Assembly (NCBI GenBank): GCA_031835245.2 | Contig: JAVKOQ020000024.1 | Location: forward strand, 124,001 to 188,000 | DNA from: Balamuthia mandrillaris | Taxonomy: Eukaryota | DNA: 64,000 nucleotides | Reading direction: 5' to 3' | Shown here: piece by piece, positions 1 through 64,000 of the stretch | Position numbering within the stretch: position 1 is the stretch's first letter | Layout of the letters: each line of letters begins with the position of its first letter | Notes under the pieces: generated by a model | Database searches by the model: none | Told to the model about the DNA's origin: nothing | The model's input: the letters and a program-made list of their open reading frames with translations, nothing else | Made by a program: the position numbers and the translations under genes

Positions 1-1158
1 ACCTCATTTTTCGTCGAAAAAAAAAAAACAAAACAAAAAAAGAGCTCTGCCATAAGCAACAAATCGGAGGATTCCCTTCTATTCGACTGTACGTTCTTTT
101 ATTTGTCTTTGTCTAATTCTATTTCTCATTTTCTCTCTTCGCATGTTTTTAACTACAGTTTTCGCGATGGCACCCTCTTGAAAAAGTATGTTGGAGAAAA
201 AGAAGTCGATGCGTTTGTAGAGTTTGTGGAAATGGAAAAAGAAGCTTTTGTACCTGGTTCCGACGTTCTGGTCCTCACCAACAGAAACTTCATGAATAAC
301 ATACTTTCCTCTGATGGCGCTTGGATGGTCGAATTGTACGTTTTCTTTTTCTGCTTTTTGTTTCTCTCAAAATTCCCTGTTGTTCTTTTCCATCCTTATT
401 TCACGCAGGCTTATTCTTACTCTCCTTTCTCTATCTTACGCCTTCAATGCTCTTTCTGATACCGTTAGTTATGCTCCCTGGTGTGGACATTGTAAAGAAT
501 TAGCTCCCGAATGGGAGTCACTAGCTTCCTCTGTCAAAAACAGCGGAGATGACGTGAAAGTAGCCAAGGTGGATTGTGATGCGAATGAAGGTTCGTATTT
601 TATTCTATTAGAAAGAGTTAATATTTAACAAATCCTTTGTTGTATCAGAACTCTGCAACAATGTTGGTGTGAACAGTTTCCCTACTATCAAAATGTTTGT
701 TCTTGTTTATTGTTTCTTTTGTTTTTCAATCACATTTGCAATTCTTAACCACACAATGTCTAAAACGCAGGTTTCAAGTTACTTCGTACGATGGAGATAG
801 AGACGTGGATTCATTCATAGCATTTATCAGATCTCAAGCGTCTCTGCCTGCCCCAACTGCCAGCGATGTAATCACGCTCACTCCTGATAACTTTGATAGC
901 ATCAAAGAAGGAGTCTGGATGGTTGAATTGTAAGCCCTTAGCATTCTCTCTTTTGTTCGCTTTATTTTGGTTTGCTTACTATGGACTTACAATTAAGTTA
1001 TGCGCCATGGTGTTCTCATTGCAAGGCGTTGGCTCCAGAATGGGAAGCGTTCGCGACCTCCTCTAAAGGCAACCTTAACGTAGCCTCCGTTAATTGTGAA
1101 GCGTTCCCAGACCTATGCGACCATGTTGCTTCCTTCCCAACTATTTTGCTGTACTACT

Positions 1159-1197
<39 letters not shown>

Positions 1198-1954
1198 CTC
1201 TTTCCTTGTGTGCTGTAGATATTTCTTTTGTCGTATACCTCTCATTAACGTTGATGTAGTTATGCAAATGGTGGTGAACCAATTTTGTTCAAAGGCAATC
1301 GAGAACGAGGTGCCTTTTCTACATTTGCTGAAATGATGGCAGAAGAACAAGGAGAAGATAGTGATAGCCACATCATTCACCTTGACTCTGATATCGCCAT
1401 TCGCGATGCCCTCGTTGAAGGAGATTGGATGATTGACTTGTAAGAACCTTTTGAGTTAGTGGTTGTTTTGGTTGTTTACAAATGATTAACTGTATTCTGT
1501 TGCCAACAAAGTTATGTGCCTTGGTGTTCCCATTGTGCCATATTGAAGCCGGTTTGGGAGGATTTCGCTTTGGAGCTTCATGAAGAAGGCATTCCCGTCA
1601 AGGCTGCCACCTTCAATTGCGACGACTTTTATGGTAATTGTCCTCTCCCCTTGGTCCCTTATCTTGCTTTCTATTTTTTGTTTTAAACCCTGTCTTTCAG
1701 GTAGGTGCAAAGAAATAGGAGTAGAGCACTATCCAGCTATAATGCAGTACGTCTTTTCTTTTCTTTTCTTTTTTTGCGGTGTGCTTTTTAACATTTTTCT
1801 GTGTAACGAACAAAGCGTAAGGAATGGGCGTTACCAGTTTTATGATGGCTCGTTCGCCGTCGAACCTTTGTTGGAGTTTGCCAAAAAGGATCCAGCTCCA
1901 GTTGCTCCTCCGCCCGCTGTCTCATCAACGCCAAACACCAAAGATGAATTGTAA
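1..1954 (+). CDS. Protein disulfide isomerase-like multi-thioredoxin-domain ER protein (5' end lies before the window; multi-exon)
   Basis: Three thioredoxin active sites after splicing ([29 protein letters not shown]), FPTI/YPAI cis-Pro loops and a C-terminal KDEL before the stop at 1952-1954. Confidence 0.92.
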
Positions 1955-2045
1955 AAGTTGCGTTCTTTTTTTAATTTTTGGAATGATTTATATCACGGTT
2001 TACTGGTACAAGGCTTCTAGCCCTTGCTGGTGGACAGCTCTTCGA

Positions 2046-3116
2046 TCACCACTCTGAAGTCTCAAGTGTCACTTCCGCCGCCCAGTCACTCCAGCTATAA
2101 AAACTCCCTGCTGAAGCAAACACGTTCAACCCATCCTCCTCTCCCTCGTTCTTCTCACCCAACCCGTATACCGCTTTGCGATGAGGAAACTTCAAGTTGT
2201 GCACACGAAGGGACCCGCAATCCAAGAGGTTGAGCCGTTGCAACCTGGTGCAGTGGGCCAAGACCTGGTTGACCGCTTCTTCTCCAGGCCCGAGAGCCAG
2301 CTGCTCGTTGCCCTGCAGCAGCAACACGCGAAGCCTGCAGGGGGGCGGCAAGCAGAGAGGGAGATAGCCAAGATGCTGGGGGGTGAGGTCGGTGAAGCTG
2401 AGGTCCAGATATTCCAGGCCGGAGCAACCCCTGAGCAGTGCTTGCCAGGCACGAAAGTGGCGCTCATGTGGTTGTCGCTTTGGTAGTTTGTTGACCAGAA
2501 AGTATTGGCCATGCAAACCCAACTGCAGCAGCAAGTATAAGCGTTGGTGGAGAAAAACTTGAAGAATAAGAAGAAGCAAGAAGAAGAAGCAAGTAGCAGA
2601 AAAAAAGCAAGAACAAGAAGAAGAAGAAGAAGAAGAAGAAGAAGAAGAAGAAGAAGAAGAAGAAGAAGAAGAAGAAGAAGAAAAAAGAACAAGAACAAGA
2701 ACAAGAACAAGAACAAGAAGAAGAACAAGAAGAAGAAGAACAAGAAGAAATAACAACAAGAACAAGAAGAAGAACAAGAAGAAGAAGAAGAAGAACAAGA
2801 AGAAGAACAAGAACAAGAACAAGAAGAAGAAGAAGAAGAAGAACAAGAAGAAGAAGAAGAAGAAGAACAAGAACAAGAACAAGAACAAGAACAAGAACAA
2901 GAAGAAGAACAAGAAGAAGCCCAAGAAATGACGAATAACATACATGAAGAAGATTAGGGCAATGGGTGCCCAACACGGACAAAAGACAACGCAAATCGCC
3001 CTCCTCGTCATCGGTAGGCTGATAAGAATACCACTCCTCTTCGCCGCGGCGTGAGTACTCGAAGAAGCCCCGGTCAGTTCCCCTAGCATAGGATGGCCTT
3101 GGCTGCAATAAAGCCG

Positions 3117-3166
<50 letters not shown>

Positions 3167-3729
3167 CGACAGAGTTAACAATTAAAATGAAGCGTAGTAC
3201 ACAAAGGAGCGGACCTCAGTTCCAGCAACTCTAGTTTCTCTCCACATTTAGCCACCAGAGAAGACAACGCAACCGTAAAGCACTCTGCAGAGGCGAGGTT
3301 GATCTGTCTCAAGTTGTTCCGTTCGTTCAAAGCGTTGGCGATGGCCGTCAGGACATCTCCATCTGGGTCCTTCAAACCGCTGAGGTCCAATGAATGGATG
3401 TTGCTGCAGGAGGGAAGAAAGATGGAAAAGTGGCACGGCCGCAAGGAAAGAGGTGGCTGTGGAGGTAGTGAACCGTAATCGTTGAATGAGAAGAGGGATG
3501 GCGGCAGGGCCAGCGGGGACTGGGTTGCTGTTAACGCGCAGAAGAGGAGGTACTGCAAGCACTTTTCTTTGAGGTCCGTAGGAAGTAACTGTTGGATGAG
3601 GGCAGCGTTGGGAGCAAGAAACCGTACTAATGGGTCGATGCACAGCAATGCAAGAGGAGGAACAGAAGAGGAAGGAGAAGAAGAAGAAGAACAAGAACAA
3701 GAACAAGAAGAACAAGAAGCCGGTTCCAT
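2046..3729 (-). CDS. Leucine-rich-repeat (RNI/AMN1-like) protein, multi-exon
   Basis: LRR motifs IHSLDLSGL, LRQINLA, LEYLDLSFT, LRVLLLQGN, LQRLNLLDC; close paralog at 33740-35070. Confidence 0.75.
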
Positions 3730-3767
3730 TTTATGGTGCTGTAATTACAGTTCAGAAGCTTTATTTT

Positions 3768-3785
3768 TCATGACGACACGAAAAT
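3768..3785 (+). promoter_or_regulatory. Recurrent intergenic motif TCATGACGACAYG (18-mer identical to 8871-8888)
   Basis: Lies in the divergent LRR/lipase promoter; at least 8 related copies occur in the window, all near gene starts. Confidence 0.6.
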
Positions 3786-4114
3786 AAGATCAGGAATGCG
3801 TAACATTTAAAGCATCTAAACTATGAAAAACATTTGAGATACGTAAAAAATGTGAATTTTACTGACAAAAAAGAAAGGAAAGAAAAAGAACAAAAAATCG
3901 TTTCCGCCGTTTTGTTGCAAACTTCCAACGACATCCCCTCTTCCCCCCCTTTCCCTCTTCCCCCTCCTCTTCCCCACAACAACAACCTTTTTTACATCCT
4001 TGGGTGTTGGTTTTGGACTGTTTAAAAAAATGGTAAACTTTCTTCTGTTTTTTCTATTAGTTTTTTTTTTTCTGAACAAAAAAAATTACATAGAACTCTA
4101 CGGGAGAAAAACAG

Positions 4115-4623
4115 ATGTGGGAGTCGGGCGAGCTATCCCTGGCAGAGCAACAAGAGATAGAACAAGAGCTGGCCTCTCTGGAAGCAGGAGAGAAACACCA
4201 ACACCAGCAAGAAAACTGCAACGCTGCAGCCACCACCAAGGACGAAGCAACAAATGTTGACCTGGTTGCAGAGGTGACATCCAATGCAGCTGAGGAGGAG
4301 GAGGAGGAGGACGAAGAGGAGAAAAAGAAGGAGGAGAGAGAGGACGAGGTTCAATGGGAGGTCTTGCCAGAGAGAGACATGGAGCTGAGCTTCAGGGATG
4401 ATGGCAAGAAGGAGGAGGAGGCCCACGCCGAGCAGCGACAGAGGGTGCAGAGACAGCTGGCGCAGGTTAGCTTCCTGGAGAAGAGGCTGCAACGAACGCT
4501 GATCGACACGCTTGTGCTGGCTGCTGTGGCCCGTGCCATGTGGGAAGAGACCCACACCGCTGCGTACGTTTGCTTGCTTGTCTTCTCTTCTCTTCTCTCT
4601 GTTTTTCTCTGTTTCTCTCTGTT

Positions 4624-4659
<36 letters not shown>

Positions 4660-7600
4660 CTCTTCTATCTTTGTCTTCCTCTGTTCTCTTCTGCTTCTCT
4701 TCTTCCTCTTTTCTTCTCTTTGTTTCTTGCCATGATTTTTCTTAGAGGTTTATGTGATTGTTGTTTAACAGGCACGGAATGGAAGGGAGGGAGTACCATC
4801 TTTTGGTTTCGTCGGTGTTGAACGGCCTGAGGGAGCACGTCGAATCTTTGATAGAACGACAAGTACCAGAACAAAAGCAATTGGGATTGTTGGCATTGGG
4901 TGGTTATCGCAGCCTCTTGCTCGTTACCCAAGAGTGTTTGAGCCATGCCCACTCCATTCTTTCGGTGTACACCAGAAGCCGTGTGCACTCGCCAGTCAAC
5001 AACGTAATGCTGCTTTGTTTGTTATTTTGTTTACTTCCTTTTCGTTTATGGTATTTAAACTTGCTTCATACAGACGCCAGCATTGTCAGTCGAAGATAAA
5101 GCCTCAAAGGAACACGAACGGGCAAAGGGCGCTCATTCTCTCTCCACGTCACCCCAAGCGGAGGCGCCCATTTCTGCTTCCTTATCAACTTCAAGGGACC
5201 GAAAGAAGCTAACTTCCTCTGCTCCTTCTGTTCCTACACTAGATGCTCCTCCTCGTCATAAATCTTCTGCTGATCCTGTTTCCTCTCCTTCCGGCTCTTC
5301 CACAAACAGCAACAACAGCGCTTCCACTCCACCTTTTTCTTTTGCCTCTTCCATTTCTTCTGCCTTTTCTTCTGCCTTCTCCACTACTTCAGCAACCACT
5401 CCAAGAAGGAAATCACACACAACAACCACAGAACCAGATAAATGGATATCAAGCCCAGCAACTTCTTTGGCTCAATTGAAGGAAGAAATGGAGGGGACCC
5501 TCTCCCTCCTACAACAGTTAGTTCACATTTTTAAGATCTGTAATGTCATTCCATTAGATGCAGAGAAGTACTTCAGCCTGACGTTGGATGAGATAGAGAA
5601 CATGTTTCCCGACAGTCTTGAATGGAAGTTGGATATGTTTCCTCATTACGTTGGCTTTGAGGTTAGTTCTCTCTCTCTCTCTCTCTCTCTCTCTCCCCTC
5701 TCTCCTCTCTCTCCCCCCTCTCTCGTTCTCTAAGGAAAATGCTCACTCTTTCTTGTAGTATTCCAAAGAGCTGATGCAGTATGTTCGCTTGTTGGATGTA
5801 TTTTACATTGCATCCACAAAGGCCTATAACGCTACGAATCCTCTAACCAAGAAAACCATTTTCTCTTCCTCTGTTGTTAAGTACAACGTTCTACCCAAAG
5901 AAGCTGCTGTTCTTGTACGTGTCTCTGTTTCACTTTCTCATGTGATATTTCCAAATTTTTCCTAAATGAACTTGACAAACAAAAAGGCTACAAACTGCAA
6001 GAAAAACTTATCCAGAGAAGTGCTCATTTCGGTATGGGAATTGCTGGAGGATCAGGTCTTTCGTTGGTTGGCCGTTAACTCTGGCTTCTTCCCCAAAGTG
6101 AAAATCACCGTCAATTCACGCATCACCATTCCGTTTCCTTCTTCTTCATCTCCCTCTTCTTCTCCTTCATTCTCTTCTTCTTCTGCTGCTTCGGTCGCAT
6201 CACCTGATGAACAAAAGAAATCAAACTCTCCCTCCACAGACGAAGAAGTACCAGTAATCCATGCTCGTTTCTTCTGGCATCGTCCCAAGAAAAGGGCTTC
6301 TACTTTATCCGCGTCACCAACTACCAACGCCACCGCCGAAACTTCTGAGAAAGCCGGCAAACCTACGACTGCAGAATCTCGCTTTGGTTCGTTCATGTCT
6401 TACGTCAGCCAACAATGGTCGAAAGAAGAAAAGCAACACCCGACAAAACAAGGCGCAACAACAACTGAGAACCTCAATCACAATAACAACGTTGAGGAGA
6501 CACAAAAGGTGATGCAGGAGCAAGCGACCAGTGCCCCAAAGAAGAAAGAGAAACAAAATGAAGAGGGTGGCGACGGCCAAGAACCCGCCTTCCTGATACT
6601 GCACATTCATGGAGGAGGATTCATCTCCCAGACCTCTAATTCGCATTCGATGTACCTGAAGCAGTGGGCTCATGATCTTGGCATTCCTATTGTCAGCATT
6701 GATTACACGTTCGTTCCTTCTCTACATCCCCTCTTTTCTCTCCTTCTCCTCTAACCATTTTCTCCTCTCACATAATAAAAATAAAGCAAAGCGCCAGCAG
6801 GTCATTATCCAATTCCATTAACCGAATGTTATACGGCGTACAAGTGGCTACAAACCAACTATCACCAACTCGGCATTCCTCACAACCCCCTTGGCATCCG
6901 CATTCTCTTAGCCGGAGACAGTGCTGGAGGTATTTTTTTTCTTTTCCCTTCTATCTTAGTGCTTATGTTCTTCTTTTCTTCTTTTCTTACCAAAACAAAA
7001 ACAACAGGCAATTTATGCGCAGCTCTTACTTTGAAGGCATTAGAAGAGGACAAAGTATTGCCTCCAATCGGCACTATCCTCTTCTATCCAGCAGTCACGT
7101 TGACGGCGACGGGAGGCATCTCTCGGCTGGCCTTTTGTCATGACCCTATTCTCAACTATCGCACTTTGATGCTTTGCCAAGAGGCTTATCTCAGCCCTGT
7201 GCAACAAGAGGTTTGTTCTTTCTTTTGCCCTTTTATCTTTTTTGCTTTATTTTTGTTTTGTTAGTTTTTAACTTTTAAAACATTCAGGCGGCAGCAATGG
7301 ATTACTTTATAAGCCCAGGGGTTGCTCCAAACTATTTGCTTGCACAGTTCCCTCCAACTTTTGTTATTTTGGGTGGCATCGATCCTTTACTTGGTTTGTC
7401 TTCCCTCCTCTTCTCTTTATCGTTCTCTTCTCTCCTTTTCTTTCTTTCTCATGTTTTCTTTTTTTCTTGCTTTCTTCTCCTCAGATGACGGGCTGCTCTT
7501 TGCGCAGAGGCTAAGGGAGAACGGACGACAAGTGACCATCAAGCTGTTCGACACCCTTCCGCACGGATTCTTGAATCTCTCTCAGGCCATTCCCTCAGCT

Positions 7601-7744
7601 CAAAAGGCAGTTTCCTACACAACGGCTTGCTTCCGGCATCTCATACGAAACTTTTTGGAGGCTTCCAAAGATCCTTGGAACTCCAAGGACATTGCTTCTT
7701 CCTCTTCTTCCTCCTCCGTCTCCTCTTCTTCGTTACCTGCTTGA
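4115..7744 (+). CDS. Hormone-sensitive lipase family alpha/beta hydrolase, multi-exon
   Basis: [14 protein letters not shown] oxyanion motif, LAGDSAGG(N) nucleophile motif at about 6907-6930, DPLLDD and LPHGFLNL catalytic Asp/His regions. Confidence 0.9.
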
Positions 7745-7863
7745 AGAATTGAAGAAGAAAGAGAACTAATTTTCTTTTAGAGAAAAGAAGAGAAAGGATA
7801 AAAGGTAACAACGTTTGAATTGCATACAAGAGAAAAATCGGAGAAGAAGTAAAGGATAGGTGT

Positions 7864-8487
7864 TCAGAGCCATTTGGGACGATGCTCAGGAAGAGGCAGG
7901 CTGACGAGATCCGTATCAAAGAGCTCGATAAACTGCTCGTTGAGCAAACGGACCTTATCACCAGCGTAGCGGCGGTACTCCTCGAAGATGGAAGTAAGGC
8001 TCCACCGTTGCAGCTTCCTCAAACAACCTATCACCGTTCCTTTGTTTTGTGGTAGCGTGACAACAGAGCGAGAGAGAGAAGAGACCAAGAAAAATGAGTG
8101 GAAGAGAGACAGAACAAGAGTGAGAAGAGAAGAGAGGAAGAAGTTGTGAAGAACAAGAGAGAGGCAGAAGAGAACGAGATAAGAGAAGGACAAGAGGGCA
8201 AAAGAATAAAGGAGAGAACGAGAGAAGAGAACACAGAGAGAATGGGAGGGCAGGGTGAAGGGTGAAAACCTGTTCGGTGACGACCGAGGTTACACATGAT
8301 AGCCAAGGGATAGTTTTTGGGCTCGAGGATGACCTTCAACGCCGAAATGACAACGTCCTCAGAGATGGGGCTCCACGGGTTGGCTATGCGCATCTGTGAG
8401 TCCTCCATTCCCAAGTGAAGCAGATCAATGTCCTGGTCGTCCACAAAATTGTAGCTAGTTAAGGGTTGCGTGAGAAAAGCAAATGTG

Positions 8488-8527
<40 letters not shown>

Positions 8528-8709
8528 AGAATGAGGAGAAGAGAAGAAATGTACAAAGGCTGGGAGGGATCATCAGGGGCGAGATAGATGATTGTTTTGA
8601 GATTCATACGCTCCAGGAAGGGAAAGTTGAGGACGTTGGGCTGGCCCGACCGATGAAAGTCCTCTTCCACCATGCCATAGTTATTGGGAGGTATGTAAAG
8701 TGCGCCCAT
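7864..8709 (-). CDS. OCA1: OCA1/SIW14-family atypical tyrosine/inositol pyrophosphate phosphatase, multi-exon
   Basis: PPNNYGMVEEDFHRSGQP N-terminus, CNLGRHRTG CX5R loop, TVIGCLRKLQRWSLTSIFEEYRRYAG and EQFIELFD. Confidence 0.88.
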
Positions 8710-8890
8710 TTTTTTGTTTTTTTGTCTTTCCTTGCTGCTTTCTTTTCTTTATTTTTTTATTTTTTTTGTTTTCACAAAGGTTTGTTGGTGTCGGGAATTG
8801 AACCGGCGGATTCAGTTAAAAATCCAAGTTGTTGCCATCACGATTCGAACCGGCGCAATTCAAATTGTAGTCATGACGACACGAAAATGG

Positions 8891-10428
8891 TTAGGCCGAG
8901 TGTTTGCCTTTCTCTTTCTTGTCTTCCACTTCTTCTTCCTTTTGTTGCTGGTCCTCCGCGTACTCCTTCTTGAACTGGGTGCGGTAAAGCTTGGCGTAGG
9001 TCCCGCCCTTCCGCAAGAGCTGCTCGTGGGTGCCCTGCTCCACGATGCGCCCCTCCTCCAGCACCAAGATGACGTCCGCCTGCAGGATGGTGGACAGCCG
9101 GTGGGCAATCACGAAGGAGGTCCTCCCCTCCAGCAGCGGGCGGATGGCTTCCTGAATGAAGCTCTCCGTCAGGCTGTCCAAGCTGGAGGTGGCCTCGTCC
9201 AGGATGAGCACTGCAGGGTCCCTCAACAAGGCCCTGGCTATGGCGATCCTTTGCTTCTCCCCTCCACTCAGCATGTACCCGTTCTCCCCCACGATGGTGT
9301 CGTAGCCCTTGGGAAAGTCGTTCACGATGGCCTCGTGGATCCTCGCTAGGCGACAGACCTCGTGCACTTGTTCCGCGGTGGCGTCGGGCTTGGCCAGGAG
9401 GACGTTGTTGAAGATGGTGTCGTTGAAGAGGACGCAGTCCTGGGGCACCACCGCAAAGATCTCGCTCAGGTTCTGCAGGCGCAGGTCCCTAAGGTCATAG
9501 CCGTCCAGCAGGATCTCGCCCCCAGAGACATCGTACAAGCGAAGGAGGAGGGAGGTGAGAGTGGACTTGCCGGCTCCTGTTTTGCCAACAATGGCGCACA
9601 TCTGACCGGGCTTGATGTGGAAGGAGCAGTCCTGCAGCACATATTTAAGCTCGGATTTGTTGGCTTTTTGTTGTTCCTCCAGGGTGTAGTCAGGGATGAC
9701 TTCGCCTTGCCTGGTCACTTTGGCTGAACTCCAGAAGTAACGATCCACCTATTTATTTTTGTTTGTGTTAAAAGAGAAAGGAGAAGAAAGAGAACAGAAG
9801 GGCGGATAAGGAAAAGAGAATAAACATAAAACGCAATATAGGTACCCTTTTGATGGTGGCAGGACGTTCCAAGTCAAACAACTGATAGCTGAATTTGACA
9901 CTGCGATACTCCACCTCTCCTCTCACATCCTGTTTTCGCAAGTTGATGCTCTGCTCCTTCTCTGCAACCTCCACGGGCAAGTCCAACACCTCCATGACGC
10001 GCTCGAAGCTGATAATGGACTTCAGGAAGCCGATCCAGTCACTCATGAGGCCCATCAAAGGTCCATGAACCTGTCCCACGTAGGAAGTGAACGAAAAGAG
10101 AGCGCCAGGTGTGATGGTTCCCTCGAGCACAGCGTGTCCTCCCCAATAGTAGATGAAGGCGGTGGAAATGGAGCCAAGACTGCCGACGAACAGCCAAAAC
10201 TTCTTGTCTCGCCATCTATGTTTTTGCTGTTCCTCCCACCGCTGTTAAAGAAAAGAACATGTGAGAAGGAATAAATTGGGTTTGTGATGAAAAATGAAAG
10301 AATAGCAAAGTACTTCGTCTAGTTTAGTAGCAAACTGTTCCACGTTGTATTGTTGTAGGCCAAATAGTTTGGTGAGCTGCACACCCGATAGGGCCAATGT
10401 CTAAAACAATTTTTGGTTAGTGAGTGAG

Positions 10429-10467
<39 letters not shown>

Positions 10468-11444
10468 AAATAAGAGAAATGCAAACAGTTAAACATTATT
10501 TAAAATAAGTGCTCACCTCAGAAACAAAGCTCCAGAGCTGTCTTCGCTTCAGGGCAACAGTGTTTTCATCTCTCTGCAGGCGGCTTGCCAACCACCGCGC
10601 AGGAAAGTAGAAGCAAGGAAATAGGAAAATGATGTACAATGAAAGGTAGGCGTTCATGTTTAGCATGAAAAAGAGGGCCAACCCTAGCTGAAATAGGTTT
10701 CCCATAACGTCAACCATGTTGGAGGAGATGGCGGTATGGGCAGTGTAGACGTCGTCAAAGAGGCGTGAGGTTATCTCGCCTGACGGTGTCGCAGCAAAGA
10801 AGCGCACGCCTAATCGCTGAAAATGTCTGTAATGAAAAGGTTCAGGACAAATTCGTGTACACTCAAAAAGGTGAGGCAGAAGCAAAAGAAAACGAAGAAG
10901 AAGCAGAAGCAGAAGCAGAAGCAGAAGCAGAAGCAGAAGCAGAAGCAGAAGCAGAAGAACAAGAACACAGTACACATCAGAAGAAGAACTGCTTACGTGT
11001 ACATAGCGGTTTGTAAGGCCATAGTGACCCGATGATCAAACACCGAGATAGTAAAGTCGCGTTGTTGAGAAACAAAGCGGTTTAGCAGAGGCAAAGCCAC
11101 CGCAGCGAGCGCAAGCAAGTTAACCAACATTCGGTTGTTATTCGGTATGGCATCATCGATCAACGTTTGGAAGATTTTGGGTTGAAGTGCACCTGTTTGT
11201 TTCAAAAACCAAGCAATGAGAAAGAGAGAAGAAGAAGAAGAAGAAGAAGAAGAAGAAGAAGAAGAAGAAGAACAAGAACAAGAACAAGAACAAGAACAAG
11301 AACAAGAACAAGAACAAGAACAAGAACAAGAACAAGAACAAGAACAAGAACAAGAACAACAACAAGAAGCAGAAGCAGAAGCAGAGGCAGAAGAAGCATA
11401 GGAGGAACAAGAAGAAGAGGAGGAAAGGAGTGGCACATGGGATA

Positions 11445-11484
<40 letters not shown>

Positions 11485-11832
11485 GAAGAAACGAGTGAAA
11501 GCGGAAGCGAAGAGTAGAAAAACTGGTACCAATAACTTTCAGAACAAAGAGAAGAAACATGGAAAAGAACAAAGTCCACTTGTGCGGCGCAGTGAAGGAC
11601 CATATACGCTTCAACACTACCCATTTTTCGCGAACAAACTGGAACTTGTCCACCTGTTGCAGCGCCTTATCATCATCACCTTTTTGAACAAAAAAACCGT
11701 AGTGAGAGGTTGGAATCTTCTTTCTTTCTTTTCCGTTCACCAAGTGACACTGATCATCCATCACCCGGAGCCAAAAAACCAAGCAAACAAACCTGGTCGA
11801 AGGATGTTTCTCCACGCGCCCCACGACTCCAT
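8891..11832 (-). CDS. ABC transporter B-family half transporter (TMD + NBD), multi-exon
   Basis: Walker A GKTGAGKST, signature LSGGEKQRIAIARAL, Walker B ILDEATSSLD and IAHRLST; upstream hydrophobic TMD exons. The start codon at 11832 is a best guess. Confidence 0.93.
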
Positions 11833-12233
11833 GCCACCGCCCGTGATGTTGCGTCCTCCTCGTGGTCCTGGTATGGTGGCTGATTTTGTTTTTTTTTTCA
11901 AAACAAGATCAAAGAAGAAGGACGGAATCTTCGCGCTCCGCGTGGCCACGAGTCACTCCCCGCGGCACGAAACAATAATTGACGCAAATGAACTGTTCCT
12001 CGAACTTCTTTCCTTCTTCTTCTTCTCATTTTTCTTCCACCAACTGTGAAGTTTCGCGTGGAGGTGGCGGTGAACCCCATATCTTGGCATTTTGTGGATG
12101 ATGCTCCACCAGGACTGGCGAAAAATCCAAAAACACTCATTTTTCAATCATGTCGTCATGAAAGTGGAGTTTATGCGAAACGCCCGTGATGAGATGCCTC
12201 ATCAGGCAACCTTTGGTACCATCACCGACGAAC

Positions 12234-12797
12234 ATGGAGGGTCGAAGGAGAGTGCTCTTCTTGGATGTGGACGGCGTGCTGATGCTCTTCCACCGACGAG
12301 GAGAGTGGAACGAGCGCTGCTTGTTGCAGCTGAAACGCGTCCTCACGGAGCTTCATCCCGTGGAAATAGTGCTGTCCTCCAACTGGAAGCGGTCCGAGGA
12401 GAGCATGCAAGAACTGGTGGCACAGTTTAAACGACTATCTTTTCCCGGCTGGGAGGAGGCCTCCGTGACGGACCTGCAAGTCACGCCCGAGCTGGAATAT
12501 GAGACAAGCGTTGCTCACTCTCGCGTCAGAGAAATAGTGGAGTGGCTGCGCCGAGCGAAGGAGGAAAAGTCTTTGGTGCCGCCTCACTCGGGAGCAAGCC
12601 TCAGCGACATTGCCTGGGTGGCTGTGGATGACATGAACCTGGAAGAGGCCGATGGAAACGTCATGAAGGGACACTTTGTTCGCACGGGTCGAGAGGAAGG
12701 GCTTGTTGAGAGTAAGGCGGACAAAGTCCTTGGGCTCTTCCTACAACAGCAACATCAACAAGAAACCACTGCTTCAACAGTAATCATGGAAGAATGA
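12234..12797 (+). CDS. HAD-superfamily protein (HAD_SAK / RNA-repair-associated type), intronless
   Basis: VLFLDVDGVL (motif I), IVLSSNWK (motif II), WVAVDDMNL (motif IV) and FVRT..GL. Confidence 0.8.
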   Translation: MEGRRRVLFLDVDGVLMLFHRRGEWNERCLLQLKRVLTELHPVEIVLSSNWKRSEESMQELVAQFKRLSFPGWEEASVTDLQVTPELEYETSVAHSRVREIVEWLRRAKEEKSLVPPHSGASLSDIAWVAVDDMNLEEADGNVMKGHFVRTGREEGLVESKADKVLGLFLQQQHQQETTASTVIMEE

Positions 12798-13871
12798 ATG
12801 CCAACAAAAGTGTTTGTTTTTTTGTGGCCACCAGGCGTCGAGCTGTAACGGTGATCACAACCAAACAAAAGAAGCAACGAAAAGAAAGGAGAAAGAACGC
12901 CATGCTCCAGCCAGGAAAGGAGAGGCAGGGAACTCTTTCATCCGCCCATGCCAAAAGGTATCCATGAGCAGGAGAGGAAGGGAGAGGAAGAGAGAGGAAG
13001 AGAGGGAGAGAGAGGGAGGGAGAGGGAGAGAGGGAGAGAAAGGGAGGGAGAGAGGAGAGAGGAAGGGAGAGGAAGGGAGAGGAAGAGAGGGAGAGGGAGA
13101 GGAAGAAAGAGAAGAAGAGAGAACTGAAGTTCTGTTCGGCGGTGACGTCAAGCATTGCTCGAACAGTACGGAACACCTCCGAAAACTGTTTCTGACCATA
13201 AAAAGTCTCACCGAACAGTCCGAACAGTGTCCGGTCACCCGCCGGAGGAACGGCCCTGTCACTGGATCTTACCCTCCGCAGCAACGCTCTCCATTTCACA
13301 CTCGCTCTTACTCCAGATGGACAGCGAAGGGAACTATCAATGTAGGCATCAGAAACAGCGGCACCGTGGTAGCCAAAGGTGACCCTTCTTAGCTTCATTA
13401 GCGTCTTTTTCCTTGCCTTGGTCTCGGCGGGCAATACCTATCACAAAGTGTGCACAGACGGTAAAGGACCGGCCGACGAAATGCATCACCGTTGCGCTCA
13501 ACCCTGGTCCGGCCAAGAAAGTACCTGTCATCCTCCTCCTCTTCTGCAAGGGCGCTGGCGGAAGAACTAATATATTACAACCTACGGGCAATGATAGGGG
13601 TTGCGGGGTAGTCCTTGTCGACATTCATTTGACCCGCGAAAAGTAGCGGGGGAGCGCAAGGACATTCTTTGCTGCCCTCTGTTCCCTTACCATTTCTTTT
13701 CAGCCATTGATGATAAAAATTCAAATAAAAAAACAAAGTTGCCGGTGATAAGGGTCGAACGGATGACGTGAGGGTTGCTGTAATTAAAACCTATTAGGTA
13801 GCCACACGAGGACAAAAAACAAAAATAAAGGAAAAAGAAAAAGAAAAGAGCGAGAGAGAGAGAGGGCTGAC

Positions 13872-16211
<2,340 letters not shown>

Positions 16212-16581
16212 AAAACAAAAAAACACCCCTTAAAAGAAAATTCAAATTCAGCAAGACATGAGAGAGGACATGAGCAAGGACAATAGAGAAGACAGGAGAG
16301 AGGATAAGAGCGATGTGACACGTCAGCTGATAATTAAGGTGAACACCTTAAATTGTTTTCTTGGAAATTTCGTAAAAAAGAAGCCAAAGAAAAAAAAGTC
16401 GGCAGAAAGAAAAGAAAGAAAGAAAAGAACTTTTGCATTCGATTGAGAGGGGAAAAAAAATATCCTGTTTCAAAAGGTAGTGCAGAGCAAACACGGTGGA
16501 GGGAAGAAGTCCCCTTTTTTCTTTCCTTTAGCAATATTTTGTGAATACTTGTAAATATTTTGTGGAGTGCGAAAAGGAGAA

Positions 16582-19316
16582 ATGTTAGATCGAGATGAAG
16601 AGGAGGACAATCGTTCTCATGTTGTCAAGGTTTGTTTCCCTTCCCCGCTCCCTCTTTCCTTCCTTCGTTCTTTCTTCTTCTTCACTTCTTTTTAAATATT
16701 AAACGCAACCCCTTTCAAAAAATAAGGCACGAGATGCAGTGACGGACGCCGAGGACGCGATGCTGCTGGGCAACTTTGAGGACGCCATAGGCAAGTACCG
16801 ACTGGCCGCTCAAATGTTTCTGGAGGCCTCCAAAGACTTGGAGCACGAGCACAGCGCGCAGTCGCTGGCCCTGTTGGCACAGACGCACCTGAAGAAGGCG
16901 GAGGAGATCGAGCAGTACATTGAGAGCGCCAAGGAGAGGGCCAAAGAGGAAGAAGCCGCTCCGAACCTGTTTTATGACTCATACTTGGCCGACTCTTTGC
17001 TTTCTTCGTCTTCCTCTTCTTCGGGCCGCTCTTCTTCTTCTGCTTATTCATCCTATTACTATCCTTATCATCAACAACAGCAACAACAGCGGTACCAACA
17101 CGAGCAAGCTGGTGAACGATCAGGAAGAAAAGCAAGGGAGAGCAATAGAGAAATGGAGGAGGAGGAGGAAGAAGAAGAAGAGGAAGAACATCGATTGGTT
17201 TATGCTCCTTACACTTCGACCTCAGAACTGCCTCTTTTGTTTGTTTACACGAAGCGAGGAGAGAGCGATGATGAGGAGGAGCACAAGAACGAGAACGCAG
17301 AGGAAGATGACGGTGATGGGGAGGATGAAGCAGAAGATGAAGGCGGGACTTGGCAGATGGTCATGAACGGTTTGGAACAATTGTTGGACATACTGCCAAA
17401 GCCTGTTCTCGTTCCTTTCACGCATTATTCCCAACAACAACCAACACAACAAGCAAGCGAAGAAAAGAAGGAAGAAACATCCTCTGCCACTAACAGTAAC
17501 AATGGCAACGTTAGAACTGGTTATAGCTATTATTGGCCACCACAAGATCCTTCACGCTCCGTCACGGCATCCTTCTTTATGGTCCCTTCCGCTTCTCCTG
17601 TGCTTAGGTCTGCCTCTCCTCCAGCCGCTTCGTCTTCTTCGAATGTTGTGGTTGGTGGAGGCAACAGACAACAACAGCAAAAACCTTTGGCAGTGCCCAA
17701 GCCCTCTACACCGCTGCCACCTCTCTCACCAAATGCTTCTCGGCGGGTTTCCTCTTCTAAAATCCTTGCTCAAAGGTTCTTTCTCATTGCTTTTTGCTTC
17801 TCTCTCTGTCTATCTCTTCACTATCACTTGTTTCTTTCTTTCCGAAGTTCTCTTGTGTTTCTCTTCGTCTGTCCATTGCGCCACTATTCTGAAGAATCCA
17901 AACAGCAACACACAGCAAATGTCGCAAGAGGAAATGCGGTTAGAAGTGGAGCGGCTGCGCAGACAAGTGCTAAATCTCAGCAGAGAGAATGCAGAGCTGC
18001 TAAAGACGTACGTGGAGGGCACTAACATGAAGCAGGAAAACGAGATGTTAAAAGGCAGCATCATCCGTTTCCGCAATCAAGTGCAGCAACAGGTCAAACA
18101 ACGTGTTAACGGAACGCGCAGCATCAGCCGTCCTTCAACTCCTCTCAGCAAGAGCATCACTTCAATCACAGGAAGCAGTACTTCAATTGCTTCTTCATCT
18201 TCTTCTGCTTCACCTGTGAAACAACAGCAACAACAAAATTCTTCATCCTCCACTTCGCTTTCAGCTTCTTCGTCATCGATAACGTTGAAGAAACAGCAGC
18301 TGCAAAAGAGGCTACATCAGCAGTTAGCAAAGAGCAGAAAGTTGGAGGCGGAGAACAGGGCGTTGAAAGAGCGGTTGGAACAAGAAGAGCGACAGAGGCA
18401 AGAGAGAGAAAGGGCTGCTGTAGAGGAGGAGAGGAGGAGATGGGAGCAGCAATCGGCAGAGAAAGAGAAACAGATCCAAGAGCTCCGCGGGGTGGTACAG
18501 GAACTGGTTTACAAGAACCAGAAGCAAAAGGAAATGTTGTTGAAGTACAACGAGCGGTGGAGAAGAGTGGAGGAGAAGTTGCGGCAACAGAGAGCCTCTC
18601 TGCCGTTAACAACAGGAAGTCTATCGGAAAGAAAGAAGACAACAGTGAAAGAGGAAAGAGAAGAGAAAGGAGAAACAGCATCGACAACTACGACGACGAC
18701 GATGGGACGACGGAGAAGAAGTCAAAGCATGAAGGAGTTGTCTCCATCACAGAAGCGGAGAGAAGAGCAAGAACAACAACAAAGCCGATTGATTCACGAA
18801 GAAGAAGCAAAAAGCCATCATCACAGCAGCAGGGAACGGATCAAAGTATCTGACATTCATCGCCCTGAAAAAGCCAACACTTCCCTCCATGATGAACACC
18901 GTCAGCACCGCCATCAGCATCACCGCTCTCAGCACTACCACTATTCCTCCTCCCTGCCGTCTAAAACGTCACTGTCATCGTTGGCTTCCTCCATCTCCGC
19001 TCCTGTGCTTTCCTCCCTCTCTCCCGACTTGTCCCCACCATCCTCTTCCTTGTCCACCTCTCCCTCTTCCTTCTTCTCCTCCTCTCCATTTCCTTCCATC
19101 TCTCCATCTGGTGGCGGCGGTTTCCTTCTTTCTTCTGCTGAACTCGACGAGGAACCTCCTGCTTCCTCCTCGTTGTTAATGTCTTCTGGTCGTTCTGTTA
19201 CTTCTCCTTCTTCTTCTTCTTCCTCTCCCTCCTTCTCAAATCCTATTCCAATTCCAAGAACATCTTCTTCCTCCTCCTTTTCTTCTTCTTCAAGCCGCCA
19301 AAGTAATGCTTCGTAA
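16582..19316 (+). CDS. MIT-like N-terminal domain plus coiled-coil protein (NRBF2/Atg38-like N-terminus)
   Basis: Three-helix AEDAMLLGNFEDAIGKYRLAAQMFLEA...SLALLAQTHLKKAE, a long coiled coil and a Ser-rich tail; at least two introns. Confidence 0.55.
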
Positions 19317-19368
19317 TGCCTTTGCAGGAAAAAACAACAAAAAAAAAAAAATAGAATAATAAATAACT

Positions 19369-20544
19369 TCAAAGTATCTCTTCGCTTTCTTCATCGCTGC
19401 CAAGTAACGAGCCACTAAAATGGAAGATGGTTTCCGTGTCGCTCACTCCGCTTTCGACCTCTTCTTGAACCATTGCCATCTTTGTCACTTCATTTTCGTT
19501 TTCGTTTTGCTTTCCTTTCCCTTTGTCTTCCATCACTATCTCTCCTCTCTCCTTTGCTCCGTCATCGTCTTCTTCCTCAGCTTCACTTCTTACAAGCGTA
19601 GAGCGTCTTCCGTCTTCCTCTTCTTCTGCTTCTTCTTGTTCTGGTTCTTCCTCCTCCTCCGACTCCTCTTCCTTCCGTGCTTTGTCCTCTTCGTCCTCCT
19701 CCTCATCCTCGCTTCCATTGCCTTCATCCTCGTCATAATAAGCAATCTGTTGCTGACCCGCCTCACCAGGTGAAAACCGCAAACGGGACTCATACCAAGC
19801 AATGAGCCGCTGTGGGATGAGCTGTTTGAGCACGCTGGACGCCACGAAAGACCGCCTGGTCTTGCCCCGCCACGAGACCAGAAACTTTAAGCCCTCCTCG
19901 TCCACGTCCACGCCAAAGATGGTGTCCACCTCGTCCCCATACTCAAAGCCCACCGGTTCCAAGACCTCCGCTTTCTTCCTCCGCCTTCTCTTGTTTGGCT
20001 GTGCGTTTTGTGGTTGCTGCGGCTCTTTTTGTGCTGCGCGTTTCTTCTTCCTTGTTTTGGGGGCGGTTTTGGCTTCTTGTTGCTCTTGCTGTTTTTTGAG
20101 TGCCAGTCGCTCTTGTCGTTGCTTGGCAAGCTCCCGCCGGGAGGGGGTGTTGCTTTCTTTCTTGGCTTGCTTCTCCTTCTCCCCCCACTGGCGCTCGAAT
20201 TCCTCCAGCAGCTCCTCGCAAAAGAGGTTGCTACGTTTTTCCCAGGTGTTGGCGGAGGCGGGGTAACCCTTCCATTTGATGAGGTACTCCACGCTCCGCC
20301 CTTTCTTCCGCTTGTCCACGATCCGCTCCACTTCGTAAATGTCTTCTTCCTCCTCGTCCCCCTCCCCCGCGTCCTCGCCCTCGCTACCCGATGGATTGGC
20401 CTGCACTGCGCCATCTTCTTCTACTTCATCGCGTGATTTTGGATTGGTTTGGTCCACCGCCTGATCCGTGGTTTTGCCTGCCACCACCTCTTTGCCTTTG
20501 CTTGGCTCCCGTTCTGCTTCGTAAAATTCAAACTCATCCATCAT
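19369..20544 (-). CDS. Heterochromatin protein 1-like (chromo + chromoshadow domains), intronless
   Basis: Chromodomain [10 protein letters not shown]...YLIKWKGY...NTWE, basic hinge and chromoshadow [13 protein letters not shown]...FLVSW...LIAWYESRL. Confidence 0.9.
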
Positions 20545-20890
20545 CAGCAGCAGCACTGCCACCACTACTCCGAAGCGGGTGTTCGCAGTGTCCTCTTGTT
20601 TGTTTTGCTTCTTCGTTGTTTATTTTTTGGCGGGAAAATTTCACGTCGTCATGAAGCACCATTTGTTTTTCTTGGAAAATTTTCACTTCTAATTTTTTGT
20701 TTGACAAGGCTGCTCCTCACGAGCTAAAAGCCTGCAGGAGGAAACTCAGTGACAAGAATGACTGCAGCGTTTCTTCTTAAAAACTGCACCATTTCTGCAT
20801 GCGTCACACGTTATGTCTGCAAAAAAAAAAAAAAAAAAACGTTCGAAACGGGAAGAAGAACCACCAGACTGACACCTGACCTCTACCGCC

Positions 20891-22060
20891 ATGCCACACC
20901 TGTTGGAGCAACGCGCCTGCCAGTGCAACAAAGCCAGACTCTGCGGTGATGCTGCTGCTGGTGCTGCGGGGGACTTTACCATCGCGGGAGGAACGCCCTC
21001 CTACGCGCCTGACCTGCGGCTGGAGCCCCAGCACACCGAGCTGCACCTCCGCTTTGACCTCGCCAGGAGGGAGTGCGAGGGGGCGGCCCTCCTGCGCGTT
21101 GGTGCCAACGACCCCACCGCACGCGCCCTCCAGCTGAACGCCATCAACTTTTTGAACGTCTCCGTGGAGGACGTCGAAGGCCACCCCTTGGACTGGAGCT
21201 ACGACGGCAAGGTCATCAGCGTGGCCTGGGAGGCCCCCTTTGGAGGGGAGGGGGAGAGTGCTGCCCGCCCAACGCGCACCCTTCGAGTAGGGTATCTGCT
21301 CCGTTCGCCCGTCTCGGGGCTGTTCTTCTCTGCGCCTGATGAAAGGCAACCTGAGCGTCCTCTTTATGCTGTCACTGACAACGAGACAGAAAGGTTTGTG
21401 CTCTCTGCTCACTTCTCTCATCTCCTTCTTCCCTCTCCCCTCTCCCATTCTCCTCTCTTGTGTTTGCTATCTTCATGCTTACCTCTCTCCTGCCTCAAAC
21501 AAAACTTTACAGAGCTAGATATTGGTTTCCATGCGTGGACTATCCCGTCGTTCGTACTTCTCTCGACATTCACCTCACCTCGGAAGCTCACCACGACCTG
21601 TTTGCCAATGGACTTTTAGTGTCCGAGAAAGTGGACGAGGCAAGCAAGAAGAAGACTGCTCATTGGCGATTGGAGCAGCCTTGCCCTTCTTATCTGGCGT
21701 GTGTTTGTGTTGGAGAGGTACACTTCTTTTTTTTCTTACCTATCTTTCTTTATTCCCTTGTTTGTTGTTCCGTTAGCTAAACTAAAACAAACCACAAATG
21801 GAAATGAATGCAGTTTGTGGTGGTGAAAGACGGAGACGTTAATGGCATTGAGATAGCATACATTGGCGTTAAGGGCGTCAAAGAAGAAGACCTGAGAAGA
21901 TCGTTTGGCAAGACTCCTCAAATGATGCGTTGGTTGACCTCAAAGTTGGAGCTGGACTTCCCTTTCCCTAAATACTATCAATTCATCTGTCCGATCAAAG
22001 GCGGCGCTATGGAAAACATTACGTATGATTGCTCTAGTCTTCCTTTCTGTTTCATTGCTC

Positions 22061-22097
<37 letters not shown>

Positions 22098-22288
22098 GTT
22101 TGGTTGTTACTTATAGTAGCCGATTCATTTTTCAGCTTGACAACTTGGGGAGACGTATTCTTGGTAGATGAAGGCCTTTCTGAGGAATGGCAATATGTAG
22201 TGGATAGTATTAACATTCACGAGATGAGCCATAGCTTTTTCGGAGATGCTCTTGTCATTCGTCACTTTGAACATGCTTGGTTGAAGGT

Positions 22289-22330
<42 letters not shown>

Positions 22331-24130
22331 TTCTCTCTCTTCCCTGTGGCCAACCGTTACGGTTCACGTTTGCCATTTATATTAACTCACTTTTTGCAGG
22401 AATCATGGGCCACTTACTTTGAATCTCTCTGGTTCCAAGAGAATTCCCCTTCGTCTACTTCCACTTCCTCTCCTCTTCTGCCCATGGAATTTCAATGGGA
22501 AATGTTTCAAAACGCAGAGCAATACATGCGTGAATGCAACGAGCAGTATGTGCGTCCCATTGTTACCAACACATACGACTCTTCATGGAACCTCTTCGAC
22601 GCTCACACTTACCCCGGCGGTTGTTGGCGGCTTCATATGTTGCGTCACCTCATGGGAGACGCTTCCTTTTGGGGCGGCGTTCGAGCTTATCTCCGCGACA
22701 ACCTCTACTCCGTTGTGGAGACGACCACTCACTTCAAGGCTGCGTTGGAGAGGAAGCTCTTCTCTGGAGGAAAGAACCTGACCCGTTTCTTCGATCAATG
22801 GATCACCAACGGCCGAGGTTATCCTCAACTCACTGGAGAGTTTCGTTACGACCTCGCCACAAAGCAGCTGTTCATCAGCTTTGCTCAAACTCAGAAAGAC
22901 GAGAGCAAGAAGATTGGACTGTTCGACTTTGAGTTGGAGGTAGAAGTGGTGGAATCCAACTCTGGAAAGACTCATCTCTTGAAAGTTGACATCGCCTCTG
23001 GTCGTTCCCAAAACTTTGTGTCACTTCAACTCGAGAACAAGCCCAGCATTGTTCGCTTCGATCCACAAATGAAGGTCCTGTTCTCTCTGCAAGCCATGAA
23101 CGGACTAGGAGAAGACATTCTCGGCAACACCTTTCTTCATCCAGAGACAAACCTTGGGAATCAGCTTTGGACGGCCAACGAGCTCATCAAACGTGGCAAC
23201 AAAGCTTGCTTTGAACTACTCCATCGTTCCGGATTGTTTTCAGCTTCCTCTTCTCATTTCTACGGAGTGAGAGTACAAGTGGCAAAGTATTTGGCAGCAA
23301 AGAATAGCGAAGATAGCATCGAGGCTTTGGCGGCTTTGCTGCGCAATGAAAGCGATCCGAGAGCCTTTGCCGGTCTCTTCCTCGCTGTTGTTCATCACAA
23401 CCTTAGAGATGAACGCATCCGTCAAAGCATTCTGTCCTTCTTGTCCGAAGAAGGGGAGAAGAAGAAAGATACTCATCACTTCAAACGCGGAAGATGGGCG
23501 GCATTGCAAGCTCTCGGCGTACAAGGAAAGAGCGAGGACTTTGCCCTATTGTTGGAGGACAGCTTCTATCCACAACAACAGCAGCAGCACCCCCACCTAC
23601 GGCCATATGACTCGTTCATTCGCATCGGAGCGTTGCGCGGTTTGGCCAAACTCGCCGCCTCCACAGCCTCGGATGAAAAGACAAAGCAGCAAGTCCTGGA
23701 GGCTCTCTCTCAGCGCATCGGCGCCAGTAATCCCGACGACACCCGCCCAGCCGCCATCGAGGCATTCGCTCAAGCGGCCGCATCTCAAGCATCGCAACAA
23801 GAGGAGAAGAAGCGAATGGCCGTCGAGCAGTTGATCGCTCTGTTGAGGGACCCGCTGCTGAGGGTGAGAAAAGCCGCTGTCACGGGGTTAGTGGTGTTGA
23901 AGGCTGGCCCAGGAAGAGCGGCGGAGGCTGTGAGCGCTGTGGCCAGTGAGATTGCGGAACAGGATTTGCCATGGTTGGAAAGGCAGGTGAAAAGTTTGAG
24001 AGCTTCTTCTTCAGGCGGCGGAGAGGAGGTGAAGGATTTGAGGAAGCAAGTGGAAGAGTTGCAGGCCAGGTTGAGAAAGTTGGAGGGCAAAGTGGAGGCG
24101 AGCGAGGAGGAAAAACAGAAAAGCAAGTAA
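20891..24130 (+). CDS. M1 family zinc aminopeptidase with C-terminal HEAT repeats and coiled coil, multi-exon
   Basis: ARYWFPCVD, GGAMEN, HEMSH followed after an intron by the WLKESWATY third zinc ligand, catalytic Tyr in HTYPGG, HEAT-like helices. Confidence 0.92.
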
Positions 24131-24239
24131 GCAAGAGAAAGAAGACTCCCGGAAGCCGCTTTGGTTGTTGTAAATGGGAATACTCACCCACAGCTCAAAG
24201 CGTTATCACTATTTTTGGGATTTTTTGTAGTGAAAGGCC

Positions 24240-24405
24240 AGGAAGACAAAGACAACGGTCCGTTTCAACGCCATCCACGACAAGGGGTGTCTCCCTCGCT
24301 TCTTTCGTTGTTGCTTTTCTCTTTGCTGCAAGGCAAGCTCTTTACAAAGCCGTTTCGCGGCTCCCATTCGCTGTTCTTCCTCTGGGCTAGCGAAGGGATC
24401 CATTC
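24240..24405 (-). pseudogene. Truncated duplicate fragment of the membrane-protein gene at 40612
   Basis: DPFASPEEEQRM...ELALQQREK...GRHPLSWMALKRTVVFVFLAF matches the N-terminus of the 40612 ORF, then stops shortly after. Confidence 0.65.
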
Positions 24406-25075
24406 CGTGTTTATGTGCTTGGTGAGCGGTCGGTCGCAGCGAGCTCCGTTTGATGAGAAAGAACGAGAGAACAACGGCATTCTTATCCACAAGATGCCGA
24501 TGCTTGCCGACTGTGGGGACATGACGACATGGTGATTTCACACGTCTCTCCTCTCCCCTGAGGTGCTCTCTCAGGTCCTTGCTCCTATCCATGCTTCATG
24601 ACGACATGGTAAATTTTATATGATCGTAAAGTTTATCAGAGAGAGACAGAGCTCCATCCTTCGCAGCCCTTCCTTGGGGAGGGCCGGCATCAGAACCATA
24701 CCCTTCCTATGCCCCAAAGAGCACTTGTTGGTGGCAGCCCGAAGGCCAACCGGCCAGGGTTCGCATGACAGGTAGGCGAATAATAATTCCACGTGGGCCA
24801 CGTCACGCGTCATGAAATATGGATATGAGCCAGGACGAGAGAGAGCTTCCCACGGGGAGAGGAGAGAGACAGAAAAGAAAGGAAAGAAAAAGAGAGAAAG
24901 AAAACGACAACAATAAAAAGGAACAAAAAATAAAGGAAATCTCAAGAGTCCTCTCTGTAAAGCCCTCTTTTTTCTGCTTCTTTTTTTCTCTCCAACAGCT
25001 CCAGCCCTCTTTCCTTTTCTTTCCTTTCTATTTTTGTTTTTTTTTTCTTACCCCTTTTTTTTTTTTGGATTGGTT

Positions 25076-27172
25076 ATGCTGTCGGACGGAGACTCCCCAG
25101 AAGAGACTTCCAAGCTGATGAGCGGCCTGCGGCCTCACCCCCACTACTACTCCTCCTCCTCCTCTTCGGAGGGGGGCGGCAGCAACACCGCCTCCTCCTC
25201 CACCTCTCCCATGGCGGAGACGCACCTGGCTGGTGGGGGCAGCGTCTCCCCCGCCTCCTTCTCCCCACTCTCCGCCAACCTCTACGAAGGCCTGCAGACC
25301 TTTTCCCAACGACAACAGCAACAGCAACAACAACAACGGAGGGACAGGGCCAGCCCTTCCTCTCCTCTCCGACGGCAAGGCCAAGAAGACGACCGAGATG
25401 ACGCAGAATCGGACGTGACCCTTGATGAAACCTCTGACAGCGCCAAGGAGGAGGAGTACGAGGAAGAGGAGGTGGAGGAGGACGATGAAACAGAGCCGAA
25501 GCGCTCTTCCTCTGCTGCACGTCGGCAAAAACGACAACAACAACCACAAAGAGAGCAATCCATAAAGTCGCCCTCCGCCACGGAAGAGGACGACCTCATC
25601 TACGAAGCAGAGAACGAGCCGTCCAACAATGACTGGAGCGGCAACAAGGGACAAGGCGGAGGGAGGGAGGCCACCTACGCGGGCGGCCACATGGAGGAGG
25701 CCCTCCCCTCCAACGTCTTCCTCCGCGCCCTGCACCGGCTCTTCCAGCGGATCGACGCGGCCTTCTCTCTCATCGTGCCCTCCGGCGGGGTGCTGGCCTC
25801 CATTTTCGTGCTGCTCAGCGCCACGCTGGGGGCGGGCTCCCTGGCCCTGCCCTACGCCGTGCGGGAGTGCGGCCTCGCCCTGGCCCTCTTTCTGCTCCTC
25901 CTGGGCAGCTCGGCGGCCTTCTACAGCATCCACCTGCTGACCTGGACCAGCAGGCTGACCGGCCGGCAGACCTACGAGGAGCTGGTGGAGCATGTCTTTG
26001 GGCGGAAGGTGGAGGTGCTGTTGGAGCTGTCGATCATTGTGTTTGGGTGGGGCAGCACGGTGGCCTACATGGTGGCCATTGGGGACACGCTGCCTCCGCT
26101 GGTGGAGCTGTTGGGCGTGCCGGGGCACCTGTTTATAGCGAAGCGGTGGTTCCTGTTAATCTTCACCACGGTCGTGGTGGTCTTCCCGCTGTGCCTGATG
26201 AACAAGCTGGACTCCCTGAGGTTCACGTCGTTCCTGGGATTCCTGGCCACTTGTTACCTTATCCTCACCATCATGGGACTTTGTATTCGTGACATGGCCA
26301 TGGATGGTTTGTTTCTGCTTCGTTCTTCGTTCTACTTCTTAGATCTTCTTCTGCTTCTTCTTCTTCTTTTTCTTCCTCTTCTTCCTCTTGTTCTTCTTCT
26401 TCTTCTTCTTGTTCTTCTTGTTCTTCTTCTTCTTCTTCTCCTTCTCCTTCTTTTCTTCTTTTCTTCATCTTCTTGTTCTTCTTCTTTTCTTCTTCTGTTC
26501 TTCTTCTTCCTCTTCTTCTTCTTCCTCTTCTTCCTCTTGTGCACTGTATCACTCTCTTATATTGTTTTGCTCGACAACAGGCCTTGCCACAGAAGAAGTG
26601 GAGTATGCCAATGCCAACCAACGTCTATTCGTTGGCCTGCCCATCATCTTCTATGCCTTTTCCTCTCACATCAACATCTTCTCCATCTCCCAAGAGCTGC
26701 ATGAACCCACACAACGACGGCTGGACCTCGTGGCATTGGGCACCGCCCTCCTCGCGCTTATCGTCTACACCATCATTGGTGTGTTTGGCTATCTCTCTTT
26801 CTTGGGGGATACCGAGGACAACATTTTGAAGAACTATGACGTGGACAATAAGCCCATTCAAATCGGAGCGATGGCGTTGACCATCTCCATTGTGTTTTAT
26901 ATTCCATTGAACACGCATCCTTGTAGGATTACTGTGGATTGGATGTTGTTTCGTAACCAAAGCAAGGTTCTTTCTCTTTTCTCTTTGTTGCCTTTGTTCG
27001 TTGTTCTTTTGTTGTTTTTTTAAAACTGATATGTATTCAAATCTTTTTGCATACATAGTTTCCTCAACGGCTTAGATATTTAATTGAGACTATTGTTCTC
27101 GTTTTTCTCGCACTCGTTCTTGCTATTGCTGTACCTAGCATTGTCGTTGTATGTATTTGCTTCTTTTCCTTG

Positions 27173-27217
<45 letters not shown>

Positions 27218-27449
27218 TTAACTAACAGAAAACAAAAAGGTATTTGGGCTATTGGGAGCAACAGCAACGGCGATGTGTTGTTATATAATGCCGCCTGCGC
27301 TTCACTTGAAAATAGGAGTAGAGCGGTGGTACCATCCACGAGCTTGGCTCTCATGGTTGCTTGTCATCGGAGGCTCTATCACCGCCATCGCCAGTACAGT
27401 CATTCTATCCATCGATCTCGTCAATACTGTTAAAGAACACTTTGAATGA
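25076..27449 (+). CDS. Amino acid transporter (Aa_trans / SLC38-AVT family), multi-exon
   Basis: ATLGAGSLALPYA, TYEELVEHVFG, LRFTSFLG, FYAFSSHINIF and GVFGYLSF; many TM helices after a disordered N-terminus. Confidence 0.92.
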
Positions 27450-27565
27450 ACGGAGAGTACAAGGTGCATACAATGAAGCTGGGTTATATTTAATTTTTGC
27501 CACATAACGCTCTCTTCTCTCTCTCTCTCTCTCTCTCTTTCTCATTGTCCAGTGAAGCATCCGTT

Positions 27566-28969
27566 TTACAGCTCCATTCTTTTCTTAAAGTTGTTGTTAT
27601 GACCCTCTTTCTCCTCTGTTTCCATCATCATTTTCTTGCCAACACTCCTCCACACCGCTCCCATGATGTCAATAGCTTCTGCTCTTATCTTGGCTTCTTT
27701 CTTCGTGCCGCCACCCTGAAGAACGCAGCGACGAACGACTCCTCTAACAGTGGCCTCTATCTCCAGCTGGCCTAATTTCCACAAGGTATTGGTGCCCTTC
27801 TCCATCATCATCTTCTCCACCTCCAACTGCATAACCTGCATCTCATCAGCGTTTCTGATATGCAGCGCCTTGGCCCCGAACTCTCGCTCGATCTTCTCCA
27901 CTTCTCTCTGCAGTTCCACAGCGGCCATCGTGAGGTTGGCCACTTCCTTAATGGTGTGGGCCGTCTCTCTTAATCCTTGAAAGAGGGACTCCATGCCGAG
28001 GAAACGACCCATGTGCTTCTTTGCCTCTTGGCGATAGACGTATCCCACAATGAGGAGCAAAGAGGGACCGCCCGGGGCTTCCTTCTTCTTGCTGGCTTCG
28101 AGCTCTCGCTCCACCCGCTCTTTCCAGGTTTGTTTGGCAGCTCTTTTATCTCTGGAGGTTTGTTGGATGTAGAACTGGATCTTTTCGGAGAGTATTTGGG
28201 CCAGTTTCTAGCGAGGATAGAGAAGAGAGAGAAAAGAGAGAGGAGAGAAGAGAGAAGAGAGAGAGAGAGAGAGTGAGAGAAGATAGAAAGATTAGCAACA
28301 AGAGTGAGAAAGAGAAAGAGAGAGAGAGAAGATACCTCTTCCTTTTCTTGTTGAAACTTTTTAATGAAGGACACCCTTTCGTTCTCAGGTTTAGCAAGGA
28401 AGGCAGGATCTTCCATGATGCCAAAGGACAGCTCGCCAAACGTATCATCAAAGAGGCCATTGCCGAACAAAGGCTTGAGGACGGCAGATAGAGGCACATG
28501 AGTGATCCCGCTTGCCTCCATTCCTGCCGTTCCGTACCTATGCACACACACAAAAAAGCAAGAGGGAGCAACGTGAACCGATGAAGAGGGCAAAGATTGA
28601 GAAGAGAAGGAAGACGAAGAGGAAGGAAGAAAACAGAGAGGAGAAGAGGACAAAACAGAAGAAGACGATCGCAAGAGAGCATGAAGAGGAACACAACGAT
28701 ACGTACTTGTCGTAGTGCGCACGCTTGTCAGGGTCGATGAGTACCTCATAGGCCACGCTGACCTGTTTGAACTTGGCCTCGGCGGTGGGGTCATCCGGGT
28801 TCCTGTCCGGGTGGTACCTCCTGGCCAAGCGGTAGTAGGACTTTTTGATCTCCGCCGCCGAGGCGCCCTGGCTCACCTCCAGCGTTTCATAGTAGCTGCT
28901 GCTGCTTTCGGTTGTGAAGGCGGTGGAAGGGTGGCTTGTTGTTCCTGGAGCTTCGTTGGGATCTTGCAT
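27566..28969 (-). CDS. DnaJ protein with C-terminal DnaJ-X domain (CAJ1/ATJ10-like), multi-exon
   Basis: J domain YYETLEV...[18 protein letters not shown]...[51 protein letters not shown]. Confidence 0.88.
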
Positions 28970-29214
28970 TCTTCTTCGTCTTCTTGCCTTCTCACTTTGT
29001 GTGAAAGTGAGAAGGAAAGAAGGGGGGAGGAGGAGGAGGAGGTTGGAGAACCGAAAAAAAGAATGCAGAGAGAGAGAGAGAAGCGAGTGGCGGAGAGAAA
29101 GAGGAAAGAGTGGAGAAAACCCACAGAGCGAACAAAGAAAAGGGTTGCTTGGTCTAACGTGATGAACCACCCGATCTATTACAACCACTCTTGCTAACGG
29201 AACCCCCACAAAGA

Positions 29215-29530
29215 GAGCGAGAGAGAGAGAGAGAGAAAAGAGACATGGTGTTGCTCCATATCGTGGATGAATGAAGAGAGGAGAGAGGCAAAGAGAAGAG
29301 AGAAATGCAAGCGAGAAGAGAGAAGAGAGAAGAGAGAAGAGAAGAGATGAGAGAAGAGAGAGACGAGAAGAAAGAGAGGAGAGAGGAGAGAAGAGAAGAG
29401 AGAAGAGAGAGGAGAGAAGTGAAGAAGAGAGCGAGATGAAGAGAGGAAAGAGAAGAGAGAGGAGACGAGAGGGAGAGCTAGAGAATTGAGAGGAGAGTTG
29501 AGAGGAGAGGAGAGAGGAGATGAGAGAGGA
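29215..29530. repeat. Long GA-rich low-complexity tract (CT-rich on the minus strand), possibly in a 5'-UTR intron of the DnaJ gene
   Basis: About 300 nt of GAGAA/GAGAG units. Confidence 0.8.
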
Positions 29531-30349
29531 AGCAGAAAAATCAAACACAAATTGCCTCTTGTGGGAATCGAACCGAGGCTGGTCTGTCGCGCCCACAGGG
29601 AGAGCGAGCGAGAGAAGCGACATGGTGTCTGCTCCACATCGTGGCGTTGCGGTTCAAAGAGGATATCTCGGGGGAGCGCATCAAAGAGCACTTTGAAAAG
29701 GTCCATCCAGGATTCATTCAGGATAAGCGAGACCGGTGCTCATCGTCATCACGTTTTTTTTGTTTAAAAAAAATAAGGAGGTGGACCTGCAGCGGCGCGT
29801 TCATGCCCGAGCTCGTGCTGAACTGGCGCTTGGGGAGGAATGTCCGCTTGCAAAGTAGAGCCAGCGTCAATGGAGGTTCGAGCATTCCTCTGTGTTAACT
29901 TTTAAAGTTTACTCACTCAGCTCACGCTACTGTAGGCATGCAGTATGTTGTCATTGTTTCGCTTGCAGATGAGGTGCCATCTCCCTCCCTCTCTCTCTTG
30001 CTATCTTCTTTCCCTCACCTTTTTCTCTCTCTCCTCTCCTCTTTCCTCTTCTCCTCCTCTACTTTTAACCAAGCACTATGCATACGCAGCGAGCATTGGC
30101 GAAATACATATCGCACGCCTAACACGCCCAAGTGAAAGAGATCCAAGCTGCGCCTGTTGGACGACATCTTTGTGGACGACATCTTTGTCTCCCGCCAGCA
30201 CGTGCCTCGAGGAAGCAATCACCAAAAGCACAACAACAAACCTCGTAATGCATTTTCAGTGCATTCTCACTTTTTTCCGGATAGTTATAGCTATTTATTT
30301 CGACGTTTTTTTTTATTGTTTTTTTTTTTTGGCGTCGAAGGGCAGGAGC

Positions 30350-33300
30350 ATGAGCAACACTCCTTCTTGGACCTCAACTTCTTTGCGTACACAACAAGCC
30401 CTCTTGCGAGATCAACTGTTTCAGGCCATTCTTTCTCGTGACCTTCACTCCGTACAACGGTTATGGCAAGAGCACAACAATTTAAAAGCGATAAGAAAGC
30501 GGATTGAAGCGGAGGAACGCGAGTTGAACGACGAACCGAACGATTCCCGATTGGGCGAAGATGAAGAAGAACAAGAAGGAACCGTGTTTACCGAAGAAGT
30601 AACGGATGGAATGATCATTGTGAGATGTAGGAACAGCATTGAAGAGAGAGAAGAGAGCGAAGACTTAACGGCTTTGATGGTGGTGATGGGAGTGGACAGC
30701 CATTGGACCAAAGAACTTTCTTCTTTTCGTTACTTTATGCCCGAATGGAACGCCCGCTTGAAGATAAATCTCGACAGGGAAGGTGCCAAGCAGAGCAAGC
30801 TGGAGACAACCCTCAAGATTACGCAAGCACATGCAAGAACGGAGTTTCAACTGCGTTGCATCGACCTGTTGTTGTCCTTTGGCGAAGGAGAAGAAGAGGA
30901 GGGAGAGTCGGAGGAGTTGTTGTCGGCCAAATGCAAACAAAGCGGATGGAACGTGTTACATTATGCGGTAATGCACCGAGTGGACGAGGAGGTGTTGCGG
31001 AACTTGTTGCAGCGGTGGAGGGCTTCCCCGGAGGAGACTTGTGCTATTGCTCCTTGGGTGCACGAGGATGTGAGGGTGTTTACACGTTCGTCTTGTTCCT
31101 TACTTTTCATTTGTTGTTCTCGTTTTTGTTGCTTCTTTGCTTCCTTCTTGCTTCCGTTAATTGGCACTCACTATTTGTTTTTGGGAGTGTAGCTGACAAA
31201 CAGGTTCCTCCTGTTTTGCTGGCCATCATGGAACGTAACATGTCTGCCTATCATCTCCTTCTTTCCAACGTGGAACCTCCTCCTGGTTCTTCTTCAATGG
31301 AGGGATGGAACGGAATGGATCAACTCCTGTTCAATGCCCATAAAGAAAGAGAACCGTTGTTATACAGTATCTGTGGCCACCCCTTCTGGTATACTCCTTC
31401 TTTTTGCAACGAAGCTTTGCAAGCTCTGCATGACCTCCTGCCACAACAGTACTTTGAACTTTGGTTGAACTGTTGGATTTCAAATTGGGTCACAGACTTT
31501 CCAGCTACACCGTTGATCCTTCTTCTGAACCGACACAATTCCGCGCGTTATAGAGTTTGTGACTTGCACCTTTGTTTCTTTTTCTTTCTTTCTTTCTTTC
31601 TTTCTTTCTTTCCTCTGCCGGCGGGATATCCGTACCGATCTTTCATTGTTTTCATATCCTTTTCTCATCCAGTTTTTATTTTGCTTCTCAGTTTTTTTTG
31701 AAACAGGAAAATGAGGCTGGCGTAAAACATTGGGAGGAGGCGGTAAAGTGGTTACTCCAGAAGGGAGCAGACCCCTATCTCTGCGCCGGCAATGGTAAAT
31801 GCTCAGTTGCTTGGTTGTGGGGTTATGGCTACAGTAATATCGTTGAACAACATTCCATTGTGCACAAGCAAAGAATTCGTGAGTATGCAAACATGTCGGA
31901 AGGTGACCTTCTCTTCTATCTTCACCATTCTCTTTATCGTTCTCGTTTCTTCATCATTTCCTTTTACTTGTCGTTCTCTGTCTCTGTCGCTCTGTCTCTC
32001 TGTCTCTCTGTCTCTCTGCACCTACCTCCACTCTCGCTGACGCATCGCTCACCGTATTCTACCGCGTTCCCAAAAGCTCAACAAACCGGCTTATATTTAG
32101 CACATGTGTCATCCTCGTTGAGAGCTTCAGTGGGCGAAGAGGAAGCAAAGCATGTAACGCCCGCAACGATAGGAATTCTATGGCTGATGGTCAACAAGAA
32201 GGGAACTCAGGCGATTACCTTCACCATCAATGGCATTCTCACTAAGTGGAAGCTTTGTTCGACTGAACAGAAGCGGTGTAAAGGTTTTTTTCTCACTTTG
32301 TTATGCAAAGGTTCTAAAACTCATATTATCAAATATAACAAACAAACGCTACAGGTTTGTTCCAGCCAATAATATTACAAAGCGTGGATACGCTGAGCTT
32401 GAGTGCTGAAATGAAGAAGGGGAAAACCAAGCAGAAGGAAATCTTCAACTCAGCCCAAAAGAACCGTGAAGAATTGCCATTGTTCTGCAATACACACGGA
32501 ACGCTCGCGCTCAACACGCGGATGTCCTTTCGTTGGCATGACTTGACTGTTTTTCCCTTCCCTGGCAAGGGCAATCGTGTAACTTCTTCGGATCGACGTT
32601 GGGTTTTATTGAATGATACAGTGCTACTTCGTTTCAACTCAGCACTGATGCGATGGACAACCCAAGCAAATGTTCCTTCCTCTTGCTACCTTGACAAGGC
32701 AGATCTAACGCGTTTGGATTGGAAGCCCATACGAACGGATGAAAACGACAAGAATGGAACGGAAAAGAAGAAGGAAGAGGTAATGCTAACTTGCGTGACG
32801 AGAGATGCCTTTGCTCGCTATGTTGCAACATTTGAAGTTGACGAAGAAGAAGAAGAAGAAGAAGAAGAAGAAGAAGAAGAAGAAGAAGAAGAAGAAGAAG
32901 AAGAAGAAGAAGAACAAGAAGAACAAGAAAGAAAACAAGAACAAGAGGAAAACGACGACAAAGACACAAAAAAGAATCTTAAATGGCAAGAAGAGACGAT
33001 AATTCCTTTGTTGAGTTATTGCGGAAGGAGCGCTGATGTGATAGCCATCAACGAAAGGAGAACAAAATTGGTTTTAGCGTTGGTCAGTAGGTTGGAATGC
33101 ATCGACCTGAGAACAGGGCTACAGCAGTGGTTTCTTGATACAGAAAGAAAGATTTTCAATCAAGTAAGATATTCTATCCTCTTTATTGTTTGTTGCTTAC
33201 CCATTCAATTGTTTGATTAGCGGACAAAAGATGGCGACTATGATGATACCCAATATCCGTTTTTTTGGCAACCAAAAGTTACAACAATGATCATCGTGGC

Positions 33301-35070
33301 TCTCCCAAGTCAATCTCCCAAACAACAACCATACAGTATGGACCAGAACGCAACACGAAAGGTAGAAGAACCGTATGTGGAAGAAGAAGAGGAAGAATGT
33401 ATCGTCGTTGGCTTCCGCAACGGCCAAGTCGCCATGTTATCGCTTAACAATCCAGGTCATATTTTCAGCGTTCACAAACTTCCCAAAGTGGCCTCCTTTT
33501 GCACCCGTATCCATCAACCTCCGTCACGTACCCGTCCTTCCGTGGATTGTCTCGTTGCTGATAAAGAAAGAGGAGTGGTCTGGGCGGTTGGTCCTGGCAG
33601 TCCACTTATTCCTCTTCCCCTTCCTTCTTCTGCATCATTACCTGTTGGCTTGGGTGATGTGCAGGCATACGAAGCAGTGTGTGTTAAACGTTTTCATGAC
33701 AAAGCGAAGAAAAAATCTCCTCGTCGACGAGCTTGTCGAATGCCTGAAGAAGATTCTTTGCTTCGCTACGAGGACCAAAAGGAACAGCACCAATCCACGG
33801 CTTCCTCGATTTCTTCTGTTGCTGCTCTTTCTACGCTGTGCATAGACTCTTTAGTGCGATCCCTTACTCCAAAAAGCGCTTCCCTCATCCAGAACTTGCT
33901 TCCCTCGGACCTCAAGGAACGGTGCTTGCGGTACCTTCTCTTCCACACATCAAAAGCACAATCTCCATTATGGCTGCCGCCATTACCGGCCTCCGCGTCT
34001 GATGACTATTTCCTTGCGCCACAACGAGCTCTTTTCTTAGGAGCTTGTCACTTTTCTACCTTTATTCCCTCATGCACCAACCTTCACTCCTTGGATCTGA
34101 CCGCTTTGGACGATAAGGAAGGAACTTTTACGAGCGCCATCGCCTACTCTTTGAACGAACAACACAACTTGCGTCACATTGATCTCAGCTTTGCAAAGTG
34201 TAATGTGGCTGCGTTGGCTTCTTTGGTAGCAAGGTGTGGGGAAAAAATGGAATCACTGGAACTGAGGTTTGTTTTTCATTCTTTTTATCTAGCATCTGTC
34301 TCGTTGCGGCACCTTGACATTCTCTTGTTATTTTATTTTGAACTACCTCTCACTCTCTCTCTCTCTCTCACTCTCTCTCTCTTTCTCTTGTTCTCCTTAG
34401 GTCAGCTTTGTTGTACCAGAACCCCTATAAAAGTTACAATTACCTTGAGTATGTGATTAAGTATAAGTATGAAGGGCTTTGTTTCTTATCAGTGTTGGGC
34501 ACGCATTGTCCTAATCTTCGCCACGTAAGTTGTTGTTCATTCTGTCAAATATTCTTTTTCTGATCTTCTTGCTTTATTGTGTGTATGCAGTTGGGTTTAC
34601 ATGGACATTCTAAACTGGTCAACCAACAACAAAGTGAACAAAACTTTGGGGACTGGATAGCGCTACTCAAGGGTTGCTCCGGCCTGGAATTCCTGGACCT
34701 CAGCTTCACCGACCTTACTCCTCAACATCTTCACTATCTCTCGCTTTTGTTGCAACCCTCCTGTCTTCGTGTTTTGATACTCCAATCAAACCAAAAGTTG
34801 GCTCTTTGCCCTGGTGAAGAAGCGGTCAACCAGGTCTTGTCCTACTGCACCAGGCTGCAAACCCTCAACCTCTTGGATTGCGGGTCTCTTCGTTTGCAAA
34901 ACTTGGAGTTTTATCATCGCAAAGCTGTTTTTGGACCGCCGTTTAGCGAGAAGAACGACGAAGAGGAGGAGAAGGAGAAAGATAAGTTGGTGATTTTGGC
35001 TTCAATGGAGAGTTTCCGTGGATTCGACTGGAATGAGGAAAGCGCAAAAGAACTTGCATCTTGGAGATGA
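30350..35070 (+). CDS. Large ankyrin-repeat / beta-rich / LRR multidomain protein (may be two genes), multi-exon
   Basis: Ankyrin-like LTALMVVM, GWNVLHYAV, TPLILLL and WLLQKGADP; central beta-rich exons; C-terminal LRR module paralogous to 2046-3729 and in frame within ORF 33287-34456. Confidence 0.55.
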
Positions 35071-36066
35071 TGTGTTTTTACCCAAACCCCCTTCCTTTGT
35101 TGTGAAGGGCATAAAAATAAATGACTCATTTTAACTTAAACTTCTCTTTGTTCTCATGTTGAGTGAAACAAGGAACCGTCAGACGGCCCCCTCTCTTCTT
35201 GCTCCTGTTTGTTTCTTGTCCACATCGCTGTGACTCCTATCTCCTCCTGTCCTCTCTCTGCTCCTCCGAAGGACACAACCCTTCTGTGCCTTCGAGGTCC
35301 GGAGGGGCTGTCTGTCCACTCCTCCATTGTCTCCTTCTGCGCTGCCTCACACGCTAAAACGGGAAGCTCCATTATGAGATTATCTGGTTGCCCGTGTGGG
35401 CATCTGATGCCCAGCAAAACAAAAGCTCCGAAATGACTGTTGAACATACATACAGCAACCGTTCCTCGTCGGATCTTTCTGTTCGTTATCTTGGAGGAAA
35501 CAGCAGACGTTTATTGCTTGATTGGTTGGACATCCATCTGTTTAATGCTTCAACGAGATGTCGGGGCCTCCACTGATGATGTTACTGTTGCTGCTGGAAT
35601 TTTCTGGTGTGCTAGCTACAAAAGGAAGAGAAAGGGTGCGAAAGCAGCAAGTTGGAAAAGCGGTACTTCTCCTGTTTATATCAGCGCAGTAATGCTTTAA
35701 TCATTTGGAAGACCGGACAACTAAAAACTTTTAATGTCACTTCTAGTTCTTTCTCTTTGCTTTGTCCATCGGGAAGTGAACAAGTTGCTTACGGGTTATT
35801 GTTGGACAAACTGGAAATGAAGGAATGAGTGTTCAACCAACAACACGTTGGGTTCCCCCGAATGTTGAAGGAAGATATCGGGTTTGGAACAAAGTCAGCT
35901 GAGGGAACGGATGGAGGACACCAACGAAACTATTTAAACTCCTTCACTTTCCCGTTCTCTTTCTCCTTCATTCACTCAACAAACAACAAAACAATACAAA
36001 CGTTACAAACAAAGCGAAAAACACCGATAACAACTCCCCGTTTGCCTCTTGCCGATACGACACAAC

Positions 36067-37662
36067 ATGACAAGAGCAAGTAACACTGCATTCCTCGCTG
36101 GGGTGATGCTTCTTTGCATCGTTTCCTCCGCTCTCGCTTTGAACTATGCCGACATCTACGGTACCCATCCTCCCTTCTCCTCCTGTTCTTCAGTCCTTCT
36201 TTCTCTCTTTCTGCTTTCTTTTCCTTCGCTTCTTTCTCACCATTTTCCTCATTGGGCATGGGCAGCTCGCTCTCGTGAGCTGCCAGCGGAACGTGAGCTG
36301 CTGGACAGCATCTCCTTCTCCATCCAGAAGAACCCTGGCCAAGCCATCATGACCCGCAGGACCCTTTCCAACTCCACCTTCACCAGCCGCCACTCCATGA
36401 GCCTGTCCTTCAAGGCCTTGGGGCGAGAATTCTCCGCCTCCCTCCACCACAACAACGATCTCTTCCACCCCAAGGCCGTGGTCTCCGTCTTCTCCGAGGG
36501 AGAGCTGGTGGAGAGCTATTCCCCTCAGAGCAGGGCCTACCTGGGAGAGGCCACCATCGATGGCAAGGAGCAGGCCAGCGTCTCCGCCGTGGTGGCCGAC
36601 TACGATCAAGGCATCTTCCACATGAGCATCTGGAACGCCCAGACGGGAGAGAGTTACGTGGTGGAGCCCACTTACCTTCACCCCGAGCTCAGCAAGAAGA
36701 GAAGCGAGGCTGGCGGCATGGAGACCCTCTCCGGAGGCAACATGGTGGTCTTCAAGGAGCACTGGGATGAGCTTCCTTTTGCCCCTCGCAACGTGGACCA
36801 AGCGGAGGAGGAAGGCGAGCAACCGGTCTCCTGCGGCACGGGTGACATCCAGGAGGGAGAGGAGGATGCGGAGGACGTGGTGGACCCCACCAGCAGCTGC
36901 CCCCCTCGCAGCGCGAGCTACCTGCTCATGGGCGTGGCCACGGACAACCAGTACGTCCGCAAGGCGGGCGGCACCTCCGGCACCCCGAACACCATCTCCT
37001 ACGTCTGGTCCACCATGCAGGGCCACTACTACACCGCCGTGCGCAACAAGCCCGTCATCAAGTCCCTGGTCATCAACTCCAGCCCTTCCTCCTCCTCTTC
37101 CTCCTCCACCAACTTCAACACCGCCAGCTGCCCCTCCGACGTGCAGACCAGGCTCACCCCCTTCTGCAACTGGAGGGTCCGCCAGACCGACCGCACCATC
37201 GGCCTCTGGCACTTGCTCTCCGGATGCCTGCCGGACCGCACGGGCGTGGCCGGGCGTGCCTATTACAGCGCCCTCTGCAGGTACACCACCCAGGGCTGCG
37301 GCATCACGGGCTACCTGGGAGGCAACGCCCGCTGGGTCATCCCCGCCCACGAGATCGGGCACAACTACGGCGCCAGGCACAGCAGCAACATCATGGCTCC
37401 CTCGGTGAACAGCAGGGCCACGGGCTTCGCCCAGACCTCCATCAACGACATGTGCCGCTACACCTTCAGCGTCTCCGCCCGCACCGCCTGCCTGTTGGAC
37501 CGCTTGCCCGAGGACCAGAGCCCCACCCTCCCCGACCAGGAGGAGTCCTCCTCCGAGGAGGGCTGCGAGTGCAAGAAGAGGAGCCAGAACGTGGTGGTGG
37601 TGCAGGACTCCGAGTCCGCCGCCGCCACTCCCAGCAGCGCTCTCCTCGAGGCCTTGTTCTAG
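36067..37662 (+). CDS. Secreted M12B (reprolysin/ADAM-like) zinc metalloprotease
   Basis: Signal peptide, prodomain with VSCG cysteine switch, HEIGHNYGARH zinc motif and Met-turn IMAP; one probable intron at about 36161-36264. Confidence 0.88.
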   Translation: MTRASNTAFLAGVMLLCIVSSALALNYADIYGTHPPFSSCSSVLLSLFLLSFPSLLSHHFPHWAWAARSRELPAERELLDSISFSIQKNPGQAIMTRRTLSNSTFTSRHSMSLSFKALGREFSASLHHNNDLFHPKAVVSVFSEGELVESYSPQSRAYLGEATIDGKEQASVSAVVADYDQGIFHMSIWNAQTGESYVVEPTYLHPELSKKRSEAGGMETLSGGNMVVFKEHWDELPFAPRNVDQAEEEGEQPVSCGTGDIQEGEEDAEDVVDPTSSCPPRSASYLLMGVATDNQYVRKAGGTSGTPNTISYVWSTMQGHYYTAVRNKPVIKSLVINSSPSSSSSSSTNFNTASCPSDVQTRLTPFCNWRVRQTDRTIGLWHLLSGCLPDRTGVAGRAYYSALCRYTTQGCGITGYLGGNARWVIPAHEIGHNYGARHSSNIMAPSVNSRATGFAQTSINDMCRYTFSVSARTACLLDRLPEDQSPTLPDQEESSSEEGCECKKRSQNVVVVQDSESAAATPSSALLEALF

Positions 37663-38010
37663 AGAGCCAACAAACCCTTCCCCCTATCATCATGCACATA
37701 GGCTTTTCCAGAGTTCCCTTCCCTTGCATTACTTCCTCCGTTTCTTCTTCCCAATATGTCCATATAGGTCCTTTAGGTTTTAGACTGTAGTAAAAAAAAC
37801 ATCTTTTTTGTCGATACAAAAATAAACTTCAAGCAGCGGCAAATTTCCCCTGCTGCAGTTCGACTCCCACTATGCGCGTATGATCACGGATCTAGCTTGC
37901 GGTTCGACGCGCAGCGTTCGCTGATAAGTTTTTGATTTCTGCGGTTCGACCCCTGGCGCAAACATTTTTTTAAAAGCTTGCACTGCTGGGTGGGGGAGTG
38001 TTTGTCACAA

Positions 38011-39400
<1,390 letters not shown>

Positions 39401-39659
39401 TTCTGGACCATGTCGTCATGGTATTTATTGTCGACGTAATATGCTCGGTGACCTAGCAACGAAGAACTCCCGCAACAGGAGGCGACAGGAGGGCGGGTCA
39501 AAAGTGTCCATAATCTCCAAGAAAAAACGTGCAGAAATCAAAGAAAACACCGGTGTTCGTTGCGCCGTTCTAGCCCGATTTGGGTTTAGTGGTTCAGTGT
39601 CTGGCGCACAGAGTAAGAAGAGAGAGAAACGAACTACCGCACGCACACAGGCTACAACC

Positions 39660-40277
39660 ATGGCGGCCAGCGCAGAAGAAGCAAGGTTAACTCGTTTGTT
39701 GGGCGAGCTGCACACGCCAGAGATGCAACGAAGGCAGGGAAACGGCTCCGACCCCTCCGAAACATTTTCCCCGGAAGCAGAGGACAAGGAGAAAGAGAGG
39801 CTGAACAAGCATTGGCTCGGAGAAGCGCCCCCAAAGGCCTCCCCGACCAAAGCCTGCGAGAGCCAGCAACCTTCGCCTAAAGCGGCAGCGCCTGTCGTCG
39901 TCAAGAGGGAAGTTGCGGTGCGCCCAAAGATGAAACTCGGTAGCGCGGAACAGGCTCTGCGCAACGGAGAGACGGAGGAGCAGATGCTGAAGAGAAAAAT
40001 GGAAGAAATGAAGAGGAACATGCAGCTGAAGCAACAACAGCAACAGCACCCACAGAAGAGCCCGAGAAGAGTAGCGGCAGAGCCTCCAACGACGACTACG
40101 ACGACGCCAACTAAGGCCCCACCGGCTTCAGCTGTAGTTCAGCAACCACAACACAAAGTGTTGAAGGAGGACGTGCAACCCAGCAGCAGCAATGGAATAG
40201 AAATAGCGGTTCCAGAGGAGAAAGCTGTTGACATGGCCAGAAAGGAAGAAGAGCGCCTTCGTCACCGATGGCTTTGA
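39660..40277 (+). CDS. Hypothetical low-complexity/coiled-coil protein
   Basis: Open frame from MAASAEEARL with plausible protein composition; no recognised domain. Confidence 0.5.
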   Translation: MAASAEEARLTRLLGELHTPEMQRRQGNGSDPSETFSPEAEDKEKERLNKHWLGEAPPKASPTKACESQQPSPKAAAPVVVKREVAVRPKMKLGSAEQALRNGETEEQMLKRKMEEMKRNMQLKQQQQQHPQKSPRRVAAEPPTTTTTTPTKAPPASAVVQQPQHKVLKEDVQPSSSNGIEIAVPEEKAVDMARKEEERLRHRWL

Positions 40278-40611
40278 AAAAAAAAAAGCGAGAGGCATGG
40301 CCACACCGGGAGCACCGGGCTTACTCTCTGTACATATTACTATTTCTATGCACCATAAAAAAAACGTGTGAACCTTTGTCGATTCGAACCGACGGCCCAA
40401 TATTGGCGGACTTTTAGAGTGACGTGGCTCAGCTCCTTGGGGATCCATACAAAGGGGGCCACGTATCAGCCCACGTAAGCACACCAAAAAAAAAATGAGC
40501 GCCACGTCACGCGCCTCCTGAGCCGGCTGTTGCTGTCCATTTCTTTTCTCACCACACCGGAACTGCCACCACACAACAAACACACACAAAGCAAACATAC
40601 ATACACACGGA

Positions 40612-41638
40612 ATGGCCCAGAGGCAAGACCACGTGGAGGCGGTGGTGGATCCCTTCGCCAGCCCAGAGGAACAGGAACAACAGAGGATGAGAGCGCGGCG
40701 CCTGGCGGAACGCCTCTCCGTCCGTGAAGAGCTTGCCTTGCAGCAAAGAGAAAAGCGGCTGAGATGGGGGAGACACCCCCTGTGGATGGCGTTGAAACGA
40801 ACCGTTGTCTTTGTGTTCGTGGCCTTTGTGACCTCCACCTTTTGGCAGTTCTTTGCAGAGCGAAGCGGCGTGGAAGAGGTGTCGCCTGGCTTTTGGCTTG
40901 CCAAGGCTGCACAGTTGTCGGAGAGCTTGTTTGATACGTTGGGAAGACTTTACATCAGGCTTGTCGACCTTATTTATCACTTGAGGCACCTGCGCGACTT
41001 TTTGTATCGAGCATGGGACGCCCTGCGAGAGCTGCTGTTGCGTCTTATTCCCATAAACGAACTTTGGGCAGCTGCATCTAAGGTTTGTTTCTTTCCTCTC
41101 CCTCGCTGTGGCTTTCTGCCTTGTCTCCTCCTCCTCCGTTCTAGTTCCCCTTTCATTTTCTTCAACTTTTTGTTTGCCCCTCTGACCATGGTCTCCTTTG
41201 CAGGTGGTGCTGCCAATTGTAGATATAGTGGTCTCTCCCTTGCATTTCTTTGTAGGGTTCGTGCAAGAGGTCCAGGCCTTGCCCAACCACAGCAATAGCG
41301 TCTTCTATTTGGCCAGCTTGGTGGTGGGCATCCTCTTGTGGTGCGCAATGAAAGCCATGCATGCCACTCATACGATTAGAAAGAGGAGAATATTGAAGAA
41401 GAAAAATGAGGAACAACGGACACAGCTTGGACAAGCATCGAAGGAAGATCAAGAAGCAACTGAAGAAGAGGAAAGTGGGCCTTTCATGCAGATGAAGATG
41501 TTTGGGAAAACTTGGCTGGAGGAGTGTAAACAGGCTTGGACTACCAACCCCTTTTTCCAGTTAGGCTACATTATGGCGTTTCAACTTTTCTTCATTGTTA
41601 TTGTGTACAACGCTCCTGGAGTGTTGCGTTTGCACTAA
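40612..41638 (+). CDS. Hypothetical multi-pass membrane protein (2 exons)
   Basis: ORFs 40612 and 41198 join through a GT-AG intron at about 41083-41203; several hydrophobic segments; partial duplicate at 24240-24405. Confidence 0.6.
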
Positions 41639-41908
41639 CTGCTTGGGCGTGTCGTGTAGTGCTCATTACCAATAAAAACTTTGTAAAATATTACGATTAT
41701 CATATAATTTGAGTTTTTGTCTCAAAATTGGCTCATTTATTAATATTTTCGAGATAATTTCACAAAATTTTAGATTGCTAAGAAAAATCTAACTCTTCCC
41801 AAAAACTGCCGAACATATCAATAATGTCGACTAATCCGCGATAATCACACCAAATTTTTCGATCAAAAGTGAAATTAAAGAAAGTCAAAGAAACGAAAGA
41901 AGCTGAAA

Positions 41909-44325
41909 ATGGCAGAAGCAGAAGCAGCGGTTCCAAAGGCTGACCTCGTACTCCTGCACTTCAACGACGTGTACGACGTGGAACCGGCCGCCAAGGAGCC
42001 CGTAGGAGGGGCCACTCGCTTCGCCACCGCCTTGAAAACGCTGCGCCAGCAGGCCTCCTCTCCACCGTTGGTCTTGTTCAGTGGAGACGTCTTCAATCCT
42101 TCTCTCCTCTCTGCCATTACCAAAGGAAAAGTAAGTAAGCTCTTTTTTTAAAAACAAAAAAGATCAACCACTTCTTTTTTTCTGCTCCTGTGTTGGTGTT
42201 GTTGAGCGTCTACTTACTTTTTTTTATAAAAAAAAACGCACACAATGAAGCATATGGTCAATGTAATGAATGAGTTGCACATCCAAGCTTCCGTTTACGG
42301 CAACCAGTACTAAAGCTCTCCCTTATTCTTCTCTTTTTCTTCACCTTCTCCTTCTTCTTTCATCTTTCTCCTTTCTTCTTGAGCTTTTTTCTCTTACTGT
42401 TTTTTTTTTTTTCTCATAGCGAATTTGACTTTGGCGTGGAACAGCTGAGAAAGAATGTGTCTCAGTGCAACTTCCCATGGCTCATGTCGAACCTGATCGA
42501 CACAGCCACGGGCCTTCCCTTTGCCGGTGGTCATAGACACCTTGTGCTTCCTTGGAATGGCTTGAAAGTGGGCCTTATCGGTATCTTTAACTTTTGTTGT
42601 CTTATGTTGTCGTTGTTCTTCTTCTTGTTCTTGTTCTTCTTCTTCTTCTTCTTGTTCTTCTTCTTCTTCTTCTTCTTCTTCTTCTTGTTCTTCTTCTTCT
42701 TCTTGTTCTTCTTGTTCTTCTTCTTCTTCTTGTTCTTTCTTCTTCTTCTTCTTCTTCTTCTTCTTCTTCTTCTTCTTCTTCTTGTTCTATTTTCTTTCTT
42801 CTTCCTTCGTTTCTTGTTCGTTTCTTTAACTTGCTTCTACATTTTAGGTTTGGTGGAACAAGAGTGGCTGGTGACGCTTGCCTACCTTCCAGAGTCAGTG
42901 GAGTACCGCGACTTCGTGACGGAGGGTCAAGCCTTGGTTGAAGAGTTGAAGGACAAAGAGGGTTGTGACCTGGTTATAGCACTGACCCATATGCGGGCTC
43001 CGAATGACAATCGCTTGGCTAAAGGCGTGCCTCGCTTGGATCTCATTCTATCAGGTAGATCTTTCTTCCTCCCTCTCGCCTCCAATAACGTATCTCACAA
43101 TAAAACAACAGGACACGATCACTTTTACGAAGTTTGGCAAGAACCAACTCATAATACAACCATCGTCAAGAGTGGAACTGAGTTTCGTTACATCAGCCAA
43201 GTTGAACTCTTCCTCGACAGTAACTCCCCCAACCACAAGCCTAGAGTGATAACCAAAAAGATCGAGGTCACGAAAGAGTTTGAGGAGGATGAGAACATGA
43301 AACAAATATTATCCTGCTTCCAAGAGATGATGAACACAAAACTTAACAAAGTGATTGGAAGGACGAGCGTAATGCTGGACGCGAGGAACGCCTTTGTGAG
43401 GACCGGAGAGACTAACTTGGGAAGCATGATTTGCGATATTATGAGGACCACTATGGGTGCTGATGTTGCGTTGCTGAACAGCGGCACTATTCGCTCGGAT
43501 AGCAGCTATGGGCCAGGTACGCAGTTTCGTCTTTCTTCGTTCCCTTTTTCTCGCACCTTTGCTTTCTACCGACAACAGATATGACAAACAGGAGACATAA
43601 AGCTAAAGGACTTGATGACTATTCTCCCATTCGCTGATACTATCGTCATCATTGAGGTAACCGGGCAACAATTGTGGGACGCTTTTGAGAACGGCGTAAG
43701 CAAATGGCCTTTGCAAGAAGGTCGCTTTCCTCAGCTCTCTGGAGCTTCTTTCGTCTTTGATCACCTTGTTCTTGAATCTTTTCCTTCTTCCTCTTTTCTC
43801 TTCGTTACTGGTTCGTTTTTATTCGAAAGAACTAATACTTCCGTTCTTTCTTTTCTTTTCTTTTCTTTTCTTTTCTTTTCTTTTTCTTTTCTTTTCTTTT
43901 CTTTTCTTTTCTTTTCTTTTCTTTTCTTTTCTTTTTTTCTGCTTTTTTTTGAAAAGGTGAGGCACCATTTCATGAAGTTAAAAGTATTATCATCCTTCAA
44001 GAGTGTTCGAGTGAATCAACTGGTTCGTCTTGCTTTTCGCAAGAAAGAACAGGTCGATTCGGTTATGGCCATAGCTCCAACTTGTTTCGGCCGCATTGTC
44101 GCTCTTCAAAGCGAAAACAAAGCGGAAGAAGAAAAAAAGGACAAAGAAAAGGAAGAAGAAGCCGAAAGAAGGAAGAAGGAAGAAGAGGAGGCGCAACGAA
44201 AGAAGCAGGAAGAAGCCGAGAGGGCTGTAGCCGCGATGACCAAAGAGCAATTGCAACAACGAGTGTTGCAGCTGGAGAGAGAGAACGAGACGTTGCGTCA
44301 ACGCTTGTTGCAACAGTCTTCATGA
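41909..44325 (+). CDS. 5'-nucleotidase / calcineurin-like metallophosphoesterase, multi-exon
   Basis: LLHFNDVY, SGDVF, GNHEFDFG (spliced), ALTHMR, GHDH, ETNLGSMICD, NSGTIR and GRFPQLSG. Confidence 0.9.
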
Positions 44326-44558
44326 ATGCAACGCTCTCTTGGTCTTCATTCTTAACATTCTCTGCGTGCCCGCACATTTTCCTCATATCTTTCATTTTTT
44401 GTATGCCACACATTTTATACAATTTTTTCATTCTTTGCATCTCATGCATACATGTCATACCAGACATACGTTGCATTTTCTTAATTTGATTTGTCGGAGG
44501 AAAAAGAGTAGTAAGAAGCCGAAGGGAGGAAGAGAAGGAGGAGAGCATCGCCTTCATC

Positions 44559-47500
44559 ATGAGCTTGCGCCCCACGACTCGCTACCAGACGTTGGAGGAC
44601 GCCTCCTCGGGATACAGGGAGCAAGACAGGCTGACCCAAGAGCAGCAGCAACGCTCTCTGGAATCGGGGCACCTCCAGCACAACGACGACGAGACCGAAA
44701 TCATTGGCCTCGTCGGAGAGAGGGATGGCTTTTGGCACAGTTTGCCTTGTTGTCCTCAGGTTCTCTCTCTCTGCTAGCTACTTTTCTTCTATACCTTTTA
44801 TTTTTTCTTGGCAAACTCAAACAAAAAAATAATAAACAGAAACGACCCAGCAAAAGGGCGACCGTGGCAGTGATTGGCTTCATTGCGCTGGTCTTGATCG
44901 TGGCTGGCATTGCCATTAGTGGTACGTTGTTTTTTTCTTGTTCTATTCTTCTCAGTACATTTTTTTGCTGCCTATCCTGTTGCGTTATTTAACCGTGGTC
45001 TGCCTTCTTTCCTTCCTTCTTCCTTCTTCCTCCATTTCTTTCTTCTTCCTCCATTTCTTCCTTCTTCCTCCATTTCTTTTCTTCTTTGCTTCCTGCTTTT
45101 GCTTCTTCCGTCCTTTTTGAACAGTGTCGTTGTCGGTGAAAGACGATACGGATTCCTCCAACAACAAACCAACTTACTCCTTTGACGACATTTTCTCCCT
45201 CAACCCAAAGTCCTTCACGTTTCAATGGTTCTCCATCAACTCCACCACGGCTGGGCTCATCTACTCCGACAAAGAGCGCAACATCTTTTTGCAAAAGGTG
45301 TATGTAGACAGCAACGAAAACCAAAACAATAGTCATACGACTGTTTTTCCTGATGTCAACGAAAGAGTGACCCTGTTCAACGTTAGTCTCAACAATAACT
45401 CCTTGTTGGTGCCTTCGCTGGGCAGTCAGTACTCCCTCTCTTATGATGCCTCCTATCTTTTGCTTCCTGTGCACCAAAGCAAGGTTCTTTTTTTTTTTAT
45501 CGCATCGATATATGCTTCTCTTCTTTTTGACCTCTTCCTTTGCTTTCCGTTTATTCTCCTTTTGTTCGTGTTTCTTTTTCTTTGGATTGCAGATATGGCG
45601 GCATTCTTTTGAAGCCAAGTTTGTTCTATTTTCTGTGGCAAATCAAGATGTGCATGACAACTTGAATGAAGATGCCAAGCAAACAAACGCCATTTGGTCT
45701 CCTACCAGCCTTTCTGTGGTAAACCTCACCTCTCTCTCTTTCTCTTTCTCTCGTATACTAAAAGCAACAAATGCAAAGGCTTTCGTTCAAGATGATGATA
45801 TTTATTTGAGAAAGGATGTGTCCAGCACCGAGCAGTCTCCCATCAGGATAACTACTGATGGTTCCCTGCCTGGTTTGTTTTTCTTTGTCTTCCTCCTTTC
45901 TTTACGTTAACTCCCTCTTTGTTTTCACCTAAGGAATCACAAACGGCGTACAAGTGTGGGTATACGAAGAAGAAATCTTCGCCGACTATTCGGCCATGTG
46001 GTGGGCGCCTGATGGTTCTCAGCTGGCCTTCCTTCGGTTCAACCAGAGTGCAGTGCCACAGGTTACCATGCCCATGTATGAAGGCAACCCCTATCCTACG
46101 CTAAGAACCTTCCACTATCCAAAGGTACTTAGCAACACCCTTTTTTTTTTCTTGTTCGCCATGTTCATCTTGCTCTTCTTGTTCCTGCTCTTCTTCTTAA
46201 CATATCTTGCTTCCATTTATGACAATAGCCTGGTTATCCCAATCCTGATGTGAGTGTGGGTGTCTTCAACGTAACCGCGGGCTCAACAGTTTTCTTGGTT
46301 GTTTTTCTATATCGCCATTAATATTGCCTATCTTTCTTTTGACTGATTATCTTTAAATTTAAAAGAACATTGGAAATAGCACTGATATGTACGTGACTGC
46401 TGTTGAATGGGTGGATAGTATCACAATATCGGTCACCACTTCCAATCGCTTACAAAACGTTCGTTTATCATTTCTTTATTGTAACAAAGTGAAAGATACG
46501 TATTCTTTTAATGCTAAACAAACACCACTAACAGAAACAAACTGTGCTCTTGGTTAACACGCTCACCAATGCCTCTCGTATCCTTGAAGTAACTGTATCC
46601 AAGAATGGCTGGTTGGAGCCTGTACGTTCCACCCTTCCTTTCTTTTGCTTCGTTGCCTCTTTTTCTCCTTTCTTATTGCCGTTCAAACATACTGCCAACA
46701 AAAGGACTCCAACCTCAAATTCATTTCCATCAACAATACCGTGCAATACTTTGTGGACACTGTTCCCGACGATAATGGCTTTATGCAAATCGCTCTTTAC
46801 AACTACTCCTCGGCTGAGCTCATTCAAACCTTTTCTGCTGGCAAGAAACGAGACGTGACCCAAATTCTCGGGTGGTACTCTCCAACTGATTCTTTGCTCT
46901 TTGTTAGCACTGCTTCAGCCTCTTCGGCAAAGCAAGACGAAGAATCGTTCACTTCTCTTGAAGAAAGAGCTATTTTCAGCATTGACGACTTTACAAAGCA
47001 AACCGGAGGAGGAAAGAAGAAGCGAGAAATACAAGACGAGAACAACTGGAGATTGTTGTCAAAGGTTAATGCTTCCTCGGATCATCCGGCGGAGACGGAA
47101 GGTTGGTGGGGTTGTTCATTCCATGAAAAGAGCGGCTTTTACGTGCTTGCTTTTGGAGGCAATGGGGACGTTCGCCATGTTCCATTCACTACTCTTCATC
47201 ACTTGCATGTTCAAGGTTTGTTTGTTATTCTTTTGTTTTTTTGATCCTCATGTTCTACTTGTTCTTGTTGCTGTTCTCTCTTCTCTGTTCGACTAACCAA
47301 TGCCTTTTTTTATGGTTTGCTCCTGTATTAGATATGATGGTAACTTTAGAAAGCAACAACGATTTTAAGGCAAACATCAGCAAGTTGGCCTTACCCACAT
47401 ACAAATTTTTGTCTATCCCTCTCCAGCTTGGCGAAAACCAAACAAGTACTTTCCTTTCTGATTTAATTCTTGTGATCTCTTCTTGTTCTTCTTATTCTAA

Positions 47501-48474
47501 CTTTTGTTCCATTATCAGCAATGAACGCCTGGCAATTGCTCCCTCCAAATTTCCAGTCGGACAAGGCATACCCAATGTTGCTCAAGGTATATGGTGGACC
47601 TGGCAGCCAAGGAGTCACCAAGCAATACGCTCTTGGCTTTGACGCCTATCTTGCCTCCCAGGGCTACGTCATTGCTGCTGTAGATGGGCGAGGTACTGCT
47701 TTTAGGGGCAATGATTGGAAATTCAGTGTTTACGGTATGTTTTTTCCTTTGTTTGGTAACTGTTGTTTGTATCCCATTTTATTTATATTCTTAACTTTAT
47801 GTTCCCTCTCAACAATAGAAAATTTGGGTCAAGTGGAATCCGAAGATCAAATCGCTGCTGTTAAGTTTATGAGCAAGTCCCGCTACATTGACAGCAGCAG
47901 ACTTGGCGTTTGGGGATGGGTTTGTTTGTTTGTTTATTTTTTTAATGTTTCCACAACTTATTCTCCTTACTTCGTTGCATGGCCGTGTTGTTTGCCTTGC
48001 TTCTTTTTTTTTTTTTTTTTTGGAATTTGTTGCTTTTCTTTATTTTTTTTCGTTTCTTCAATGCTTAACCCAACTGTCCCATTGTTACACAGTCTTACGG
48101 CGGATATATGACCAGTAAAATCCTGCAATCGAGTATGTCATCATTTTGTTTTGTACTTTATTATTATTATTTTCTTCGTTTCTAAAGTATCTCTATTCTC
48201 TTTGTAAAGATGAATCGCGAGGTCTGTTCACAACAGGCATTGCTGTTGCTCCTGTCACCGACTGGAGCTTTTATGGTTTGTCTCCTTTTCTATCTTGTCC
48301 TATTTTATTAGTTTAACATTAACTGAATGGTAAACAGACAGTGTATACACGGAGAGGTACATGCAAACACCATCGCTAAATCCGTCGGGCTATCAGAATA
48401 GCAGCATACTCGCCAATCCTTTGGCTAACTTTGCCAACATTTCTTTCTTGCTCGTTCATGGCACTGGTACTTCG

Positions 48475-48550
<76 letters not shown>

Positions 48551-48730
48551 TTTTTGAAAGTTTTTTGATCGTTCATTTCTTTGCTTGTTTAACTCAACGC
48601 CTCGAACAACAGCGGATGATAACGTGCACTTGCAGAACTCGGCAGAACTAAGCAAGTTGTTGGTGAATAAAGGCATTGCTTTCCAGCAGATGTATTACAC
48701 CAACAGTTCGTATTTTCCTTCCTTGTTCCA

Positions 48731-48803
<73 letters not shown>

Positions 48804-48941
48804 CTATTCTCATCTTAACAATTTCTCTGCCACTCAAAAGATGATCATAGCATCAACAAAGACAATGCAAGAAGACATCTTTACAACAAACTGAGCAACT
48901 TTTTGGACATTCATCTTCGGAAGAAGGAGAAAGATCAATAA
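44559..48941 (+). CDS. Dipeptidyl peptidase IV family (S9B) type II membrane protease, multi-exon
   Basis: N-terminal TM anchor, WVYEEEIF, VYGGPGSQ, VDGRGT, GWSYGG (spliced), HGTADDNVH and NDHSI. Confidence 0.93.
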
Positions 48942-49308
48942 CCTCCTCATGGAAGAGAAAAACAAAAAAAAGAGAGAAGAGGTTTATCTTTTTTTTTGGA
49001 AGTGGGCGAGTCATTGTAACTTGTGCTTCTCTCGACCAATAAAAACCAAAGGATGGGAGGTCAACAAACAGGGGCCTTACTCCAATCGTTCTGCCTATGC
49101 TTCCCTCTTCTTTTGCTTCTGGACTTTGTTTTAAGCACTCCCATGCCAGTTAAGCCAGGTTTAGCCAACGGAGCTTCGGTCTCCCATAATCACCAAGATG
49201 CACACCGGAGCCAACCCGTTCGATGGTGGTGAAAACTCCACCGCAGGCTCTTTTTGTTGCTCTATTTTTGCTTTCGCTCTAGAGAGACAGACCCGCACAA
49301 GGAAAGAG

Positions 49309-49354
<46 letters not shown>

Positions 49355-49482
49355 CGAGCAAGAGGGAAGAGAGGAGCATAAAAGGGGCAATAGGAACGTG
49401 TTATCCTTTGGAAAGGAATGATCACACACAAAAGAAACAAGGAGTGTTAGAGAGACTATTTTGTTTTTTCTTAGGCCAATGC

Positions 49483-50047
49483 TTAATAGTCGTCGTCATC
49501 ACCGAACAAACCACCAGCAGCCAGGTCCTCCTCAGCCTCCTCCTCCTTCTCAGCGGGCTTCTCCTCGGCCTTGGGGGCAGGAGCGCCAGAGCTACCACCA
49601 GCAGCGGCGGGGGCACCACCACCGACGGCCACGTTGGAGCAGGCGTCAAGGAGGGCGTCGAGGCCCTTCTCGCCAAAGGCGCGTTCGTAGAGAGCGGTCA
49701 CAAAGGCGGGCACGGCAAAGCCAGCAGCGGTCAGGACAGCGTTGAGCTTGTCAGCCTGTTTTTTTTTTTTAGAAAGAGAAAGCGGAGAAAGGAGAGAGAA
49801 CAGGGATAGAGCGATGAGGACAAGGGATAAAGATGATAGAAACGGAACAAAACAGAAAACAAATAAGCGTAAGAAAAGAAAGAGTAACGTAACACAAAAA
49901 AAAAAAGGGGGGGAGGAGAACGAAAGAGATGTTGATTTTTTAGAAGAAGGAATAGCTTACGGTGATGGCGACGCTGGAGTCCTGGAGGATGAGGGCAGCA
50001 TAGGCTGCGGCATAGTCGTTCTTTTGGCTGGCGGTGAGGCTGTCCAT
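49483..50047 (-). CDS. RPLP1: 60S acidic ribosomal protein P1 (2 exons)
   Basis: YAALILQDSSVAIT^ADKLNAVLTAAG, Ala/Gly hinge and acidic tail ending GLFGDDDDY. Confidence 0.9.
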
Positions 50048-50726
50048 TTGCTAATTACGCACAAAAAAAAATAAATAAATAAATCAATCGTCCCACGAGG
50101 TCAGATGAAAAAAAAAACAAAATCAATTCAAATTCAATTCACCAAACAACACACAAGAACATCACACAACGAAAATCATCAATCACGTTCGACAAACACT
50201 TCGCGGCGGAGTAGAAAGAGAGAGAGAGGGGGAAAGTACGTTTTTCTTTTCGCTGTGGAAATCGGTTTGTGTGCGCACGCTCGCTTTGCGTTTTGTCCTT
50301 TTTGCTCTCTGCTGCGAAGAATGACTTTTTTTTTTGCTGGTGAACCCCCAAATTTTTTCTCGAGAAGAAAACGAGAAAAAAAAAAGTAGGTAATTCTGTC
50401 GACATCTAATTTTGTGTAGACAAATCGTTTATGCGGACATGATGTCGACAGAAAGGAAATTTGGTTCGCTTCTCCGCCGCTTTTCCATCCACTTTCTGCC
50501 GCTTCCACGATAAAAACACAAAAACAAAAAGAGAGAGAGACAAAAAGTGTTTTCTTCATAATATCACACAAGAACGAACAAACGACACTAGAAGAGAGGA
50601 CTCTGTGCTGAACTCGAGGTGTGTGTGCGTGCGGGCCGTTTCAGCTTTTTTCAGTTTTTTTTTTCCTTCCCCCTCTCTCATCTGAAGAAAAACGAACAAA
50701 CATAAAACACAAGCGGCAGGCATACC

Positions 50727-51038
50727 ATGAGTCAGGTGAGAGGAAAAGCGCAGCTGATAGCCCCAACGGTGGCTTCTATTATGGCGAGGGACGTCATTTC
50801 CGTGACCCCCAAAGACACCCTTCGCCACGCCCTTGGCCTCATGCGAACCAATACCATCAATAGGCTGCCTGTTGTAAAAGACCATTTGCGTAAGACACCT
50901 TCCTTCTCCCTGTCTTGCTCTCTTTCTTTCGTTTTTTTTTTCCCTTCTTGTCATGTCCCTCTCTTTCCTCTCCATCGTGCTTGCTCCTCCTTTCATTCAT
51001 CTGCTGATGCTCACCAACAAACACCACCAAAAAACTTA

Positions 51039-51069
<31 letters not shown>

Positions 51070-51428
51070 AAGAGAATCGCCAAAAGCTGGTGGGCATCGT
51101 GAGCGAGCGTGACGTGCGCCTGGCCGCCCGCTCCCCCGTTCTCGCCGAGACCAAGCGGGAGGTGCTGGAGAGCCTGGAAAAGGTGCACGTCGGGGACGTC
51201 ATGAAGACGGGCGTGGTCACGGTGGAGGACACGGCCAGCATCGTCGACGCCACCAAGCTCATGAGGGTCAGCCACGTGGGCGGGCTGCCGGTGACCGATG
51301 CGGCGGGCAACCTGGTGGGCATGTGCACCCGCACGGACCTGCTGGATCAGCTCATCCGGGTCTATGAGCCGCTGGACAGCGGTCCCTCCTCCTCTTCGGA
51401 CCAAAAGGAAGTGGCTGCTTCCAAGTAG
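50727..51428 (+). CDS. CBS-domain pair protein (2 exons)
   Basis: VASIMARDVISV...INRLPVV...LVGIVSERDV and VGDVMKTGVVTV...VGGLPV...LVGMCTRTDLL. Confidence 0.9.
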
Positions 51429-51991
51429 AGTGAAGAGGAGGAAGAAGGAGGAGAAGAGAAGAAGAAGAACGAAGAACGAAGAAGAACAAGAAGAAGAACG
51501 AAGAAGAACAAGAAGAAGAACGAAGAAGAAAGAAGTAACAAGAAGAAGAATGAAGTTAAAAAAAGAAGAAGAACAAGAAGAAGGCATGACTAAAGTGTAG
51601 AAAGAAAGAGCAAGGGGAAAGGGAAGCAAAAAAAAAATAAAATAAAAATGTAGAAAGAAAAATGTAGCGGGAGGGGGAGAGAGGACGAAACAGCAAAAAA
51701 AAATGTAGAGAGGGAGAGAGCAGGCAGCCCCGTGGTGGCAAGAAGAGAGGAGGGAGAAGCCGGCTGTTGTGTGAATGCATCGAAAAATGGGTTGTTCCCC
51801 CAAAGCTTGTGGCCGGTAGATGAAAGCAGTGAGAAAGAAGGAAAAAAGAGTTAAGGGCCAAAAGCTTTGTTTGATGATCTTTTTCTTTTGTCAGCAATAA
51901 CAACAAATCTTCAGAACAAAAAAAAAACTAAATAAAATTGTGAAAAAAAAAAAGGGAGTAATCATAATCAATCAGTACTACTTTTATGTGT

Positions 51992-52213
51992 TTACTGGCC
52001 CTTTCCGGGAACATATTGGAAGACAGCTTTCGGCTCCACCACGAAGAGAATGCCCAGCACGCCGACGGCTCCCCAGCGGAACAGGGCGGGGGCGTAGCGC
52101 AGGGCAAAGTTTCCGTACTTTTGGGCGTTGAAGGCGAGGCGGGTGACCCTCTCCCGCGGAGTCGAGAAGAGGTAGGGGCGTCTGCGGGCAAGCTCGTCGA
52201 TAGTTTGTGGCAT
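51992..52213 (-). CDS. Probable cytochrome bc1 complex small subunit (QCR10/UQCR11-like)
   Basis: 73-aa ORF with a single TM segment, RYAPALFRWGAVGVLGILFVVEPKAVFQYVP, resembling the P-x3-4-WGAVG...VP pattern of QCR10/UQCR11. Confidence 0.6.
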   Translation of the reverse strand: MPQTIDELARRRPYLFSTPRERVTRLAFNAQKYGNFALRYAPALFRWGAVGVLGILFVVEPKAVFQYVPGKGQ

Positions 52214-52618
52214 TCTTTCTTTCTGAGACCAGAGAAAGGGTGAACGGGAACGAGGGCGAATCCAATCAAGTGGGGGGGGGGTCTGAGTTGGTTTGAGTGC
52301 GTTGAACCAAATCAATCTTTTTTTTTTGTCTCTTTCTTGTGCTACTCTTTTTTTTTCGATAATAATGTTGCACCGCTGGACGAGATGTCGCTCCCACAAC
52401 GAATGTCCAGTTCCAGAGTGTTGCCAAGTGAAGGGGCGACCGTTTCAGTTTCGCAGATTGAACCCGCATGCGGGAGTCACGCGTTCGACTCGCACAGATA
52501 ACACATTTCTCCAAAATTCTTTTTTTCTCAGAAAGAGAGAAAAAAGTTTAACGAAGAAGAAGCACACAGGCAGTCACGACAGCTCGAGAGAAAGCAAGCA
52601 CAGCGCCACTCACGCAGC

Positions 52619-54849
52619 ATGTTGGAGGTAGAACTCATCCGCGTCATCCGAGAGAACGACCTGGCAGCCCTGGAAGAGCTCCTGCGCTCCGACCGGGACC
52701 CTCTGTCCCAGGAGGAAGGCTCGGACGAGGAACCGCCTGCTTTGGTGTTCATGGGAGGGGCCACTCCCTACCACTGGGCGGCCCAGGAGGGTCGCTTGGA
52801 AATGGCCAAGCTCTTTCAGGAGAGGGGCATGCCCGGGCTTACCGCGAAAGATGACACCGGCTCCACTCCTCTTCATTGGTTTGCGTTATTTTTTTTGGTC
52901 TCCTCCGCTTTTCACATTTTCTCTCTCTCTCTCTCTCTCTCAACTCTCTCTTGCTTCTTTGATTCTCTCTCATTCTCACTTGCGCTCTCTCCCTCACTCT
53001 GCCGTTCCAAACGCGCTCAGGGCTGCTGATGAAGGTACCTTCTCTTTCATTTCTTGTTGTCGTTGTTCTCTTATGTTGTTGTCTGCCTCATCCATTGCTT
53101 GTGTTGTTGTTGTCTTATGTTCTTCTTCTTCTTGTTCTTCTTCTTCTTCTTTTCATACATTTCTGTCTTTCTTCTTTGGCCCTTCTTAAAAACGGCATCT
53201 GAATTTCTTCCTCTCTTTCCTTTTCTTTTGCAGGACACACGGAGATGCTGGAGTATCTGATTGAAAGAGGAGCAGACGTGAATGCAGTGGATAACGAGGG
53301 AGAGTCAGCCCTCATGAGGGCATCATTAGGTGGCCATACCGCCTCTGTGGAGTTCCTTTTAAAAGCTGGAGCTGGCATGAACTTGCAATCTCTCAACGGC
53401 AACACTGCGTATGACTTTTTACTAGTTTTTTTTTTGTTGTTCTTGCTTCTCTACTGATACAAAAAAAAAAATCCATAGTCTTCATTTTGCAGTGTTGAAT
53501 GCCAATGAAAACGTGATTACAGTACTGGTAATGGCTGATGCGGATCTTACTTTGAAGAACAAGGAAGGAGCTACCGCTGAACAGATGGCGCAACAGATGT
53601 GTCCCGATTGCATCACTTTCTTTGACAAAGCAGCAAATCAGTTTAGAGGTTTGCCATTTCCTCTTTCTTCATTGCTGTTCACTCACTCAACCCTCTCTCT
53701 TTCTCTTTCCAACTTCTGAAACAACGAAAAACAGTAACAATCGAATCTCTTCAACGCCAAAACGAAGAGCTACGCCAAAAAGAAACACAAACCGAGGAAC
53801 GTCTAGAAGAAACACAACGCAAACTTATGAATCTCTATACTCAACTCAAAGCCTCTGAAGACTCTCTCCAAAAAGAACGACAACAAGCTTCTTCTTTAAC
53901 CCAACAACTCTCTTCCCTCAACGAACGGTTTCAAACAACAAACGAACAACTTTCCAAAGTTCAACAACGACTCGAACAATTAGAAACAGACAAACAAACA
54001 ACAGCAAGTGAATGGCAACACAAATACGAAGCTCTAAGAGAGGAGGAATCGCAGCGAAGAAAAGAGTTGGAAGCTTCTCTGGAAGAAACTCGCTCCAAAC
54101 TGGCCGAAAAGGAGGAAGAGAACAAGCAACAAGCGATAAAGATGAAGGAACTGAAATTGGAGGTCGAAGTGGAGATGAAGTTGAGAAAAAGCGCTGATGA
54201 AACGGCTCGCCGCCTTCGACAAACTATTTTCAACCACAATCTGCATCAAAAACAGCAAAATGTACTAACCATACAACGAACCAACGACGTCGAGAATGAA
54301 GAGAGTGAAGACAGTGGAAGCAAAGTCATAACAAAAGTGATCAAACCGGAAGTTGACAAAGATGAACTCATTCAAGAACTCTATTACTTACGAGAGTCAA
54401 TGAACTCAGTGAAGCAAATCTTCTCCATCGCGACGAGTGCCATCTCTGCAACCAACAACAAGATCCGTTTTTTGGATGACTTTATCACCGAGAGAAAGTT
54501 TCAAGAAAAGATGCACGATTTGAATGAAGAAGAAGATGGTGATAAGGAAGAGAAAGAAGAGATACGAAAAGAAAGAGCAGAACAGAGAGATAGAGACAGG
54601 GAGAAAGAGGGGAAGAGAGAAGCAGCGGCAAGAGATATCGTTGGAACGCAGCGAACGAAGGACTTACAACATCAACAACAGCAGCAACAACAACTGCCAT
54701 TTGCTTTTCCTTCGACTTCTTCCTCAAACGTTCGTATCATTCCATTGGATGATGGTGGCCTCTCTCTTGTTCCTAAAGCAACACCAGCACCAACCACACC
54801 AACAACACTAACACCAACGACACCGCCACAACAATCATCACAGTCATAG
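52619..54849 (+). CDS. Ankyrin-repeat protein with long coiled-coil C-terminus, multi-exon
   Basis: GATPYHWAAQEGRLEM, GSTPLHW, GESALMRASLGGH, GNTA and ADLTLKNKEG; heptad-rich last exon. Confidence 0.85.
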
Positions 54850-54908
54850 TTTAACAAAGTTTGGCAAAAAGCAGTTTTTTCTTTTCCTCCATCTTCTCCA
54901 AACCTCCA

Positions 54909-55385
54909 TCATTCTTCACCAAGAATCAGTTTGTGAGAAGCAGGCACGGATTCATCCCACTCAGCATAAAACATGTTGAAAGCCAGGAGAGAGCTCAGGC
55001 CATGCTTTTGCTGAAAGGCAGATGGTTGGAAGGACCTTCTTGGAGCAAAGCCACAGCCTCTGCTTTTGATGACCGTCTCATTCTCCACGTCGATAACGCC
55101 AGGTTGCTCATAGACAAGAAAAGTGTATCGGTGTTTTCCTGCGGAGAGAACATGAACAAGAGGAGGAGGAGGAGGAAGAAAGACAACAAGAAAAGAAAGG
55201 AGTCAAAGTTGAGGTCGAGATGGTGAAAGAGTTTAGAGGGTGATACCGCTGTCTTTGCCGGGCGCAGCTCCTACGTATTCAGCGATGGCAAAGCCTTTCT
55301 CCGGTTCAAGCTCATCATCATCAGAGGAAAGGGGCACGTTCACCGCTGTTTTTTTACAAACGTTTTTAGCTCCAAATGAAGAGAA

Positions 55386-55452
<67 letters not shown>

Positions 55453-55809
55453 AAGGACTAGCCGAGCCAATGCAACCAAGCCTTAAACTTGGGGTCGAGC
55501 GGGCTCGGAGCATCCGGATCCACCAGCATGACGGTGTACAAAGCAGAGCTTCTTCCTCCCTCGGCTTCAGCAGCAGAAGAAGAAGCAAGGCGGAGGCGAG
55601 GTACCTGCCGCACTTGCTGTGGCCTCAGCTCCGTTCCTGGGCTGAGGGTGAGCTGTCCTTCCTCTCCATCATGAAAGGAAACCTGCACAAACAACTAGGT
55701 TATTTTCCTAGTGGCAGAGGTTGAAAAAAAACAAAAGAACCTTGAGCAGAGAGCGAGGGAGTTCAGAGACAAGGTCCGGCACGATGCGGTGGCTCGTTGC
55801 TTCTTCCAT
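54909..55809 (-). CDS. Phosphatidylethanolamine-binding protein (PEBP/RKIP family), 4 exons
   Basis: YTVMLVDPDAPS, WLHWL(A)VNVP, EYVGAAPGKDSG^KHRYTFLVYEQ and FYAEWD; splicing requires one GC-AG intron. Confidence 0.88.
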
Positions 55810-56070
55810 ACTGTACTATAGGGAGGGTTCCTTCTTTGCCGAAGCGATATTTTCACAATAAATATTGTATCCTTATGAAGAATGTAAATGCAGAGAAAAG
55901 AAAGAAGAGAGAGAGCTTTGTCTCTGACATACAGCAAATGGTTTTGTTTGGCGGAGGAGGCCTTCCTTGCCCCACAGGGTTCGAACCCGTTGCAACCGAA
56001 TGAATGAATATAAACGTTGGTGCAACAACACACCTCGCTCACGTGGGAAAAAAAAAAAAGAGGAAAGGAA

Positions 56071-56410
56071 TGGCCCTTCCCAGAGTCGAACTGGGACCTC
56101 CCACAAGCAAGCCGCACCCCAACTCCTCCGCACTTGTTTGCTTCTCTCTCCCTCCCGCGCATGGCGTTTACAGGCTGCCGTTAACAACAGCCCGAAAATG
56201 ACACAACAGGAAGAGAGGCAAGAAGCAAGCAATTTTGCAAAGAAAGGTCAGCCTTTTTGGATCATTATTGTGTTGCGAAAAGCGCACGCCCAAACCAGGT
56301 TCGGGCGCGCGCCTCTGGGCAATACGATGAGTCCAACAGATATGAATGAGCGACATCCAATATTCCTCATGATCCAATAGGGTGTGATGCCACGCTTACA
56401 CCAAAGGGCC
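56071..56410 (-). ncRNA. tRNA-framed structured RNA, copy A (340 nt; 277-nt insert in place of the anticodon arm)
   Basis: 5' GGCCCTT-TG-GTGTAA..GGCATCAC-ACCC; 3' GGG-AGGT-CCCAG-TTCGACT-CTGGG-AAGGGCC-A; perfect acceptor and T stems; T-run downstream. Confidence 0.7.
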
Positions 56411-56520
56411 GTGCTAACCATTACCACGGTACGGGTGTGTGTGCTCCCTTTGAACCACCGCCAGCCCACCCGAAAAACGAATTATGGGTCTTGCATGGTT
56501 TCTTTCCTGAAAATTGTTGC

Positions 56521-56703
56521 CTTCTCTTCTTCTTGTTCTTCTTCTTCTTCTTCTTCTTGTTCTTCTTCTTCTTCTTCCTGTTCTTCTTGTTCTTCTTCTT
56601 CTTCTTCTTCTCATCTATCAAAGGTGTTGTTCTTGTTCTTCTTGTTCTTCTTCTTCTTCTTCTTCTTCTTCTTCTTCTTCTTCTTCTTCTTCTCATCTAT
56701 CAA
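56521..56703. repeat. (TTC/TTG)n microsatellite spacer between the two tRNA-framed RNAs
   Basis: Two TTC blocks, each ending in CTCATCTATCAAA. Confidence 0.9.
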
Positions 56704-56722
56704 AAAAAAAAAGGCATTGGTT

Positions 56723-57118
56723 TGGCCCTTCCCAGAGTCGAACTGGGACCTCCCCCCCAAGCCACCCACGCCGTTTGTTGGCTCTCTCCTCCTTTGTTCG
56801 GGGCGTGGTATGCCACACAACCAAAGAAAGATACTGCCATGCGGGGTGACCCGTCCGAGTTTGTTTCCTCCCTCTCCCCTTCCAGCCTCTTTGTTTGCTT
56901 TTCATGGCAAGACCAAGGAAGCCGAAGCGAGGGGAGGGCGACCAAACCCGAAAGAATGGTGCCGGAGCGATTGCGCATTTGTTTCTCGTGACCTCCACCC
57001 AACCACTTAAGGCGTGACAGAGGCGACCTTTGCGTCGTTGACAAAGGAAAAAACCGCTACGGCTGCTCCCACCAACATGGGCGTGATACCTTTGTTTTTT
57101 TTTTTACACCAAAGGGCC
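56723..57118 (-). ncRNA. tRNA-framed structured RNA, copy B (396 nt; 324-nt insert, A-rich expanded D-loop)
   Basis: Same 15-nt 5' end and identical 32-nt 3' end as copy A; GGTATCACGCCC D-arm 3' side; T-run downstream. Confidence 0.7.
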
Positions 57119-57237
57119 TTTAGGATGCAACAGAGTGGTGCTGTTTGTTCTGCCCACTTTAAAAAAATGAGAAGCAGTGAAGGACCTGGATTATGGGGAT
57201 AAGTTATTTATCAGTAAGTAATGATGCATAAGAGAAA

Positions 57238-57278
<41 letters not shown>

Positions 57279-57404
57279 AGAAGAGGAATGATGATCACTC
57301 CTTTCTTTCTTTGGCGTTGTTTCTTTCTGGCTGGCTGGCTTGTTGTTCTATCATTTCATTCCTCCCTTTCTTCTGGTTCATTTGCTTCTTTTTTTTTCCT
57401 TCTG

Positions 57405-59020
57405 TTAAAGACGATGAGTTGAAGTATCGTCTTCTCCTTCACTACCTCCACCCTTCTTCTCTTCCTCTTTCTCTTTCTCCTCTTTCGGCAGGCATTCCCT
57501 CACAAACGCCGCCACGTCCTTCAGCTCCTGCAAGCTCAACGAGTGAGCCAATCCTCTATACTTTTTAAAAGTGGCTTTCTTCACTCCGGCAATCGACTGA
57601 ATCGCTTGAAAGGAGAGCTCTGCCCAGGAGAGCCGGATGAGAGGGTCGCTCTCCCCGTGGCACATGAGGAGAGGGGCCAGGCGACCGGCTTCGGTCAGGT
57701 TGGCCAGGAACTCGTCCTTGAGGGCGAGGTAGCCACTGAGGGCGATTACTCCAGCTAATGTGGAGGGAAGAGAGAAGCTGCAAGAAAAATGAGAAGTTAA
57801 AAAAAAGGATTCTAGATGCGGTAATGACGAATGAGAAAGCAGACACAACACAGGAGAAGAACGAAAAACAAAACCAAATCACAACCAAAGGTAAAGAAAC
57901 TAGCAAAAAGAAACAGTAAACAAGGAAGAAGAAAGAATAAAGAAGAACATAAGTGAGGAGAAAGATACCCAGTAAATAGGGATACAGCAGCACCTTGAGA
58001 GAAACCACCGATGATGATGCGATGATGCGGAATGCCATGTTCTTCCACTTCAGCCTTGATGAGTCTTTCCACTGTTTATTCAATGAGATCAGCAAGAGCA
58101 ATGACAATCGAGGAAGAGAAACTACAAATAAAATGGAGAAATAGAAACTGCAAAAGACAACGTGGAGAAGAGAGAGAAAGAGAAAGAGAAAGAGAAAGAG
58201 AAAGAGAAAGAGAAAGAGAAAGAGAAAGAGAAAGAGAAAGAGAAAGAGAAAGAGAAAGAGAAAGAGAAACGACGAAAGAGAAACGACGAAAGAGAAAGAG
58301 AAAAAATAACCAGTGGCTTTGGCGTCATGGATGCCTTCGCACTTTTGCTCTTCTCTGCTGGCTCCAAGGTCGGTGATATCGTACCACGCCGGCATAACGC
58401 TACCAAAGTTAATAGTGACCGGCCTTCTTGGTCTATGTTTTGTTGCCAAACAGGATCATTAACACGGGAGAGAAAGAGCAAGCGAGAGTGAACGGAGGAA
58501 GAACAGAGAGCAGAGAGAGCAGGGACAGAGAGAAAGAGAAAGAGGGAGAAAGGAAGAAATTGAAGAGGGTAGCAAACATACGCAGTTGGAAGGATAAACT
58601 TGATGTGAGGATTTTCGGCGCTCAGCTGTTTCATAGGGTCATACCAACCCATTCCTGTATCTCCCAAACCTAGTGCAGAAATTTTCCAAAAAAAAAAGAT
58701 TTTAATCAACCAGCCAACCCATCAAAACAAAACAAAAAAGAAGCGAAAAGAAAACCGTACGTACCGTGAAGAAAGATCACGGTAGCCGTGTGCGTTTCCG
58801 TGGGTTCGATGACGACCGTTTCCTTATCTCTTCGCGACTGCATGGCTGTTTTCGTAGCTGGCGCAACTGTATTGTTTTCCACCCCGTCGACCGTCGTCGT
58901 TGCTGCTGCTTCGTCGGCAAGTACCCCCACCACCACCAACAACAGGAAGGAGAGTGTTTTGACTGGCTTCGTTCTTCTTGTTTCTTCTCTCTTGTATTTC
59001 AGTTCCTTAGTGTACTTCAT
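57405..59020 (-). CDS. Acyl-protein thioesterase / lysophospholipase (APT1/LYPLA family), multi-exon; start codon uncertain (59020 or about 58843)
   Basis: HTATVIFLHG^LGDTG, IKFILPTA, MPAWYDI, IIGGFSQG, ALSGYL, CHGESDPLI and GLAHS. Confidence 0.9.
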
Positions 59021-59210
59021 GTCGTCACGAAATGTATTTTATTTTTATGACGACAATCTGCTCTCTCTTGTCCATGAAAAAGATTTCTCTTCTCTACTCT
59101 CCCGTCCAGTGAGAACCTGACGTGGCAACGTCGACATAAATACTATCTACCAATAGGAAATGATAAAATAGGCAGAAAAGGAAAAACTCTACATTTGATT
59201 TGGCCTGGGA

Positions 59211-60613
59211 ATGCTGTTCTGCGGCGATGAGCAATGCGGCCCCGCTTTGCCCGCTGAGCTCCATGTCCTGATACTCAGCTTCCTCACGGACGTTCGGGAC
59301 CTCGCTGCGGTGTGTTGCACGTCACGTTTGGCCTACACGGTGGTCACCTCGCAACCTGCTCTCTGGAGCGCCCTGGTGCGACGGCATTACGCAGCCTCGG
59401 GCCTTCGTTGCGTGGAGAGACCTTGGGAAGACGACCCCTTGGGCTCGTGGCACCCTTTCAGTAAGTCCAACGTATCACCCTTTCTTCTTCTTCTTCTTCT
59501 TCTTCGTCTTCTGACAAACACCAAAAAGTTCGTAAAGTTGTGGCCTCGTTTCTCGGTTTTGACGTGGTGGAGCCCTCTCCATGGTGGTCTGCTCCAAAGC
59601 GGACGGCTTGGCTGCTCTCGTCCAAACGGAGGCTCTTGTCTGTTCTCTCCCAACAATTAGCCCAACGAGAAGACGTTGAACAACTGGAGTTGGAGCCGCT
59701 GTTGGACACCGTGCTGGACCCCGAGGCTATCCTTAAGGTCAGCGACATGCAAAACGAATACCAGAGCAATCGAATCTTGGCTCTTTGCCTGGTGGAGATG
59801 GACTACCATGCTCCTCCCCTCATCCCATTTGTTCTTCTCCTGGGTTTGGTACGATACCAACAGCAACTACACCGAGAACTAGCGGAAGTAGATCAACAGG
59901 AGGTCTTTGGACATCATTTCCATCGCTCCTCCTTTCTTGGGCAACTCTGGAGCCAGTGGGCCAAGCGTAGAGCTCGGCACTTTCTTGACGCTGTGGTGAC
60001 GCAAACATGGCAGCAATGTGCGGCGCTTCGGGAAAACCTGGACACGGAGCTGAATTCCCTTGAAACTGACGCCATAAGGTTACGAGAGACCGTTCAGGGT
60101 TGCCTCCATGCAGTTCTTAGAAACTTGGATAAGCTTCCTCGTTGCCTGCTCTTGGTGCTCTTTCACCTTAAGCATCTGGCGAGGAACGACCGACGTAACA
60201 ACCCTGCGGCCTTCTGGTTCTTCTGTCGGCTGGTGGTGCCTAGCCTGATGTTGTCTTTGGACAAGCCCGAGGTGACGGGTGGAGTCTTCCCCACACAGCA
60301 GCAACAACGGACGATGATACTTGTGGCCAAAGTCTTTCAGGTCGCTTTCACCACCAGGAAGATTATTTTTATGGAATATTACTTGAAACATGTCGGAGAA
60401 GACTTGTTGATCAGCATTGGCGCTACGGTGGAGCATGCCATGGCTCCTCTCTTAGGCTTCATAGCAGAACAAGAGCAGCATGTATTGGAGACCTTTGCTT
60501 CAGAGCAAGCCATCAGCGAGGGTGCCAAGGAGGCTTCTGACGAACAAGCTTTGTTGTCTTCTTTTTTGGAAGTGCACCAACGAGGTCTGTTGTCTACATG
60601 CACTGAGAAATAG
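59211..60613 (+). CDS. F-box protein with degenerate RasGAP-like C-terminal domain (2 exons)
   Basis: F-box LPAELHVLILSFLTDVRDLAAVCCTSR; C-terminal FWFFCRLVVPSL and QRTMILVAKVFQ resemble the RasGAP FLR..PAI and R.L.L.AK.LQ motifs. Confidence 0.65.
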
Positions 60614-60817
60614 AAGCAGAAAAGAGTTACGAAATTTATTCCAAAAAGGTAATTGTAACGATAATTTGTCGAGATAATTGGTGTATCAAAAAATATTAAC
60701 CCATATTAATAATTCTCCAAATAATCGATCATTGACAACAGTAATTGGGGTTCATCGGCAAATATCTCCAATTGTCGATAAACTCAACAAAAGAAAAAGA
60801 AAGAGAAAGAAAGAAGA

Positions 60818-61304
60818 ATGGAACCAAGCGCAACCGCCGCGACTCCATCGCAGGAAGCCTCTGCTTCTCCTGTCTTCAAACCCATCAAAACCCACAAGAT
60901 CCCCAACCACCAACCCCCTCCGAAGCGACCCCACCACCAGCACCAGCAACAACCGCCGCTCGATGAGGACGACGACGCCGATCGTTCCTGCTACGTTTGC
61001 CAATTTGCGGTGAGCCCCGCCTTGCCTTCTTCCTCTTCTTCCACCGCGTCCTCCCTCGGCAGCACCGCCACTACACAGGTCTTGGCCGCTGCGGACTCTT
61101 CCTTTGGCATCGGCCTGTTCTCCAGGCAGACGCTGGAGGTCGTGGGGCGGCTGACCGGACATGCGGACGCCGTCTCGCAGCTCGCCTTCTCCGCCAGCAA
61201 TGCCAGCCTGTTGTGGTCCTCCTCCGACGATGGCTCCGTGAGGTGTTGGGACTTGCGCCAACAAGCCGTTGTGCTTGGCACGCAAGGTGCTTATTTTCCT
61301 CTTT

Positions 61305-61343
<39 letters not shown>

Positions 61344-62315
61344 ACTCCTTGCTTTCTCTTCTTTGTTTTGTTAAGTGTTCTCTCTCTCACACTCTCTCCT
61401 TGCTTTCTCTTGATCTTTGTTCCGTTAAGTGTTCTCTCATCTCTCCCTCCCTCCCTCTCTCACGCGCCACTCTGACTGGGTTCTCTTCACAGTTAAAAGT
61501 AGCGTGCATTCCTTCACTCTGGAAAGCAGCAGTGAACACGTGCTGGCAGCTGGTGCAGGCAAGGATATCATGTTCTGGGACCTTCGTAAGGACTTGAGCA
61601 AACCTTTGACCGTGTTTGAGGACTCTCACACTGAAGACATAACTCGGGTAATGTCTATGCTTCCTTCTTTCTCCCTCCCCTCTTCCTTTCTGCTCCGAAG
61701 AGTACCATTCAATTACTTATCGGACTGTAATCATAGTTGCGATTCCACCCGTTCGTTCCTGGAAAGCTGTTCAGTGGATCCATCGATGGACTAGTGTGCT
61801 TGTTTGATGTAAGCCAAAGTATTGTGGAAGAGGATGCTTTGCTTGAAGGTTTTGTTTTCTTCTTCCGTTCTTCTTCCGTTCTTCTTCCGTTCTTCTGTCT
61901 TCTGTCTTCTGTCTACGGTTTGCGGTTTTCGGTTTTCGTTTATTAACATAGATGCAATAGTGTTGCCTGTGAATGAAGCGGTCGCCACATTTGGCTTCTT
62001 TGGAGCCAGAGGCGAGGACTTGTATGTCCTTTCCACCGACCAAACGTTTAGCGCTTGGAACATTGACAAAGTCGATACTCTCCTTTGCTCCGTTTTCTCT
62101 TTCATCCTATTTTCTCACGTTTGTTTTTCTTCCAGTGCGAAGAATTGGTCAAAGTAAAAGATGCAAGAGAAGCTCTCTCAGTGGATTATTACATCGATTG
62201 CTACTACCACGCCCCCACTGAAAAGCTGTTGTTGTTCAGCGGCACCAATGCGTACTCTTTCTTCTTCCTTCTTTATCGCTTTTCTTTTTCTTCTCCTTCT
62301 CGCTTTATTAATTTC

Positions 62316-62353
<38 letters not shown>

Positions 62354-62635
62354 TCTCTCCGCAAAAAAAAGCGGACAAGTATCAATCATTGAGGTGACCA
62401 GTACGGGAATGGTGCCGTTGCAACGGCTGAGCGGAGGACACACTTCCATCGTTCGATGCTTTGATTGGGACGTGCAGGTTTGTGTCTCTTTCCCTTTGGC
62501 CCCTTTTTTTTTTCGTGTTGTCCCCTAGTTTGCTAAAACCTCTTTTCTTTGGTTGTTATATTCACAACGCAGAACCACAACATTGTAACCGGCGGCGAAG
62601 ACTCTTGCATCTCCATGTGGACTCTCTCCTCCTAA
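60818..62635 (+). CDS. WDR89: WD40-repeat protein, WDR89-like, multi-exon
   Basis: GHADAVSQL...SSSDDGSVRCWDLR, DSHTEDITR.RFHP...SGSIDGLVCLFD, GGHTSIVRC and TGGEDSCISMW. Confidence 0.75.
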
Positions 62636-62907
62636 CACACAAAAAAAAGATCATCTCTTTGCGTATTTGATTTTTTACTGGACGTTTGTTTTAAAAAAAA
62701 ACAGTAAGATCACAAGTTCCTTTTGTTATTATGACGTGGTAAATTACGTTTTATGGTATATTTAACGTCATACCTTCTTTTTAAGGTTAAAACATGTGTC
62801 CGATGACGTAACTTGTATCGTTTTTTGTCGACAAACGAAAATTATTTTTCTTTTTCTTTTTTCTTTTTTTTCAGTTTCACCAACAAAAAAAAAAGAGAGA
62901 GAGAAAG

Positions 62908-63445
62908 ATGGAGTCTGCTGCTGCTGCCGCTTTTGATGTGGAGAAGACCAAGGGTTTCATCGAACAGGTGTGGGATGACAGCATCGTCCCCGCTTTGTGC
63001 GAGTACGTCAAGATCCCCAACCAATCCCCTCTCTTTGATCCCCAGTGGGCCACCAATGGTTACATGGACCAAGGTAAACGCCACGCCCACACACACACAC
63101 ACTGCCCTCACAAGCAACAAGCCTCACTTCTTTGTCTTAAAAAAAACTTTTTCGATTACTTTTTTATTTATATCTTATTATTTTATTTATTTTATCTGAT
63201 TCGAACCCCCTTTTTTTTTTGTGTGTGACACTAGCCATCCAACTGGAAGTGGACTGGGTGAAGAAGCAACAAGTGCCTGGCCTCGAAGTGAAGGTAACAC
63301 CCATCTCTGTTCTATGGACGTATTTTTGTTGGAAAGCTGAAATGCTGCTGCTGCTACCGCGCAGGTTATCACCGCCCCTGAGAGGACGCCCGTCATTGTT
63401 CTCACCGTGGAAGCCACCACTGAAAACAAAGAGTATTCCTCTCTT

Positions 63446-63500
<55 letters not shown>

Positions 63501-64000
63501 CTGTATGGTGCACAGGCTGAAGTGTTCTCTGCTCCTTCTCCTCGCTCTTTTCTTCCATGCTTCTCTGCTTCTCTCTTTCTCAGCTTCTCAGTGCTTCTCT
63601 GCTCCTCTCCTTCTCCGCTCTTTCTCTTCTCTTCTATTCTTGTTGCTTGTTTTCTTACGGAAACTCAAACGTTACACAGGGACACGGTGTTGCTTTACGG
63701 CCATTTGGACAAGCAGCCTCCCTTGACGGAAGGCTGGGAGGCAGGCATTGGCCCTTACACCCCTGTCATCAAGGACGGCAAGCTCTACGGCAGAGGCGGA
63801 GCTGATGACGGCTACGTATGTTTGTCTTTGTTGAGTTTAGCTGTGTGTTTCTTGTTTTCTGTGTTGGTGACTCACCCTATCGTTCTTTTTTCAATCTACA
63901 AGTCCATCTTTGCGGCAGTCACCGCCATCAAGGCTCTCAAAGAACAAGGTGAGAAAATCGGTGGAATGCTTTTCTATGTTAGCGTCCAAGTTGCTCATTC
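62908..64000 (+). CDS. M20 family metallopeptidase (runs off the window)
   Basis: LCEYVKIPNQSPLFD, VLLYGHLDKQPP and KLYGRGGADDGY. Confidence 0.9.

Follow-up and report, generated by a model that had tools for sequence, protein, structure and literature searches.

A tandem pair of tRNA-framed RNA genes with large hairpin inserts in Balamuthia mandrillaris

Two units on the minus strand of a Balamuthia mandrillaris contig, here called A and B, raise the question of what is made from a gene that begins and ends like a tRNA gene and carries a large, highly paired insert at the place of the anticodon arm. The units lie in a stretch of 64,000 nucleotides that was analyzed as a whole (the window). 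They share a prefix of exactly 15 nt and a suffix of exactly 32 nt, and on re-reading, their coordinates and letters in the initial annotation match the window sequence. No third copy of either word was found within the 64-kb window, with up to 3 mismatches allowed in the 15-mer and up to 6 in the 32-mer; each word occurs twice only. The pair sits between the stop codon (57405) of a carboxylesterase-family gene upstream on the same strand and an apparent start codon near 55809. The last exon of the carboxylesterase gives a 100% match over 94% of the query to an NCBI protein labelled Balamuthia mandrillaris. A GAA/CAA repeat of about 190 nt, partly duplicated, separates the two units (56510–56700). 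The features of the locus are collected in Table 1.

Table 1. Positions of the features of units A and B and their surroundings, numbered along the window
Feature	Position	Strand	Supporting observation
Unit A, whole tRNA-framed RNA gene, 340 nt	56071..56410	-	Run X3 DNA contig identical over 56073-56400
A 5' tRNA half: acceptor 5' strand, D arm with A box (56403-56393) and GG, CCC	56380..56410	-	Gln-like D-arm pattern
A insert, 277 nt, between CCC and GGG: branched arm 1 (56377-56257) and long irregular arm 2 (56254-56109)	56103..56379	-	Folding; diverged forms expressed
A 3' tRNA half, 32 nt: GGG, 4-nt variable loop, T arm with B box (56092-56082), acceptor 3' strand, A73	56071..56102	-	No change listed in reads, at depth <=10
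T12 run, predicted Pol III terminator of A	56048..56059	-	
tRNA D-arm relic abutting G1 of A upstream	56411..56424	-	14-mer within tRNAs at 74 of 80 viral loci listed
Palindromic B box, 84 nt downstream of A	55978..55987	.	
Unit B, whole tRNA-framed RNA gene, 396 nt	56723..57118	-	
B 5' tRNA half; D loop expanded by an A run, GG retained	57079..57118	-	
B insert, 324 nt, between CCC and GGG: three predicted arms (57074-56957, 56952-56854, 56853-56758)	56755..57078	-	
Internal T6 of B, possible early terminator	57048..57053	-	
B 3' tRNA half, identical to that of A	56723..56754	-	
T11 run, predicted Pol III terminator of B	56702..56712	-	

The two units share a tRNA frame. Joined, the two halves give the 7-bp acceptor stem, discriminator A73, D arm (with GG), 5-bp T stem and A15:U48 pair that had been claimed, together with a UUCGACU loop, a CCC/GGG pairing and a variable loop of 4 nt. 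The further claim that the anticodon stem is reduced to 3 bp is right insofar as CCC/GGG is present in both, but in A a stem of 5 bp can be drawn in a shifted register. Position 3–70 of the acceptor is C3–G70, which bears out the statement that the alanine determinant G3–U70 is lacking. When a split frame of this kind (7-bp acceptor, U8, A14, 5-bp T arm and T run) was sought, the window yielded A and B alone and 20 shuffled windows yielded no match. The acceptor pairs, the discriminator, the T-stem pairs and the GG of the D loop are identical in A and B; the D loop and the insert differ. To judge from the letters, the frame is kept beyond what the promoter would need.

The computed fold is less uniform. 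The acceptor stem is firm in the ensemble (p mostly >0.9), the CCC/GGG stem has p ≤0.01, the D stem in its tRNA register p ≤0.05 and the T arm of A 0.4, and the tRNA-constrained fold lies above the free minimum by 5.7 (A) and 4.3 (B) kcal/mol. Tertiary contacts and modifications, which lie outside the folding program, would be needed to keep the D and CCC/GGG stems in place. For the inserts, the strong base pairing first claimed holds against shuffles and against GC-matched stretches of the window: the folding z against 100 shuffles is −6.0 for A and −2.9 for B, with no shuffle of the 100 equally stable, and as stable a fold is found in 0 of 130 (A) and 0 of 46 (B) GC-matched stretches, or in 2 and 5 of 314 unmatched ones. 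The inserts had also been called unrelated, which is correct for their sequence but not for their closing element, as both end in a long pyrimidine/purine hairpin, with CUUUCUUUG on the 5′ strand and GGCUUG at its base. The local alignment score of the two inserts, 40, is matched or exceeded in 33 of the 376 background stretches and in 8 of the 300 shuffles, and a MAFFT alignment of A with B is uninformative within the insert.

Both units have, by sequence, the feature set of a Pol III type 2 gene: an A box, a B box and a T run. In A the A box follows the consensus, in B its last G is missing, and the B box has one mismatch. The long T run claimed after each unit is there, as T12 behind an 11-nt trailer in A and T11 behind a 10-nt trailer in B. 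The boxes lie 300 nt apart in A and 356 nt apart in B, well above the usual yeast range; the accessible text of PMC11724288 gives a spacing of 31–93 bp for yeast tRNA genes. T runs also occur inside the units, one T6 in B and two T4 in A. The T6 had been flagged as a caveat, and it is a real concern because Pol III-like A/B-box transcripts of Dictyostelium stop at T5 and T6, according to the part of PMC5391098 that is accessible. B may be a truncated or silent member of the family.

B-box words occur elsewhere in the window as well. Four palindromic ones (GRTTCGAAYC) lie at 8842–8851, 40381–40390, 55978–55987 and 63198–63207, against 0.38 expected, and none of 100 shuffles reaches four, for a pattern that was picked after the words had been seen; they are possibly solo TFIIIC sites. 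On the minus strand at 8760–8860, two B-box-like words stand 47 nt apart, just past the apparent stop codon of an ABC-transporter-like frame.

The frame likely descends from a tRNA-Gln-type ancestor, because its D-arm pattern and the 14-mer directly upstream of A are found most often in Gln-called viral tRNAs; the comparison set consists of tRNA loci on viral contigs, not of the amoeba's own tRNAs. ARAGORN assigned 11 of the 20 viral-contig loci with the A/B D-arm pattern at tRNA spacing to Gln and 8 to other tRNAs, leaving 1 uncalled, so that the resemblance to tRNA-Gln proposed at the outset is upheld for the 5′ arm. Among the 80 loci listed, of at least 120, that contain the relic 14-mer, 36 are Gln, 15 are labelled Pyl, 23 are other or unassigned and 6 are uncalled. 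The 15 Pyl labels in this list (L024–L103) are amber (CUA) anticodons on a Gln-like body. A and B share with tRNA-Gln the D-arm pattern, A15:U48 and the 4-nt variable loop. They differ from it in having another acceptor, no anticodon loop and A73, in contrast to the U end of five eukaryote-type Gln genes with a GGUCU-like acceptor. A T-arm-like hairpin lies at 55970–55995, 84 nt downstream of A. Together with the upstream D-arm piece, this hairpin may mark an older tRNA gene that enclosed A, each representing one half of it, but on inspection by eye no pairing is seen between their acceptor strands.

Evidence for an RNA comes from one study, in the form of three raw, unstranded runs; a sample of 3–5% of each was used for alignment to A. 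One DNA contig set (run X3) was aligned to A in addition. Twelve DNA or untyped contig sets with the same species label contain 0.24–0.76 of the words; runs X13–X20 contain 0.07–0.08 and were left aside as giving no evidence. In the RNA runs, 123, 263 and 182 reads aligned to A. In all three, depth is 0 at 55924–56011 and at 56408–56515; it is highest within the insert and drops from 47/80/63 (56122–56143) to 9/10/2.5 (56078–56099) and then to less than 3 (56056–56077). As reads from DNA would be expected to continue through this half and to have loose ends past it, this collapse across the invariant 3′ half indicates a discrete RNA, and an A-type RNA that ends near 56071 is the better reading. 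When the reads were checked for a transcript joining the insert to the tRNA half, 116 of the 190 at position 56126 were found to extend past 56108, from the insert into the 3′ tRNA half, 95 of them as loose ends and 21 aligned through. The consensus of the 95 loose ends is the 3′ half followed by further letters, which we take to be adapter-like.

The 5′ side is thinly covered. Two reads of run X21 span the 5′ block, at about 56371–56406, and the X3 contig branches at the same place; together these observations imply that another copy has the first ~40 nt of A. Otherwise the 5′ half is uncovered, with depth 0 at 56342–56407 in X22 and X23. This could reflect loss of ends in the libraries, a modified base that halts reverse transcription, a 5′ block unlike that of A, or cleavage behind the 5′ half. 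In the three unstranded runs neither a pile-up of ends nor CCA is listed. The low depth on the 3′ half that A and B share suggests, weakly, that little room is left for B-type 3′ ends.

Copy A itself does not turn up among the RNA reads: all 190 reads differ from it at 56126 and 56129, and reads that are 99% alike to A number 6, 4 and 0 in the three runs. The proposal of an expressed family of tRNA-framed cargo RNAs stands in that relatives of A, apparently unspliced, are transcribed, but not for copy A. The A/B-type family is real and, through its A-type relatives, is expressed as a family. Each run contains two forms. In one, arm 2 is shortened, with 81 nt replaced by 26 (35/73/57 reads), and still closes as a hairpin (by eye); in the other, arm 2 is long but different (46/89/72 reads). 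The fixed indels and replacements, at 56107, 56269–70, 56299–300 and 56153–56233, fall in four cases out of four in the linker, a loop edge and two hairpin tips of the fold model. Three substitutions at paired sites are well covered; the one at 56129 keeps its pair, and those at 56126 and 56145 break theirs. The 5′ strand of arm 2 (56220–56257), which includes a 9-mer common to the A and B inserts, has no substitution; 39 of 260 reads show a change of one base within an A run. Its partner strand carries three substitutions. The invariance of this strand is partly ascertainment, as only matching reads align.

On the fold model, then, shape and shell look kept and sequence does not. That the frame is invariant while the cargo diverges had been offered as a sign of selection. 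The frame is indeed constant, but the insert turns over fast within one species label and two of the three paired substitutions break the predicted pair, and for these reasons selection on the cargo is weaker than the initial annotation implied. We rejected the idea that the X3 genome contains the read variants as paralogues beside A: 35 nt or more in common would be expected to break the X3 contig, which is unbroken over 56073–56400. The two forms are more likely alleles or copies in another strain. The A insert (56103–56379) differs strongly between the DNA of run X3 and the RNA runs, all under one species label, suggesting that it is a fast-evolving strain marker.

The explanation that we favor, with modest confidence, is that A and B are a small family of unspliced Pol III RNAs built on a tRNA-Gln-like shell, trimmed by RNase P and RNase Z, in which the hairpins do the work. 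Several others must be weighed against it. A and B could be tRNA genes with giant introns, in which case TSEN would excise the insert, a tRNA would be formed, the intron would persist as a stable RNA, linear or circular, and the reads would be precursors. ARAGORN with long introns allowed, a check suggested at the outset, does call A at the default threshold: a score of 102.5 for a tRNA-Ala(UGC) whose intron would be 265 nt long. The program makes no call in 10 shuffled windows, and B is not called at that threshold. Structured and circular tRNA introns of up to ~250 nt exist in metazoans, as the accessible text of PMC4536317 has it, a mature tRNA would be too short for these RNA libraries, and the 5′ half is poorly covered. 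The call on A is unspecific, however, since ARAGORN also accepts 515 of 1584 arbitrary excisions of A (and 5 of 1584 of B). It requires an intron at 31/32 and U37, goes without G3–U70, and names an anticodon whose third base is deleted in all 21 reads aligned through 56107. The acceptor, D and T arms of an intron-containing tRNA are all present (with an oversized D loop in B) and the conserved anticodon is missing: in each unit 144 excision registers were tried and no canonical anticodon arm (stem of at least 4 pairs, Y32, U33, R37) resulted, four registers of B have G32, and A and B imply different anticodons on identical acceptors. No exon–exon or back-splice joint is listed in the RNA reads, in which short tRNAs and a diverged 5′ side would be invisible. 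Eukaryotic tRNA introns are mostly canonical and 6–133 nt long in the accessible portion of PMC4090602. With long-intron tRNA genes and tricRNAs (Drosophila CR31905), A and B share a large structured insert between tRNA halves and possible small-RNA products; unlike them, they have no canonical anticodon after excision, keep the 3′ junction in those 116 of 190 reads and have an insert that exceeds the introns listed in the accessible text of PMC4536317. Splicing of A and B is disfavored, though a mature tRNA would escape these libraries, and we think the giant-intron explanation quite unlikely.

A selfish or neutral Pol III element would arise if a tRNA-Gln gene had been broken by an insertion (the scar of mobile DNA or an expanded hairpin) and then copied, its RNA being useless to the cell; the frame would then persist because transcription and copying depend on it, or through gene conversion from true tRNA genes. 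Fast turnover of the insert, broken pairs, the failure to find copy A in the RNA, the T6 and A-run D loop of B and the D-arm relic abutting A are all as this account would have them, and tRNA genes number in the hundreds in this genome (681, in the accessible text of 10.1101/2025.02.25.640156). But marks of a SINE, for which the locus was checked as the initial annotation had proposed, are absent: there is no target-site duplication at A or B (the longest shared flank word is 4 nt) and no A tail or other 3′ tail, and the B box stands at the 3′ end and not in a 5′ head. Two copies occur within the 64-kb window. The acceptor and T stems are fully intact in all forms seen, and the inserts fold far better than background, with no tRNA or terminal repeat found inside them. 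tRNA-derived SINEs and the A/B-box RNAs of Dictyostelium resemble A and B in their internal Pol III-type boxes, T-run ends and length of 100–400 nt; A and B differ from SINEs in having the body between the boxes and both acceptor strands intact, and the Dictyostelium loci, as far as the accessible text of PMC5391098 goes, have no tRNA similarity beyond the boxes. We regard the selfish or neutral account as unlikely. A very diverged form of a known RNP RNA (SRP, RNase P/MRP, telomerase, vault or Y) with acquired or mimicked tRNA ends is improbable. A size of 340–400 nt, paired ends and internal A and B boxes would suit it, and A may have a second downstream B box like one vault gene described in PMC10498592, whose accessible text gives vault and 7SL genes type 2-hybrid promoters. 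Rfam, however, names neither unit, in agreement with the initial view that they belong to no known family: the window gave 0 matches at gathering score and 13 chance matches at E ≤10, the best near the units having E 0.34, and miRNA matches were far below gathering score. Scans of the units with rough patterns found no SRP helix 8, RNase P/MRP P4, C box, Sm site or telomere template, the primer and probe published for the RNase P of B. mandrillaris do not match, and several diverged copies exist. Finally, we consider it most improbable that A and B encode a eukaryotic counterpart of tmRNA, a ribosome-rescue RNA with a reading frame inside it. The parallel with tmRNA (RF00023) drawn at the outset holds for layout and size, with tRNA-like ends around ~300 nt at the place of the anticodon arm in an RNA of ~350 nt, and ARAGORN makes a permuted-tmRNA call on A, with a second call there too, at 80% of its threshold only. 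It fails on the missing G3–U70, the presence of a D stem, the predicted Pol III-type gene and its eukaryotic host; default ARAGORN (0 genes) and Rfam give no tmRNA, and the 2-nt deletions and 55-nt shortening of the insert in expressed forms leave no conserved tag frame. As its sequence reads, the A/B RNA is not a tmRNA. ARAGORN relaxed to 90% made 16 calls in the window, of which 14 were unrelated to the units and, with scores of at most 95, were dismissed as noise. On the features that were compared, A and B fit neither tmRNA nor intron-containing tRNA, SINEs or the Rfam classes.

If A and B are instead unspliced RNAs in a tRNA-Gln-like shell, an ancestral tRNA-Gln-type gene would have had its anticodon loop replaced by 280–320 nt of hairpins. 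TFIIIC would bind the B box, which governs its recruitment in the accessible account of PMC11724288, with the A box 300–356 nt away, and Pol III would read the gene from these internal boxes and stop at T12 or T11. RNase P would cut at G1 and RNase Z at A73, reading the acceptor/T stack and the D/T elbow, and the CCA enzyme would add CCA after A73; PMC10424219 describes the acceptor/T stack as what RNase P recognizes and assigns completion of the 3′ end to RNase Z and the CCA enzyme. The product would be one stable piece of ~340 nt, trimmed like a pre-tRNA with its insert still joined. Its shell would confer nuclease resistance and export, as in the engineered tRNA scaffolds of PMC3753655, which, by the accessible text, retain the acceptor, D and T arms and carry cargo in place of the anticodon stem-loop; A and B differ from these in being natural, nuclear, eukaryotic and multi-copy. 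Other RNAs with a tRNA-like fold and no decoding role (mascRNA, the GUT15 tRNA-like element, YrlA and skipping-rope RNA) are short or otherwise connected, and none in the accessible descriptions has a 300-nt domain at the anticodon.

Such an RNA, which lacks a usable anticodon, could not decode. In the weakest step of the mechanism, which we nonetheless favor, its last long hairpin would be the working part and would serve Dicer or other proteins that bind double-stranded RNA. Taken together, the roles that we envisage for the cargo are somewhat probable; singly, a protein scaffold or decoy is an appreciable minority possibility, a small-RNA precursor slightly less than that, and a shell acting by itself as an uncharged tRNA mimic doubtful. 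Two Dicers and two Argonautes are known from the related Acanthamoeba, which also has miRNAs (PMC11014262, accessible text), and in flies a structured tRNA intron yields small RNAs, according to the same portion of PMC4536317 as above.

Beyond the window, two exact-pattern scans of metagenome contigs gave 0 matches, viral contigs gave 0 matches to the 3′ half and phage records gave no match. One viral-contig match to an insert 20-mer extends to 23 nt only and was set aside as chance, and three prokaryote-genome matches to the T arm were rejected as homologues, being without a matching acceptor strand. No homologue outside B. mandrillaris was found in the metagenome, viral, prokaryote and phage collections, which contain few amoeba genomes. 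Two Bacteroidota genomes (L001 and L002) have a comparable stretch at ~501–523, with a T arm at its end and tRNA genes nearby, on which neither ARAGORN nor Rfam makes a call; L002 also has a sub-threshold YrlA match at 273–336. The stretch is possibly a degenerate tRNA-like RNA. Published annotations of Balamuthia list 427–681 tRNAs and up to 100 other noncoding RNAs, and the accessible text of those genome papers (PMC10471605; 10.1101/2025.02.25.640156), whose annotation files could list the locus, does not mention an RNA of the A/B type. A literature search that covered mainly open-access papers found no description of one either, and the family is apparently undescribed.

Balamuthia infection is an amoebic disease that is rarely diagnosed and usually fatal, and the invariant 32-nt half of the expressed RNA could be a candidate diagnostic target for it. 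If the favored explanation holds, A and B would also offer a direct test of the maximum distance between A and B boxes and of what the tRNA enzymes read. To our knowledge, a tRNA shell with a large domain in the place of the anticodon is known in nature only from tmRNA. We suggest, tentatively and as something short of likely, that A and B represent a natural eukaryotic class of tRNA scaffold, in which RNase P, RNase Z and the CCA enzyme mature a shell whose anticodon has given way to a functional hairpin domain of 300 nt, and which serves to deliver regulatory hairpins or as a tRNA decoy. If this is true, the tRNA-scaffold solution would have arisen naturally in the nucleus of a eukaryote, and standard tRNA and Rfam annotation would miss an entire gene class.
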